In this document: in pieces, positions 1-64,000 of the stretch | How the letters are laid out: each line of letters starts with the position of its first letter | How positions within the stretch are numbered: the first letter of the stretch is position 1 | Origin: Gemmatimonadota bacterium | Lineage (GTDB): Bacteria > Gemmatimonadota > Gemmatimonadetes > Gemmatimonadales > GWC2-71-9 | DNA: 64,000 bases | Assembly (NCBI GenBank): GCA_036679645.1 | Contig: JAZDCY010000014.1 | Coordinates: 1 to 64,000 of the forward strand | Direction: 5' to 3' | Notes under the pieces: model-generated | Told to the model about the DNA's origin: nothing | What the model saw: only the letters and a program-made list of their open reading frames with translations | Databases searched by the model: none | Program-made: the position numbers and the translations under genes

Positions 1-112
1 GACCGTCGCTACGTCGATGTGTCGTTGCTCGAGAACAAAGAGTTGGATCAGGCAGCGTGATGATCGAACCGAGGAGCTTCCTCAGCTTTTACACAAAAAT
101 CGGGACTTGACC
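1..112 (+). mobile_element. Right end of an IS256-family-like insertion sequence (transposase C-terminus 1..60; terminal inverted repeat about 88..112)
   Basis: Frame 1 reads DRRYVDVSLLENKELDQAA*, resembling the RRYLDM C-terminus of IS256 transposases. It is followed by TTTACACAAAAATCGGGACTTGACC, typical of IS256 ends. The rest of the element is outside the window. Confidence 0.65.
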
Positions 113-540
113 GTCACCGCCTTATCGTTGTACAGCAAGAAGATGCTTCCGGCGATCCCCCCACCGAATAGCAAGAAGCCCATCACCTGTCCTACTGTTC
201 CACTGAACACATTGTACCAGACCACCCGGTTCTCCAATTTCCGGCGATGGCCTCCTTGTTTCTCGAACTGGTTGAAAATGCGCTCAGCCGAACCTGGGAG
301 GATGTCTTCGTAGTCCTGCAGGAGCGATGGGGGAGGCAGGGGACCTGAGTATCGGGCTACCCGAACCTTGGTCTTCGCGGGCTGGGTACCAGCGGGCTCA
401 CCCGTAAGCACTCTTTGCATGTCCTCTCCGGTGGCTTGCGCGTCGGCCGGAGTAACAACAGGACGGGGCACCATAGAGGCGCCCCTATTTCGTTTCTTAC
501 GCTTTCGGCTTTTCTGTCCTCTCCGCCCTCTTTGTCCCAC
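82..540 (-). pseudogene. DUF2335-family membrane protein, 3' end interrupted by the IS end at about 112
   Basis: YSGPLPPP..L..YE.ILPGSAERI....E....HR motif and one TM segment. The last 9 residues (VKSRFLCKS*) are encoded by the IS terminal sequence. Confidence 0.7.
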
Positions 541-559
541 GACTGGGCCTATTCTTTCC

Positions 560-754
560 TCAGTCGGCGACTTTCTCGATCGCAGCCGCGAGATCCTTGC
601 CTACTACCTCCACATCATTGCGGATAGCCCGTGCGTCAGCTTCTTCCGGTGTACGGCTGATTACGTAGTTCGACCGCTCTAATGCGGCACCAATATCAAT
701 GGAACGGGCGATTCCGGAGAGGAAGTCCGGAGCCACAAAGAGAATATCCGTCAT
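560..754 (-). CDS. Small hypothetical protein upstream of the DUF2335 gene
   Basis: 64 aa ORF with FLSGIARSIDIG..EADARAIRND..VGKDL, co-oriented and directly upstream of DUF2335. Confidence 0.65.
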   Translation of the reverse strand: MTDILFVAPDFLSGIARSIDIGAALERSNYVISRTPEEADARAIRNDVEVVGKDLAAAIEKVAD

Positions 755-1085
755 CGTCAGACCCTTCTTCGTCTCTTAGGTTTGTGAAGTGTTTCACAAA
801 CCCGTTGTTCTATGAAACTCCCAATCAACAACGCTTGTGTCAATACCGGGGTTCCGCTGGAATGATCGGTCACCGGCTTCAACGATTGAAGAATATCAAG
901 AATCGTGCTCGAATGCCCTAGGGTGGCCAACACCCCCCTTGGCCGGCGAGCGTCCGTAGCACCTAGGCCGCCTAGCGCACGAAATGAGACCGCCAGGTTA
1001 CCCCAAGGTTACCGAAGGGGTCCGGTTGTTTGGGCAACCTAGGCAGATTGTTGGCTAAGGTATTGCGGTACAACATGTTTGTGTG

Positions 1086-1105
1086 AGTCGGGACGGCCGG
1101 ATTCG
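1086..1105 (-). repeat. 20-bp fragment of the tRNA-Pro 3' end (acceptor and T-stem strand)
   Basis: AGTCGGGACGGCCGGATTCG is identical to 1206..1225. Confidence 0.85.
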
Positions 1106-1162
1106 GATCATTAGCCGCGAGCCGCTAGGCGAGCGGCGTTGACGAAAACCGGGCGGCGCGGC

Positions 1163-1205
1163 CACAAACACGAAACGCGGGCTGAGGCCCGCGTTCGTGT
1201 TTGTG
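1163..1205 (-). terminator. Long hairpin, probable terminator downstream of the original tRNA 3' end
   Basis: CACAAACACGAA(A)CGCGGGC-TGAG-GCCCGCGTTCGTGTTTGTG, a 19-bp stem with one bulge. Confidence 0.7.
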
Positions 1206-1251
1206 AGTCGGGACGGCCGGATTCGAACCGGCGACCCCCTGAACCCCATTC
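1206..1251 (-). repeat. att site: 46-bp duplicate of the tRNA-Pro 3' half (anticodon loop to 3' end)
   Basis: Matches 3878..3923 with 3 differences: a compensatory pair in the T-stem and one T-loop base. Confidence 0.9.
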
Positions 1252-1351
1252 GGCTCAGGGAGGACCTCAGAAACGTCAAGTTGTCGGTTTTCAAGGGTTC
1301 CCGAGCATCGGCGCCGGGACCCTCCCACTGAAACGCCGGGGTTTGCCGGGA

Positions 1352-1375
1352 GAAACGGCACCCCGAACGGCACCC
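1352..1375 (+). repeat. Tandem 12-bp repeat pair, putative integrase arm-type site
   Basis: GAAACGGCACCCCGAACGGCACCC, nearly identical to 3841..3865. Confidence 0.7.
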
Positions 1376-1605
1376 AGATCAAGAGTCGAGACCTCGCGAC
1401 AATAAGGTGCAGCATGCGACGTGACGGCAGGTCGCGTCTTGCCGATGGCGTGTAGTCATCTGCCCGTGAATGTGGTCTCGCAGTGGATGATCCCGCGAGT
1501 CATGTAGGGGTTCTGCGGGCGTCCGGCAGACGGAAACCTTGGACCCGCAACCGCCCCGACGCCGGCGATGGTCTGCAGCGAGGCGGGCGCCAAGCTCTAG
1601 CGTGG

Positions 1606-2181
1606 CTACTTCGGAATCTCTACCCGTCCCGCAGGGAGAAAGGCCGTCCGCATCGTTGGCTCCTGCAGCACTAGCGACGCGCGGAAATAGTAGGTGCCCG
1701 CGGGGACGTTCCCGATCAGACCTAATCCGCCTCCGCCCAAACCTTGGGACGCACCGGGGGGAATATCAACCGGCAAGAGACCCTGCCGTCCGTGTCGGGC
1801 ACTCCCTGACCACGCGGCCAGGCCAGCTCGGTCCGGATTGTCGAAGGCTTCAAACCACCAACTCCCGGGTCCGCCCTTCTTTCCCACGAGCGCTTCGGGC
1901 CCTAGATTGTGAACGACGACGCCGACTGCCAAGCCGTCGCGTTCGGATATGGCGTACGTGGGCTCAAGAACCAGATTGCCTGAGAAAACCGGAAGTCCAT
2001 CCACTTGTTCGCGGTCCAAATCCGTAGGATCCCCGTCGACCGCATCGACCGATCCAACGCCGTTACAGGCAAGTGCCAAGGCTGTGATACCCATTACTAA
2101 GCCCTTTTTAATTACACACCTTCCATGATCTCTGTTAGCCAGGGCCACCCGGGCCCTCGCCTTCTCCCGCTCCAATATCAA
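1606..2181 (-). CDS. Putative lipoprotein with Ig-like beta-sandwich features (true start probably downstream of 2181)
   Basis: Lipobox-like ITALALAC; V.VHNLG...IPPG...PAGTY pattern. Confidence 0.6.
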   Translation of the reverse strand: MILEREKARARVALANRDHGRCVIKKGLVMGITALALACNGVGSVDAVDGDPTDLDREQVDGLPVFSGNLVLEPTYAISERDGLAVGVVVHNLGPEALVGKKGGPGSWWFEAFDNPDRAGLAAWSGSARHGRQGLLPVDIPPGASQGLGGGGLGLIGNVPAGTYYFRASLVLQEPTMRTAFLPAGRVEIPK

Positions 2182-2803
2182 GTCCGCTCAGAACGCTGCT
2201 TAGCTCAATCGAGATGAACCTCCATGGACTGATCATTGAGTATGTCTCGGTTGAGTCCAGTCCAACGTGGAGCCCTCGAAACGTAACACTATCACTGAAG
2301 CCATCCCAAGAAAAAACCGGACCGCCGCTATCCCCCCCAGCACCGAAGTACGTCGCCTGGGTCTGGCACAGGAGATCAGCCGTGACAGAGTCGGCCGGCT
2401 TCTGGTACCACCCGAGATTGTCGACGCATGTTCCGTTGACAGTGCCCTGCCTTCCACCGCCGTTGGCTCCAATCTTGTAGACAGCAGCGCCATACGCAAG
2501 CAGCGTCAGAGGAGCGTCGCTGATGAAGAATCGCGGCTTGCTGCTGTTGATTGTCGTGCTTCCAGTGAAGTTCGTCGTCCGTGCGATGATGCCAAGCTGT
2601 CCTGTCACCCCAGTCTCATAAAAGATGTAGGCGACGTCGCTGTAACGGCAACCGTCTGGCGCAGAACAGTTCATACCGGGCGGAAGCAGAGGGGGATCGG
2701 CGGTCTCAAAGCCGACGAGGTTGCCTCCTCTCGAGCTGTTCTGGTAGCACGCTCTCGCCCCGGTCGTCCCCCACCAATTGTCATCGGTACAATGAGACGC
2801 GGT
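2135..2803 (-). pseudogene. Chymotrypsin-like (S1) serine protease, catalytic domain only, 5' end deleted
   Basis: The frame of the listed 2135..2674 ORF stays open upstream and gives TASHCT (His codon at 2792..2794), CRYSDVA (Asp) and GGDSGGPVF (Ser). No signal peptide or start codon precedes TASH. Confidence 0.75.
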
Positions 2804-3840
2804 TGTTGGTTGCGGCGCTTCTCACCGGGGAAGCGCGCGAGATCGGGAGCGGTAAGATCACGCTCCAGCAGCTCTGGGAGCGTTTCCAGCGCGAGGCTCC
2901 CAACTTCCTCGACAATCACCCGAGAACCAAGCGCGACGCGGCGGGCAGGGCCAAGGTCCTCTTGGCATTCTTCGGCGAGGACTGCGATGTCCGGCCCCTC
3001 ACGGCGCGCGACCAGGCCGCGTACACGACGCAACGCGTGGCAGGCGGCATATCCTGCGCGCACGGTCGCGTCACTCCTCCGGTGCGCGCGCGCTCGGCGG
3101 AGGCGGACCTGGTGCTTCTCCACGCCATGCTGGCGTGGGCCACCACGGTGCGGCTACCGCACGGCGGTCGCTGGTTGGACCACAACCCCCTCGCGGGAGT
3201 CCGCAGAATCCGCGAGGCCAACCCGAGCCGGCCGGTTGCCACGTGGGAACGCTACCAAGCGACCCGCAAGGCGATGCAGGACCTAGCGGCTGCAGCAAGG
3301 TCCGAAACGGACCGAACGCGCTGGACCAGGGTGGAGCTGGCCCTGGTGTTGGCGGAGGCCACCGGCCGGCGGCTCGGCTCCATCAGGCAACTGCGCTGGG
3401 ACGACATCGATCTCAAGCGTGGGACCATTCGCTGGCGGGCCGAGGCGGACAAGAAGGGGCGGGAGTGGGTAGTTCCCCTACCCCCGCGCTTGCTGAAGGA
3501 GCTGAAGCAGTTTCAGCGCGCGCTCGGGGCTGTGGGTGGCTGGCTGTTCGCGGCCGAGAAGGACCCCGACCGGCCGATGGACCGGCACCTGTTCGACAAG
3601 TGGTTGCGTGTTGCGGAGCGGGCCGCGGAACTTCCGAAGCTGGAGGGCGGGCTATGGCACCCCTACCGGCGCAAGTGGGCCACGGAACGAAAGGGACACT
3701 CCCTCAAGGACGTGGCCGCGGCTGGCGGCTGGCAGGACACCGAAACGCTCTTGCAGTGCTACCAGCAGCCTGATAACGAAACGCTCCTCGCGGTGATGAG
3801 CGAGGAGCGCAAGTTGCGGGAAGTAGCGTCTGGGGCCTGA
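2803..3840 (+). CDS. Tyrosine recombinase/integrase, probably missing its N-terminal arm-binding region
   Basis: TGRR (R), DKKG (K), WHPYRR (HxxR), GGW and CYQ (Y). Adjacent to the tRNA att site. No RBS or ATG at the 5' end. Confidence 0.9.
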   Translation: MLVAALLTGEAREIGSGKITLQQLWERFQREAPNFLDNHPRTKRDAAGRAKVLLAFFGEDCDVRPLTARDQAAYTTQRVAGGISCAHGRVTPPVRARSAEADLVLLHAMLAWATTVRLPHGGRWLDHNPLAGVRRIREANPSRPVATWERYQATRKAMQDLAAAARSETDRTRWTRVELALVLAEATGRRLGSIRQLRWDDIDLKRGTIRWRAEADKKGREWVVPLPPRLLKELKQFQRALGAVGGWLFAAEKDPDRPMDRHLFDKWLRVAERAAELPKLEGGLWHPYRRKWATERKGHSLKDVAAAGGWQDTETLLQCYQQPDNETLLAVMSEERKLREVASGA

Positions 3841-3865
3841 GAAACGGCACCCCAAACGGCACCCC
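3841..3865 (+). repeat. Tandem 12-bp repeat pair, putative integrase arm-type site
   Basis: GAAACGGCACCCCAAACGGCACCCC between the integrase stop and the tRNA end. Confidence 0.7.
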
Positions 3866-3879
3866 GGTGTTGTAAGTAG

Positions 3880-3953
3880 TCGGGACGGCGGGATTTGAAC
3901 CCGCGACCCCCTGAACCCCATTCAGGTGCGCTACCGAACTGCGCCACGTCCCG
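3880..3953 (-). tRNA. tRNA-Pro(GGG)
   Basis: Reverse complement CGGGACGTGGCGCAGTTCGGTAGCGCACCTGA-ATGGGGT-TCAGGGGGTCGCGGGTTCAAATCCCGCCGTCCCGA folds as a cloverleaf; CCA is not encoded. Confidence 0.97.
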
Positions 3954-4434
3954 AGATCTACAACCTACTACGAAAACCGAACCCCATTCAGGTGCGCACG
4001 CCGTCGCGGAGCGAAGCGACGCGCGTTGGGGGTGCGCCGCCGAGGCGAACGTGCGAGCCGGCAGGCGAGCGCTGAGCCTCGGGGGACGCACTCAACCGAA
4101 CTGCGCCACGTCCCGAGATCTACAACTTACTACGAAAGCTGAACCCCATTCAGGTGCGGCACAACGTCGCGGAGCGACAGCGACGCGCGTTGGGGGTGCG
4201 CCGCCGAGGCGAACGTGCGAGCCGGCAGGCGAGCGCTGAGCCTCGGGGGACGCACTCAACCGAACTGCGCCACGTCCCGAGATTTACAACCTACTACGAA
4301 AACCGAACCCCATTCAGGTGCGTCACACAACGTCGCGGAGCGACAGCGACACACGGCGGCGGTGACGCCTGCGAGCCGCCAAGGCGAGCGCTGAGCCTCG
4401 GGGGACGCACTCAACCGACCTGCGCCACATCCCG
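3954..4434 (-). repeat. Three tandem 155-164 bp units, each a tRNA-Pro 5' half split by a structured insert
   Basis: tRNA 5' ends recur at 4115, 4279 and 4434; anticodon-arm pieces at 3979..3997, 4139..4158 and 4305..4322; a 25-nt linker is shared. Confidence 0.92.
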
Positions 4435-4541
4435 TTGGTGTGCCAACTGCTTGCCCAACCACAATTCCGCCCTTACGCCCTTCGTTCATTTAGCTCGCCC
4501 GCTTCGAGAACAGGCCAGGGACGCGGCGCGTTGCAGACGCG

Positions 4542-6884
4542 CTATCTACCGCCGACCAACTTCTCCAAGGCTTCCCGCGCCCGAACGTTGTCGGGATCGA
4601 GCGCCAACGCCGCCTCGTACTCTGCTCGCGCATCAGCAGTCTTGTCCTGAAGCTCGTAAACCATCCCGAGCCGCCAGTGCGCGGAGGCATGGGACGGCGT
4701 TCCCGGCCGCTGTTCGTGATCTAGGTAGCGCCTGAACGATCGGACGGCCAAGTCGAGATCCGTTTGTGCAAGCAAGGCCATCCGGCCCACCTGATACAGC
4801 GCCCCCATGTTCTCGGGATCCAGCTCGGTGAGTCGCCTGAAGGCCGCCAGCGCTCGGAGCAGCGTCCCCTCGGTGGTGTCAGCCGCGACAGCGTCGATTG
4901 CCAATGCATAGGCCAAGTTGTGGCGCTCGGTACTCGCGAGCAGCGAGTTCGCCGCGTCGACGGCTTCGGCCGCGAGTTCCGCGCGGAGGGCGGGATCTGC
5001 CTCACCCCAGGCAGTCTCGAGCAGAACGTCCAAGCAGTCCTCCATCGACTCGGTCGAGGGATATGCACGGATCTCATGCAGGATGCGGCTCAACGCCGCA
5101 CGACGAAGCGGCCGAGGGCTCATCGGCGAGCACATAACAGCGACGACCACCTCGCCGAGCGTCGGGGCGATCGCAGTCAGAGGGGCGCTCAGCTCATCCA
5201 TGAGTCCGCTGGCGTTCGCCCATTCTCCATTGACGAGATACAGGCTGAACATGGCGCCGCCGTGCACCCACAGAAAGGGATCAATGAGCCGAGGGGTGGC
5301 GAACAGGCCTGCGGTCCGGAGGGAATCGGCAAGCTCCCGTGCCTCCGTACGTCGTCCCGCCTCGGCGAGCAGCACCATGCGGCGGGCCGTCAGATTCTCT
5401 AATTCGGTTTCGACGCCGAGCGAATCGGCAATCTCGAGTTCGGCGAGAGCCCTATCATAGGACTCATCCAGCTCCAGCACCCACGCCGCCCACATATGCG
5501 CCTCCGCGACCGACGGAGTCGCAACCAGCCATCGCTCCACCCACGTCCTCGCCACGGTCAGCGCCTTTGCTCGTTCCTCGCGATACCTCCCCGCGAGATA
5601 GTCCTCGAAATCAAGCGGTATCAGCTCCAGCGTATCCCTCAACACGGGCGTGTACGGGTTGAGGTTCACGACCATGGACAACCAATGCGCGGGCAGCGAA
5701 GCGCTTTCACCGCGCGCTGTCGGCACCACCCCCATAATCCATCCGGCGGCGGTGAGATAACTGTGGACGAGAATCCCGTAGCCCCCCGATCGCGACGGGT
5801 CGAGGAGCACTGCCATCTTCGCGAGGTTGTTGGCCCTGTTCAACGACCCGCGGACCATCAGCTCGCCGTTCACGGGCACGAGAACGCCGTCCAGGCTCTC
5901 GAGCCAGGCCAGAGCGATGAGCACATCCACATTTGAGGAGTCGCCTGCAAGCAGGACGTCGAGCTGTTCTCTCGCCGCGCCAAACTGCCCGTGAAAGAAC
6001 GCGTCCATGGCACGCAGCAACTGCCGTTCTCGCGGCGGCAGGCCATCGGCCAGCGCGACAGCTCGACTGAGGTGGCCGTACGCAGGATGGGTGCCGTCTG
6101 AGAAGACGTCCATACTCGTGAACAGCAGCCACGACTCGGCCAGCTTGAGATAGGCCAGCGCGAAAGTGCTATCGAGGTTCACCGCCTCCTCGAACGCCTC
6201 GCGCGCACGTTGCATCTCGTAGCGACGGTAGTGCCGCAGCCCACGCGTATACGCCTTCAAGGCATCAATGGACGCCGTAGTCACTGAGGAGAGATCGACC
6301 TGGGACGCGTCCACGCCTACCGTTTCGAGCAGCTCGGCGGCAATCCGCTCGTAGAGTTCCTGGATCTCATCTTCAGAGTCCGCCTGTTCGCGCACCCGTA
6401 CCACAACGCGGTTCGTGGCGACGTCGAAGACCCGGGCGGTGATCTGGATGCGACTGCCGATCCGTAGCACCTCGCCGGTCACCGCGGTCCATCCTCCGGT
6501 CTCCTCGGCGACGCGGCGTACCTGAGCCTCGTCTGCCACCTCTCCAGCCGTGATCCCGTGACGCCGCAACGCCGCATAGAGCCGCTCGTCAGAGACGACG
6601 GAGATTTCCTGCCACTGGCTGAGCGCGTGCCCGAGCATCACCGTCGATTCCCCAAGCCAGTCGTCTTCGGCGATCCCTCTGACGTTCCGAAACGGCAGCA
6701 CCAAGAAGCTCCGCGCGCGCACCTCGTCGGGTGGCGGCTCGGCCCGTGCCGTGACCGCCGGGGGCGCCACCGGCACACCACAGGGAGGAGGCGTACCGTC
6801 GGCGCACTGAGCATGGAGAGGAACAGGAAGCAGTGCCGCCAGCAGGCTCGCGGCGAGAACGAGCTGGAGTCGTTCGGTCATCAC
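4542..6884 (-). CDS. Secreted TPR-repeat protein with N-terminal TolB-N/CsgG-like domain
   Basis: Signal peptide, FLVLPFRN motif, A.KAY.RG...A...DSTFALAY and C-terminal TPRs. Confidence 0.8.
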   Translation of the reverse strand: MMTERLQLVLAASLLAALLPVPLHAQCADGTPPPCGVPVAPPAVTARAEPPPDEVRARSFLVLPFRNVRGIAEDDWLGESTVMLGHALSQWQEISVVSDERLYAALRRHGITAGEVADEAQVRRVAEETGGWTAVTGEVLRIGSRIQITARVFDVATNRVVVRVREQADSEDEIQELYERIAAELLETVGVDASQVDLSSVTTASIDALKAYTRGLRHYRRYEMQRAREAFEEAVNLDSTFALAYLKLAESWLLFTSMDVFSDGTHPAYGHLSRAVALADGLPPRERQLLRAMDAFFHGQFGAAREQLDVLLAGDSSNVDVLIALAWLESLDGVLVPVNGELMVRGSLNRANNLAKMAVLLDPSRSGGYGILVHSYLTAAGWIMGVVPTARGESASLPAHWLSMVVNLNPYTPVLRDTLELIPLDFEDYLAGRYREERAKALTVARTWVERWLVATPSVAEAHMWAAWVLELDESYDRALAELEIADSLGVETELENLTARRMVLLAEAGRRTEARELADSLRTAGLFATPRLIDPFLWVHGGAMFSLYLVNGEWANASGLMDELSAPLTAIAPTLGEVVVAVMCSPMSPRPLRRAALSRILHEIRAYPSTESMEDCLDVLLETAWGEADPALRAELAAEAVDAANSLLASTERHNLAYALAIDAVAADTTEGTLLRALAAFRRLTELDPENMGALYQVGRMALLAQTDLDLAVRSFRRYLDHEQRPGTPSHASAHWRLGMVYELQDKTADARAEYEAALALDPDNVRAREALEKLVGGR

Positions 6885-6934
6885 ACGAGTAAGATGCGTG
6901 CGCGAGCCCGGGATGGCGAGTTCACCGGCTGCGG

Positions 6935-7140
6935 ATGAGGAGTCGGCCGACGTGGACGAGTCGGGGAGCTTCCGGTGCGCTGAGCGGCACCGTTAGCGGT
7001 AGCGATGCCAGCTTCACGCTTAACCAGGACAACCCATGCGCTCGCGCGTTTTCAGGATCAGCACGGATTGAGAACAACGGAGCCCGGCTGTCCGGCTCCT
7101 ATTCCGGCAATGACTGCGCGGGGACCGTGTCAGCGACGTT
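6935..7140 (+). pseudogene. Fragment of a small beta-rich secreted protein
   Basis: TWTS.GASG.LSGTVSG...FTL.Q.NPC...SGSYSGNDC.GTVSA looks like real protein sequence but has no signal peptide or credible start. Confidence 0.4.
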
Positions 7141-7292
7141 GTGGTCAATCGGATTTGAACGAAGGCGCGCCGGAACTGATAGACGCTCAGATGCTCAGAC
7201 GCTCTGGAGTGCGCAACCAAAACGTCGCCGGGCGTCGGCCGTGCTGATTTCGTGAACCCCGCAGGCAACTACGCTGCTAGGACGTTGGGCCC

Positions 7293-7388
7293 AATATGTT
7301 ATAAGCTATTTACTGAATTGGTTATATGTTTTATCATATTGACGATATCTAGTAGTATATATGCAACTCATAACATATACTTTATAAT
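7293..7388 (+). promoter_or_regulatory. AT-rich hipBA promoter with palindromic operator candidates
   Basis: ATATG-N6-CATAT (7324..7339), TATATG-N10-CATATA (7358..7379), TTGACG at 7339, TATAAT at 7383. Confidence 0.6.
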
Positions 7389-7730
7389 ATGAAACTACCG
7401 CCCATTCCGACCTCAACTGATCTGCATAGCACCCTTCGCGCAACTCGTGTCGCACGCCGTATTAGCCAGGCTGCGCTTGGGAAAAACATCGGTATGGCCC
7501 AGGGCCAGATATCGCGCATAGAACGGGGTCTCAGCGATGCACAACTCTCCACTATCCAGAACATCGCGGGAGTGCTCGACCTCCAGCTAATACTCGTCCC
7601 ACGACCACTCACTCCGGTGGTCAAAGCACTCGTAGAGGATTTCACTCTTGCTCAGGACCCGTCAGCTGCCAGTCCAAGCCAGGCTGAGCGTCCACTGTAC
7701 AGGATCGCAGAGGAAGAAGATCATAGCTAG
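7389..7730 (+). CDS. hipB: XRE-family HTH antitoxin (HipB-like)
   Basis: ISQAALGKNIGMAQGQISRIERG HTH, directly upstream of hipA. Confidence 0.8.
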   Translation: MKLPPIPTSTDLHSTLRATRVARRISQAALGKNIGMAQGQISRIERGLSDAQLSTIQNIAGVLDLQLILVPRPLTPVVKALVEDFTLAQDPSAASPSQAERPLYRIAEEEDHS

Positions 7731-7746
7731 GCTAACCACACCGGCA

Positions 7747-8955
7747 GTGACCGTGCTCGAGGTTTTTCTCGGTGATGATCTCGTCGGGACGCTGACACAT
7801 CTTCCCGATGACCGAACACTCTGGACTTTCGATCCCAACTACATCGCGAACCCGGTACGACCGACTCTGAGCTTGTCGTTCAAGACCGCATCTGGGCAGC
7901 TCGTGAGGACGAATCGGCCGAGCAGTCTAAAGGTGCCCCCCTTCTTTTCTAACCTCCTTCCAGAGGGGCACCTGCGAGAGTACCTCGCAACCCTAGGCTC
8001 CGTAAATCCTGAGCGAGAGTTCTTCTTGCTGTGGCTTCTCGGCGAGGATCTTCCTGGAGCAGTCCGCGTGCATCCGCTGGCCGGTCACACGATTCCACCG
8101 ACCGCAGCCACCACGACAGGGGATCGAGATCCTGGGAAGCAAGCTCTGAGATTCTCGCTGGCAGGTGTGCAGCTCAAGTTCTCGGCCGTTCTCGAAACCC
8201 AGGGAGGTCTGACGATACCGGCCCGCGGAGTTGGTGGCAGTTGGATCGCAAAGCTCCCGTCGGCGAGATACGCTGCTGTTCCCGAGAACGAGTATGCCAT
8301 GCTGGCGCTAGCTGAAACGGCTGGAGTGACCGTCCCAGAATCACGGCTCGTTCCACTCGAAGAGCTTCACAACTTGCCGAAGGGTGTTTTTTCCGGTAGC
8401 GGCCTAGTCCTGGTCGTGCGACGTTTTGACCGCGGTCCCGACGGCGCTCGGATTCATATGGAAGACTTCGCTCAGGTGTTTGGCCAATACGCCAACCGAA
8501 AGTACGAACGAGCCAGTTACGAGGACATCGCACGCGTGCTCTGGGCGGAAACCGGTGAGGAAGGTGTCGCAGAATTCACGCGACGACTGGCCGCGACCGT
8601 CTTGATTGGTAACGGCGATATGCACCTCAAGAACTGGTCGTTGCTTTACTCCGACCGTCGCACGCCCGCGCTGAGTCCGGCGTACGACATGGTGAGCACC
8701 ATCGCATATATCCCGGAACCCCAGCTCGCGCTAAGCCTCGGCGGGACCAAGTCGATGCTTGAGGTAGACGAAGATGTCTTCCGCCGCTTCGCACGACGAG
8801 CCGACCTGCCTGATCGTCTGATCGCGGCTGTTGCGCGGGAAACAGCACAGCGTCTCCGCGAGGCATGGGCCACACATCCCGCCACAGATATGTTGCCGAG
8901 CTCGGTCCGTGGCGCCGTCAGCAACCACATGGATCGAGTGCCGCTGGGCCGCTAG
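7747..8955 (+). CDS. hipA: HipA-family kinase toxin (start uncertain)
   Basis: PPFFSNLLPEG couple domain, SLAGVQLK, GNGDMHLKNW, SPAYD. Confidence 0.93.
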   Translation: MTVLEVFLGDDLVGTLTHLPDDRTLWTFDPNYIANPVRPTLSLSFKTASGQLVRTNRPSSLKVPPFFSNLLPEGHLREYLATLGSVNPEREFFLLWLLGEDLPGAVRVHPLAGHTIPPTAATTTGDRDPGKQALRFSLAGVQLKFSAVLETQGGLTIPARGVGGSWIAKLPSARYAAVPENEYAMLALAETAGVTVPESRLVPLEELHNLPKGVFSGSGLVLVVRRFDRGPDGARIHMEDFAQVFGQYANRKYERASYEDIARVLWAETGEEGVAEFTRRLAATVLIGNGDMHLKNWSLLYSDRRTPALSPAYDMVSTIAYIPEPQLALSLGGTKSMLEVDEDVFRRFARRADLPDRLIAAVARETAQRLREAWATHPATDMLPSSVRGAVSNHMDRVPLGR

Positions 8956-8958
8956 CGG

Positions 8959-10005
8959 CTAACGGGCGCCCGCGATCCGCTCCTCCGCTAGCCTGTCTGC
9001 GGCTTCGGCCGTGCTGATCCCGCGCTCCTTCGCTGCGTTGATGACCTCGAGCGTCTGATCATAAATGCGTGATACGGTACGCAACACTTGCTCGTCATCG
9101 GCGTTACCCCGTAACACTTCCTGGCAACGGATCAGTCCTCCGGAGTTCACGAGATAGTCGGGCCCGTAGACAATACCGCGATCCATCAACGCGCCTCCGT
9201 GGCGCGGTTCGGCCAGGACGTTGTTTGCCGACCCGGCAATGCCCCGACAACGCAGCTCGGGAACGGTGTCGTCATTGAGGATGCCGCCGACCGAGCACGG
9301 CGAGAACACATCGCACTCCACCCCGTAGATCAGTTCGGGCTCGACGACTTCCGCTCCGAACTCCGCGGCGACTTTCTCCAACGGTTCACGAGCGATGTCC
9401 GTCACCGTCAGTTTCGCGCCCCCCTCGTGACAATACTTGGCGACGAAATACCCGACGTGCCCCACACCTTGGATCGCGACGTGACGACCAGTCAGCGCAT
9501 CACTCCCCGTCGCCGCCTCGAGCACAGCGCGTATCCCCGCCGTAACACCGTACGCCGTAGCGAACGACGGATCACCGCGTCCCCCCGCATCTTCATGGAC
9601 GCACGACACATGCGATGTCACGCCGCGAATTACCGCCATGTCGCGCGAACCGGTTCCGATGTCCTGTCCGGCTATATACGAACCGCCAAGCCCATCGATG
9701 AACCGACCCAGCGCCTCGAGCAGCGGCTTGGTCTTCTGGGTGCGCGGATCACCTATGATCACCGATTTCCCGCCGCCCAGATCGCAGCCGCTGATGGCCG
9801 CCTTGTAGGTCATGCCTCTCGCCAACCGGAGCACGTCCTCGAGCGCTTCCTCCTCGGTCGCGAACGGCCGCATGCGCACCCCGCCAAGTGCCGGCCCGAG
9901 CGTCGTGTCGTGGATGGCGATGATGGCACGGAGGCCCGACCGGTTGTCGTTACAGAAGAGAACCCGCTCGAAGTCCTGCGCCGCCAACCTGTCGAAGATC
10001 TCCAT
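8959..10005 (-). CDS. Glu/Leu/Phe/Val dehydrogenase (leucine dehydrogenase-like)
   Basis: IHDTTLGPALGG.R, GMTYK, GGGKSVI, QGVGHVG, GSANN. Confidence 0.93.
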   Translation of the reverse strand: MEIFDRLAAQDFERVLFCNDNRSGLRAIIAIHDTTLGPALGGVRMRPFATEEEALEDVLRLARGMTYKAAISGCDLGGGKSVIIGDPRTQKTKPLLEALGRFIDGLGGSYIAGQDIGTGSRDMAVIRGVTSHVSCVHEDAGGRGDPSFATAYGVTAGIRAVLEAATGSDALTGRHVAIQGVGHVGYFVAKYCHEGGAKLTVTDIAREPLEKVAAEFGAEVVEPELIYGVECDVFSPCSVGGILNDDTVPELRCRGIAGSANNVLAEPRHGGALMDRGIVYGPDYLVNSGGLIRCQEVLRGNADDEQVLRTVSRIYDQTLEVINAAKERGISTAEAADRLAEERIAGAR

Positions 10006-10084
10006 TGACCCTTCCTCCAAAGAGGGAGAGAAGTTATATGCAATTCGCCACGATGAGAAACGTCCTCACTTCTGAGCACACCGC

Positions 10085-11407
10085 GTGAGCGCGCCGCGCG
10101 AACTCTTCGGTTCGCGACTCGGCTTCATCCTCGCGGCCGCCGGCAGCGCCATCGGCCTGGGGAACATCTGGCGTTTCCCCTACCAGGTGGCCGACGGCGG
10201 CGGTGCCGCCTTCGTCGTGCTCTACCTCCTCATGACTGTGCTCATTGGCATCCCGATGATGGCGGCCGAGTTCGTCGTGGGTCGGCGGACACGCTCCTCA
10301 CCAATCGGCGCGCTTCGGGCCGCCGCCGGCACGGCATGGGTCCCATTGGGATTCCTCTTCGTGGTGACACCGCTTCTCATTCTCGCCTACTTCTCGGTCG
10401 TGTCCGGTTGGACGCTGCGCTACACGCTCGATGCGCTGGTGGGATTCTCGCCGGCCCCGGCCGAGCGCTATGCAGAGGTTGCCGGCGGCTGGCCGGCCAT
10501 TCAGAACCACCTGATCATGATGGCGATCACGATCGCGGTGGTCATGGTGGGCGTTCGCAAGGGCATCGAGCGCGCCGCGTTCGTACTGATGCCCACGTTG
10601 GCGCTGCTGCTGATCGGGCTCGCCGTGTGGGCGTTCACGCTGGAGGGATCGGGCCCCGGCTATTCCTTCTATCTGACGCCGTCTATCGAGGACCTCTTCG
10701 ATCCGACCGTGATCAAACAGGCGGCGAGCCAGGCATTCCTGTCGCTGAGTGTCGGGATGGGCATCATGATCACCTACGCGTCGTACATCTCGAAACGCGA
10801 GAATCTCGGGCGGGAAGCGATCGTGGTATCGCTCTCCGATTTCTCGATCGCCTTCATTGGCGGGCTCGTCGTGTTCCCGGTGATCTTCGCGTTGGGGCTT
10901 TCGGAAGAGGTGCAGGGCGCAACTCTCGGCGCACTGTTCATCTCGCTCCCCGCGGCTTTCGCCGAGATGGGGACGCTGGGACGGGTCGTGGGCTTCTCAT
11001 TCTTCCTGGCGCTCGTAATCGCAGCACTGACCTCGTCCGTCTCACTGCTGGAAGTGGGGGTCGCCTCGATCATGGACGAGTTCGCCGTGAGCAGACGCAC
11101 CGCCGCGCTGACGGCGGGTCTGGCGGTGGCTGCGATCGGGGTTATCCCTGCGATGTCACCGAACTCGCTCGCTGTGCTCGACAAGGTCGCGGGCGAGTTT
11201 CTCGTGGTCGCCGGTGTGTTGGGAATGTCCCTCGTGGTGGGATGGGTTATGAAGGACCCGCTGTCAGAACTCCGGGAGGGGGCGTCGCCACTCTTCCGGC
11301 GCATCGCACCGGGCGCCATCTTCACGATCCGTTACATCGTGCCGCCCCTGGTGGCCGTCGTCGTGTGGTTCAGCCTCAGGGACACGTTCGTCCTCCTGTT
11401 CGGCTGA
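10085..11407 (+). CDS. Sodium-dependent transporter, NSS/SNF family
   Basis: GSAIGLGNIWRFPY..GGGAF signature and many TM segments. Confidence 0.95.
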   Translation: MSAPRELFGSRLGFILAAAGSAIGLGNIWRFPYQVADGGGAAFVVLYLLMTVLIGIPMMAAEFVVGRRTRSSPIGALRAAAGTAWVPLGFLFVVTPLLILAYFSVVSGWTLRYTLDALVGFSPAPAERYAEVAGGWPAIQNHLIMMAITIAVVMVGVRKGIERAAFVLMPTLALLLIGLAVWAFTLEGSGPGYSFYLTPSIEDLFDPTVIKQAASQAFLSLSVGMGIMITYASYISKRENLGREAIVVSLSDFSIAFIGGLVVFPVIFALGLSEEVQGATLGALFISLPAAFAEMGTLGRVVGFSFFLALVIAALTSSVSLLEVGVASIMDEFAVSRRTAALTAGLAVAAIGVIPAMSPNSLAVLDKVAGEFLVVAGVLGMSLVVGWVMKDPLSELREGASPLFRRIAPGAIFTIRYIVPPLVAVVVWFSLRDTFVLLFG

Positions 11408-11478
11408 GCGGCGGAGTTCGGCAGGTGAACCCGCCGTTGCCGCTGAAGCGGCGGGGGGAAAAGGAGTCCAGAAGAACC

Positions 11479-12359
11479 ATGGCCGTCGCCGACCTGGACG
11501 ATCTGTTCGCACCCGAGGTCAACGCGGATCCGTTCCCATACTTCGAATGGACGTGCTCACCGATCTCGCCGCCCCTCTTCCGGTGCGGGTCATTGCACAG
11601 ATGATGGGAGTCCCCTACGAGGACCGGGACCACTTGCGGGAACTCGCGGACAAGATCCTCTGGGCCAACCGCGGCGAATCCTACCGCCTGCGACCGCTCA
11701 CGGAGGGCATGCGTGGGTTGCTCGAGTACGCGGCGCCGCTCGTCGAGCAACGACTGAACGACCCCGCCGACGATTTCATTTCTGTCCTGGCGCGAGGCGA
11801 AAAGACCGGCGTGTTCACCCGATACCAGGTATTGGTCAACACGGCGTTGCTGCTGTTCGCGGGACATGAGACGACGATGAACCTCATCTGTAACGGCCTG
11901 GTTGCGTTCATCACTCACCCCAATCAGTGGGAGCGACTCCGATCCGACCCCAGCGGTATGGCACGTGCGGCGGTCGAGGAGTGTCTGCGATTCGATCCGC
12001 CGGTCAAGTCGACGCAACGCGTCGCCGCACAGGATGTCGAACTCGGCGGCAAGACAATTCACGAAGGCGATCGCATCCGTTGGATTATTGCGTCGGCCAA
12101 TCGAGACTCGGCTGTGTTTGCCGATCCCGACAGCTTTGACATTGGGCGCCACCCAAACCCGCATATCGCATTCGGGTCGGGAACGCACTACTGTCTGGGA
12201 GTGACGTTGGCCCGGATGGAAGGTCAAGAGGTCTTTCGCGCATTGGCAGAGCGGTTCCCCAGGTTCACGCTCGAGACCGACGAGCTGGATTACCAGCCAA
12301 GCCTCCAGTTCCGGTCGCTCAAGTCCCTGCCGGTACGGTGGGACAAGGAGGAGACATGA
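11479..12359 (+). pseudogene. Cytochrome P450 with a large internal deletion and frameshift near 11545
   Basis: AAGGAG then MAVADLDDLFAPEVNADPFPYF jumps out of frame to MDVLTDLAAPLPVRVI. AGHETT, EECLR and FGSGTHYCLG are retained. Confidence 0.85.
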
Positions 12360-12589
12360 CCCGTCAGTTGCGTGTCCGGGTCGATCACGGTTCCTGCGTG
12401 GGAAACGCCATGTGTCTCGACACCACACCACGCGTGTTCGCCCATAACGCCGACCGCCAATCGGAGGTCATCGACCCGGCGGGTGATACATCCGACAAGA
12501 TTCTCGAGGCGGCATCGAATTGTCCGACCAGTGCGATCCACGTCGGGGATGCCGCGACCGGTGAGCGGCTGTTCCCCCCGGCCAACTGA
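12356..12589 (+). CDS. P450-associated ferredoxin
   Basis: CVGNAMC...NCP; RBS AGGAGG; overlaps the P450 stop. Confidence 0.9.
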   Translation: MTRQLRVRVDHGSCVGNAMCLDTTPRVFAHNADRQSEVIDPAGDTSDKILEAASNCPTSAIHVGDAATGERLFPPAN

Positions 12590-13425
12590 TGTCGCCAACC
12601 ATGGGCACGCCGAAACGGTCTGCGGAAGGAAGACCGGTATCGATCCTGGATCTCGTCGCGATGAAGCAGCGGGGCGAGAAGATCGTGATGACAACGGCGT
12701 ACGACGCGCTGTTCGGATCGCTCGTGGACCGTGCGGGCGTCGACGTCATCCTGGTAGGTGACTCGGTGGCAACGGTGCTGGGTGGTCACGACACCACGCT
12801 GCCCGCCACCGTGAAGCAGATGATCTATCACGGCCGCATGGTGCGGCGCGGTGTCACGCGCGCGCTCTTGGTCATCGACCTTCCGTTCATGAGCTATCAG
12901 GTCTCGACGGAAGATGCGTTGCGGAACGCCGGTCGGGTGCTCAAGCGGACGGGGGCCGGCGCAGTGAAGCTCGAGGGCGGGCAGACGGTGGCGCCGACGG
13001 TGGCGGCATTGGTGGGCGCGGGCATCCCCGTCATGGGCCATCTGGGATTCACGCCACAATCCGTTCACGCGCTCGGCGGGCATCGCATTCAGGGGAAAGT
13101 CGAATCGGCCGAGCAACAGCTGATCGAGGATGCCAAGGCGCTCGAACAGTCCGGTGTGTTCGCGATCGTGCTCGAGTTGATGCCGGCACCGGCTGCCCAA
13201 CGCGTCACGGAAGCCGTGTCGGTGCCGACGATTGGGATCGGCGCCGGGCCTAAGTGTGACGGCCAGGTGCTGGTGTTACACGACCTCTTGGGGTTGAACG
13301 AGGACTTCACACCGAAGTTCCTCAAACGCTACGCAGAGTTGGGTCAGGCCGTACGCGAGGCCGTGTCGCGGTTTGGCGCGGAGATTCGAGCTGGGGAGTA
13401 TCCGGACGCCGAACACAGTCATTAG
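12589..13425 (+). CDS. panB: 3-methyl-2-oxobutanoate hydroxymethyltransferase
   Basis: TAYD, ILVGDS, DLPF, VKLEGG, GHLGFTPQ, GIGAG..CDGQVLV. Confidence 0.97.
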   Translation: MSPTMGTPKRSAEGRPVSILDLVAMKQRGEKIVMTTAYDALFGSLVDRAGVDVILVGDSVATVLGGHDTTLPATVKQMIYHGRMVRRGVTRALLVIDLPFMSYQVSTEDALRNAGRVLKRTGAGAVKLEGGQTVAPTVAALVGAGIPVMGHLGFTPQSVHALGGHRIQGKVESAEQQLIEDAKALEQSGVFAIVLELMPAPAAQRVTEAVSVPTIGIGAGPKCDGQVLVLHDLLGLNEDFTPKFLKRYAELGQAVREAVSRFGAEIRAGEYPDAEHSH

Positions 13426-13454
13426 TACTGACGAGACGCTCAGGTGCTCAGGCG

Positions 13455-13895
13455 CTACTGATCGACCAGAGGATTCACGACGCGAAGAAACTGAAACTGG
13501 TGGAAGTCCGTGTCGGCGGTGCGAATCTCCGGAATACCGTGCTCCCTCATCAGCACGGCAGTGTGGAAATCGTGCACGGGATTGCCGGAAAGCCGGGGAT
13601 GCCGCCCGGTCAACTCCTCGAGCACCTCCCCGTGACGATCGGTTTCCACCAGCAGACCCGCGCGCGGCGAGGCCAGGAGCACGCCAATCCAGTTCCATGC
13701 GGTACGCAAGTCGAGCGGCTCGGCAAAGACGCTTGGATGCGTGCTCACGCGCAGAAACTCGTACACGATTCCCCACGTCACAAACCACGACCGGTCGCCT
13801 CGCCGCCAGGTCTCGAGCAATCCATGCGCGCGGCCGTGGTCGGGCGAGTCGGGGTTTACCGCATACAGTAGGAGGTTCGTGTCGACCACGAACAA
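13455..13895 (-). CDS. vapC: PIN-domain toxin (VapC-like)
   Basis: VVDTNLLLYA, YEFLRV.TH, GN.VHD, TADTDF. Confidence 0.9.
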   Translation of the reverse strand: MFVVDTNLLLYAVNPDSPDHGRAHGLLETWRRGDRSWFVTWGIVYEFLRVSTHPSVFAEPLDLRTAWNWIGVLLASPRAGLLVETDRHGEVLEELTGRHPRLSGNPVHDFHTAVLMREHGIPEIRTADTDFHQFQFLRVVNPLVDQ

Positions 13896-13898
13896 CGC

Positions 13899-14126
13899 TT
13901 ACACGCCTTCCATGGCCCGATAAAGAGCATCGCGATCGGCCAAATCCACCTTGGGGCGCCCCATTGGGTGGGTCGGCAACGGCGCGAGGTTGTCGACCTC
14001 GGCGGGCGCCTCCAATCCCCGGCGCACAACCTCCGCTACCACAGCGGAAAGCGTCTCACCCTGGCGCGCCGCCCGCCGCTTCAGCCGGCGCATGAGATGA
14101 TCCGGAATGATGAGCGTCGTCTTCAT
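13899..14126 (-). CDS. RHH antitoxin (VapB-like)
   Basis: MKTTLIIPDHLMRRLKRRAA..G.TLS; directly upstream of the PIN gene. Confidence 0.85.
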   Translation of the reverse strand: MKTTLIIPDHLMRRLKRRAARQGETLSAVVAEVVRRGLEAPAEVDNLAPLPTHPMGRPKVDLADRDALYRAMEGV

Positions 14127-14151
14127 ATGAAAAATCATACTTGCCATATGG
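14123..14151 (-). promoter_or_regulatory. Operator pair and -10 box of a probably leaderless TA transcript
   Basis: Palindromes TCATATGA (14123) and CCATATGG (14144) are 21 bp apart; TATGAT lies 7 nt before the ATG on the minus strand. Confidence 0.6.
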
Positions 14152-14203
14152 AAATTCGTCAATGCAGGTCGCACCCCTCGGGGCGGCTGGACCCCACCTC
14201 ACC

Positions 14204-14614
14204 TCAGACCAACTCCGCCAGCACCGACTTCGGGGTCGCGGCACGTACCGGGGACTTCACGTAGTCCCGCACGTTGCGGGTCGCGATGACATCCGCCCCG
14301 CACGCCTCCGCGGCCACAACCTGCATGGCGTCCTCGAAGTCCTTGAGGGCGAGCCCCGCCGCACGTCGCAGGCCCGCCGTTTTTGTCGAGGCGACCTCGA
14401 CAAAGCGCAACAGTTCGAGCACGAACTCCCGCGCAGAGGCCCCGCCCCGTGAGGCCGCAACGAGGTAATAGAAGTTGGACGCCGTGTGCCATGCCACGAA
14501 CCCGGCTCCTAATCCACGCTGCAAGGCGTCGAGCAACTGGGCCGCCGGCTCCGCATGCGGCGTGCGGTCGAGTGCCACGTCAATCAGGACATCGGTGTCT
14601 AGCAGAACGATCAC
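14204..14614 (-). CDS. PIN-domain toxin (PIN_3-like)
   Basis: LLDTDVLID, DFEDAMQ, IATRNVRDY; GTG start overlaps the antitoxin stop. Confidence 0.9.
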   Translation of the reverse strand: MIVLLDTDVLIDVALDRTPHAEPAAQLLDALQRGLGAGFVAWHTASNFYYLVAASRGGASAREFVLELLRFVEVASTKTAGLRRAAGLALKDFEDAMQVVAAEACGADVIATRNVRDYVKSPVRAATPKSVLAELV

Positions 14615-14832
14615 AGGTACTTCTTGGCCAGGGCCCGGTATCGCGGATCCTTGCGCCCCGTGGACCGAAACCGCCCACGCCACCGCTCGGCAAACGAACC
14701 GGCCTGCTCGACACTCATCGCCCGCAGGGCCTGCTCGATCACGTGCGACAACGAGACACCGCGTGAGGCAGCATACAGCTTGGCCTGGGGCACGAGATCC
14801 TCATCTATCGTGATCGTGAGTTTGGTTTTCAT
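14611..14832 (-). CDS. RHH antitoxin (DUF6364-like)
   Basis: MKTKLTITIDEDLV..AK.YA..RGVSLS; ends in RYRALAKKYL. Confidence 0.85.
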   Translation of the reverse strand: MKTKLTITIDEDLVPQAKLYAASRGVSLSHVIEQALRAMSVEQAGSFAERWRGRFRSTGRKDPRYRALAKKYL

Positions 14833-14847
14833 CAGGGCCTCAACACG

Positions 14848-14878
14848 TATACGTATAGACAACTATAGTATACGTATA
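14848..14878. promoter_or_regulatory. Two perfect TATACGTATA palindromes, putative antitoxin operators
   Basis: 14848..14857 and 14869..14878, 21 bp apart, just upstream of the antitoxin start. Confidence 0.7.
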
Positions 14879-15097
14879 TCGTTCAGATCAGTCTAGCCCC
14901 AAGTCCTCCCCAGTGTATAGACCTAATTGGGTGCAGCCCAGCACCGAATCCCCGCTCGCGTGTGGCGTTTCGCCGAAAGTGGCCTTGCCTCCCACCCCAT
15001 CTTTCCTTAATTACGGGGACCAAATCGCTCGGCTTTCGGCTAGTCGGAGTAGACCCGGGAAATCCGGCGATCCCTTGGCCACCCCGTTCTCACCGGA

Positions 15098-17581
15098 GTG
15101 ACGCCTGACGTGAGTTATTGCCCACAATGTGGCGCTGAGATCCCCGCCGAGGCCGTGTTCTGCATACAGTGCGGAGCGGCCTCTGATGCGTCGCAGGTCA
15201 ACGCGCCTACCGCACACATGCGGGCCAGCGAGATATCCCGCGTTGGGACCCCACCACCGCGCTCCGGTGCGTCCGCGGCGACCGCTACTTCCCAAGCCGA
15301 CGCCCTGCTCGAGACCGTACGTGCCGCAACGCTGGGTGAGTACGAGGTGATGACAGAGTTGGGCCGCGGCGGAATGGCGGCTGTATTCCTTGCTCACGAG
15401 ATCGCGCTGGACCGCAAGGTCGCCCTCAAGGTTGTGCTCCCCGCGCTCGAGCAGATCAGCCCGGGGATCGCAGAGCGATTCCTGCGCGAAGCGCGCACGT
15501 CAGCGGGGTTGAGTCATCCGCACGTCATCCCGGTCTACGCGGTCAAGCAGACCCCCGACCTGGTGTATTTCGTGATGAAATACGTACCCGGCCGCACGCT
15601 GGAGAGCGTGATTCAGGATCTCGGGTCCATCCCGGTCCCGATCATTCGGACCATTCTCCATCAGGTCGGCAGCGCGCTCGACTACGCGCACCGCAACGGC
15701 GTCATCCACCGGGACATCAAGCCCGCCAACATCATCCTCGACAATGAGGGCTGGGCGGTCGTCACCGACTTCGGCATCGCGAAGGTGGCGGAGGCCGAGG
15801 CGCTGACGATGACCGGCGCCACGGTGGGCACGCCCCAATACATGAGTCCGGAGCAGTGCGGCGGACTGGACGTGACCGGCGCATCAGATCAGTACTCGCT
15901 CGGCATCATGGCTTACGAAATGATCACGGGCAAGCCTCCCTTTGGCGACAAGTCTCCCATCACCGTGATGTATGAGCACTGCCACACGCCGGTTCCGCCG
16001 ATCGCCGACAAGATCGCGGATTGCCCGGCGGAGCTGGTCGCTGCGGTGATGCGCATGCTCGAGAAGGAACCGGCCGACCGCTGGCCGACGATCGAGGATG
16101 CGGTGGCTGCGTTCGGGGCCGCTACCGACTCGGAGCAGCAGATGGTGCGGACGCAGATCTTGGAGCTGGCCAAGCGCGACAGCACCAACGCGTTGCTCGA
16201 GAAGTTCCATACTCCCTCGTCCCCCGCGCCATGGAGCCGCTCGGCGCCACGTCGCGCAAGCTCCAAGTCAACGCAGGCGGACCGAAAGCGGAGTCGCCTG
16301 CTGCTCGTCGGAATTCCGGTGACGCTCATATTGCTCGCCGGCGCCGTGGGCCTTGGACTTGCCTTGGGCGGGAGTGACACACCGGCCGACGAACAGCCGG
16401 TACCGCCAGCCCCGGGCCCGTCACCTGCCGCGGTCGCACCGTTGACGGCGTTGGATCTAGCGCCGGCGCCCCCGTCGGTGGAGGTGGGTCAGGTGGTGCA
16501 ACTCGCCGCGGGCGGCCGTGATTCGATGGGACAGACAGTTGCGACACCGGATCTCGCGTGGTCGGTCGATGACCCGGCCGTCGCCAGCATCTCACCGTCG
16601 GGTCAGCTCGCCGCACTGGCTCGAGGCGTCGTGCGCGTGACGGCACGAAGTGACGGGCAGTCCGCCACCGTAACGCTGCGCGTCGTGGCCGCGTCACCGC
16701 GCGCACCGCGACCAGCAACACCGCAATCTATTGCGACCATCGCCGTGCAACCGCCCACCGCGACGATGCGAGTAGGTGAATCCGTGACCTTGCGCGCGGT
16801 GTTGCGCGATGCCACCGGGACGGCACTCACCGATCGCACGATCAGTTGGACATCTGATGCGCCGGGGATCGCCCCCGTGACTGCGGCGGGAGTCGTGACC
16901 GGCGTAGCAGCCGGGAGCGCGCGCATCTCTGTGAGCAGCGAAGGACAACGTGTAACCATCGGAATCGAGGTCACGGCTGTCCCGATCACCGACGTGGCCG
17001 TGACGCCCGATCGGCAAACACTCGATGTCGGTGCCGTTACCGGCCTCACGGTCGTGCTGCAAGATGCCAACGGGCGCGCCGTAACCGGCCGACCAATCGC
17101 GTGGACCTCGAGCAACCGGAATGTCGCGACCGTAAGCAGTGCCGGCCGCGTCACGGCGGTGGCACCGGGGACTACCAATATTCGCGCGACGGCAGATGGC
17201 GTCACGGGCACTGCCACGATCACCGTAACGGCACCCCCTCCGGTTGTCGCCGCGCCACCCAATGCACGTGTCGCGTCCGAACGCATCCTGCGGGCCTACG
17301 GCCAGGCGCTCGAGTCACGCGACGTCTCCCGGGTGCGGCAAGCGTATCCCGGCCTCACCGCCAACCAGGCGCGCGCGTGGGAGCGGTTCTTCGGCACCGT
17401 GAACGAACTCGAGGTGACACACGAGGTCCTCGACGTCCGCACTCGTGACGATTCGACCGCCACAGTGCGCGTGCGCGCTACGCACATGTACCGGGCGGCG
17501 CGCACCGAAGACCGCACCTTCGAGTTCACCGCCACATTGCGCCTCGTTGGGGGCCGCTGGCAGCTCGCCGCTATCGAGTAG
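15098..17581 (+). CDS. Membrane Hanks-type Ser/Thr kinase with N-terminal zinc ribbon, three Big_2 Ig-like domains and a C-terminal NTF2/SnoaL-like domain
   Basis: CPQC..CIQC, GRGGMA, VALK, HRDIKPAN, DFG, TM segment, repeated W.S....A.V...G.V. Confidence 0.93.
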   Translation: MTPDVSYCPQCGAEIPAEAVFCIQCGAASDASQVNAPTAHMRASEISRVGTPPPRSGASAATATSQADALLETVRAATLGEYEVMTELGRGGMAAVFLAHEIALDRKVALKVVLPALEQISPGIAERFLREARTSAGLSHPHVIPVYAVKQTPDLVYFVMKYVPGRTLESVIQDLGSIPVPIIRTILHQVGSALDYAHRNGVIHRDIKPANIILDNEGWAVVTDFGIAKVAEAEALTMTGATVGTPQYMSPEQCGGLDVTGASDQYSLGIMAYEMITGKPPFGDKSPITVMYEHCHTPVPPIADKIADCPAELVAAVMRMLEKEPADRWPTIEDAVAAFGAATDSEQQMVRTQILELAKRDSTNALLEKFHTPSSPAPWSRSAPRRASSKSTQADRKRSRLLLVGIPVTLILLAGAVGLGLALGGSDTPADEQPVPPAPGPSPAAVAPLTALDLAPAPPSVEVGQVVQLAAGGRDSMGQTVATPDLAWSVDDPAVASISPSGQLAALARGVVRVTARSDGQSATVTLRVVAASPRAPRPATPQSIATIAVQPPTATMRVGESVTLRAVLRDATGTALTDRTISWTSDAPGIAPVTAAGVVTGVAAGSARISVSSEGQRVTIGIEVTAVPITDVAVTPDRQTLDVGAVTGLTVVLQDANGRAVTGRPIAWTSSNRNVATVSSAGRVTAVAPGTTNIRATADGVTGTATITVTAPPPVVAAPPNARVASERILRAYGQALESRDVSRVRQAYPGLTANQARAWERFFGTVNELEVTHEVLDVRTRDDSTATVRVRATHMYRAARTEDRTFEFTATLRLVGGRWQLAAIE

Positions 17582-17611
17582 CGCCAACCGAATCATCGCC
17601 CTGGAGGGTAC

Positions 17612-18946
17612 ATGACGCGCACCGTCTTGGTGCTGATCACGCTGTTCACGCTGGCACCACCGCTCACCGCACAGAGCCTGCGCGATCAGATTGGGCAGTT
17701 GTTCGTCTTTGGTACGGGACAAGATCCGCTGTTCCTTGCCGGCACGGCCGATCCCAATAATCCCGCCGCGGTCCAGGCGCACTCGAGCCACTTCATTCCA
17801 TCGGCGGTCGACAACAACGGCACGTTGATCGCGTTTCTCACCAACGCGGTCGGCACGAGCATTACCAACCTGCCGATCAGCGCGACGAGTGGCGGACCCA
17901 CGTTCCGCTTCGAGGGCGGCCTACCCATTCAGACATCGACTTCGCCGGGCCCCGTCTTCGCCGAGCGGGCACGCACGCTCGGCCGCGGCCGCGTGCTCGT
18001 GGGCGCGAACGTGAACGTGTTCCATTTCAAATCGGTACGCGGCGTGAACCTCGATGACATCCAGCTCAACTTCACCCACGTGAACGCCGATTTCCCAGGT
18101 TGTGATACGATCTTCGGCGGCGATTGCTCGAAGGTGGGAATTCCAGGTCTCGAGAACGACTTCATCCAACTGAACCTCTCGCTCGACCTCGAGGTCCGGT
18201 CGGTCTTGTTTCTGCTCTCGTACGGCCTGCTCGATTGGGTGGACATTGGGGTCGCTGTTCCCGTCATCACGACCACGCTGCGGGGAGTGAGCAACGCGCA
18301 GGTCGTCCCGTTCGGCGGGCCGACCGCCTCGCACTTCTTTGCGGGCACACCGGCCAACCCCGATCTCTTTGCCACGCGCACTGCCGAAGGATCCGCAACG
18401 GGACTCGGTGACGTGGCCGCTCGCATCAAGATCGCGGTGCGGCAGTCGGGCTCGGCACAGTTTGCCGTGCTCGCGGACGCGCGGCTCGCGACCGGCAGTG
18501 AGGAGGACCTGCTCGGATCGGGCGCCGCGTCGCTCAGGGGGCTCGGCATTCTGTCCGCCGAGTTTGGCGCGTTCACACCGCACGTGAACGTCGGATATCT
18601 CTATCGCAGCGGTGAGACCGAGACCGACGCGCTGCTGACCACCATCGGCTTCGACCACGCGCTAGCCGACTGGGTTGTCGTGGCGGTCGACCTCATCTCC
18701 GAGCTGCAGGTCGGAGACAACGCCCTTACACTCCCTGCACCGGTGACGGTCGAGGTACCGTTCCGCCGCGTGATCGTGCCGACCAACATCCCGAACCGCC
18801 GCGACGACATCATCAATGGCGCGTTCGGTTTCAAGTTCCTCACGTCGAGCGGTCTGACACTGGTGACGAATACGCTGTGGCCGTTGAACCGCGGCGGGCT
18901 GCGACCCAACGTGGCGTGGACTTTCGGGATCGAGTACAGTTTCTGA
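17612..18946 (+). CDS. Putative outer-membrane beta-barrel protein (MetA-pathway/transporter-like)
   Basis: Signal peptide, GLGDV..R.K, TGSEEDLLGSG, C-terminal GIEYSF. Confidence 0.75.
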   Translation: MTRTVLVLITLFTLAPPLTAQSLRDQIGQLFVFGTGQDPLFLAGTADPNNPAAVQAHSSHFIPSAVDNNGTLIAFLTNAVGTSITNLPISATSGGPTFRFEGGLPIQTSTSPGPVFAERARTLGRGRVLVGANVNVFHFKSVRGVNLDDIQLNFTHVNADFPGCDTIFGGDCSKVGIPGLENDFIQLNLSLDLEVRSVLFLLSYGLLDWVDIGVAVPVITTTLRGVSNAQVVPFGGPTASHFFAGTPANPDLFATRTAEGSATGLGDVAARIKIAVRQSGSAQFAVLADARLATGSEEDLLGSGAASLRGLGILSAEFGAFTPHVNVGYLYRSGETETDALLTTIGFDHALADWVVVAVDLISELQVGDNALTLPAPVTVEVPFRRVIVPTNIPNRRDDIINGAFGFKFLTSSGLTLVTNTLWPLNRGGLRPNVAWTFGIEYSF

Positions 18947-19386
18947 GAAATTGGGTCGGCGGGTGAACCTGCCGCTCGGCTCTCGCCACTGAGTCGCGAG
19001 TTTAGGCGTGCCCTCCACTCGCGGACGGGCACGGTATCATTGCGGCCAGCGTCGAGACGGCGTCGAGATCTGACAATCCAAGCTGTTATCCAACAATCAC
19101 TTGGGTCATATTCGCTCCCCGGTCGACACGCGGGAAGCGGCGACTGTGCGATAGTAGCGCCACCATAGCGCCACTGTCACGTCACATGAACAGCTACTGA
19201 GATCGTAGCACTTAAGCGCTTACAATACAATTGCTTACGCTTCACAAAACACACTCTGAAGCCGCCGCTAGGCTCTGCCTGTGTCCACTCGCATCAAAGG
19301 CCCACGTACGCGTGAAGAACGGCGGCATGAAGCGCTTCCTCGGGAATCCACCCGTGATCTAGCCGCCCATCATCGAATCTGGGTCA

Positions 19387-19587
19387 CTAGTCGCACAGCA
19401 TCGCGCAGCGCGCGCACTCGGGGCACCACCACTCGCGCACGAAGCCGCCGCTTCCCACCGCTGCCGGACCGACCAATAGCCGCCTATCGCAGCGTGGGCA
19501 TTCCGCCAAACCATCTTCACTCACCGCTACGCGCATACGGTCGGACTCATCCAGCGCAAACGTCACTGGCGTATCCCGAACAGGCAT
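19387..19587 (-). CDS. Small zinc-ribbon protein (66 aa)
   Basis: RBS AAGGAG before ATG; CPRC and CPEC. Confidence 0.55.
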   Translation of the reverse strand: MPVRDTPVTFALDESDRMRVAVSEDGLAECPRCDRRLLVGPAAVGSGGFVREWWCPECARCAMLCD

Positions 19588-19779
19588 CTCTAACTCCTTG
19601 TAAGGTGGTCCGGGGCAGCGGCGGCGATCCCTGGCGCCGCGCCACTTCGGAACGTGATACAAGATGGGACACCCCCTCCAAGCACCTGACAACCGGAGGC
19701 GAAAAGGAATCAACTCATTGTACGATAGGGAGTTATGAACAGGGCAACTGAGCGTCTGAGCACCCGAGCGTCTACGCGT

Positions 19780-20145
19780 CTAGCCTACCAGCCACTCCTG
19801 CGCCGCATCTCGATCGTCGAAGACCTTGAAGCTGCGACGTGCCAGATTGGTGACCAGCCTAAACACGCTTTTCTCCAATCCCGCAACGCCGACGACCGCA
19901 CCTGCTTTCACGTACGGCTTGTTGTTCTTGGCGAGCCGATAGAGGGCCTTGGCGATGGCGGATGTGGACGTCGAGTCTGTGACGTCGGTGAGGGTGAGCA
20001 GGCTGCCGTCCGCCTGCAACCCTGCGACGAAGGCCATGCCTCTTTCAATGGCCTCGAGTGCGGTGGCTTCGTCGGTGATCCCCGAAAAATCGAAAAGGAG
20101 AATCTGCCGCTCTTTGTATTCGATGAAGCGCACGCGATCGGACAT
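19780..20145 (-). CDS. STAS/SEC14 (SpoIIAA-like) domain protein
   Basis: RFIEYK..ILLFDFS, LTLTDV, KA.AVVG, F.DRDAA.EWL. Confidence 0.75.
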   Translation of the reverse strand: MSDRVRFIEYKERQILLFDFSGITDEATALEAIERGMAFVAGLQADGSLLTLTDVTDSTSTSAIAKALYRLAKNNKPYVKAGAVVGVAGLEKSVFRLVTNLARRSFKVFDDRDAAQEWLVG

Positions 20146-20155
20146 GGGTTAGGTG

Positions 20156-20452
20156 CTAGGCCGATGTCCCCGATTGCGGTAGGCGCCGCTCCTGCTCGGC
20201 GCCTTTCGTTAGCACGCGCTCGGTGAAGTCCATCCGCTCGTGAAGTTCCGCCACCTCGTCCCGCACCGAAAGCATCTGATCCCTCAGCTCCTCGACCGCC
20301 TCCGCAAGCTGGGCCGTACCTGTCTCATTCGCCTGCAACCTGAGCCGTTCCGTCTTGGCACTGAGCCAGATCTTCATACCGATGATGGTGAACGTGCCCA
20401 CGCCGAGCATGGCGAGGAGCGGTGCGATGGCTTCGATCACTGCTTGAGGCAT
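20156..20452 (-). CDS. Small membrane-anchored coiled-coil protein
   Basis: One TM segment followed by ELHERMDFTERVL. Confidence 0.7.
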   Translation of the reverse strand: MPQAVIEAIAPLLAMLGVGTFTIIGMKIWLSAKTERLRLQANETGTAQLAEAVEELRDQMLSVRDEVAELHERMDFTERVLTKGAEQERRLPQSGTSA

Positions 20453-20464
20453 ACGAAGACCCCC

Positions 20465-21145
20465 CTAGAACCCCAAGTCCACCCCAAATTTAGCCAACGT
20501 CATCTGGATCGGCACCTTGACGGTCCCAATCTCCCGATCGAGCCGCTGGAACTCGTACTCCACGCGAACCCTAAATCGGCCGTTGGCCGTACCGAGACCA
20601 GCACCGAGACCCAGCTCCACAGCGAGCGGCGCGTCACCGCCGCCGTTGAATTCCGCGTTGAGGAGGTATGCCCCCCGACCCCATAAGCTACCTATACGTG
20701 CCAACCGCACCTCCGACAGAATCCCGAGCCGGCCCCAACCTATGTCCTGCGCGGCGAACTCCGGATCGACCTCGCGTCGTCCCCCGCCAACCTCGATCGC
20801 GAGGGACTGCGCGATTCTGAAGCTCAGTCGGACATCGCCCTGCAACAGATCGAATTCCTCCACACCCTCGGGCGCGTCGGTCATCTTGGCCGTGTAGCCG
20901 GACAGCTCGAGACCAAACCGCCCCAGCCGCACCGTGATCTGCCCGCCGACGCCAGTACCATCCACGCGACGATTCTCGCTGATCTCCACATGCGATATCC
21001 CCACCGCGTGCACCCCAAACCGCACCGTCTGCGCCGTAGCGATACGTGGAACAATCAGCGCCCCTACCAGCGCCCCTAACAGCGCCCATAACCCCGGGCT
21101 CACGCCCGGGGTTTGGTCGCGCGAGTGGGCATCGCGCCTTCTCAT
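20465..21145 (-). CDS. Putative small outer-membrane beta-barrel protein
   Basis: Signal peptide, alternating beta-strand pattern, C-terminal Phe (GVDLGF). Confidence 0.65.
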   Translation of the reverse strand: MRRRDAHSRDQTPGVSPGLWALLGALVGALIVPRIATAQTVRFGVHAVGISHVEISENRRVDGTGVGGQITVRLGRFGLELSGYTAKMTDAPEGVEEFDLLQGDVRLSFRIAQSLAIEVGGGRREVDPEFAAQDIGWGRLGILSEVRLARIGSLWGRGAYLLNAEFNGGGDAPLAVELGLGAGLGTANGRFRVRVEYEFQRLDREIGTVKVPIQMTLAKFGVDLGF

Positions 21146-22155
21146 CGTTCTTCCCGCCGCTCCACCACCGTCAACACCACCTGCCTCCGTCGCGCGACGT
21201 TCTGCTCGACGATCCGGCTGTTCTCGGCGGCCAACTGTTCGCGTAGCAACCGGTTGAAGTCGATGTTGGCCTCGACCGGAACGGGGTCCGGCTTACGCAG
21301 GCTCAGAAACAGCCCTACGCCAACCGTGAGCAACGTGACACCACCAATCTCGCGACGCTCGCCACCGCCCAGGGTCGTGTTCTCGAGCGCTAGCGACGCG
21401 CCGGCGGTCACACCCGCGAACAGTACCGCAAGCCCGAGCGGCTTGAAGCCGCGCGGCGGCGAGACCGATTCGGGCCGTTCCGTGTAACCCGGCAGGCTCG
21501 CGAGGTGCTGCGCGGTATCGACGGCTCCGTGCAGGACGACGACGTCGATTGCGGCGGAGAACTCGCTCGATCCCTCGAAGGCAGTCACGATCACCTGATA
21601 GAGCCCTGCGGGAACCGGATTCCCATCGGGACCGATGCCGCGCCAATCGACCCGTGCGGCGCCGCCGACATTCTGTGAGTCGACCACCATATCGAGCCCC
21701 GAGCCGACGACGCGCGTCATCACTCGTGCCGAGCGGGAGAGCTGGAACCGGACGGGCGCGCCGCCCTGCCCCGCAATGAACGTGGCGGAATCGACGCCGA
21801 GCCGGCGTACGACGAGCACCTGGCCGAGCGCCGAGGCATACAGCGAGGTGATGCGCGGCGAGACCTGCTCCACGTCGGGTTCCCGGTCGGGATCGAGAAA
21901 GATGAGCTGCTTGAACGCCTCGACGGCTTGCCGAGTCGAATCCAGTGCGCCATAGGCCATCCCAAGCAACTCGGTTGTGATGACGCGGTCGTCGCGACCT
22001 ATGCGCTGCGTCAGGGCGCGTTGTCCCAGCGTGATGGCCGCCGCGAAATCGAGCGCGTCATACGCCGCCTTTGCCCGCACGACGTCCGGGTGCTCCTGCG
22101 CCAGCGCTGTGGTGGGGGCAGCGAACATCACGAGCAGCAGTAGTACGCGGCGCAT
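21142..22155 (-). CDS. Secreted TPR + FlgD-Ig-like protein with C-terminal hydrophobic hairpin
   Basis: Signal peptide, TPR-like N-terminus, W.G...G.PVPAGLY. Confidence 0.7.
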   Translation of the reverse strand: MRRVLLLLVMFAAPTTALAQEHPDVVRAKAAYDALDFAAAITLGQRALTQRIGRDDRVITTELLGMAYGALDSTRQAVEAFKQLIFLDPDREPDVEQVSPRITSLYASALGQVLVVRRLGVDSATFIAGQGGAPVRFQLSRSARVMTRVVGSGLDMVVDSQNVGGAARVDWRGIGPDGNPVPAGLYQVIVTAFEGSSEFSAAIDVVVLHGAVDTAQHLASLPGYTERPESVSPPRGFKPLGLAVLFAGVTAGASLALENTTLGGGERREIGGVTLLTVGVGLFLSLRKPDPVPVEANIDFNRLLREQLAAENSRIVEQNVARRRQVVLTVVERREER

Positions 22156-23765
22156 CAGCTACCTCCCCGCGTCAATGGCTTGTTGATCCGGGTTTCCTCT
22201 CTCGCCGTGATCGTCACGGTGTCGATTATCGTTTGAAATCCTTCACGGCTGATTCGCACGACATGCTGGCCCACCGACAGCTCCATCCGTACCTGCGGTG
22301 TGTCACCGATGAACTGCTCATCGACGTACACCGTCCCGTAGGGCGTCGTGTTGACGGTGAGAAACCCGATGCGCGGCACGACCGGAACGGGACGGGGACG
22401 CTGCGGACGTGGTCGCACAGGTGTGGGAACGGGGGCGGGGGCTTGCTGTTGCTCCCTCGGTTGGGAGCGCGCCGGTGGCGGCTCTGGATCACGTGTCACC
22501 GTAGTGTCGAGCAATTCCGGTTGCGCCACGACCGTTGTCTGGGAATCGATCCCGGTGACCGGCGGCGACGGTGACTCACCCTCTGGGACATTCACCACAC
22601 GCACGCCGGCACGCTCGAGCAACGTGTTGCCGTACGGCGTGAAAACGAGCATGGCGGCCGCTGCGAGCGCAATGGCCACCACGGAGAGCAACGCCGGCAC
22701 GACGCGCCGTTTGCGCGATGGACCCGTGACGACGGTAGCATGCGAGACCTCCGTGGGCGCCTCACTGGACGTGAGCGACTGCCGCCCTACCATGCCGGCG
22801 CTCTCCCGTGTCTCGGGCTCCACCGGGTGCGCCGGCCACACGGCCGTTGCCATCGCTTCCATGTTGGGGAACCGATGCGCGGGGTCCTTGGCCATCGCGC
22901 GGCGTATTGCGGCCGTGAGGAAGGACGGAATGTCCGGGCGCAGTTGCTCGATCGGTGTCGGGTCCTCGAAGACGTGCTTGTAGATGATCGTGTGGACCGA
23001 ATCGTCCTCGAACGGAAGTCGGCCCGTGAGCATCCGATACCCCACCACGCCCAGCGAGTACTGGTCGCTGGCATGGCTGACATCGTCACCCTTCGCCTGC
23101 TCGGGGCTCATGTAGTGCGGCGTGCCGATGACCTGGCCGGTGGCGGTGAACTGCGAGGCGGACTGCAGGGCCTTGGAGATCCCGAAGTCGGTCAGCATGA
23201 CGCGACCGGTCTGGTCGACCATGATGTTGGCGGGCTTGATGTCGCGGTGGACGACGCCGCGCGCATGCGCATGCCCCAGGGCAACGGCCGCTTCCCAGAC
23301 GATGCGTTGTGTAAGCTCGACAGGGACCGACCCCGTACCGATGACGCTGTCGAGCCCGCGGCCCGACACGTATTTCATCACGAAGAAGTGGAGATCCCCC
23401 TCGCTCTCGACCGCGTAGATCGGGATGATTCCGGGATGGTCGAGCTTGGCAGCCGTGCGGGCTTCCCGCTTGAACCGGCCCACGAACTGCTCGTCGCTGG
23501 CAAGCTCGGGCGGGAGCACCTTGATCGCTACCTGCCGGTCCAGCTTGCGGTCGTGGGCGAGGAACACCGCCCCCATACCGCCGCGGCCGAGCATGTCCTC
23601 GACGTCGTAGTGTCCCTCCACCACGTCGCGCAACAGCGCCGCGATGTCAGCGCTCTTCGCCCCGGTACGGGGAGCACTTGTGGGATCGGACGAATCTACG
23701 CCGCAGGTTGGGCAGAACCGACTCCCGTCCGGAAGCGGCGTATGACAGTGGGTGCAGGCGGTCAC
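22155..23765 (-). CDS. Membrane Ser/Thr kinase with zinc ribbon and C-terminal PEGA domain
   Basis: CTHC..CPTC, GRGGMG, HRDIKPAN, DFG, TM segment, VYVD...GDTP.....GQH.V.ISREGF. Confidence 0.93.
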   Translation of the reverse strand: MTACTHCHTPLPDGSRFCPTCGVDSSDPTSAPRTGAKSADIAALLRDVVEGHYDVEDMLGRGGMGAVFLAHDRKLDRQVAIKVLPPELASDEQFVGRFKREARTAAKLDHPGIIPIYAVESEGDLHFFVMKYVSGRGLDSVIGTGSVPVELTQRIVWEAAVALGHAHARGVVHRDIKPANIMVDQTGRVMLTDFGISKALQSASQFTATGQVIGTPHYMSPEQAKGDDVSHASDQYSLGVVGYRMLTGRLPFEDDSVHTIIYKHVFEDPTPIEQLRPDIPSFLTAAIRRAMAKDPAHRFPNMEAMATAVWPAHPVEPETRESAGMVGRQSLTSSEAPTEVSHATVVTGPSRKRRVVPALLSVVAIALAAAAMLVFTPYGNTLLERAGVRVVNVPEGESPSPPVTGIDSQTTVVAQPELLDTTVTRDPEPPPARSQPREQQQAPAPVPTPVRPRPQRPRPVPVVPRIGFLTVNTTPYGTVYVDEQFIGDTPQVRMELSVGQHVVRISREGFQTIIDTVTITAREETRINKPLTRGGS

Positions 23766-25405
23766 CGCAGCCGCTCCGGCCGGAACCAGGCAGGCAAGTG
23801 CGGGACACGCGGAGCCGCTGCGCGCTTCCCTGCCAGCGTCTCTAGTCGCTCGGTCAACGTGTGCTGGCGCGACAGCGCCACCGAGGTCGGCACGCCGACG
23901 CCGGTGGCGCTCGTGAGCGTGTACCGTGTCGGTACACCTACGAAATCGAAAACCACGAGAAAATAGTCGCCCGCCGGCAACACGGCCGACACTGTTTCGC
24001 TTGCGCCGGACAGCGCACCGACATCCACCACAACCAGCGAATCGGGCCGGAAGTCGCGCACCAGGTAGAGGTCGATATCGGGTTCCTCGTCCGCGAAGCT
24101 GGGAGCGACCGTCGTCGCTGTGGCCGTGAACGTGAACGGCTGAGGCGTCCCGGTCACGGTGAAGCGGAACCAGTCGATATCGTGCGGGTTGTCGATTGTG
24201 AGATTCACCGTTCCGGTTTGCGCGACCGGTGTGGCAACATCACAGTAGTCGTTCTCTTCTGCCGGATCGGCTGGCAACACCGATAGGTACGACGACGCCA
24301 CGAGCAGTTCGTACGAGGCCGGCGTTCCCTGCGGCTCGTAGGGCGCAAGGATATGGAATGTCCCGGCGGGGAGATCTTTGAGGGCGATGATCGACAGCGG
24401 GAACAACACCTCGCTGATCTGCACCGGCTCGCCGTTCTGCGAGAACTCCAGACGGTTGCAGAAGTACGATTCAGGACCGATCGCCCACGAGTCCCGCCCA
24501 ATGATATAGCTCTGGATCGATCCGATCCAAGCGAGCGAATCTGTAACGAAGATCCCGAACGACTGCGCGCCGGCGTTCTCGCTGAAGAAGATGAGCGTGC
24601 GGTCCTGCGCGGTCGTGTTCTCGAATGTGAACCAGTCGGCCGGATTCACGTCGGCCGCCACGCCCTCGTTGCGCTGGCGTGGCTCGAAGGCTAGCGCCGG
24701 ATTGAAGAAGCCATCGGGTATCGGGCCGAGCGCGGCCGGAACGGTATCGTTGGGCTCGTAGAGATCGCGTTGCACCACCTGAATCGTGTCGGGGACGATG
24801 AGTCCGCCATTGAACCCTAGCAGCGTGAGCACCGAGCGACGCTCTGCCGGCGGCGGAACCCAGATGCTGAGTCGCGCCTCGCCCTCGGGCCGATCGGGGT
24901 CAACCGGTACGAACTCCGATACGGGAGCATCCACGTCCTGCTCGTTGAAGCCGGTAAACGTGATCGAGAAGAGCGCATTGGTATCGAGTCCGACCCCGTA
25001 GATGTTCAACACCTCGCCAAATCGGACATTCGCAGGCCGAATGCTGTCGACCTCGAGCAGGCCTCGGACCCGCGTCTCCTGCGTGAACTGCTCCGCATCC
25101 GCAAAGGCAATCGCCGAGACGGTGACCGTTGCCGTGCCAACCCCAACCGCCCGCAGGAAGCCCGACGTATCGATGCTAATGACCGTCTGGTCGCTCGATG
25201 CAAACGAGACGATGGCATTCGGAACCGCGGCTCCACTCGCGTCCAGGACGCGAGCCACCAATTCCATGCTGTCCTTGAGAAGGAGACTCGGGATTGGATC
25301 TACCTCGACGCGAATCTCATCGGACCGATCGGTCGGCGTTACACAAGCGGCGGGACCGAGCGTCGCGACGAGTACGAGAGCGGGAAATCCGCGGAATGGC
25401 GTCAT
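23762..25405 (-). CDS. Lipoprotein with Big_2, IPT-like and PPC-like domains
   Basis: Lipobox GPAAC, SSDQTV..I...G, YEPND, D.DWF.F, DIDLY. Confidence 0.75.
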   Translation of the reverse strand: MTPFRGFPALVLVATLGPAACVTPTDRSDEIRVEVDPIPSLLLKDSMELVARVLDASGAAVPNAIVSFASSDQTVISIDTSGFLRAVGVGTATVTVSAIAFADAEQFTQETRVRGLLEVDSIRPANVRFGEVLNIYGVGLDTNALFSITFTGFNEQDVDAPVSEFVPVDPDRPEGEARLSIWVPPPAERRSVLTLLGFNGGLIVPDTIQVVQRDLYEPNDTVPAALGPIPDGFFNPALAFEPRQRNEGVAADVNPADWFTFENTTAQDRTLIFFSENAGAQSFGIFVTDSLAWIGSIQSYIIGRDSWAIGPESYFCNRLEFSQNGEPVQISEVLFPLSIIALKDLPAGTFHILAPYEPQGTPASYELLVASSYLSVLPADPAEENDYCDVATPVAQTGTVNLTIDNPHDIDWFRFTVTGTPQPFTFTATATTVAPSFADEEPDIDLYLVRDFRPDSLVVVDVGALSGASETVSAVLPAGDYFLVVFDFVGVPTRYTLTSATGVGVPTSVALSRQHTLTERLETLAGKRAAAPRVPHLPAWFRPERLR

Positions 25406-25490
25406 GCGTAGTACACGTTGTTGGGATTAGCGGTGGCCGTCAAGCAACTGTGTTCACTCTAGCGAGTATCGGCCTCCGCCGCCGGGCGCT

Positions 25491-25835
25491 TTACGCTTGT
25501 GTCCTGGCCACTAACCCGGCGAGGGCGGCCGCCGCACCAGCCAAGATAGCCGGATAGACAAGGACTGCGGTGACGAGCACCGCGCCGGGGACGCCCATCG
25601 CCCCACCCGCCATGTCCGCCAACGATCCGACGGGTCCCCGGAGCGCGGTTACGCCCAGGAGGAGCACCCAGGCAAGGCTCGCCGAAACCGCGGCGGTCAG
25701 CGCCGGAAATCCCTCACCTTGGCGGGAGAACCCCCAGCCCGCACCGATGAGCGGCACCGTCCACCACCCCAGCCAGACGGTCGCGATGAGCGTCACGAGC
25801 GACAGCACGCCGATCTCCAGCCACTGCCGCTTCAC
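25491..25835 (-). CDS. Small membrane protein
   Basis: Hydrophobic 114 aa ORF overlapping the acylase stop. Confidence 0.7.
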   Translation of the reverse strand: MKRQWLEIGVLSLVTLIATVWLGWWTVPLIGAGWGFSRQGEGFPALTAAVSASLAWVLLLGVTALRGPVGSLADMAGGAMGVPGAVLVTAVLVYPAILAGAAAALAGLVARTQA

Positions 25836-28333
25836 GGACGCACCGACCGGATCGTGAACGATCCCGCAGTGGTTTCCCGAGCCAGTTCCGCAGCGGTGCG
25901 CGGGAACGGGAGCGGATCGAGCCCGCCGTCCGCCCAGAGCTGCAAGCGATCCTTGTACCAGCGACTCGTGGGGTTGCCCGACTGCCCACCGGGGTAAACG
26001 CCCCAGGCCCGCACCTCCGGCCCGAGTTCAACCACCATGCGCCAACTCGGCCCGTGCGTGCCGCGTTCTGACATCTGGGGTATCGTGCCGCGGCCACCCC
26101 GTACCGGGAGGTCGAGTGCCGAGAGACTGGAGAAACGCAGCAGGTGGTAGATATTGGCCGTGCCGACCCTGCCCCAACGCCAGCCACCGTCGGCGGGCTC
26201 CCCGTAGCGCTCGATCGCCTCCCGATACCCCGCGATGAGGCTTGCGACAATGACGGCATCGCGCGACTCGACCGTCTCCGCGGTACGACGATCGTCCCAC
26301 CAGACACTGGTCGGGTCGCCGAGCAGCACCGCCAGCACGTCCTCACCGGGCGTCATGACGCGCCGCCCGAGCGTGTCTCCCGGAACGAGCAGCTCGTCCC
26401 ATGTTGCGTCCTTCAGCGCACCGAGCACCAACTCAAACAGCACCGCCCGCTCGTTGTCGGGCACGTACTGTCCATCCCACTCGCCGAGCAGACGAGCGGC
26501 CTCTATTGCCTCGCTGCCGACGAGCGCCGGCGACGCGCTCTCTACGGCACTCAACATCGCTGGCAGAAACTGCTCCACCCGCGCGCTCCCGGGATCTACC
26601 TGATACCGTCGCATGGCATCGGGCGTCACGGCCGAGTCGGCACGCAGGAGTTGGTTGATCCGCATCGCGCGCCACGGTGCGGGCCAGCGCGCACCGAAGT
26701 AGGTAGAGTCGGTAGCTGGATCCACCGGCTGCTGATTCGCGGACACGAGGAATCCCTGCTCGGGGTTTCGCGACAGCGGGTAGCGCGATACGGGCAAGAA
26801 GCCCTGCCAATCCGACGAGCTGGTCGAGCCGTCGAACAGCGTGAACCCGGCCCGACCGCCCGGTCGAATTGGGTAAGCTCCGGGCAGGAACATGGCGATC
26901 TCGCCGGATCGATCGGCCACTACGCCGTTCTGAATGGGCGCGAGGTGAAACTCCATTGCGCCCAGCCAGTCGCCAACCGAGCGCGCGTCTATCATGTCGA
27001 GGAACGGACGCAGTCCCACCTCTTGGTCCAGCACCGTCCAGCGGACCGAACGCGCACCGAGAGAATCGCGCCGCAGCGGGCCACGATGCGTGTAGTAGAG
27101 GGTGTCGGTAGCAAGCAGCTTGCCGTGCGGCCCAAAGTACTCCTCGATCTCCCGCTTGAGCGGGATCCACACGCCGTCCAACTCGTACTGGGTGGGCCGA
27201 TCCAGGTTGTCGAGCGTCTCCGCGTAGTAGTCGAGCACATCGGCGCCGGTGTTCGTGAAGCTCCAAGCGACGTCGCGGTTGAAGCCGATCAACACGCCGG
27301 GAGCACCGGGGAACGTGACGCCGTAGACGTCGAGCGCCTCGGGCACGACCAGGTGCGCCTCGTACCAGACCGACGGGAGCGTCAGGTCGAGGTGCGGGTC
27401 ACCCGCCAGCAGGGCATAGCCGTTGGCGGTTCGCTGGGGAGCGACGGCCCAGTTGTTGGATGCCTCCCGATCCGTGCGGCGATGCGACGGCAGCGCACCG
27501 TCACGCGGGAGCGTGGTCGCCGCGTCACCCAACACGGGGGCGGGGGCGGGGGCGGGGGCGGGCAACGGACGCAAGTCCACGCGCGGGCTATCTCGTCCGG
27601 TGGGGATGACCGGTTCGTGAATCCGCGCCGCCTCCCCGATCAGCGCATCGGCGGCCGCGCGGCCCACCCGCTCGACCAGACGGGCATAGGTACGGTCGGG
27701 ATGCGAGTAGGCCAGCGTGTAGCTCATCCGCTTGCTGAACAGGAATGTGCGATACGGATTCCAGCGCTCTGGTTTGGCGTTCAGGAGACGGTACTCGAGC
27801 GGAAGATCGGCGGGCCCCATTGCGTCTATCCACGCGTTGACGCCGTCCGCATAGGCGATCAGCTGCCGGCCTTCTTCGGAAGTGCTGTCGAGTGCCGCGG
27901 CATCACGCCGCGCGGACCACGCCAGTCCCAGCGCACGCTGTTCGGAATCGCACGCGAGCGCGCTCTTGCCAAACCACTCCGCCAGCCTGCCTGCCGCGGC
28001 GCGCGTCGTAAGCTCCAACTGAAAGAGCCGGAACCGCGCGTGCAGGTACCCGAGCGCCCGGTAGGCGTCCTCGACGTTGCGGGCGAAGATGTGAGGGACC
28101 GCCCGGTTGTCGAAAACGACGGTTACGGAGTCGGTCACGCCCGGGATCCGAACGGTGCCCCCGGGCAGTTCGCGCTGGGCGGCAACCGCCCAGATACCGG
28201 CAGTCGGATGGAGGAACGTCCCTAGCGGCGGCAGCGGACCGAGGGAACGGAACCCGCCGTAGAGCGCGACACCCAGCAGGAGGGCGGGCAGAACTACCTG
28301 GAGGATCGATACCAGCCGCGCTTTCCCGTTCAT
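25832..28333 (-). CDS. Penicillin acylase family (S45) Ntn-hydrolase
   Basis: VPHIFA, GYLHA..RLFQ, SNNW, GDPHL, PGGQSG. Confidence 0.95.
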   Translation of the reverse strand: MNGKARLVSILQVVLPALLLGVALYGGFRSLGPLPPLGTFLHPTAGIWAVAAQRELPGGTVRIPGVTDSVTVVFDNRAVPHIFARNVEDAYRALGYLHARFRLFQLELTTRAAAGRLAEWFGKSALACDSEQRALGLAWSARRDAAALDSTSEEGRQLIAYADGVNAWIDAMGPADLPLEYRLLNAKPERWNPYRTFLFSKRMSYTLAYSHPDRTYARLVERVGRAAADALIGEAARIHEPVIPTGRDSPRVDLRPLPAPAPAPAPVLGDAATTLPRDGALPSHRRTDREASNNWAVAPQRTANGYALLAGDPHLDLTLPSVWYEAHLVVPEALDVYGVTFPGAPGVLIGFNRDVAWSFTNTGADVLDYYAETLDNLDRPTQYELDGVWIPLKREIEEYFGPHGKLLATDTLYYTHRGPLRRDSLGARSVRWTVLDQEVGLRPFLDMIDARSVGDWLGAMEFHLAPIQNGVVADRSGEIAMFLPGAYPIRPGGRAGFTLFDGSTSSSDWQGFLPVSRYPLSRNPEQGFLVSANQQPVDPATDSTYFGARWPAPWRAMRINQLLRADSAVTPDAMRRYQVDPGSARVEQFLPAMLSAVESASPALVGSEAIEAARLLGEWDGQYVPDNERAVLFELVLGALKDATWDELLVPGDTLGRRVMTPGEDVLAVLLGDPTSVWWDDRRTAETVESRDAVIVASLIAGYREAIERYGEPADGGWRWGRVGTANIYHLLRFSSLSALDLPVRGGRGTIPQMSERGTHGPSWRMVVELGPEVRAWGVYPGGQSGNPTSRWYKDRLQLWADGGLDPLPFPRTAAELARETTAGSFTIRSVRP

Positions 28334-28338
28334 GTCGG

Positions 28339-29547
28339 CTAGCGCGCCACCTGGACTGTCGCGACGCGCACGCGCCCATCTTGGGCGTCGGTCCACGCCA
28401 CGATCACGTCGCCACCGCTCGTGACCAGCCGCGGGAACCCGGAGGCGCGCGCCGCGGACGTCACGGCGACAGCGTGCGGCCGCCCGACGTTCCCCTCCGC
28501 GTCCAAGGTGCGCATTTTGATCTCCGCTCCCTCTGCCAGCTCCTCGATCCAGGAGATCGCCGCCGTGCGGTCGTCGAGAAACACGATATCGGTGCGACCG
28601 GTTGGGCGCCCGTCGTCGATGCGCAGCCGCTCACCAAACGAGGCACCGCCGTCGTGCGAGATAGCCGCGTACGCCCGCGCCTTATCGTTCGCGCCAGTGA
28701 ACCACGCGACCATCACCAGGTTCCCGCGTGCCGCCACAGCGGGGCCGTTGACGGGACACCCGGGGTAATACCATCCGTCGTCCGCTACCTTCGCAGGTAG
28801 GCTCCACGCGCCATCGACGAACCGCGCGACGCCAATATCGCGGATCTCTTCTTCCGACCGATCCCTGTAGACCGCGACGAGACCATCCGTGGTGCGTGCC
28901 AGGTCGGCCTGACAACAATCGCAGATGCGTCCATCCACTTCGACGTCCGGTGCCGGCGTACCGTCTGCGTCGAGCGTCGTGAACCGGAGCGTCATCGCAC
29001 CCGTAGCGGCATGGCCATCGCTCTCCACGGGTCCCCTCGTGTTACGCCCGTCAAGCCAGATCAGGCCCGCCCCGTCTTCCCATGGCACCAGTGCGACGAA
29101 CCCGTGTTCGGTTGGCGACAGATCGCCGTGAGGGACGAACGGCGCGCCCCACGTTACACCACTATCGTGCGAGATGGCCAGCTTCACGTGATATGCGTAC
29201 GTATTAGAGGCAGTCTTCTGGAGCCAGTGCGCGACCATGCGTCCATTGGGTAGCGCGGTGACCGAGGGGAAGTCCGCCCAGTTCACGAACAGCGAGTCGT
29301 TCTCAACCGGCGTACCGACGACATGCCATGTGCCTTCCGTGCGCACCGCCACACGGAGTGCGTGCCGATCGTGGTCGGTGGGCTCTAGCCATGTGAGCAC
29401 CGGAACGTCGCCGGCCAGCGCCAAATTCGGCGCCAGCGACCCCGGTGGAGCGACGAACTCGACCTCCCCAACCGTGAACGTGCCGCCAGCCGGTGCACAC
29501 GCCGCGGCGACCAAGACCGCCACACCAAACACGGCTCGACGCGTCAT
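28339..29547 (-). CDS. BNR/sialidase-like beta-propeller lipoprotein
   Basis: Lipobox VAAAC, VNWADFP, S.DSG.TW, CDCC, GCPVNGP. Confidence 0.85.
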   Translation of the reverse strand: MTRRAVFGVAVLVAAACAPAGGTFTVGEVEFVAPPGSLAPNLALAGDVPVLTWLEPTDHDRHALRVAVRTEGTWHVVGTPVENDSLFVNWADFPSVTALPNGRMVAHWLQKTASNTYAYHVKLAISHDSGVTWGAPFVPHGDLSPTEHGFVALVPWEDGAGLIWLDGRNTRGPVESDGHAATGAMTLRFTTLDADGTPAPDVEVDGRICDCCQADLARTTDGLVAVYRDRSEEEIRDIGVARFVDGAWSLPAKVADDGWYYPGCPVNGPAVAARGNLVMVAWFTGANDKARAYAAISHDGGASFGERLRIDDGRPTGRTDIVFLDDRTAAISWIEELAEGAEIKMRTLDAEGNVGRPHAVAVTSAARASGFPRLVTSGGDVIVAWTDAQDGRVRVATVQVAR

Positions 29548-30382
29548 CTACCCTCCTCCAAGCTTGCATACACGAAGCCGACATACCGCGCCGCGGCATC
29601 GGCGTCTCCCCACTCCGCCCACTCAGCCGTCACACCCATCTCCTGGATCTCTTCGAGTGACTGCCCCGATGCCATGGCCAGTGCTACGCGCTCGCGCGTC
29701 GTGGCGAGGAAGGACCGATAGGCCACGAGATCGGCACGGGTCGCCAGGGGTCCGTGACCGGGAATGATCTTGGTGTCCCACCGATTCCGCCCCCCGTCTG
29801 CACATCGATGAACGGGAAGCGTTGGTTGAAGAACGTGTCGCCCATGTGCACCACGTTCACGTTGCGGAAGTGCACGATCACATCGCCGTCAGTGTGCGCG
29901 TGCGGTACATGGAAGACGTGCAACTCGTCGCCATTGAGATAGAACGTCGTCGTCGCCGAGAACGTGACAACGGGCAACGCACTCTCCGGAGAGGCGGGCT
30001 GCCGGTAGTCGATGGCCTCGATAAACTGATCCACGCTCATCCGCCGGCGCACGTTGTCGTGTGCGAAGATCAATACGCCGGCGTTGCCCAGATTCTCGTT
30101 GCCGCCGGTGTGGTCTCCGTGCCAGTGCGTGTTGAGCACGAAACGGATCTTCCCATCGGCGAATTCGCGGATGGCGGCAACGATGCGATCTGTCAGAGGG
30201 GCGAACTGGTCGTCGATGAGAAACACACCGTCTGCCCCATAAGCCACACCGATGTTCCCACCCTGGCCCAGCAGCATCTTGACCCCGGGCCCGACGTCGA
30301 CCACCTCGATACGGACGTCCTCCTGGCCCGCGAGCGGAGTTGTTGCACACATGAACACGGCGAGAGCGACGACCAAGCGCAT
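29544..30382 (-). pseudogene. MBL-fold metallo-hydrolase (cyclase-like) with short deletion and frameshift near 29778
   Basis: THWHGDH, HTDGD and HMGD are in one frame; DTKIIPGHG and the C-terminus continue in another frame, and the intervening helix is missing. Confidence 0.85.
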
Positions 30383-30515
30383 CTAGTCCCCCACTGACTG
30401 AAGGGCGGAAAGTAGGATGATAAGTTAGCAACCTTCCGCCATTCCGCCATTCCACCTTCCCGACTACCCTCCATTCCGCCTTATTATCCCACATCCCGCC
30501 GCCAGCAGGTACCTC

Positions 30516-30790
30516 ATGGAATGGCTGATCACACTCGACATTGTATTCTCACTGGACTCGGTAATCACAGCGGTTGGGATGGCGCGGCACCTCTGGGTGA
30601 TGGTGACGGCCGTGGTGCTGGCGGTAGCAGTGATGATGTTCGCGGCGGAGCCTGTAGCCGCGTTCGTCGAGCGCCATCCGACTTCGCCATGGGGTTCTCG
30701 GTGCTCGTGGAGATGATGAACCTGGCGGTTGCGCGCGCGCGCGGAGCCAGTGCAGCTGCGAGGGGCGCGCATTCCCACCTCCCTTTGAGT
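30516..30790 (+). pseudogene. TerC-family membrane protein remnant with at least two internal deletions
   Basis: MEWL joins directly to LDIVFSLDSVITAVGM...FVERHPT, then out of frame to FAMGFSVLVEMMNL. Confidence 0.85.
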
Positions 30791-30866
30791 ACATTTCCGC
30801 GAGGCTTCCATCGAAGGTAGCGCTCCCCACACTACCGAAGCCGCACGAAAGGCACCAGAGGCACGC

Positions 30867-32153
30867 GTGGCAAACGATTCGCTGACCGTAACCGACAACC
30901 GTACGGGCAAGACGTACGACATTCCCATCGAGAATGGGACCATCCGCGCAATTGACCTGCGCAAGATCAAGACGAACGATACCGATTTCGGGTTGATGAC
31001 CTACGATCCGGGATTTACCAACACCGCCCACTGCAAGAGCGCCATCACGTTCATCGACGGCGGCAAGGGCATACTCCGGCATCGTGGCTACCCCATCGAA
31101 CAACTCGCGGAACAAGGTTCCTTCCTCGAGACCGCGTACCTGCTGCTCTACGGCGAACTACCCAACGTCGAGCAGCTCGCCGCGTGGAAAAACAACATCA
31201 CGCACCACACGTTCGTCCATGAGAACGTCAAGAAATTCATGGACGGCCTGCGCTACGACGCACACCCCATGGGTGCCTTCTTGAGCACCGTCGCGGCACT
31301 GTCGACGTTTTACGCCGACGCGAAGCGCATTGACGACCCGGCATGCCGTGAGCACCAGATCCACCGGCTGATCGCGAAGACCCCCACCATCGCGGCATTC
31401 GCGTATCGGCACATGGTCGGTCTGCCGTATGCGTACCCCGACAACGACCTGTCGTACGCCGGAAATTTCCTGAACATGATGTACCGCACGACCGAGCAGC
31501 AGTACGTGCCCAATACGGTGCTCGAACACGCGCTCGACGTGCTCTTCATACTCCACGCCGACCACGAGCAGAACTGTTCGGCGGCGGCGATGCGCGCAAT
31601 CGGCTCGTCCAATGCCGATCCGTACAGCGCCATGGCCGGGGCCGCCGCCGCGCTCTACGGCCCACTGCACGGCGGTGCCAACGAGATGGTGCTTCGCCAG
31701 TTGAGGGAGATCGGGTCCGTCAAGGAAATTCCGGCGTTCATCAAGCGTGTAAAGAGCAAAGAGATCCGGCTCATGGGCTTTGGCCACCGGGTCTACAAGA
31801 ACTACGACCCGCGCGCACGGATCATCAAGAAGGTGGCGGAAGACGTGTTCGACGTCACCGGAAAGAACCCGCTCATCGACATCGCGGTCGAACTCGAGCG
31901 CATTGCGTTGGAAGATGAGTACTTCATCTCCCACAAGCTCTATCCCAACGTCGATTTCTACTCGGGTATTATCTACGAAGCAATGAGCTTCCCCGTCGCA
32001 ATCTTCCCCGTACTGTTCGCCATTGGCCGCACACCGGGGTGGTTGGCACAGTGGCAGGAGATGTTGATGGACCCCGAGCGCCGTATTGCCCGGCCCCGAC
32101 AGGTGTACTTGGGGATGGGGGAGCGGGCGTACGTGCCGCTGGAGAAACGATAG
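30867..32153 (+). CDS. gltA: Citrate synthase
   Basis: DHEQN, GPLHGGAN, MGFGHRVYKNYDPR, YPNVDFYSG. Confidence 0.97.
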   Translation: MANDSLTVTDNRTGKTYDIPIENGTIRAIDLRKIKTNDTDFGLMTYDPGFTNTAHCKSAITFIDGGKGILRHRGYPIEQLAEQGSFLETAYLLLYGELPNVEQLAAWKNNITHHTFVHENVKKFMDGLRYDAHPMGAFLSTVAALSTFYADAKRIDDPACREHQIHRLIAKTPTIAAFAYRHMVGLPYAYPDNDLSYAGNFLNMMYRTTEQQYVPNTVLEHALDVLFILHADHEQNCSAAAMRAIGSSNADPYSAMAGAAAALYGPLHGGANEMVLRQLREIGSVKEIPAFIKRVKSKEIRLMGFGHRVYKNYDPRARIIKKVAEDVFDVTGKNPLIDIAVELERIALEDEYFISHKLYPNVDFYSGIIYEAMSFPVAIFPVLFAIGRTPGWLAQWQEMLMDPERRIARPRQVYLGMGERAYVPLEKR

Positions 32154-32228
32154 GGGTCGCTAGACACAGAGGTGCTCAGACGCTCAGGTGCTCAGAGGTA
32201 AGGTTGCACTCCTGAGCAGTTGAGCGAC

Positions 32229-34043
32229 TCACCTTCCTATCGGAAGCCCTCCCGTCAACCGGCGTAAGCGTCCCTCCAACTCTTCGCGAATCCGCGCGAC
32301 CTCTGCGCGTATGTCGTTCACTTGACCTGTCGCTTCTGACTCCAGTCTGGTCACGGCACTGCGCGCACGGCCCACATCGTCGGCGACCAGTGCATCGACG
32401 CGCGCCCGCACCTGCGCCTCGGCCCGTGCCACCTCAGCACCCAGTTCGTCTCGCAGACCAGCAGCGAGGGCATCCGCTACGTTCGACTGCACCGACAACC
32501 GCGGGCTCCTGAGGGGCCCGCTGAGGCGGGTAACCAACTCCAGCCTCCGGACACGCGAGAGCACACGCCACAGAAGATCGCTCGTCGCGTCGCCGTCTGG
32601 TGAAGCTTGCTCCGTACGCTCAAAGACGACTGCGCTTGCCGTCCAGCGCCAACGAGCATCGAGACTGTCGCCTACACGTGTGAGTGCGATCTCCATTGCA
32701 CCCGCTCCCGGCACCAGCCGGGCGCCAATCGATGCCAGCTCGATGTTTGGCAGAGTAATGCCCTCGAGCAGCACAGCGGCCGAATCCCGCACGGGAGCAC
32801 CGACATGATTCAACATGCCGGTCACGCGAATGGTCTGTGGCCCCACCACCCCTTCTGTGCGCGCGAGTGCGAACGTGGACGGTCGGCCGAGCAACGTTGG
32901 CTCACTCGTGAGGTCTGCAAAACGCAGCGCATAGTCCCCCGCCCCGGCTACGCTACCGCCAATCGCAACCGTGGCCTCGGCGAATTCCAGCAGGAAGGTC
33001 GGCAGGTCCTCATGCCGGGGGAATACAACCGTTGTCCCTGCACGGCGCGCCCGGTCCTTGCCCTCGCGCAGCCGCGCGCGTACGCCCGGAGGCATGTACC
33101 GATCGACGACCCCCAGCCAGTACAGGTACGGCGCGACCTGCGCCGTCACCGCCGACCCGAAGATGGCCGGGCCAAGACTCGGTCCCTCCAGCGACGGTAG
33201 CTGCAAAAAACCGAGCGCGTAGGCGTAGTCGTCACGACGCGAGGCCAACACGCGGTCGAGTCCGTCGCGTGCGCGCCCGACCTCGGCCGAGATGGTCTGC
33301 TCGACGCGTGACACCGCATCGTCGAGTTGTGCCAACTGCGTGAGCGTGTTGCGCAACGACGTCAGCGCACTGCGCGTCCCGCCAATCCCCAGGCTGCGGA
33401 GCGACGCCCCCTCCAACCGCTCGACAAGTGCGCGGGCCGAATCGAGCTGCGGCCGCGGATCGAGTGTGGCGAACTCTGCTTCCAGTGATTGCTTTGACGC
33501 ATCGATCTGAGTGACCAATCCGCGTGCCGCACGCATGGTTGCGAGGCTCTCCGCCTGGACCGCTCCCACATCGATAGCCTGACCGAATCCCGCCAGCGCG
33601 AATTCGGGCAGCGGCAGGCTCTCGCGCCACGACCCCACCTCCCGCCGGATTTCCTGCGAAGCTTCCGAAGGGCGCTCGAGCGCCCCGGATGTCGCTCGAG
33701 CCGTCCCGAAACGCAGGCCTCGTATCGCGACCGTATCGATGACGATCTTCCTCTCCAGCAGAGGCGGCACCCGTATCTTGGCCACGATCTCGTCGGCCTC
33801 GAAGAGATTGGTCATTGGCCGGTCTGGATTCGTCACTGCGAGCCCACGCAGGTAGACCGCGCCCTCGGCAAGGCGTACGTCGGCCTCTGCGAGATCAACT
33901 CGCGCACCCACAATCGTCGCCCCCAACGCTTCGATCGACCGCTCGACCGTGAGATCGAGAAACAGGTACGAGACGACCGACACCAGCGCGAGTAGCACAC
34001 CCAGAGGAACGATCGCCTTCCACCGGAAGATCCGCGTCCTCAT
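32229..34043 (-). CDS. TIGR03545-family protein
   Basis: IFRWK N-terminal anchor, VTNPD.PM.NL, FGT.R.TSGAL; paired with TIGR03546. Confidence 0.75.
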   Translation of the reverse strand: MRTRIFRWKAIVPLGVLLALVSVVSYLFLDLTVERSIEALGATIVGARVDLAEADVRLAEGAVYLRGLAVTNPDRPMTNLFEADEIVAKIRVPPLLERKIVIDTVAIRGLRFGTARATSGALERPSEASQEIRREVGSWRESLPLPEFALAGFGQAIDVGAVQAESLATMRAARGLVTQIDASKQSLEAEFATLDPRPQLDSARALVERLEGASLRSLGIGGTRSALTSLRNTLTQLAQLDDAVSRVEQTISAEVGRARDGLDRVLASRRDDYAYALGFLQLPSLEGPSLGPAIFGSAVTAQVAPYLYWLGVVDRYMPPGVRARLREGKDRARRAGTTVVFPRHEDLPTFLLEFAEATVAIGGSVAGAGDYALRFADLTSEPTLLGRPSTFALARTEGVVGPQTIRVTGMLNHVGAPVRDSAAVLLEGITLPNIELASIGARLVPGAGAMEIALTRVGDSLDARWRWTASAVVFERTEQASPDGDATSDLLWRVLSRVRRLELVTRLSGPLRSPRLSVQSNVADALAAGLRDELGAEVARAEAQVRARVDALVADDVGRARSAVTRLESEATGQVNDIRAEVARIREELEGRLRRLTGGLPIGR

Positions 34044-34086
34044 GGTGTTCCCCTGACACCAGCCGCCCGGGAACGATCTGCGGCCG

Positions 34087-34599
34087 TCACGGCCGGAATA
34101 GCCGATACACGTTGTAGACCCTCGATGCCTTGACGGCCCTGAACGCTCGCGTGCGCCGGAGCCGTTCGTAGATGGTCGAGCGATAGGCGGTTATGCCGGC
34201 TCGTGCAGCAAAGAACAAAGGCACCGCCAGAACGAGCCAAACGACGAGGCTCCCCAAGACCACCGTGTTGTTGAAATTGGTCAGCGCAAGAGGGGTGTTG
34301 TACATCGCGGTCCACATTCGCTGCAGTGCGCCCGTGCTTACCAACAAGCCCGTGCCGAGCGCATCGAACAGGGGATCCAGCGCAAAGCCAATAGGCACGA
34401 ACGCAAACCAACCCAGCATGAAGCCCGGAAACGACACATTCAAGATGATCGCGAGCGAGAGCGCGGCGAGGTTGTGGAGATTGAGCAGCGGCGTGAGGCC
34501 AAGCACGGCCCCAAGGGTGATCCCCGCAGCCACCTGGCCCGGCGTCCCGTCCGAGTTCAGGGCCTTGATGAACGATTGCAGCAGCTTGAGCAACAACAC
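34087..34599 (-). CDS. TIGR03546-family membrane protein
   Basis: LNSDGTPGQVA.G, GLTP, FNNTVVLGS. Confidence 0.85.
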   Translation of the reverse strand: MLLLKLLQSFIKALNSDGTPGQVAAGITLGAVLGLTPLLNLHNLAALSLAIILNVSFPGFMLGWFAFVPIGFALDPLFDALGTGLLVSTGALQRMWTAMYNTPLALTNFNNTVVLGSLVVWLVLAVPLFFAARAGITAYRSTIYERLRRTRAFRAVKASRVYNVYRLFRP

Positions 34600-34653
34600 G
34601 CACGTAACGTCTCTGGACGATCAGCCGGTGTCCAGGGGGGTAGATTTCCGGTC

Positions 34654-36795
34654 ATGTCTTCGCTAGACCCCATTCTGCGGCCGCGGTCCATTGCCGTTGT
34701 CGGTGCTTCGCGCCAGGCCAACACGATCGGCTACCAGCTGCTCGACAATCTGCTGCGCTACGAATACCAGGGGCCCATCTATCCGGTGAACCCCAAAGCA
34801 CCGTTCATCCATTCCATCGCCGCCTACGCATCCGTTGCAGACATCGGGCAGCCCATCGATCTCGCATTGATCGCGGTGCCGAAGGAGCACGTGCTCGGCG
34901 TCGCGCGGCAGTGTATCGAGGTCGGTGTGCGTGGTTTGGTTGTCATCACCGCCGGTTTCAAGGAGGTGGGCGGTGAGGGAATCGAGCGGGAGGGGCAGCT
35001 CACGGAGCTCGTCAAGGAAGCAGGCGTACGGCTCGTCGGACCGAACTGCATGGGCGTCATGAACACCGCGGCCGACGTCCGAATGAACGCAACGTTCGCG
35101 CCGTCCTGGCCCCCGCCCGGCCCCGTTGCGTTCATGAGCCAATCCGGTGCCATGGGGCTCTCAGTGCTCGATTACGCACAGAGTCTCGGGATCGGTTTCT
35201 CGTCTTTCGTATCTGCCGGCAACAAGGCCGACGTGAGCGGCAACGATCTGCTCGAGTACTGGGAACACGACCCAAACACGTCGATGATCCTCATGTACCT
35301 CGAGAACTTCGGCAACCCCGAACGGTTCGTGGAGTTGTGCCGACGCATCACGAGAACGAAACCCATCTGCGTCGTGAAGTCGGGCCGGACCGGTGCCGGC
35401 CGGCGCGCCGCGGCGTAGCACACCGGTGCTCTTGCCGGAACCGAACTGGCGACCGAGGCAGTCATCGCACAGGCGGGCGCCATTCGCGCCCATACCGTGG
35501 AGGAGCTGTTCGATCTGGCAATGGCTTTGTCCAACCAGCCCTTGCCCGAGGGAAATCGGGTGGCGATCGTGACGAACGCGGGCGGGCCGGGAATCATAGC
35601 CGCGGATGCCTGCGAAGACGCGGGCCTCATGGTCCCGGAGTTTTCCTCGACCACGCAAGACGCGCTCGGAGCCCATCTGCCGGAAGAAGCCAGTGTGCGT
35701 AACCCGGTCGACATGATCGCGAGCGCCACAGCCGATAGCTACGTGACCGCCATCGATATCGTCCTCGAGGACGAGAACGTCGACGCCGCCATTGCCGCGT
35801 TCGTTCCCCCGCTCGGGATCCAGGCGCGTGACGTCGCGGAGGCCATCGTTCGAACCAACAGCCGTCACCCCGACAAACCGCTGCTGGCGGTGCTCATGGG
35901 GCGGGAGGGACTCCCGGCAGGCATTGCCGAGCTGCACGACGCCAACGTTCCCGCTTACATCTTCCCCGAGTCCGCCGCCAGGGCTCTGGGTGCCATGTGG
36001 CGCTATCGTCAAAAGATGAACGTGGCAGAAGGGTCGACGGTTACATTCGATGTTGACGATGATTCCGTCCGGCGAATCATCGACCGCAGCCTGGCTGCGG
36101 GTGAGACGAAGGTGAGCGAGCCAGACGCCATCTGCATTCTCGAGGCATACGGGATTGCGGTACCGGCATGGACGTTCGTCGAAACGACCAAGAGCACGAC
36201 CGGCCTCGTTTCCGCCACCGCAGGCGCGGCCGACGTGCTCGGGTTCCCTGTTGCAATCAAGATTGTGAGTCCTGATGTGGTTCACAAAACGGACTTCGGC
36301 GGCGTGGTACTCGGGCTCACGGGGACGGAAGCCACCAAGAAAGCGGCGCGAGACATGATTAAGCAGGTCCCGCATGACGTGGGCGATCCCGGTCGCGCGC
36401 CTACTGTGTCAGGCATACTCGTCCAGCAGATGGCGGCGGCGGGACGCGAGACGATCGTGGGACTCACGCGCACGTCCGGCACGGGCGCGATGGTGATGTT
36501 CGGCATGGGCGGCGTCTATGTCGAGGTGATGCGCGACGTGGTGTTGCGACTCGCTCCGCTACGTGACGTCGACGCCGACCAGATGATCCGTCAAGTACGG
36601 ATGCACAAGCTCCTCGACGGCGTGCGCGGCGAGCCGCGACGGGATCACGATGCGCTGGCGGACGTGATCCTCCGGGTCGGCCAACTCGCCGTGCGCCATC
36701 CCCGTATCGTCGAGATGGACATCAACCCCCTGCTCGCGCTCGAGCGGGGCGCCGTCGCGGTCGATGCGCGGTTCTCGGTAAGGGACGGCGAGTGA
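34654..36795 (+). pseudogene. Acetate--CoA ligase (ADP-forming) family protein with an in-frame TAG at 35416..35418
   Basis: SIAVVGAS, GPNCMG, SQSG, AAA*HTGALAG, NAGGPG, NPVD and HKTD.GGV all lie in one frame. Confidence 0.9.
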
Positions 36796-37709
36796 AAGTC
36801 GTCCTAACCGGCGGTACCGGCTACATCGGATCGCATCTCGTGCGCGCGCTGCTCCGCGATGGACACGAGTGCGTGGTCGTGACGCGGGGCAAGACCGATC
36901 CCTGGAGTGACGACCGGGTGCGCCTGCTGCGAGCCGACCCCACGGCGCCCGGTGCGTGGCAAGCAGAGGTGGAGCAAGCCGACGCGGTCGTGAATCTCGC
37001 GGGCGCGAGACTCGTGGAACCGCCACACCGGTGGACGGCCACCCGGAAGCAGGTGATCCGCGAGAGCCGTATTGCCACGACCAGGCACGTGGCGGAGGCC
37101 GTCGCGCGAGCGAGCGAGCCGCCGTCCGTCCTGATCTCCGGTTCAGCCGTGGGCTACTACGGCGATCGCGGCGACGAGCAACTCGACGAGACCGCGCCGC
37201 CCGGGGACGACTTCCTGGCACAGCTCTGCGTTGACTGGGAAACCGCGGCAGGGGCCGCGCTCAATCGAACACGGCTGGTGACTTTGCGCACGGGTCTCGT
37301 CCTCGGGCCGGAAAGCCCCCTCCTCCAATCGATGCTCCCTCCGTTCAAGCTTGGTATTGGGGGACCGTGGGGGACGGGAAGACAGTGGTGGCCCTGGGTG
37401 CACCTCGATGATGTCGTCGCCATGATCCAGCAGGTGTTGACCGGCGACCTGACAGGCCCACTCAATGTGACGGCACCGAACCCGGTGCGCGTTGCCGAGT
37501 TCGCAAAGACGCTCGGCCATGTGCTGCACCGACCCGCGATTGCCCGGATTCCGGAGTTCGTATTGCGATTGGCACTCGGTGAGGTGGCGGACGCGTTGCT
37601 GGCATCACAACGCGTCATTCCCACAAAAGCCATCGAGGCCGGGTTTCGCTTCAGCCACCCGGACCTCGAGCCCGCCCTCGCGGGAGTTCTCAACAAGAAG
37701 GAACGCTAG
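36792..37709 (+). CDS. TIGR01777-family oxidoreductase/epimerase
   Basis: TGGTGYIG, NLAG, SAVGYYG, C.DWE, G.QWWPWVH.DD. Confidence 0.93.
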   Translation: MKVVLTGGTGYIGSHLVRALLRDGHECVVVTRGKTDPWSDDRVRLLRADPTAPGAWQAEVEQADAVVNLAGARLVEPPHRWTATRKQVIRESRIATTRHVAEAVARASEPPSVLISGSAVGYYGDRGDEQLDETAPPGDDFLAQLCVDWETAAGAALNRTRLVTLRTGLVLGPESPLLQSMLPPFKLGIGGPWGTGRQWWPWVHLDDVVAMIQQVLTGDLTGPLNVTAPNPVRVAEFAKTLGHVLHRPAIARIPEFVLRLALGEVADALLASQRVIPTKAIEAGFRFSHPDLEPALAGVLNKKER

Positions 37710-37915
37710 TCGGTTTTTCTGGTCCGGCGATCGTCATCAGTGCGGCGCTCATCCTCACGACGTTCCGCGCCGCCGCGACGCTCGACCTCAACCGGAATGC
37801 TCTGGCGCCGCCGGTCGCCGGACCGCCGATCCCCAGCACGCCGGTCTCCCGCCCGCCGGTCTGCCTCGCGCTTATCCTCGCTGGAACAGTTGTCTTCCAC
37901 CTGTATGTTTGTCAT
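37706..37915 (-). CDS. Small Arg-rich protein with tandem [D/E]RR motifs (69 aa)
   Basis: RBS AGGAG; DRRAGDRRAGDRRSGDRR...ERR..AERREDERR..DRR. Confidence 0.6.
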   Translation of the reverse strand: MTNIQVEDNCSSEDKREADRRAGDRRAGDRRSGDRRRQSIPVEVERRGGAERREDERRTDDDRRTRKTD

Positions 37916-38187
37916 GGCATCTCCTGCCACGAGCATCGGCAGTCGCCTGGCCGGGCTCAAATTCTTGCTACCCAACCGATTCCGTGTCCCCGCAGATGCC
38001 ACGCCCGCCCGCTCTCGGCTGGCTCGTCACGATGAACACGCTGTGTTCCGTATTCGAGGCGTCGACCGCTCACGCCATGAGCGGGCGTCACGATCCCTGG
38101 CCGCCACGGCCTCGTAATCCCCCTTGCATCTCGTAGCAGTCGTTCCCGACCCGTTATACTTGAGTAGTCGGGCAACCAGGAGCTTCC

Positions 38188-38343
38188 GTGGCTGACGACC
38201 TTGACCGCCTGCGGGCCGCGCTCGCAGATCGCTATCGCCTTCTCCGCGAGGCGGGTCGGGGTGGAATGGCGACGGTTTTTGTTGCAACGGACCTGAAGCC
38301 CGAATGCCGCGTCGCAGTCAAGGTCGTGAGGCCCTGGCCTTGA
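38188..38343 (+). pseudogene. 5' fragment of a Hanks Ser/Thr kinase (51 codons)
   Basis: AGGAG + GTG; LRAALADRYRLLREAGRGGMATVFVATDLK..RVAVKV then a stop. Not in the supplied ORF track. Confidence 0.85.
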
Positions 38344-40265
38344 TGCACCAAATCCTACTCACCAGTGTCTGCCGTCCCTTGGGGGTCCGCCACGGCGACT
38401 CCCCGAGCGTAGGCTACGAGTTGCTGCACGAACAGGTGACCCGCGCCCAGGGTCTGTTCAGCCCCCGCTCGCACCATGTCCAGTTCTCGCTGGAGTACAT
38501 CGCCGAGAACCTCGAGGCTCCCACGGCGGTGCTCCAATATCCCTCCCGAAGGGAACTCGTCCGCGAACTCAGGCGCGGGTACGAGTTCGTGGGTGTATCG
38601 TTTGTCCTGGCCACGTACCACCGCATGAAGGAGGTTGTGGCTCTGGTCCGGAGACACTCGCCGCGGTCGAAGATTGTGCTGGGCGGGTACGGGACGGTGG
38701 CGCCCGACGAGATGCTTCGTCCCTTCAGCGACTTTATCTGTCGCGAGGAGGGAGTAGGCTTCATGCGGCGCCTCTTGGGCGAACCCGAGATCCCGATGCC
38801 GTACCGGCACCCTCTGATCATCAACCCGCTCCGGGTGTTCGGGAAAGAGGCGTCGCGGACGGGAGTAGTGTTCGGCGGCCTGGGATGTCCGAACGGATGC
38901 GACTTCTGCTGCACCTCTTACTTCTTCAAGCGCAAGCACATCCGCCTGCTTCCTACGGGAGCCGACATCTACCGGGTGATCCAACGCTACCTCGAGGTCG
39001 ATCCCCAGCTCTCCATCCTGATCTTGGACGAGGATTTTCTGCTCAACCGTCGCCGAGCGATGGAGTTTCGGGAGGAAGTTCTCCGGGTCGGAAAGCCACT
39101 CTCCATCTTTGTTTTTGCCAGCGTCCGGGCCTTGAGCCGGTACACGGTGACCGAGATTCTGGAGATGGGGATCGATGGGATGTGGATCGGCTACGAGGGA
39201 ACACGGTCAGGATATGCGAAACTGTCGGGCCGGCCGGTCGAGGAGATCTTCAACGAGTACCGTGAACACGGAATCAGCATCTTGGCCTCCATGATCGTGG
39301 GCTTCCCCTACCAGACGCCAGAGATCATCGAAGAGGAACTCTCGGGCCTCCTCGCGTTGCGACCGGTGCTCGCGCAGTTCTTGATCTACGGCCCTTGTCC
39401 CGGCACTCCATTCTACGACCAAGTCATCCGGGAAGGGAAACTGCTTCCAGAGGTGGCCGAAGATCCCGAGCTATTCTATCGTCGGGGGACTGCGTTCCAC
39501 GCGATGGTCACCCATCCGTCGATGACGTCCGGCCAGATCGAGGCTGCCCAGGAGCTTTGCTACCGGGAAGATTTCCGGAGGTTGGGACCAGTGCTGCACC
39601 GTTCGGTGGAGCGATGGCTCGAGGGATACCTCAAGCTGCGGGAGTCGCCGAGCGCGTTTCTACGCGCCAAGGCGGAGCTGATCGCGGCCGACCTCAGGAG
39701 AGCCTATCCCCTGTTCTTGGTGGGCAGGCTGTTGGGCCCGACAGCGCGGGTACGGCGTTGGATTGGCGGGCTGCAACAGCGGATTCACGTCGTGCTGGGA
39801 AGTCCCACTTGGAACGAGCGTCTCCAGTCGGTTGCGGCCGTGGGCTTGGCTCTCTGGACGGGACTTACGCTCAGATTGGGCCTCTTCCAGCACCCGCCGC
39901 TGGTAAGGCATACGTTCAGGATGTGGGACGAGCGTCCCGGGCGGGCTTGGCGGCGCTTGCGCCATGAGGATCCCGCTGGGCACTCGATCCAGGTGGAGCG
40001 CCGACCCGCCTCCACGGTGTGGGTGCTGCTGGAAGGACGGCTCACGGCAGCGGCAGCCGGACGGTTCGTTGCGGATCTCCAAGCTGCCCTGGCACGCCGC
40101 AAGGATAGAGTGGTGCTGGACCTGGCCCGCCTAGTGGGCCTGGAGGACGGTGCGATGGGTGAGCTGGTAGCGGGGCTGACAGGCCATCGCGATCGGATCC
40201 GCCTCATTCTCCCCCGCGTGGGAGAGTGCCCGGCACTGGCAGCGATCTTCCGGCTCTACCAGTAA
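38343..40265 (+). CDS. B12-binding-domain radical SAM protein with a C-terminal STAS-like extension
   Basis: IVLGGYG, CPNGCDFC, DEDF, IGYE, PGTP; C-terminal LEGRLT...VVLDLARL. Confidence 0.85.
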   Translation: MHQILLTSVCRPLGVRHGDSPSVGYELLHEQVTRAQGLFSPRSHHVQFSLEYIAENLEAPTAVLQYPSRRELVRELRRGYEFVGVSFVLATYHRMKEVVALVRRHSPRSKIVLGGYGTVAPDEMLRPFSDFICREEGVGFMRRLLGEPEIPMPYRHPLIINPLRVFGKEASRTGVVFGGLGCPNGCDFCCTSYFFKRKHIRLLPTGADIYRVIQRYLEVDPQLSILILDEDFLLNRRRAMEFREEVLRVGKPLSIFVFASVRALSRYTVTEILEMGIDGMWIGYEGTRSGYAKLSGRPVEEIFNEYREHGISILASMIVGFPYQTPEIIEEELSGLLALRPVLAQFLIYGPCPGTPFYDQVIREGKLLPEVAEDPELFYRRGTAFHAMVTHPSMTSGQIEAAQELCYREDFRRLGPVLHRSVERWLEGYLKLRESPSAFLRAKAELIAADLRRAYPLFLVGRLLGPTARVRRWIGGLQQRIHVVLGSPTWNERLQSVAAVGLALWTGLTLRLGLFQHPPLVRHTFRMWDERPGRAWRRLRHEDPAGHSIQVERRPASTVWVLLEGRLTAAAAGRFVADLQAALARRKDRVVLDLARLVGLEDGAMGELVAGLTGHRDRIRLILPRVGECPALAAIFRLYQ

Positions 40266-40343
40266 GCACACCGACCGTGCTACGCAAACGCGCCTTGCAC
40301 TCGACGGAGCCGAAAAAGTTCCGGACTCATGGAAGGAAAGTAG

Positions 40344-40415
40344 AGCCACCGGTCGGAATTGAACCGACGACCACTCGATTACGAATCGAGAGCTCTACCG
40401 CTGAGCTACGGTGGC
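40344..40415 (-). tRNA. tRNA-Thr(CGT)
   Basis: GCCACCGTAGCTCAGCGGTAGAGCT-CTCGA TTCGTAA TCGAG-TGGTCGTCGGTTCAATTCCGACCGGTGGCT. Confidence 0.96.
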
Positions 40416-40485
40416 GTTGCCGCGGATGGTTTCCAAAGCGCGGATCCTGTAGATCCGCGCCCGCTGGAAACGATCCGCGGCAGAG

Positions 40486-40568
40486 TGCCCTGGCCCGGAT
40501 TCGAACCGGGACGGCTCGCGCCACTGCCCCCTCAAGACAGCGTGTCTACCAGATTTCACCACCAGGGC
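40486..40568 (-). tRNA. tRNA-Leu(GAG)
   Basis: GCCCTGGTGGTGAAATCTGGTAGACACG-CTGTC TTGAGGG GGCAG, long variable arm, GGTTCGAATCC. Confidence 0.96.
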
Positions 40569-40700
40569 GGGCACAACAATGTAAGTCCTCGCGAGGGAGC
40601 AACTTATCGGGCAGGTAGGCGAGAATCAAGCGCCGCAGTGGCGGGAGCTTCTCGCCGGTCATTACCTTATAGGATCCCTCTTCTGTGAGCCGGCAACCCG

Positions 40701-41066
40701 ATGAACGTGCTGCTGATCGAAGACGATCCCCTGGTCCGAGACAGCATCGCGAATGTGTTGGAACGGGACGGGTTTGCGGTCACCGGGGTTCCCAACGGCC
40801 TTCAAGGACTGGCCGAGCTGCGGGACGGGCAATACGCCGCCATCGTGTGCGATCTGCGCCTTCCCTTTCTTCAGGGCGACGATTTCTACGTCCAGGTGAA
40901 AGACCTCTTCCCCGACATGGCCAAGCGTATCGTCTACGTCACCGGGTTCGCGGACGACCCCAAGGCCCGGGAGTTCCTCGAGGGAACCGGCCAGCCCTTC
41001 CTGGGGAAACCGTTCGAGTCGAGCGAATTGATCGAGATCGTATCGAAGGTGGCCGGCAAGGTGTAG
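40701..41066 (+). CDS. Single-domain response regulator
   Basis: LLIEDD, CDLRLP, VTG, KPF. Confidence 0.92.
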   Translation: MNVLLIEDDPLVRDSIANVLERDGFAVTGVPNGLQGLAELRDGQYAAIVCDLRLPFLQGDDFYVQVKDLFPDMAKRIVYVTGFADDPKAREFLEGTGQPFLGKPFESSELIEIVSKVAGKV

Positions 41067-41085
41067 GGGCGCATTGCGTGCACCC

Positions 41086-41658
41086 CTACCGGAAATACGG
41101 ATCGGTCCCCGATGCGTGGTCCGTCACGTCCCGGATCCCCTGAAAACCCGGGATCGTGCGGCGAAAATGCGCCTCGATGCCCTGCCTCAGCGTCACGTTA
41201 GCCATGCCGCACCCCTGACAGCCGCCCATCAGACGTAGCACGACCACGCCGTCCTGCACATCGATCAACTCGATCTGCCCACCGTGACTCGCGACCGAGG
41301 GATTGATGTCGCGCACGAGTGCCTGATCGGCGGACTCGAACATCTCATCGTCCGAGAGCGGGGGGCCGGCCGCCTCGTCAGGCCCATCTCCACGCTGGAG
41401 CGCGGTGCCGATGGCGTAGCGGACGCGGTCCTCGAGCTCGTCCCACGAGGCGTCCGCCCGCCGCAGCGCGGTGACGGCGTTCTCCTCGAGCACGACCTCC
41501 TGGACACCCGGCACCGCCATCACCGCCTCGGCAACCCGATTGCCGGCGGCGTCCTCGGCCGTGGCAATGCGGTGCGAGCCGGGCGGCGCGATGGCCTCAC
41601 CGGTCTCGACGACGAATCGGCGGATGCGCTCGTGAGAATCGGGCTGGGGAGCGGTCAT
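41086..41658 (-). CDS. NifU/Nfu-family Fe-S carrier
   Basis: INP.VASHGG, GGCQGC, DVTDHASG.DPY. Confidence 0.9.
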   Translation of the reverse strand: MTAPQPDSHERIRRFVVETGEAIAPPGSHRIATAEDAAGNRVAEAVMAVPGVQEVVLEENAVTALRRADASWDELEDRVRYAIGTALQRGDGPDEAAGPPLSDDEMFESADQALVRDINPSVASHGGQIELIDVQDGVVVLRLMGGCQGCGMANVTLRQGIEAHFRRTIPGFQGIRDVTDHASGTDPYFR

Positions 41659-41695
41659 GGGGAAATGATAACAGGGTTATGACGTGCGCATCTAC

Positions 41696-44600
41696 CTACG
41701 ATCGGGGCCGCTCTCCCCCGACGACAATCGCCGGTAAATTCAAGGTCGCAACGGCCCGATTGAATGCCGGGATGCCTTCCTCGAGCACCGCATTCAACCG
41801 ATCGAGCTGTTCCTGCAGTTGTGCCGACAGTTCCTCGAAGACGGCGTACGCCTGATCGGTCGGCTTGTGGTCGCCGTTGGCTACAACACCGCTGAGACCC
41901 GCGATCTTGTTGTTGAGCCGGATCGGAAAGTTCAGCGGGTCCTGGCTGCTGCGGTTCTGAGTCTGATAGATCGATTCCTCGATCTCCTTCAGGTCTCCCT
42001 TCATGTCGTCCGCTGTGGCGCGCACCGAATCTGCCGCGACACTGTCCACCGCGTCGCCAGCAGACGTGATTCTTTCGAGCACACCGTCAATCTGCTCGCG
42101 CACCGTACGGATGCGTGACACAGCGTCATTCGCCTCGCCGACGCGATCGCGGATCCGGATCAGGAAATCGAATTGTTCCTGCAGATCTGCCTGGGTTGCC
42201 GGGACGCGCGGGTCGGCGGCCAGGTCGAACGATTCGGTCTGCGACCACTCACCGACACTCAACCGCACCTGATAGGTCCCCGGCACGGCTCGCGGCCCGG
42301 CCGTACTCCCACCCCACATGATCAGGCCATCGAACCGGCTGGCATCGGGATACCGCATGTTCCACGCAAATCGGTTCATACCGGACTCGACCTCTAGCTG
42401 GGCATTCCGCTCACTCGCCTCGGAGGAATATGACTTGATCACCTCACCGTCCTCCTCGAGGAACTCGAGCTTCACCTCGACGTCCTCGTCCGCCTCACGC
42501 ACGTAGAAGAACGTCATGACGCCAGCGGGAGGATTCTGCCCGACGCCGGTGGCACCGAACCCGAACCCGAACCCGCCACCCATTCGGTACGTGGGCCGAG
42601 GGGCATAGAGATGGAAGTCGGCCGCCGCAATGTCCTCATCAAGCGCACGCAGCGGAGTGACATCATCCAATATCCAGAATGACCGGCCGTGCGTCGCGAC
42701 AATCACGTCGCGGTCCTGGAGGATGAGATCGTGCACGGGTACTACCGGAAGATTCAGCTGTAGCGACTGCCAGTCTTCCCCGTCATTGAACGACACATAG
42801 ACACCGAACTCCCCGGCGGCGTACAACAGCCCGGGACGCTCGAGATCCTCACGCACTGCCCGGATGAAGTGGTTTGCCGGAATCCCATTCGTAATCAGGT
42901 CCCAGGACCGGCCGTAGTCATCCGTTTTGAAGATGTAGGGGGTGAAATCATCCAGCTTGTATCGTGTCGCGGCCACGTAGGCGGTGGCGGGATCGTGCGG
43001 TGAGACGTCGATGATGCTGATGAGCGCCCACTCGGGGAGATCCCGCGGCGTGACGTTGGTCCACGTCTGACCGGCATCCTGCGTCACGTGCACGAGCCCG
43101 TCGTCGGAGCCCGCCCACATGACGTTGGGGTCGTGCTGGGACGGTGCGAGCGCAAACACGGTCCCGTAGTACTCGACGCTCGTGTTGTCCTTGGTGATCG
43201 GGCCGCCCGAGGAACCCATCTTGCTCTTGTCGTTTCGTGTGAGGTCGGGACTGATCCGCTCCCACGTCTGGCCCTCATTGGTCGTGCGGTGCACGTGTTG
43301 CGATGTGACGTAGAGCGTGTTCGGGTCATGCGGGGAGAGGATGATAGGGAACGTCCACTGAAATCGCTCCCGTAACTCAGCCGCGCCCCAGCCCATGGGG
43401 TTGTCGGGCCACACCGTGACGCTGCGGTTCTGCCGGTTGGCTAGGTCATGCCGGCTGAGCTGGCCGCCATAGCATCCCGCGTAAAAGATGTCGGTGTTGT
43501 CGGGTCGTTGCGCCACATAGCCGCTCTCGCATCCACCCACACTTACGACGTAGCTCGAGGGCCGGATGCCACCTCCCGTCGTCCGGCTGGGCACACAGAT
43601 CGTGCTGTTGTCCTGCTGGCCGCCGCAGACCATGTACGGGAAGTCGGCGGTTGCATAGGCGTGATACATCTGCGCCGTCGGCTGGTTGTCCTGCTGTGTC
43701 CACGTGACGCCGCCGTTGTACGTGACGTTCGCGCCGCCGTCGTTGCCGTTGATCATCCGGTCGGCATCGTTCGGCGCAATCCACAACGCGTGATTGTCAC
43801 CGTGTGGCGTGCGAACCCGGCTGTAGGTGCTGCCGCCGTCGACCGAGCGATAGAACCCGGTGTTCATCACGTACACGGTCTCAACGTCCTCGGGATCGGC
43901 GTCGATCTCCGTGTAGTACCAGGCGCGCTGCCGCAGCGAGCGGTCACTGTTCACGCGACGCCACGTCTCGCCGGCGTCGTCGGAACGGAACACCCCACCC
44001 TCGTCGGCTTCGACGATTGCCCACACGCGGCTCGGGTTGACCGGTGAGACGGTGACCCCAATCTTCCCAATCGTGCCGTCCGGTAGCCCCTCGTTGCGCG
44101 TGAGTTCCGTCCAGGTGTCACCCCCATCAGTGGACTTGAAGAGTCCGCTCCCCGGCCCGCCGCTCTCCATCCCCCACGGCATGCGCTGCACCTGCCAGAG
44201 CGCCGCGTAGAGAATGCGCGGGTTGGTGGGATCCATCGTGACCGCGATCGCGCCCGAGCGCTCGTCGCGATAGAGCACGCGTTCCCAAGTGGTACCGCCG
44301 TCGCGCGAGCGAAAGACGCCGCGCTGCTCGTTGGGCCCGAAGATGTGGCCAAGCGCCGCCACGTAGACGACGTTGTGATCGGTGGGATGCACCGTGATCT
44401 GGCCGACTTGCCCCGCATTCTCGAGGCCGATGGCCGTCCACGACTGTCCGGCATCGGTCGACCTGTATACCCCGTTTCCGGGCGAGACGTTACCGCGCGG
44501 CGGCGACTCGCCCGTGCCGACGTAGATCACGTTGGGATCCGATGGCGCGACCGCGATAGCGCCGATAGACCCGGCCATGGTCGTGCTGTCTGTGGTCGGG

Positions 44601-44839
44601 AACCACCGCGCACCGCCGTCCGTCGTCTTCCAGACGCCGCCGCCGGTCCCGCCGAAATAGTAGGTGTAGGGTTGATCCGCATGCCCCGCGACCGCGGTCG
44701 ACCGACCGCCCCGGAAGGGACCAATCATGCGCCACTGCATTGCGTGGTAGAGGGTCGAGTCGTACTGCGCCGCTGCCGTCGCCGTGGAAAGGGCGAGCGT
44801 CGCAACGGCGAGCGTCGAGAGGAGAACCGAACGCCGCAT
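41696..44839 (-). CDS. Secreted BNR-repeat/VPS10 beta-propeller protein (glycosyl hydrolase-like)
   Basis: WR.IGPFRGGR, repeated S.DGG.TW, ATHGRSFWILDD. Confidence 0.9.
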   Translation of the reverse strand: MRRSVLLSTLAVATLALSTATAAAQYDSTLYHAMQWRMIGPFRGGRSTAVAGHADQPYTYYFGGTGGGVWKTTDGGARWFPTTDSTTMAGSIGAIAVAPSDPNVIYVGTGESPPRGNVSPGNGVYRSTDAGQSWTAIGLENAGQVGQITVHPTDHNVVYVAALGHIFGPNEQRGVFRSRDGGTTWERVLYRDERSGAIAVTMDPTNPRILYAALWQVQRMPWGMESGGPGSGLFKSTDGGDTWTELTRNEGLPDGTIGKIGVTVSPVNPSRVWAIVEADEGGVFRSDDAGETWRRVNSDRSLRQRAWYYTEIDADPEDVETVYVMNTGFYRSVDGGSTYSRVRTPHGDNHALWIAPNDADRMINGNDGGANVTYNGGVTWTQQDNQPTAQMYHAYATADFPYMVCGGQQDNSTICVPSRTTGGGIRPSSYVVSVGGCESGYVAQRPDNTDIFYAGCYGGQLSRHDLANRQNRSVTVWPDNPMGWGAAELRERFQWTFPIILSPHDPNTLYVTSQHVHRTTNEGQTWERISPDLTRNDKSKMGSSGGPITKDNTSVEYYGTVFALAPSQHDPNVMWAGSDDGLVHVTQDAGQTWTNVTPRDLPEWALISIIDVSPHDPATAYVAATRYKLDDFTPYIFKTDDYGRSWDLITNGIPANHFIRAVREDLERPGLLYAAGEFGVYVSFNDGEDWQSLQLNLPVVPVHDLILQDRDVIVATHGRSFWILDDVTPLRALDEDIAAADFHLYAPRPTYRMGGGFGFGFGATGVGQNPPAGVMTFFYVREADEDVEVKLEFLEEDGEVIKSYSSEASERNAQLEVESGMNRFAWNMRYPDASRFDGLIMWGGSTAGPRAVPGTYQVRLSVGEWSQTESFDLAADPRVPATQADLQEQFDFLIRIRDRVGEANDAVSRIRTVREQIDGVLERITSAGDAVDSVAADSVRATADDMKGDLKEIEESIYQTQNRSSQDPLNFPIRLNNKIAGLSGVVANGDHKPTDQAYAVFEELSAQLQEQLDRLNAVLEEGIPAFNRAVATLNLPAIVVGGERPRS

Positions 44840-44947
44840 CGAAGACCTCGGAATTCGTGGTGAGTTAGGCTTGGCGACTTGGGTTATATCGCGCGAGACG
44901 AGATCCCGCTAGGGCCGACCCTGTCAACCGTTTCCGTCAACCATACA

Positions 44948-46159
44948 CTACTTCAAGACGTCCGCCACCTCACCCAACGCCCACTCCAACGCCTCCTTTT
45001 CCACCGTGAGCGGCGGCGCAAAGCGGATCACCTGCGCGTGCGTCTCCTTGCACAAGATCCCGCGTTCGGCCAGAGCCTCGCAGAACGGCCTGGCCGTGCC
45101 GCTCGACTCCTTGACCTCGACCCCAACCATCAGTCCCTTGCCCCGGATCTCCTTGACGTGCGGCGACTCGATCTTGCACAACTCACCCATGAACCACTGA
45201 CCGATCTCCTGTGCGCGGTCTGCCAGTCTCTCCTCTTGCAACACCTGGAGTGCGGCGCGGCCTACAGCGGCGCCGAGCGGATTCCCACCAAAGGTGGAAC
45301 CGTGATCGCCGGGAGCGAAGACGTCCATGACGGGCGCATCCGCCAGCATCGCCGAGACCGGGTACACGCCCGCGCCGAGCGCCTTGCCGAGCACCATCAC
45401 ATCGGGGCGCACGCCGTCCCACTCGCAGCAGAACATCTTCCCCGTGCGCCCGAGGCCCGTCTGAATCTCGTCGGCCACGAGCAGGACGTTGTTCGCCTTG
45501 CAGATCTCCGCTGCGCGAGCCAGATACCCGTCCGGTGCCACGATGACACCACCCTCCCCCTGAAGCGGCTCGACGAGAAACGCGGCGGTGTTCGCGGTGA
45601 TCGCGCGCTCGAGCGCATCGGCGTCGGCGAACGGCACTACCACGAACCCAGGCGTGAGTGGCCCGAAATCGGCCTTGTAGGCGTCCTCGGTGGAAAACGA
45701 CACGACCGTCGTCGTGCGACCGTGGAAGTTGTTCGCGCACACGATGATCTCGGCCTGATCGGCGGGAATCCCCTTCACGCGATAGCCCCAACGACGCACC
45801 GCCTTGATCGCCGTCTCGACAGCCTCTGCGCCGGTGTTCATTGGGAGCGCCTGCTCGTAGCCGGAGAGTTCGCAAAGTTCTCGCAGGAACGGACCCATCT
45901 GGTCGTTGTGAAAGGCGCGCGACGTCAACGTGAGCCTCTCGAGTTGTGCCCGTGCCGCCTCGAGAATCGCCGGGTGGCGGTGCCCCTGATTGAGCGCCGA
46001 GTAGGCGGCGAGGCAGTCGAGATAGCGCTTCCCATCGACATCCCACACCCAAGCGCCTTCCCCGCGCTCGAGGATGATGGGCAACGGCAGGTAGTTCTTG
46101 GCGCTGTAGCGATCGACTTCGCTGAGGTAGTCAACAGACGTGGTCATCGGTGCATACAC
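44948..46159 (-). CDS. rocD: Ornithine--oxo-acid aminotransferase (start 46159 or 46147)
   Basis: NY.PLP, AYSALNQGH.HP, PMNTGAEAVETA, DEIQTGLGRTG, GKAL, HGSTFGGNP. Confidence 0.95.
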   Translation of the reverse strand: MYAPMTTSVDYLSEVDRYSAKNYLPLPIILERGEGAWVWDVDGKRYLDCLAAYSALNQGHRHPAILEAARAQLERLTLTSRAFHNDQMGPFLRELCELSGYEQALPMNTGAEAVETAIKAVRRWGYRVKGIPADQAEIIVCANNFHGRTTTVVSFSTEDAYKADFGPLTPGFVVVPFADADALERAITANTAAFLVEPLQGEGGVIVAPDGYLARAAEICKANNVLLVADEIQTGLGRTGKMFCCEWDGVRPDVMVLGKALGAGVYPVSAMLADAPVMDVFAPGDHGSTFGGNPLGAAVGRAALQVLQEERLADRAQEIGQWFMGELCKIESPHVKEIRGKGLMVGVEVKESSGTARPFCEALAERGILCKETHAQVIRFAPPLTVEKEALEWALGEVADVLK

Positions 46160-46207
46160 CCTATGGTAAAGCGTCTGAATAATGATAACGCCCCTACAGG
46201 TGCGCCC

Positions 46208-47173
46208 CTACCGGCTGGGCACCTTTTCCAGGAGCAATACCGCAAACCAGTCGCGGTCGTCCGTGAACGCGCGCACCAGCCGGAAATCGAAGCAGGCGAG
46301 GTAGTCCTCGAGGCTACCCAGCGTGAACTTCCGGCTGATCTCGGTCATGATCTGTTCGCCGGCCTCGATGCGGAAGTCTCGTCCAAGCGGGCTCACGTGA
46401 AGCGTCTGCGTTGTCTGGAAGCGGGCCGAGATTTCGATCCGTCGCCACGCGGCGTTCCACGTCGCCGCATGCTCGATGCGGTCGACATCGAGACCGGCGT
46501 CGAGTTCGCGGTTCATCCGCGTGAACAGATTCCTGGTGAACGCCGCCGTGACGCCGGCGGCATCGTTGTACGCCGCCTCCAGAACCGTCCCATCCTTGAC
46601 GAGATCGACACCCAGCAGGACGTAGCTGCCGTCCTCGATGGTCGCCGAGACGCGGCGCCAGAAGCTGATCGTCTCGGCTTGATTCATGTTGCCGATGGTG
46701 GAGCCAAGAAAGAGCAACATCGTGGGCGCGTACTGCGTCAGGAGGGGGAACGCTGCTTCGTACTGCCCGTGCACCCCTGCGACGTTGACCGACGGGAACG
46801 TCTCCCCAATGCGCTCCGCCGCCACCTCGAGAATCGATGCGCTCACATCGACCGGAACGTACCGGATCTCGTCGTGGTGCTCGCTGTACGCGGCTAGCAG
46901 ATGATCGGTCTTGACCGCACTACCGGACCCCAACTCGATCAACGTTACCGGACCGGTGATCTCACGAATCTCCGACGCCGAACGTTCGAGAATGGACGAT
47001 TCGGTTCGCGTAAGGTAGTACTCGGGTAGATCGCAGATCTGCTCGAAGAGAGCGCTGCCGTTCGCATCGTACAGAAAGCGTGCGGGCAGCCATCGCGGAC
47101 TGTCACTCAGCCCGAGCGCAACGGCCTGCGCGAAGTCCAGCACCGGATTCGCGCTCACATCGGTCGAAGCCAT
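46208..47173 (-). CDS. egtD: L-histidine N-alpha-methyltransferase
   Basis: LPEYYLTRTE, ELGSG, FLGSTIGN, AYNDAAGVTAAF, TEISRKF. Confidence 0.93.
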   Translation of the reverse strand: MASTDVSANPVLDFAQAVALGLSDSPRWLPARFLYDANGSALFEQICDLPEYYLTRTESSILERSASEIREITGPVTLIELGSGSAVKTDHLLAAYSEHHDEIRYVPVDVSASILEVAAERIGETFPSVNVAGVHGQYEAAFPLLTQYAPTMLLFLGSTIGNMNQAETISFWRRVSATIEDGSYVLLGVDLVKDGTVLEAAYNDAAGVTAAFTRNLFTRMNRELDAGLDVDRIEHAATWNAAWRRIEISARFQTTQTLHVSPLGRDFRIEAGEQIMTEISRKFTLGSLEDYLACFDFRLVRAFTDDRDWFAVLLLEKVPSR

Positions 47174-47423
47174 TAACCAAGCTATCCGGCACCCCGGAAG
47201 GCGGCAACCATCGATGACGGAGGCTGTCCCGCCTCGAGGCAACACGACAGCGGACTGCCACCTGGCGAGCGGAATGCGACGGCCCAAAGCCAGGGCCTGG
47301 GAGATGTTCGGTGACGGAACCACTTTGTGGACAACGACTTAAGGCGCTTCCAGGAGCGTCGGTACGGCGTTTGCAACCCGTTTGCGTAGACGGCGCTCGT
47401 CAAGCAGCGATGAGTTGCCGATA

Positions 47424-47508
47424 ACTCTGTAGAACGGCATACGGCGGGTGACCGCCGGACGCAAAGCCATCGGATCTCCCACCGCGGAGACGGCCGGGCC
47501 GCCGGAGA
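47424..47508 (+). promoter_or_regulatory. c-di-GMP-I (GEMM-I) riboswitch
   Basis: GGCATAC-GGCGG GTGA CCGCC-GGACGCAAAGCC...GGCCGGGCCGCCG: GNRA-capped P2 and the GACGCAAAGC core; P1 is CTCTG/CGGAG. Confidence 0.85.
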
Positions 47509-47512
47509 GAGA

Positions 47513-49150
47513 ATGCAAGAATCGACGAGTGCGCTCTATGCGCACCTCACGGAACTCGAAAACCGCCTCGAGATAGAAACCCAGCGCCGCGCTCAGGCGG
47601 AGACATCACTCCGACGCCTGACGAAGGCGGCGGAGACCATGCAACTCGGCGTCACAATTACCGATGTCGAGGGCAAGATCGTCTATACCAATCCGGCCGA
47701 CGCCATCATGCACGGGTACACGGTCGATGAATTGATCGGCCAGGACGTGAGCGCGCTCGGCTGCCCGCACGATCGCAACCGCCTGGAAGCCAAAGCACTC
47801 GAGGGCATGAAGAGCTGGCAGCGCGAGCGGCTCAACACGCGCAAGGATGGCTCGGTGTTCCCCGTCGAGTTGCTGTCGGACGCGGTGATCGATACCGACG
47901 GCCGCCCCATAGGGATAATCACCACCTGCCAGGACATCTCGTCCCGCAAGGCCGCCGAGCAGCAACTGCGCGATTCACACGAAGAGCTCGAAGCCCGACT
48001 CCGCCAATCCCAGAAGTTAGAAGCCATTGGACAGCTCACGGGCGGGATTGCGCACGACTTCAACAACATGCTGGCCGTCGTCCTCGCCAACGCCGAGCTG
48101 CTGGTAGCTTATCTCCCGGAGGACGACGACGATCTCCGCGTTGCAGCGTCCGACATCCGCGAGGCGGCGCGGGCCAGCGCACGGATGATCGAGCGATTGC
48201 TCGGGTTCAGCCGACAGGCGCCGCTCGAGTTGATCCCCACGGACCTGGGACAGTTGGTCTGTGATACGACGGGGATGCTGCGTCGTATCATCAGACAGGA
48301 CATCGAGATCGAGGTCGCTACCGACACGCCGGCAGGAACCGTGACGGCAGACCATTCCGCGGTGCAGCAGATGCTCATGAACCTCGTCACGAACGCGCGC
48401 GACGCCATGTCGGAAGGCGGAGCAATACGTATCGTCGTCGCGAACGAGATCCTCGGTGAAGACGAACAGAAAGCGCATCCGTGGGTGCAACCCGGAGACT
48501 ATGTGCGCGTCTCGGTCAGCGACACCGGTACCGGCATGGACGCGGATACTCTCGGGAGGGTCTTCGAGCCGTTCTTCACCACGAAACCGCAGGGGCAAGG
48601 TACGGGCCTCGGTCTCGCCATGATCTACGGGCTCATGAAGCAGCACCGCGGGTACGTGCATGTGTTCAGCGAGCCGGGCCTTGGCACGACGGTGCACATG
48701 CACTTCCCGGCCATAGCTGCCCAGGCGGAGCGTCCGTCGATCCCCATCTCCACTGCCGCGTCCTTCGACCCGCAGAGCGGCACGATTCTACTCGCCGAAG
48801 ACGAAGAGATCGTGCGGCGCACCGCCTGCCGGGCGCTCGAAAGGCTGGGGTACCGGGTGCTCGCTGCCCAAGACGGAGCCGACGCCATCGCCATTTTCCA
48901 TCAACACCGCAACGAGATCGGGTTGGTCATGTCGGACATGATCATGCCCAAAATGGGTGGCCGCGAGTTGTACGCGGCCATTCGCCGAGAGGACCCGCGC
49001 ATCCCATTTCTCTTCACGAGCGGGTACCGACCTGACGACGTGCGCGTTCGTATCTCATTGAGCGAGCACACCATGGTACTGCAGAAACCGTGGAAGCTGG
49101 ACGATCTTGCTGCTGCCGTGCGGCGAGCTCTTGACGCGGTCGCCCAGTAG
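47513..49150 (+). CDS. Cytoplasmic PAS hybrid histidine kinase (PAS-HisKA-HATPase-REC)
   Basis: RKDGS.FPVEL, GIAHDFNN, NARDAM, EPFFTTK, GTGLGL, SDMIMP, QKPW. Confidence 0.95.
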   Translation: MQESTSALYAHLTELENRLEIETQRRAQAETSLRRLTKAAETMQLGVTITDVEGKIVYTNPADAIMHGYTVDELIGQDVSALGCPHDRNRLEAKALEGMKSWQRERLNTRKDGSVFPVELLSDAVIDTDGRPIGIITTCQDISSRKAAEQQLRDSHEELEARLRQSQKLEAIGQLTGGIAHDFNNMLAVVLANAELLVAYLPEDDDDLRVAASDIREAARASARMIERLLGFSRQAPLELIPTDLGQLVCDTTGMLRRIIRQDIEIEVATDTPAGTVTADHSAVQQMLMNLVTNARDAMSEGGAIRIVVANEILGEDEQKAHPWVQPGDYVRVSVSDTGTGMDADTLGRVFEPFFTTKPQGQGTGLGLAMIYGLMKQHRGYVHVFSEPGLGTTVHMHFPAIAAQAERPSIPISTAASFDPQSGTILLAEDEEIVRRTACRALERLGYRVLAAQDGADAIAIFHQHRNEIGLVMSDMIMPKMGGRELYAAIRREDPRIPFLFTSGYRPDDVRVRISLSEHTMVLQKPWKLDDLAAAVRRALDAVAQ

Positions 49151-49156
49151 GACGCG

Positions 49157-50254
49157 CTAGCGCACGATACGCGTCTCGGGCTTGAAGATCGCCCAGGCAA
49201 ACCAGAAGTGATTGCCGTGCTGGACGGGCGTGAGGTGCCTCCCCTCCAGCGGCCCGCCCACCGCCCGGCCCAAACCGTCCCAAGTACTGCCGGTCTCACG
49301 ATCGCGAAAGTGGCCGTCTCCCGCCGGTTCGAAGGTGAGCTGTCGTCCATCGACCGTACGCCGATACACACCAGATGAACCCACATCTCGGCCCCGGCTG
49401 ATCTGCCCCGCGTCGAGCGCGCTAGCGGTGCCGGGAGCCCAGAAGACCACGAGCGAAACACCGCCCACCTCACCGTGAATCACCCGCTGCTCCTCGAGCG
49501 CGGAGAACGGGAACGCGGCGGTCTCGCCAGCGATCTGCACCGCCGCGATCCGCTCCATGGCAGGTAGCCTGGCGTCCGTGTCGGGGAAGAAGAAGCTGGA
49601 GTACGGACGCGATTGAGAGTCGTATGCCTCGTAGGGATTCTGACCGTACCGCCGCGAGAAACCGGTGTTCTTCGAGAGGACGCTGCCGTCCGGATAGGTC
49701 CCCTTGAACGTTTCCCAGTTGATCAACGGCGCATGCAGAAAGTCGAGTTGGTCGCCGGCCATCTCGCCCACAATTGCCTCGCCCGTTGCCTGCTGCCACC
49801 ATGTTTCGGTCTGGCGATCGTACATCACGAGATCCGAATGGCGCAGCCACCCGGTCGTCCCGAAGTCGAGCACCTGCCCGTTGTGTCGGCGGTCGAACGC
49901 GAGCGCGGTGTTGCATAACGGACAGAACGTGATCGTTACGGGCACGCCGCCAACCTCGTCGTTTACGATTTCGTGCCATATGAGAATCTGCAGCGGATAC
50001 GCCTTGGCGTCGCCGTTGATGCGCACCATCACTACCGGTTCACGATCATCGAGCCAGCGATCGGCGCGATCGACGGAGACGAAAGTGGGCCGATCGATAG
50101 GTGGAATGCCGTCCTTCGGCGGCCCGCCGGGGACGATCTCTTCCATCGGAACGGTGCGGTTTTCGAAATCGGTCCGCCACGAACCGTCCTGCTGAGCGGA
50201 ACACGCGGGCGGGACGGCGGCAAGCAACGCGGTGCAGACGAGGAATCGGTTCAT
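49157..50254 (-). CDS. DUF3179-domain protein
   Basis: GGPPKDGIP, AYP..IL.WHEIVND, FCPLC, MYDRQTE.WWQQ, FWFAW. Confidence 0.9.
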   Translation of the reverse strand: MNRFLVCTALLAAVPPACSAQQDGSWRTDFENRTVPMEEIVPGGPPKDGIPPIDRPTFVSVDRADRWLDDREPVVMVRINGDAKAYPLQILIWHEIVNDEVGGVPVTITFCPLCNTALAFDRRHNGQVLDFGTTGWLRHSDLVMYDRQTETWWQQATGEAIVGEMAGDQLDFLHAPLINWETFKGTYPDGSVLSKNTGFSRRYGQNPYEAYDSQSRPYSSFFFPDTDARLPAMERIAAVQIAGETAAFPFSALEEQRVIHGEVGGVSLVVFWAPGTASALDAGQISRGRDVGSSGVYRRTVDGRQLTFEPAGDGHFRDRETGSTWDGLGRAVGGPLEGRHLTPVQHGNHFWFAWAIFKPETRIVR

Positions 50255-50335
50255 ACCCACGAAACGGAACAGCCGCTTTGTCTGTTCCCGGTTCCCGACA
50301 CATCTTTCCCCGCACCTTCCCTCCATGGAGTTCAC

Positions 50336-52296
50336 ATGCGACGGTTTCTGATTCGCTCGTTCGTGCTTGCCGCAATGGCGCTCAGCGCTATCGCGGAGCC
50401 CGTCGTGGCCCGTGTCGTACGAATCGTGATCGACCGGCGCGAACCGGTGTTGGCCGGCCGGGCATTCGGGAACTTCGGCGCATATGAGAAACTCGTGGGG
50501 CGCGTGTTCTTCACGTTCGATCCCGCTAACCCGGCGAACGCACGTATCGTCGATCTCTCCCTCGCACCGCGGAACGCGGACGGGTTGGTCGAGGCGTGGG
50601 CGGACTTCATGGTCCTGCGCCCGGTCAACGGGGGGAGTGGGGTGGCGTTGCTCGAGGTGAGCAACCGGGGCGGTAAGGCGAGCCTGTCCTATTTCAACGG
50701 AGCGCGCGGCAGTCGCGATCCTGTCGCCGAAGAGCACTTCGGTGACGGCTTGCTCATGCGACTGGGCCTCACTGTGATCTGGGTGGGGTGGCAGCACGAT
50801 GTCCCGCTCGGCGACGAGCGACTGCGCCTTCACGTTCCCACCGCCACGGGGCCCGACGGCCCCATCACAGGGTTGGTGCGCAGCGACTGGACCATCGACC
50901 GCGCTGCCGACACGCTCGACGTGGCCCACCGAAATCACGTTCCGTACGCGGCTAGCGATCCGTCCGACCCCGAGAACGTACTAACCGTGCGCGACGGCTC
51001 CATGACCGGTGGCGCTTCACGGCCAACGGCACCCGCATTGTGCTCGACGGCGGGTTCGCGGCCGGAAAGATCTACGAGCTGGTCTACCGATCGCAGGACC
51101 CCAAGGTCGTGGGCCTCGGGCTTGCCGCAATCCGCGACATGATCTCGTATGCCAAGTACGACGAGGAGAGCGCGTTTCCGGTGGCACGCGGCATCGCCAT
51201 TGGGATCTCACAGACCGGCCGCTTCCTGCGTCACTACCTGTACGAGGGGTTCAACACCGATGAGGACGGCCGCATGGCGTTGGACGGCATCATGGCGCAC
51301 ACCGCCGGCGCCGGACGGGGGAGCTTCAACCACCGTTTCGCGCAGCCGTCCCGGGACGCACACCGCTACTCGGCCTTTTTCTATCCGACCGACATCTTCC
51401 CGTTCACGTCACGGACGCAAACCGACACCGTGACCGGATGGACCGACGGGCTGTTTGCCCGCATGCGCGAGGAACATCGGCCAAAGGTCTTCTACACGAA
51501 CACCGGATACGAGTACTGGGGTCGCGCCGCCGGGCTGATTCACGTCTCGCCCGACGGCGCCGGGGACGTCGCACCCTTCGAGAACGAACGTATCTATCAT
51601 CTCGCGAGCGGACAGCACTTCGTCGTGCGCTTCCCGCCACCCGAGCGCAGTCGCATGGCCGACTCACCCGGATACCGCGGCAACCCGCTGAACTTTCTGC
51701 TCACGATGCGCGCCCTACTCGTGCGCATGGTCGAATGGGTGAGCGACGGCACAGAGCCACCGCCAGCCACCCACCCACGCATCGCGGACGGGACGCTGGT
51801 CCCAATCGATCAGATCCGGTTCCCACATATTCCCGGTGTGCCGTTCCCCACGGTGGCGCACGAGGCGTATCGCTCCGACTACGGGCCGCGCTGGAGCCAG
51901 GGAATCATCGAGAGACAACCGCCGGACCTGGGTGCGGCGTTCCCGGTACTGCTGCCGCAGGTCGACAGCCTTGGCAATGAGATGGGCGGTGTGCCATCGG
52001 TAGAGATCCAAGCCCCGCTCGCCACGTATGCACCATGGAATCTGCGTGCCGGATTCGCCGGCGGGACAACGGAGTTGACGGATTTCTTCGGAACGTACAT
52101 CCCTCTTCCGCGCGTTCCCGATGCTAGCGATCCCCGGCCGGACATCGGGAGCCTCTACGGAAACCGCGCGGTGTACCTCGCCCTCGCCGCGCGAGCCGCC
52201 GACTCACTCGTGGACCGCGGGTTCCTGCTTCCGGAAGACTCCGACCGCGCCATCCGGCGCGCGGCCGAGCAGTGGGACTGGATCATGGCGCGTTGA
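50336..52296 (+). pseudogene. Secreted alpha/beta-hydrolase-domain protein with short deletion and frameshift near 51000
   Basis: EVSNRG, GWQ.D and LTVRD in one frame; DRWRF..GKIYELVY, GISQTGRFLR and EYWGR in another. Confidence 0.85.
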
Positions 52297-52925
52297 GCTG
52301 GCCCTGAGCGACCGATGACGATCACAACTTTGACAAGCGGAGCCACGCAATCGCCGCTGTGGCCCCTCCGCCGAGAACCGCGGGGTCGAGATCGCATCGG
52401 CCAGTCCCTCCAGCGGCCTTGCCATGCACGGATACATGTCACATGCGACACAATATCATGGGTGACATATACTCGCGCGTCTGCTGGCCGTCGCTGAGGA
52501 AGTGTCGCGTTTTGTCGATCTCCTGTGACCGAATCCGACGTACGACCGTCAAGAATGCGACGCTGCCGATCCGCGACCAGCGAATAGGCTGATCCTTCAC
52601 ACGGAATTCACGGCAGCGTTAGCTCATCCTGAGTAGCGTATGGACCATGTAGCGCGGCCCCCGGACTTCCATCCCGATTACGAGTGAGCGACCGTCATTC
52701 AAAGTCCGTACGCCGGGAGTCTTGGTCGTTGGCCGCAGCCGGAGTCTGGTAGGCGGTGGAGTTAGCAGATGTTGGACGTACGCATCCTGCTCGTGGCTTC
52801 GTGGTCCAGCACTCTCCCGGCGTCTTGCGCCGGCCTGTTTGCCGTACTTCACACCGCAGAAACGCGTTTGAGCGCGGTCCACCTGCTGGGGTGAGAGCTG
52901 CGTACGCGTTGATTGGAGCAGCACG

Positions 52926-54589
52926 ATGAAACCGCTCTTGAGGATCCTACTCACGGCACTGCTCGCTGCCGGCGTCGGCGTGACGGCCTGTAACGACCCC
53001 ACAACGGGACCTGCCGGTGTGCCGAGGTTCGCAATCCAGGGTACCCAACGACCCGATTTCCGAGATCACGCACGCACGGTGAGCGATGCCGAACTCTTCG
53101 CGGATGCGGTCAAAGGAGACTCAATCGTGATGATCGGGGTGAAGGAACCTGGGGCAACGCGGGGTATCGGCACTCGCGGCACAATTACCGTGTCCGAGGG
53201 ACGCTCGAGGACACGCGAGCGTTCGTCCGCTCGGTACGGGGCGTCACGGTACGCCGCGATTTCGAGAACTACCCGCTCGTCGTCGCCAAGGTCACCGCCG
53301 AGGCACTCCCGGTCCTCCGAGCGGATCCTCGCATCGATTACGTCGTGCCCAGCTATCCGTTGGCGACCTTTGACTCCCCGACACGGACGCCGGCGCTGGC
53401 GTGTGCATGGAACCCGCAACAAATCGGATGGCACATCCCACGGATTCGTGCTGACGAGGCGTGGACGTGGACCCAGGGCCAATGGTATGGTCCGACCGCC
53501 CGCCGTCTGACCATCCTGGATGACGGCTTACGGCTTGACGAAGGGGTTGATTCGCTCCACTTCGAATTGCCCGTCGTCGACTACGCGGTCTATGACACTG
53601 GCACAAACTGGGGCCACCATGGCGGGTACGTCGCGCCGGTCGCCAGCGCCAGGAACAACGGTGTCGCGGTGGTCGGAGTCGCTCCGCTCGCTCGCCTTGC
53701 CTTGTTCGCGGTCGTGCAGAACAACCTGGCAGGCCCGGCAGTCAGCGACAGTATTCACCCGGACCGCGTCACGGAGGCCATCATCGACCAAGCTTCGGAA
53801 GCGTCGGTCATCAGCATGAGCTTCAAGGCAGTGACTACCTACAGTGGCGAACCGTACGGCTGGGGACCTGTCGGCAACGCGATCGACTGGGCGTTCGGCG
53901 TTCACAACACGGTCTTCGTAGCCTCAACGGGTAATGCTGCACGATCGGACCTCTATACCTGGCCTGCCCAATACCAGAACGTGATCGGCGTGGGAGGATT
54001 GGACCAGAACAACCTCCCCGTGGCCGCGAACTACGCTCCCGGAAACATCGCCATCGCCGCGCCCGCAACACGCATCCAGACGCTCTGCATCGGCGGTGGC
54101 GGTCCGGCGATTGTTTCAGTCGGCGGATCGACGTCACTCGCCACACCGATGGTAGCAGCGGCGGCCCACATGGTGCGAACGGTTCAGACAAGTTGGACGG
54201 CAGAGCAGGTCAAGCAGAGGATTCTTGGCACCGCAACTCGCCTGCTTGCTCCGAGTATCCGTGTCGGGGCCGGATTGCTCAACGTGTACAACGCGGTGCA
54301 CTTCGCACAAGATCCGCCGGAGTTCAGTGTTTCGATCGCGGGAACGAATCCGATTCGGCCCTTCGATGAGTGCACATGGGTGGCGAGTGTCACGGCAGGC
54401 ACTGGACCATTCTCGTACCAGTGGTACCGCGACGGTGTCTTTGTCGGAAGCAATGAATCGTACACCGGCTCCATGGACGGCGACTTGAACTTCGAGCTGG
54501 AGGCGTGGGTAACAGATAACACGATGTCGATGGTCACTGACATGGTAGTCATTTGGTCCGACGCAGGAGCCAATCCATGCTTGGAGTAA
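52926..54589 (+). pseudogene. Subtilisin-like S8 peptidase lipoprotein with a frameshift in a G run near 53198
   Basis: Lipobox VTAC; prodomain ..LRADPRIDYV; ILDDG (D), HHG (H), STGN, STSLATP (S); C-terminal PKD-like domain. Confidence 0.8.
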
Positions 54590-55041
54590 CACAGAGATCA
54601 CCGCGTCGCCCCCATTCTTGGCCGGTCGTTTGTGCCGCTGCTGGTTTGCTCGCTTGTGGTGACAGCTTGAATCCGGTGGAAATCCGTCAAGAGACCGAAG
54701 AAGGTTTCGCACAGGTTGTACGCTTCTCCGACATCCAACCAAAGCAGGGTGATACCCTCTTGGTTGTATCGACGATCTACAACCTGAGCAGCTCCACTGC
54801 GGACGTAAGGTTTTGGGGGGGATGCCTCCAGGTCTCAGGGACCGTAGAACTCGAACGGCCGTTTGTGGCGTTCCAAGTCGAAGAATGCGGCGAATGGTCG
54901 CGGCCCATGTTCGCCGGTGATTCGGCGCGGGCGTGGGATCGTTGGGTCGTCAGGTCGCCCCCGGGACTCTATACCATCCGGATCCATCACTGGACCGATC
55001 CGCCCGTGGCGGTCGAACACACCTTGCAGGTGAAGAAGTAG
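54577..55041 (+). CDS. Small lipoprotein with Ig-like features, overlapping the S8 gene stop
   Basis: AGGAG + ATG, lipobox GLLAC, GDTL.V..TIYN..., AGDS, PPGLY. Confidence 0.65.
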   Translation: MLGVTQRSPRRPHSWPVVCAAAGLLACGDSLNPVEIRQETEEGFAQVVRFSDIQPKQGDTLLVVSTIYNLSSSTADVRFWGGCLQVSGTVELERPFVAFQVEECGEWSRPMFAGDSARAWDRWVVRSPPGLYTIRIHHWTDPPVAVEHTLQVKK

Positions 55042-55134
55042 CCATCCCACGGGCAGAAGGGGCGCGGGAATGAGGAAGCAACAACAATTCGAACGGCGCA
55101 TGTCAGTCGCGCTGCTCGACGCTCATCCCGTGTT

Positions 55135-56220
55135 CTAGCGAACTGGAGAACCTCTCCTGGCCTTCACCACACCCCACGTCAACACCGGTACTACGAAGAT
55201 CGCCAGAAACACCCAGGTCAGCGTGCCATAGCCCTTGGCGATGAGATCGATCAGCCCGAACCGGGACAGGCCGGCTGCGATGAGAAGCAGCGTGATGGCA
55301 ACGGCCGGGCGTAGCGCGCGGGGCATGATGCTGTCCCGATCGGCGTAGACACTCGCGATGCGCTCGTTCACCGCGTGGATCATGCCGGTTCCCGTCTCGA
55401 TCAACGTTCCGAAGAGCACAATCTGAAAGACGATCGTGAACGTCCGCGAGCCCAAGAGATTAAGCAGGTAGTTGGCCGGGACGGGTTGATCGAGCACCGC
55501 CGGATACTGCCCGACCATCATCAGGTAGAACAGCAGACCCGGGATGATCGCGATCGGGCCGGCGAGGAGCCCTGCCGTCAGCGCGTCCCGCCGAGTTTCT
55601 ATGTGCCGCACCGAGAACAGCACCGCCGGGATCACCGCGAGGTTGTACCCCGCGTACTTGATCCCGCCGACGATCCAGCCGGTGCCATCCACGCCTTGGG
55701 AGAGTGCCGGCGCGATCTGCCCGCCGAACTTGGAGAGCGCCCAGACGAAGAACACGACGTAGGTCGCGTACAACACGACCGACCACCCGGTCAGCACCTT
55801 CTCGATGGTGCTGCTACCCCGGAAGACGAGGAATCCGACGGCCGCGATGATGCCGATGACACCCACCGCATAGGGGAGGTCGAACGTTTCGCGCAGCATG
55901 GTGCCCGCGGCCGACGCAATGACGGCGAGAATGATCGCCAGCAGCAGGAGATAACAGATCTCGAACAGCACCCAGCCGGGCCCGAGCAACTCCTTGAAGA
56001 AATGCCGATAGTCATAGCAGCCGAACACCCGCGCGAACTCGAAGCTCGCCGCATTCACGGCACTCCAGATCACGGTTGAGACGAGCACCATCGCGAGCAG
56101 GCCGCCGAGGGGGCCGTAGGTGAGGAAGAACTCGGCGATCTCTCGACCGGTCCCGTAGCCGCCGGCGATAACGACCGACTGAAAGACGAGGCCGGGCAAC
56201 ACGATCCTTCTCAGTCGCAT
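55135..56220 (-). CDS. YkvI-like membrane transporter
   Basis: VIAGGYGTGREIAEFF, YAGYN, TLIETG, about 10 TM segments. Confidence 0.8.
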   Translation of the reverse strand: MRLRRIVLPGLVFQSVVIAGGYGTGREIAEFFLTYGPLGGLLAMVLVSTVIWSAVNAASFEFARVFGCYDYRHFFKELLGPGWVLFEICYLLLLAIILAVIASAAGTMLRETFDLPYAVGVIGIIAAVGFLVFRGSSTIEKVLTGWSVVLYATYVVFFVWALSKFGGQIAPALSQGVDGTGWIVGGIKYAGYNLAVIPAVLFSVRHIETRRDALTAGLLAGPIAIIPGLLFYLMMVGQYPAVLDQPVPANYLLNLLGSRTFTIVFQIVLFGTLIETGTGMIHAVNERIASVYADRDSIMPRALRPAVAITLLLIAAGLSRFGLIDLIAKGYGTLTWVFLAIFVVPVLTWGVVKARRGSPVR

Positions 56221-56296
56221 GTGATAGCGTGCCCCTCCTCGCTCGTTCGAACAAACGACGGCTTACTAGAAATCGACGTTATGGTGGCGGGGTGCG

Positions 56297-56699
56297 TTAC
56301 AGCCGGGAGAGTTCCGCGTCGAGGCGTTGTTGATCGATCTCGTCTAGTTCCGGCAAGGTGGGCGCGCTGACAGTTGCGTGCCGCAGTCGAAAGAAGACGA
56401 CCGCCAGCCCGGCGACGAGTGCGAGACCCGGTACCACCCAGGCCACGAGCCCGAAACCGCGCGCGGCCGGGGCCGCGAGCACGATGTCACCGTAGACGGC
56501 GTACAGCGCCCTGCTGACGGAATCCGGTGTCACACCCGTCGCGAGTTGCTCCCGGATTTCGTCCGGGACAGAACGGGCTCATGGTCGTATTGAAGAGACG
56601 TGACGCTGCGGCTTCCACCTCCGGGCTGTACTGCGCGCCAGCCGACGCGGGCGACACCGCAGATACGATCACGAGAAGTGCAGCCGTCCGTATGCGCAT
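56297..56699 (-). pseudogene. ccmH: CcmH/NrfF-like cytochrome c maturation protein with deletion and frameshift near 56563
   Basis: Signal peptide and MSPFCPG, then out of frame DEIREQLATG...YGD.VLAAP..GFGLVAWVVP; the second Cys segment is missing. Confidence 0.8.
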
Positions 56700-56809
56700 G
56701 GATGTCCCAACTCGAGGGGGTCGCAGGGAGTGCACCCTCTGGAAACGCTCAGATCTGTCGGAAAGTTTCACCCGAGCCACCCCCCTCCATCGCCCCTTTC
56801 ATCGCTCCC

Positions 56810-59164
56810 TTACATCGCCCCTGCCATCGCCTCCTCAAACATCCCGTTCATCACCGGATACTCACGCCAGTCCCGATAGTCAAAGTGCCACCACTCGAAG
56901 CGATACACGGTGAACCCCTCCGCTTCCATCGCCGCGCGCAACAGTTCGCGATGCCAACGTTGGAGAGCCGTACCGCCGGGGTATCGGGGAAAGGACCGAT
57001 CGGAGAACTCGTCGTAGCCACCCACCATCTCGACGGGCCGCCCGGTGCGACGGTCGTACAGCGTGAGGTCGACCGCCGCCCCGCGGTTGTGGCGCGACCC
57101 CTGTGCCGGATTAGCGACGAACATCCGTTGCTCCGCCGGTGTGGCATCCCAAAACATCTTGGTGACGTACCACGGGCGGTACGCGTCGTGGATCAGCAGC
57201 CCATAGCCCTGTTGCCACAGGCGCCGCTGCGCGCGTGCGAGCGCCTCAGTCGCCGGCCGTTGCATCATAGCCCGGGCCGTGTCGTAGAACCGCGCACCCA
57301 TGAAGTTGTTCTCCGACGCGTACCGTATGTCGTACATGATTGTGGCGTCGAGGCTCTTGAGCTCGACCAAATCGGGATCGCGCAGGCCCGCCGGCTGGGC
57401 CGGCGGCGTGGCGGCCAATGCCGCTTCGCGCAATTCTTCCACGGGTCGCACCGGCGTGATCCGGAACGTCTCACCGGCCCGCGTGCCCACCTCGCGGCGC
57501 ACGAAAGCTATGCCTGCCGTGTTAACGTGCGTGGCCTGGCCCGAGGCGTCGCGCTCAAACACCAGCCGTTCGCCGGCGTAGAGACCCCAGTCTGGAAACG
57601 CGTAGACGTCGCGACTGATTTGCCGGAGCGGGTAAAGGAAGAACCACTCAATCAGCGCGTGGAGCTGCCCGCCGCGCTCGAGCACGTACAGCACGTCGTG
57701 ATCCCATCCGTACTCGCCGATCAGTCCCCGCCACCGCCGCGGCGCGGCACGCGGTCGCCGGTCTGCAACACGACGCAGCGTGTCGTTTCCCAGGACCAGC
57801 CCGTCGCGAACCGGCATGATGCGACGGCCACTGAAGAGACGGTCGTCCAACACGAGCGTATCGCCCCGGCTCCTGAGGCGAACCCGAAATCCCGGCTGGT
57901 TGACCCATGCATACAGCTGATTCCCATCTCGCTCGACGTCGATCTCCGTATCCCGCAGGCGGTACGTGCCGGGAAGCGTGCGCACCAAGTCGTCCGGCAC
58001 GGGTTGCGTGTACTCCGGTGCGGGAAGCGGTAGATCCGCCCGTCGCGCGATCATCAGGCGTAGCGCGTACTCCACGACCCGCTCGACCACGGCATTCGAG
58101 ACATCCATCGATGTCGCAGCGACCGCACCGAGACGCTGGTCCGGAAGCGCCGCCAGCTCAGTTGAGAATCCGTAGATCGCGCCACCATGGCCGACCTTGC
58201 GGTGCCCTTCGAGTTCGTCAACGGCAAACCCGAGACCGAACCCCGTCGTTGCGCCCTCCTCGGCGAACTGGGGTGTGAACATCTCCGCCAGCGTCGTGTC
58301 GGCGAGAACCCTGCCCCCCTCCCCCATACCGCCGGCAAAGATCATCGTAACAAACCAGGCCAGGTCCGTGACCGGCGCGTACATCGAGCCCGCAGGAGCC
58401 ATCCCGAGTTCGAACGTGGGCGCAGGGTTCGGTGTCCCGTGGTACGACCACATGTACCCGGTCGCCGCCGTACGGCGCGTATCTTCAGTGGGCACGAACG
58501 ACGATCGGTTCATTCCCAACGGGTCTAGCACCGCCGCACGCAGATAGTCCGGGAACGGCTGGCCGGTCAGTTGCTCCAGGACGTAGCCTACCGCCGCGAC
58601 ACCAGCGTTGGAGTACTTCGTGCGGCTGCCCGGCGCGTAGACGAGCGCGGTCGAGTTGAGACTGGCCACGGTAGCGGCTAGGGTGGGACCGGTGTCGTCG
58701 AAGTAATGCCCTACCGGTGGCTCACGGACCAGGCCAGACCGGTGCGACATGAGGTGCCGCAGCGTGATGGTGTCGCCGTACGGGTTCTCTGGCGTGAAGG
58801 TGGGGAGATATGTCGTGACCGGCGCGTCCAGGTCGATCTCGCCCCGCTCGACGAGCTGCATTACCGCAAGGTCGGTGAACAACTTGGAGACCGACCCCAC
58901 CCGGTAGACGGTGCCGGCCGTCGCCGGCGTGCTGTCCGCCAGATTGGCATGGCCAAAGCCGTGCGCCCACACGATCTCCTGGTCGTCGATCAGGGCTATG
59001 GAAAGCGCCGGCAGCCCCTTGTCGGCCATTTCGCGCTCGACGAACTGCGAGAGGCGGTCCACGACCAGCCGGTAGTCCCTCCGGGCCGGCCGGTCGCCGC
59101 CACCACAGGCGCCGGCAACCGCGAGGAGCGTACACGTCGTGACGGCACGGAAGAGGCGTCGCAT
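56810..59164 (-). CDS. Lipoprotein fusing a beta-lactamase-family serine hydrolase to a VanX-type D-Ala-D-Ala dipeptidase (M15)
   Basis: SVSK, YSN, GHGG; C-terminal DAYRP, SRHNRG..VD, EWWHF. Confidence 0.9.
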   Translation of the reverse strand: MRRLFRAVTTCTLLAVAGACGGGDRPARRDYRLVVDRLSQFVEREMADKGLPALSIALIDDQEIVWAHGFGHANLADSTPATAGTVYRVGSVSKLFTDLAVMQLVERGEIDLDAPVTTYLPTFTPENPYGDTITLRHLMSHRSGLVREPPVGHYFDDTGPTLAATVASLNSTALVYAPGSRTKYSNAGVAAVGYVLEQLTGQPFPDYLRAAVLDPLGMNRSSFVPTEDTRRTAATGYMWSYHGTPNPAPTFELGMAPAGSMYAPVTDLAWFVTMIFAGGMGEGGRVLADTTLAEMFTPQFAEEGATTGFGLGFAVDELEGHRKVGHGGAIYGFSTELAALPDQRLGAVAATSMDVSNAVVERVVEYALRLMIARRADLPLPAPEYTQPVPDDLVRTLPGTYRLRDTEIDVERDGNQLYAWVNQPGFRVRLRSRGDTLVLDDRLFSGRRIMPVRDGLVLGNDTLRRVADRRPRAAPRRWRGLIGEYGWDHDVLYVLERGGQLHALIEWFFLYPLRQISRDVYAFPDWGLYAGERLVFERDASGQATHVNTAGIAFVRREVGTRAGETFRITPVRPVEELREAALAATPPAQPAGLRDPDLVELKSLDATIMYDIRYASENNFMGARFYDTARAMMQRPATEALARAQRRLWQQGYGLLIHDAYRPWYVTKMFWDATPAEQRMFVANPAQGSRHNRGAAVDLTLYDRRTGRPVEMVGGYDEFSDRSFPRYPGGTALQRWHRELLRAAMEAEGFTVYRFEWWHFDYRDWREYPVMNGMFEEAMAGAM

Positions 59165-59227
59165 ATCCGCCCTAGAGATACGCGCATGAGGAGGGGTCGG
59201 CTAGGAGGAAGCCTTTGAACGAGAAAT

Positions 59228-59255
59228 GGGCAGGTCGGCTCATGCCGACCTGCCC
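59228..59255 (-). terminator. Probable intrinsic terminator after the P460 gene
   Basis: Perfect 12-bp stem GGGCAGGTCGGC-TCAT-GCCGACCTGCCC followed by ATTTCT on the minus strand. Confidence 0.6.
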
Positions 59256-59281
59256 GTCCGGCCTCGTGGGCCATCCCTACG

Positions 59282-59818
59282 TCAGTTCAGCGATGCCGTC
59301 ATGATATAGTCGTTGTCAGCCCGCGCACCGTGACAATTCTCGCACCCGGCCCCACGTCCACCAACCTGGACCGTGCCGTCGGCGAGCCGCTTGATGAAGA
59401 ACCAGTTGCTGTGGTCCGGGTTGAAGGCCTCCGTCTTGTACATCACCGTGACCGCCGCGAGCATGCCGTCGGGCATGTAGTTCTCTTTGACGATCATCGC
59501 GCCGGAAGGCATGGACGTGGCCGTGCCATTCAGCGCCTCGAGCGCAACGTCGTTGAGGTAGGTCGTGAGCAGCATCCCGTGCGGCTCGCCACCCTGGTAC
59601 TTGGCCTCTTTGCCGGGCCACATTGACCAACTCTGGTAACCCGCCGACTCCAGATGCGCCCAGACGGCCTCGGCCGTCGTGTCGGGCATTGCGACCACCG
59701 CCGCCTCGGCGCCCTCGCCGTCTCCCGCCGCCGCCTCGTCTCCCTCGCCGCCGGCACATCCAACCGCGAAGATCACCGCTAAGGCCGCTAGGGTCCGTCC
59801 GATCCTGTCCCGATTCAT
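59282..59818 (-). CDS. Cytochrome P460/c'-beta family lipoprotein
   Basis: GGAGG + ATG, lipobox AVGC, GAMIVKE, VMYK, NWFF, C-terminal CENCH. Confidence 0.85.
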   Translation of the reverse strand: MNRDRIGRTLAALAVIFAVGCAGGEGDEAAAGDGEGAEAAVVAMPDTTAEAVWAHLESAGYQSWSMWPGKEAKYQGGEPHGMLLTTYLNDVALEALNGTATSMPSGAMIVKENYMPDGMLAAVTVMYKTEAFNPDHSNWFFIKRLADGTVQVGGRGAGCENCHGARADNDYIMTASLN

Positions 59819-59936
59819 GCCTGTCTCCTCCAACTGGTCGGTCCTATTTCCAAATAGAGGGGGGGGAACTTGGCACCCCGGCGGCCTCACCGCAACCCCG
59901 ACGCCCGTCATCTGCGTGCTAACGCCTCGACCAGGC

Positions 59937-60842
59937 TCATGGTTCCGCAAAGGAATCGTAGTTCGTAATCACCTCGAGAAAGCGTGAGACGGCCAGGATA
60001 TCGGGCCCCACGTACCGGATGGAGTGTGCGTCGGGACGATCGACGATCGCGAGCATCGCCAGCACCTGCGACGGCTGGTAGTTCTTGAATCGGACATCCA
60101 GCGTGACCGGTCCCCGGAGCACGAGCGGCTCGTATTCCTCGAGGCGCAACAGCGCCTCACGGGTCCGGCGTTCGATCAGTTCGTATGCTGCATCGGGCGT
60201 CATGGTCCGCGCGGCGTGAAAACTCACGTTCCACTTCACGACCGCCCCGCTGATACCAGGCACTGCCGCCTGCACCTCCGCGACCGCCGCATCGCCTCCG
60301 GTGACCAATACCACAGGAACACCAAAGTAGCCCGCGATGGCCGCACTGAGACCGCCTTCGGGAACCGACCGGCCGTTGAGGCGCACGTCGGCGAACCGGG
60401 CGCTGGAGATGGTATGGGCACGCACCCCGTCGGGGTTGGTGGTTCCGGCGTGGTATCCCAGCAGAATCGCCGCGTCGAAGGTCGAGTCGATACCCTGCAT
60501 CATGCCCAGCGGCCGCGGCCAGGATCGGACGACCGTCACGTCGGCGGGAAAACGCTCGATCAACAGGTTTTCACCGTTCCCGTGGGAATCCCCAATCACG
60601 ATCTCGGTCACACCGGCCGCCCGCGCCCCCCGGATGGCCGCTAGGACTTCGTTAGTCATGAACTCACGGAATCGCTCGTATTCGAACCCGCTGGGGCCCA
60701 GCTGATCCCCCGTCACGACACCGACGACGCCCTCCATATCCGCTGAGATGTAGAGCTTCAGACCAGCGGTCTGCCCGGCCAGAGCATTACCCCAGCCCGA
60801 GAAGACCAAGCAGAACGCAAGGAATCCCATCCGCATCGCCAT
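59937..60842 (-). CDS. M55 D-aminopeptidase (DppA-like), with signal peptide
   Basis: ISADMEG, DSHG, GYHA, AHT. Confidence 0.92.
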   Translation of the reverse strand: MAMRMGFLAFCLVFSGWGNALAGQTAGLKLYISADMEGVVGVVTGDQLGPSGFEYERFREFMTNEVLAAIRGARAAGVTEIVIGDSHGNGENLLIERFPADVTVVRSWPRPLGMMQGIDSTFDAAILLGYHAGTTNPDGVRAHTISSARFADVRLNGRSVPEGGLSAAIAGYFGVPVVLVTGGDAAVAEVQAAVPGISGAVVKWNVSFHAARTMTPDAAYELIERRTREALLRLEEYEPLVLRGPVTLDVRFKNYQPSQVLAMLAIVDRPDAHSIRYVGPDILAVSRFLEVITNYDSFAEP

Positions 60843-60982
60843 CTCCAGAAAAGACCCGCGCAGACGTTAACCCAGGCCGACCTGACTCCGATAGGGACCC
60901 ACGCCATCACCGCCCCTCTCATCGCCCCTTCCATCGCCCCCCCATTGACTCCCCCGCCCACACCGCGTATTGGAAAAAGCCC

Positions 60983-62062
60983 ATGAAGCACAACAAGCCT
61001 GAATCCCGACATGACGCCGAGTTCGAGCGGCTGCGCAAGCGCCTGCGGTTGGCGCTCGGGGCGGTGGTGCTCGTAACCCTCGTTGGCGTGCTCGGGTTCA
61101 CCCTCATCGGCGGGCGCGGGCACAATCTGATCGATGCGATCTACATGACGGTCATTACCCTCACGACCGTCGGGTTCGGCGAGATCATCGACATGTCCCG
61201 GAACCCGGTGGGCCGCATCTTCACGATCGCCTTGTTGCTTGGGGGAATGGGAATCGTCGCCTACACGGTTCCGATGCTCGCCGCCTTCGTCATCGAGGGA
61301 CAACTGCACGACATCTTCCGGAGACGCCGGATGGAAAACCGCATTGCACAACTCGCGGGTCATTACATCATCTGCGGGGACGAGGAGACCAGTTGGTTCG
61401 TCGCAGAGGAGCTGATCCACACCGAGCGAACGATCGTACTCATCACGCCAACAGAGGAGGTCCAGGAGCTGGCGCTGGCCCGACTCGGAGACATCCCTTT
61501 GGTGATGGGCGATCCCACGGCGGATGAGGTGCTGGCACGAGCGGGGATCGAGCGGGCCAGCGGCATCGTGTTCAGCCTCGAAAACGAGAAAGACAACGTC
61601 CTGGGGGTGCTCACGGCGCGGCGGCTGTCGCCAATGACGCGCATCATCGCCTCCAGCGAGCATGCGGGCACCGAAGCGAAACTCCGCATGGCGGGCGCCG
61701 ACGGGGTCGTGAGCCCCAGCCGCATTGGGGGACTGCGGATGGCGTCTGAGTTGCTTCGACCAAAGGTGGTCTCGTTCCTCGACCAGATGCTGCGCGAAAA
61801 GGGCGGCAGCCTCCGGGTGGAAGAACTCGAGGTCCTGGCCGAAAGCTCGGCGGCGGGCAAGACGCTCGCGTGGCTCGGTGTCGGCGATGTGAGAGGAGCG
61901 GTGCTGCTCGCCGTCCGCAGGCCGGACGGGCCGTTCGAGTTCAAGCCGCCGGCTGATACGACGCTCGAGCCGGGCATGTCGCTCATCGTCATGGCAGACG
62001 CGCAGGGTCGGTCGGAACTCGAGCAAAAGGTTCAGGGAAGATGGCGGCTGAGTCGATCGTAG
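60983..62062 (+). CDS. Potassium channel with RCK (TrkA-N/TrkA-C) domains
   Basis: TTVGFGE filter, HYIICG, GDPT, GADGVVSP. Confidence 0.92.
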   Translation: MKHNKPESRHDAEFERLRKRLRLALGAVVLVTLVGVLGFTLIGGRGHNLIDAIYMTVITLTTVGFGEIIDMSRNPVGRIFTIALLLGGMGIVAYTVPMLAAFVIEGQLHDIFRRRRMENRIAQLAGHYIICGDEETSWFVAEELIHTERTIVLITPTEEVQELALARLGDIPLVMGDPTADEVLARAGIERASGIVFSLENEKDNVLGVLTARRLSPMTRIIASSEHAGTEAKLRMAGADGVVSPSRIGGLRMASELLRPKVVSFLDQMLREKGGSLRVEELEVLAESSAAGKTLAWLGVGDVRGAVLLAVRRPDGPFEFKPPADTTLEPGMSLIVMADAQGRSELEQKVQGRWRLSRS

Positions 62063-64000
62063 CCGGCGTCATCGGTATCGTCGCCCTCATGTTGGTCGCC
62101 GCCGCCGCGGCGATTGGACTCAAGCGCACGAACCTGCCCTATACGGTGGGGCTCGTGCTCGTCGGGCTTCTGCTCGGCCTCATCTCGGAACAGAGCCAGG
62201 CGCTCGAGCCGTTGAGCCAGCTCACCCTCTCCCCCGAGATCATACTCTTCGTCTTTCTGCCGACGCTGATCTTCGAGTCAGCGTTTGGGCTCGACAGCCG
62301 CCTGCTTATCAAGAACCTGGCCCCCGTAATGACGCTTGCGGCGCCGGGTCTGCTCTTATCCACGGCCATCATCGGCAGCCTCCTGGCCTGGCTGACGTCG
62401 CTTCCCTTCGGAACCGCCCTGCTCTTTGGCGCTCTCATCTCCGCCACCGACCCCGTTGCGGTCATCGCGCTGTTCAGGGAGGTCGGAGCGCCCAAGCGCC
62501 TCACGATTCTGGTCGAGGGCGAGAGCCTCTTCAACGACGCCACGGCGATCGTGCTCTTCCACATCCTCCTTGCCGGTGGCGCCGCCGTGGGGCTCGCCGC
62601 CATCGGGCAGGGCGTCGCGAAGTTCGTCGTGGTCTTTGCGGGCGGGCTCGTGGTGGGCGCGGTCATCGGATACCTGATGATCCGCGTCATCGCATTCGCG
62701 GACGACGACCCGCTGGTCGAGGTTGCGCTCTCGACCGTCGTGGCATACGCAGCGTTCATCGCCGCAGATCATTACTTCCACGTCTCGGGTGTGATGGCGA
62801 CGGTCGGCGCCGGGCTCGTCGTGGGCACGCTGGGCTCGACGCGGTTCCCACCCGCGGTCAGGGCGTACCTGCATCAGTTCTGGGAGTACGCCGCGTTCGT
62901 GGCAAACAGCCTGATCTTCCTCCTCGTCGGCATGACCGTCGAGCCGGCACTGGTGTGGCAGTTCCGCGTCCCGATCCTGATCACGATTGGCGCGGCACTC
63001 GTCGCGCGGGTCGTCACCGTGTTCGGGCTGACCCCGCTCGTGAGCCGCATCAGCGAACCGATCGACTGGCGCTACCGGGTCGTGTTGTTCTGGGGCGGGC
63101 TGCGCGGTGCCGTTGCCCTGGCGCTCGTGCTCAGCCTCGATCCGTCCTACCCGCAACGCGAGATGCTGATCGGGATGGCGGTCGGGATGGTCCTGTTCAC
63201 ACTGCTGGCCGGGGGACCGACGATGGGACCCCTCATTCGCTGGCTGGGGCTGGACAAGCCGGATCTGGTCGATCGCGTGGCACGCGCGCAGGCCAACCTC
63301 GCTGCAAAACGCGGAGCGCTGGCGCGCGTTGAGCGTCTCAAGACGGCTGGGCATTTCTCAAACCGGCTAGTGGCCGATATCGAGGTCGAGTACGAGGAGC
63401 GGGTGCTGGTCATCGAGCGAGAGTTGGCGGACCTGCGCGCCGTCTGCTCCGAGACCGACATGCGTCGGGTGCTGTGGTCCGAGGCGCTCGCAGCCGAGCA
63501 GGCCGCCTATCGGGGCCAATTCGACCGTGGGGCCATGTCCGAACCGGTGCTGCGGGAGTTGGAACTTGGGCTTGCGCTGCGGCGCGACCGACTGAAACGC
63601 GGGGAGATACCCACCGATCACCAGACGGCGAGTCCCATCGAACTCAGGGTGGCCAGTGCAACGAACTGGTTGCTGGAACGCGTGGTCCCGCGCAGTCGCC
63701 TGGTGCAGCGGCACCGGGTACGCACACTCGCGGCGAAGTACGAACGTGATACTGCATTGGTCGAAGCAGGCGCACGTGTCGCCGAGGAGGTGGATCGCCT
63801 GGCGGCACTGTCGGGCATCGACCGCAAGCTGGTCGTGGAGTGTCACGAGGCCTACCAGGCGACGGGCGACGCGGCGATGGCACGAATCGACGAAATCGCC
63901 GAGCACTTCCCCGAGTACGCCCGCGAGGTTCAGCACCGCACCGCACGTCGCATCGCGCTCGATGCCGAAGGCGATGCCATAGCGAACCTCGCGAGCACGG
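62041..64000 (+). CDS. CPA1-family Na+/H+ antiporter with long cytoplasmic tail (runs off the window)
   Basis: LPYTVGLV, FLPTLIFES, ATDPVAV, EGESLFND, GGLRGAV. Absent from the ORF track because no stop occurs in the window. Confidence 0.93.
   Translation, partial: MAAESIVAGVIGIVALMLVAAAAAIGLKRTNLPYTVGLVLVGLLLGLISEQSQALEPLSQLTLSPEIILFVFLPTLIFESAFGLDSRLLIKNLAPVMTLAAPGLLLSTAIIGSLLAWLTSLPFGTALLFGALISATDPVAVIALFREVGAPKRLTILVEGESLFNDATAIVLFHILLAGGAAVGLAAIGQGVAKFVVVFAGGLVVGAVIGYLMIRVIAFADDDPLVEVALSTVVAYAAFIAADHYFHVSGVMATVGAGLVVGTLGSTRFPPAVRAYLHQFWEYAAFVANSLIFLLVGMTVEPALVWQFRVPILITIGAALVARVVTVFGLTPLVSRISEPIDWRYRVVLFWGGLRGAVALALVLSLDPSYPQREMLIGMAVGMVLFTLLAGGPTMGPLIRWLGLDKPDLVDRVARAQANLAAKRGALARVERLKTAGHFSNRLVADIEVEYEERVLVIERELADLRAVCSETDMRRVLWSEALAAEQAAYRGQFDRGAMSEPVLRELELGLALRRDRLKRGEIPTDHQTASPIELRVASATNWLLERVVPRSRLVQRHRVRTLAAKYERDTALVEAGARVAEEVDRLAALSGIDRKLVVECHEAYQATGDAAMARIDEIAEHFPEYAREVQHRTARRIALDAEGDAIANLAST

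Follow-up and report, generated by a model that had tools for sequence, protein, structure and literature searches.

The 64,000-nucleotide window of a Gemmatimonadota genome analyzed here carries, on its minus strand and upstream of an intact tRNA-Pro(GGG) gene, an array of three head-to-tail units of 155 to 164 bp, each containing a 5' part of that gene interrupted by an insert. We interpret the units as probable, though far from certain, relics of a tiny non-autonomous element that targets tRNA loops; its cassette would restore the gene that it enters, tandem amplification would have come later, and its mobiliser is an enzyme that we infer.

Anatomy of the array and its leader

Each unit proceeds from gene nucleotides 1-21 to an insert of 91 to 100 nt, then to nucleotides 23/24-41/43 and finally to a 25-nt leader, with base 22 of the gene replaced by the insert in every case (nucleotides are numbered along the gene rather than by the Sprinzl scheme). 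The three tRNA-Pro 5'-half copies split at the D-arm that the initial annotation described are thus present (Table 1), and the distal unit is the most diverged, as it had also stated: unit 3 shows 138 identities over 150-152 positions, a 12-nt deletion and two changes in nucleotides 1-21, and units 1 and 2 agree at 157 of 162 aligned positions (97%). TRF resolves the array into 3.1 copies of period 164 with a 90% match and a score of 774.

Table 1. Positions of the array, its parts and the neighboring island remnant in the window
Feature	Positions	Strand	Details
Live tRNA-Pro(GGG), intact	3879..3953	-	ARAGORN; Rfam RF00005, 64.8 bits
Unit 1, proximal, 162 bp	3954..4115	-	Repeat and alignment analysis; gene nt 1-21 at 4095-4115; D-loop insert; gene nt 23-41 at 3979-3997; cassette leader at 3954-3978
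Unit 2, 164 bp	4116..4279	-	Layout of unit 1; right end of insert differs
Unit 3, distal, 155 bp	4280..4434	-	
Insert 1, 97 nt	3998..4094	motif strand + (anti-tRNA)	4009-4019, mini-hairpin containing tandem G.A pairs; 4053-4070, another tandem-G.A hairpin, within long stem
Insert 2, 100 nt	4159..4258	motif strand +	Motifs at 4172-4183 and 4217-4234
Insert 3, 91 nt	4323..4413	motif strand +	Motif positions 4338-4349 and 4371-4389; part of long stem deleted
-10-like hexamer TAGGTT	3962..3967	-	8 nt before live tRNA; predicted promoter element
-10-like hexamer copies	4124-4129; 4288-4293	-	TAAGTT; TAGGTT
Tyrosine integrase, N-terminally truncated	2803..3840	+	PF00589, E 2e-14
attR-like displaced tRNA-Pro 3' fragment (gene nt 31 to end)	1206..1251	-	Island-remnant end; repeats
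Arm-type repeats	1350-1375; 3839-3864		Repeat search
3'-side sister module	1086..1205	-	Long hairpin at 1163-1205; family-hairpin motif at 1117 on +; second T-loop-to-3'-end copy at 1086-1105

The array is genuine, and its true length may exceed that in the assembly. Unitigs from run X1, probably the source sample, span all three units with zero differences, and 142 bases of unit 2 (4141-4282) were recovered from run X2, of another study, without a difference at a depth of 2.6. These difference-free reads rule out the assembly artefact that had been envisaged at the outset and support three units. They also hint at more: depth in X1 is 395 over the segment shared by units 1 and 2 versus 88-108 in the flanks (about 4-fold), so that the array may be under-assembled, with approximately four copies of this segment where two were assembled, an estimate qualified by the fact that metagenome depth also sums related strains.

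The 25-nt leader adjoins the live tRNA gene and ends each unit, as initially reported, but it does not precede the distal unit, the flank of which is unrelated to it and has no TAnnnT within 4-22 nt. This arrangement indicates that the leader before the live gene is, judged by its sequence context, a part of the cassette rather than native flank. Leader and distal flank were dissimilar (negative score) in 11 of 12 loci, and cassette leaders compared across genera gave a mean best score of 9.5 versus 2.6 for shuffled sequences (2.75 versus 1.35 for native leaders). A TAnnnT hexamer precedes the live gene by 4-22 nt in 12 of 17 loci, against 5.2 expected (p 0.0012), and occurs in 7 of 16 native leaders; the hexamer variants of the window and of a related array, L113, retain the T, the A and the last T. 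Since no -35 element was found at the leader, and a promoter/terminator scan yielded no full sigma-70 site, its promoter function is predicted only. Matches of the leaders to an IHF-like consensus had 2-5 mismatches, were no better than those of the flanks in several loci and gave no clear signal.

These comparisons bear on the simplest account of the array, a passive local duplication of the native leader and the 5' half after a single insertion, with no promoter brought by an element. The 97% identity of the tandem units 1 and 2 and the copy-number variation suggested by read depth would agree with it, but the leader differs from the distal flank and resembles leaders of other genera, which largely refutes it, and the same insert occurs in a second gene and, with other leaders, in other genomes; we consider this account very unlikely.

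The duplicated 5' part matches its host gene. Nucleotides 1-21 of the dead and live copies are identical in 17 of 17 loci (kin loci among them are not independent), including 6 of 6 minority variants, and a random other locus matches in 36% of cases. Such a match could also stem from gene conversion or co-inheritance. The gene contains four GGT motifs, three of which are occupied by inserts; the leader junctions lie at nt 41 or nt 57, both GGTTC, or at nt 50, GGTCG. Leader junctions and insert sites taken together, all four motifs thus serve as breakpoints. The leader break is at nt 41 in the units of the window and at nt 50 or 57 in most cassettes of relatives. With its cassette-borne leader, -10-like hexamer and intact gene downstream, the arrangement has the features of a gene regenerated with parts supplied by an element.

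Recurrence in the source genome and in relatives

A genome search with the insert showed that the same family splits a dead 5' half of another isoacceptor, tRNA-Pro(TGG), at the identical D-loop position (source genome G000, C32:5301-5433), where it is flanked by TGG-specific sequence of that isoacceptor; here a 330-bp arm-like spacer is present, and the hairpin sits within the dead half that a longer element left behind. Further sites were found in 3' fragments on C6, after the T-loop GGTT of a tRNA-Lys fragment and, as a solitary copy, on C5. Of approximately nine sites in this genome, all but one are within tRNA fragments, and when 4 or more flanking pairs are required, the core motif has nine matches in the whole genome, four of them in tRNA-Pro fragments. 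This rarity and near confinement exclude a genome-wide REP; the suggestion that a REP or MITE of this kind had landed once is likewise contradicted by the presence of the family in the second isoacceptor gene.

Other tRNA genes of this genome show comparable layouts. Upstream of the live initiator tRNA-Met gene, its 5' end is present in two further copies of 85 bp (C9:139426-139598), each followed by a different hairpin insert, and a related hairpin occupies the equivalent tRNA-Met place in G223 (L176) and G161 (L179). Downstream of the tRNA-Gln(CTG) gene at C28:30250-30440, and likewise of its fragment at C6:9050-9200, come a long hairpin, then a short module and then a repeat of the stretch from T-loop to 3' end, the same 3'-type layout in another tRNA. 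A tRNA-Lys(CTT) 5' fragment (nt 1-55; C7:187380-187478), 8 kb from the live gene, ends at the T-loop GGTT and continues into a family-like hairpin.

In an unbiased search with the tRNA as query, 4 of 30 relatives had a copy of nt 1-40 located 150-180 bp upstream of tRNA-Pro(GGG), and all four of these small duplications carry a hairpin insert after the anticodon-arm GGTT. Of 401 genomes of the order, 11 contained the anticodon-site junction pattern and none its reversed control; the D-site pattern is genuine in 2 of 401 genomes of the phylum, one chance match (G301) having been dropped. Among the 32 matches of a GTDB scan for the D-site junction, four are Gemmatimonadota records, one of which is the L009 locus; L074 represents a different small-insert variant, and 27 were rejected as chance, as unrelated 5' copies (L080 and L084) or as intact tRNAs whose D-loop reads GGTTG. 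A metagenome scan gave 12 matches: one true array (L113), two orphan modules (L104 and L106) and nine chance matches in coding DNA. Because the genomes sampled are incomplete and the patterns were exact, the counts for relatives are lower bounds. BLAST of the whole array against 40 relatives returned six weak matches, all in coding DNA, and two scans of viral contigs returned one chance match and none, respectively.

Across related Gemmatimonadota, insertions in tRNA-Pro occur in the D-loop, the anticodon arm and the T-loop, each directly after GGT. Two inserts, in D-loop plus anticodon or anticodon plus T-loop positions, occupy a single copy in L009, L044, L071, L097, L125 and L156; arrays occur at L018, L090, L113, L119, L121 and L125; the dead copy extends beyond the anticodon arm to nt 50-57 in many relatives; and in G161 a cassette is approximately 1 Mb from an intact gene. 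Some related observations concern other arrangements. Orphan right-end modules (L104, L106, L183, L184 and L126) continue into 9-18 bases of tRNA-Pro remote from tRNA genes, several just after kinase/TPR genes. Tandem or single 3'-side tRNA-Pro(GGG) duplications with T-loop modules are seen at L029, where the assembled tRNA-Pro(GGG) gene is itself cut short, and at L118 and L173. L084, a Saprospiraceae record, is a long tandem array of the tRNA-Pro 5' end (period, ~60 bp) unrelated in sequence to the insert family. Intact tRNA-Pro genes of several phyla (L075, L076, L077, L081, L087, L088, L091, L093, L094 and L101) have a GGTTGA D-loop, which occurs naturally, if uncommonly, and resembles the insertion junction.

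The recurrence also bears on a two-stage history, in which the dead halves and leaders are shrunken 5'-type islands, of the kind that carries in a promoter and a 5' half, the hairpins are later REP-like colonists of dispensable fragments, and slippage made the array. Islands with 5' fragments do exist (159 of 3919 in PMC4383910) and occur at tRNA-Pro of relatives (L046, L053 and L071), the units of the window end at nt 41, as does the true 5'-type island junction in L071, and the leader of unit 2 is 2 mismatches from the IHF-like consensus. Hairpins are also present in ordinary attR fragments (L059, L175 and L178), which, with the dead half and arm-like spacer at G000:C32, shows that they can arrive after duplication; an island-first, hairpin-later order thus does occur at C32, at L071 and in the attR fragments. 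As a general account it is weakened by the break of most cassettes at nt 50 or 57, outside the anticodon crossover, by the 25-45 bp between dead half and next copy, far below island size, by the hairpin in every small duplication of the unbiased sample, and by the poor discrimination of the IHF-like match noted above. Moreover, the 5' parts match in all 17 loci, whereas the integrase-made 3' pair of the window, live gene versus attR copy, differs at 3 of 46 bases. We regard this history, the strongest of the alternatives, as unlikely, if worth serious consideration, and continue to prefer a small element that inserts into tRNA loops.

The integrase-made pair belongs to a 2.7-kb island remnant downstream of tRNA-Pro, comprising a tyrosine integrase, arm-type repeats and an attR-like 3' fragment; the 3' half of the live gene was supplied by this island, and its T-arm differs from that of the attR copy. 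The integrase aligns solely to residues 86-431 of a 96%-identical relative (L113), approximately 85 N-terminal residues being absent, and the DNA homology ends at 2805, from which we conclude that it is truncated. The view of the array as a scar of mobile DNA at a tRNA gene is supported; this integrase, proposed as a possible cause, was probably not its maker. Of 19 cassette loci, 4 have a window-type integrase after the gene, the other 15 giving no match to it (10 with >1000 bases downstream, 5 too short to tell), and a Pfam integrase match was obtained in 1 of 25 loci. That the units form a decoy attB array, or record misrecombination by this enzyme, is consequently most improbable. Two of the closest arrays (L113 and L097) do adjoin the same integrase, and the units, rather than stopping where the att homology begins, overlap the attR-like fragment by 11-13 bp across the anticodon loop; but the 3' strand of the anticodon stem (its right half) is broken in units 1 and 3, the dead copies of relatives run to nt 50-57, and a crossover in the anticodon leaves the D- and T-loop inserts unexplained.

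The sister module on the 3' side has a hairpin with a fold z of -6.8 and a near-copy at G000:C6:112151-112295. Window positions 1086-1251 and C6:112130-112295 are near-identical attR-like fragments with a long hairpin, a family hairpin and a duplicated 3' end; since the window starts contig C7 and the twin sits at the end of C6, this suggests tandem islands across an assembly break. An ORF at 2135-2674 on the minus strand, with no Pfam match and apparently cut by the same deletion as the integrase, contains a GDSGGP motif, which we take to be typical of trypsin-like serine proteases.

Insert structure and comparison with known systems

The comparison covered 27 distinct inserts, taken from 24 loci: 11 lie in the D-loop, 13 at the anticodon site and 3 in the T-loop. 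All start with TG or G after GGT(T), a conservation partly built into the search patterns, and T is the last base in 22; the inserts are modular, variable in their left hairpin and conserved in the module on the right. The motif GCGN1-2AGC occurs on the anti-tRNA strand of 21 inserts (42 copies) and on the tRNA strand of 2, versus a mean of 10.2 and a maximum of 19 inserts in 300 dinucleotide shuffles, numbers to be read with the caution that the motif was first seen in G000 and that kin and array copies are not independent. Its usual form, stem-GA-GC-GNA-GC-GA-stem, was found 18 times on the anti-tRNA strand and never on the other. Among the loops of the 42 copies are 28 GNA triloops and 14 tetraloops, 5 of them GNRA.

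On the tRNA strand, the inserts do not fold significantly better than shuffles, contrary to their initial description as structured (z of -0.53 for the unit as RNA; -0.97, -0.97 and -0.02 for the inserts as DNA); on the opposite strand, insert 1 has a z of -2.09. Over the 27 inserts, the mean z for the anti-tRNA versus the tRNA strand is -3.15 versus -1.75 with RNA parameters and -1.64 versus -1.15 with DNA parameters; the anti-tRNA strand thus scores better with either parameter set, and energy alone does not favor DNA. Covariation analysis gave just 2 compensatory pairs, both from one sequence, and 17 of 500 shuffles scored equally high. It is the near restriction of the mini-hairpins to the anti-tRNA strand that points to single-stranded DNA rather than to a tRNA-mimic RNA. 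DNA mini-hairpins of the forms GCGNAGC and GCGNNAGC, described for the phage G4 origin, ssiA and the N4 promoters (PMC13037366), have loop forms identical to those of the inserts, and the insert copies toggle between loops of 3 nt and loops of 4 nt; the single example that the paper cites of such a form is much less stable as RNA. The likeness is one of structural motif alone and does not imply an origin or N4-type promoter function.

That the units yield tRNA-mimic RNAs, for instance to decoy anticodon nucleases, or represent a spliced tRNA intron is a highly improbable reading. Its attractions are the position of the inserts in or beside loops, the D-stem left pairable, the -10-like hexamer in each leader, from which units 1 and 2 might be transcribed, and PIN-domain genes 9-10 kb away. 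However, the unit folds unlike a tRNA half and, as RNA, no better than shuffles; the anticodon arm is incomplete, the conserved motifs are on the opposite strand and no Rfam family other than tRNA was detected in the array region; PIN genes, moreover, are common and absent from most loci. An intron is rejected because the interrupted copies are truncated or degenerate, have one base replaced and match no Rfam family, and an intact gene lies beside them or elsewhere. In six RNA runs, 6-8% of the words were present, probably from the tRNA only. The window also encodes a HipB/HipA-like pair and two PIN-domain toxin-antitoxin pairs (7389-8955 and 13455-14862).

By layout, the inserts resemble the CGTC-tagged REPs and the SRM-NTS repeats associated with Ssn GIY-YIG nucleases (PMC3733652; PMC11893778), which are small hairpins oriented on one strand with no dedicated transposase known. 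Ssn nucleases are reported to cut single-stranded DNA a few bases 5' of their own hairpin, on one strand only (PMC11893778). The strand-specific short hairpin is shared (21 versus 2 of the 27 inserts), CGTC stands directly 5' of the mini-hairpin stem in the units of the window, where it precedes one module type only, and a GAGCGNAGCGA core is common to the inserts and to TGTC/CGTC-tagged repeats flanking small GIY-YIG genes in 3 of 11 GIY-YIG loci (L142, L143 and L147) of two relatives (G017 and G075). In contrast to SRMs, which have many extragenic copies, the inserts are few (the approximately nine sites of G000), confined to tRNA fragments at fixed tRNA-loop sites and accompanied by a gene-restoring leader, and no flanked ssn gene was found with them. 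Across the 11 GIY-YIG loci (10 relatives and G000) and three G000 loci, no small GIY-YIG gene was flanked by the same repeat, the shared core being limited to the three loci named, and none of the 11 contained the insert modules of the array. The published SRM pattern had no match in the array; it also misses the tagged repeats flanking the GIY-YIG genes of relatives and is therefore uninformative. No tagged SRM-like repeat was found in G000. We therefore speak of a resemblance in sequence layout; membership fails, the copies being too few and a flanked gene lacking. The word "tRNA" is absent from the main text of PMC11893778.

A search of the cassette neighborhoods for a mobiliser, covering 101 ORFs from 25 loci (of 106, five duplicates from an overlapping locus having been dropped), gave zero GIY-YIG or Y1 matches, and no mobiliser gene was found inside or beside any cassette. 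The five GIY-YIG and four Y1 matches of G000 are not flanked by the insert family, and a terminal-module scan, positive in 4 of 301 genomes, revealed no autonomous form among them. Three Y1 (HUH) genes of G000 have palindromic repeats of their own in a REPtron-like layout (C50:400-1290, C92:24800-25600 and C53:97150-97750), and the C50 locus abuts a short 5' fragment of a tRNA(CAT) gene at C50:3001. With the GTAG REPs, REPINs and BIMEs that are paired with RAYT transposases of the Y1 HUH type (PMC3733652), the inserts share modular palindromes, dimers, tandem amplification and a presumed single-stranded intermediate; they differ in not being spread between genes, none of the 27 has a GTAG end, and the four Y1 genes of G000 have unrelated flanks.

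Islands that leave 5' tRNA fragments (Islander, PMC4383910) likewise combine an upstream 5' fragment, a regenerated gene downstream and tandem stacking. Islander, as described there, requires an integrase and at least 2 kb, whereas the units of the window span 155-164 bp and contain no ORF; those of the family are 0.15-0.3 kb long and gene-less, with hairpins inside the fragment, and break at four GGT motifs instead of one crossover site. The TLRs of Escherichia coli (PMC8144298) are likewise tandem and include part of the tRNA gene next to them, but they repeat 18-19 bp of the 3' end downstream, whereas the array repeats the 5' part upstream with insert and leader; only module 1086-1205 fits the TLR pattern. 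In the available text of PMC9897764, tRNA fragments are ascribed to islands and to CRISPR, and the term "hairpin" does not occur. In the literature searched, we found no description of hairpin-split 5' tRNA copies with a replacement leader; the supplementary SRM lists of PMC11893778 and repeat tables of PMC3733652 may bear on novelty.

Candidate mechanism and implications

Our current working hypothesis is that the element inserts just after GGT in tRNA-Pro loops and would survive there by means of its cassette, which duplicates the 5' part of the gene, adds a leader with a predicted -10 element and leaves a live gene downstream. The anti-tRNA strand would act as single-stranded DNA, folded by the GCGN1-2AGC mini-hairpins and tandem sheared G.A pairs, and a small nuclease or transposase acting in trans would nick at GGT-N-S motifs, the insert replacing one base. 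The best candidate enzyme would be an Ssn-type GIY-YIG protein or, failing that, an HUH enzyme. A second break at another GGT-N-S could then join the foreign leader to a local copy from nt 1 onward, restoring the gene, and recombination between direct repeats would amplify the unit, so that the newest copies would lie nearest the live gene.

A broader and distinctly more tentative proposal is that these cassettes represent an undescribed class of gene-less, single-stranded DNA elements with GGT targets in tRNA loops, repair by host-templated duplication and an element-borne promoter, for which an Ssn GIY-YIG protein would serve in trans as a new kind of transposase. No mobiliser is known for the small palindromic repeats of the CGTC type according to PMC3733652, and PMC11893778, which raises the likeness, gives Ssn nucleases no known role in moving their own repeats. 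The base-precise, fixed target sites, the relatives with empty sites and the defined motif strand make the question of mobilization directly testable. Fragments of this kind mimic island ends and can mislead both tRNA and island annotation. Should the leader be a working promoter, an element of 160 bp would control a tRNA gene.
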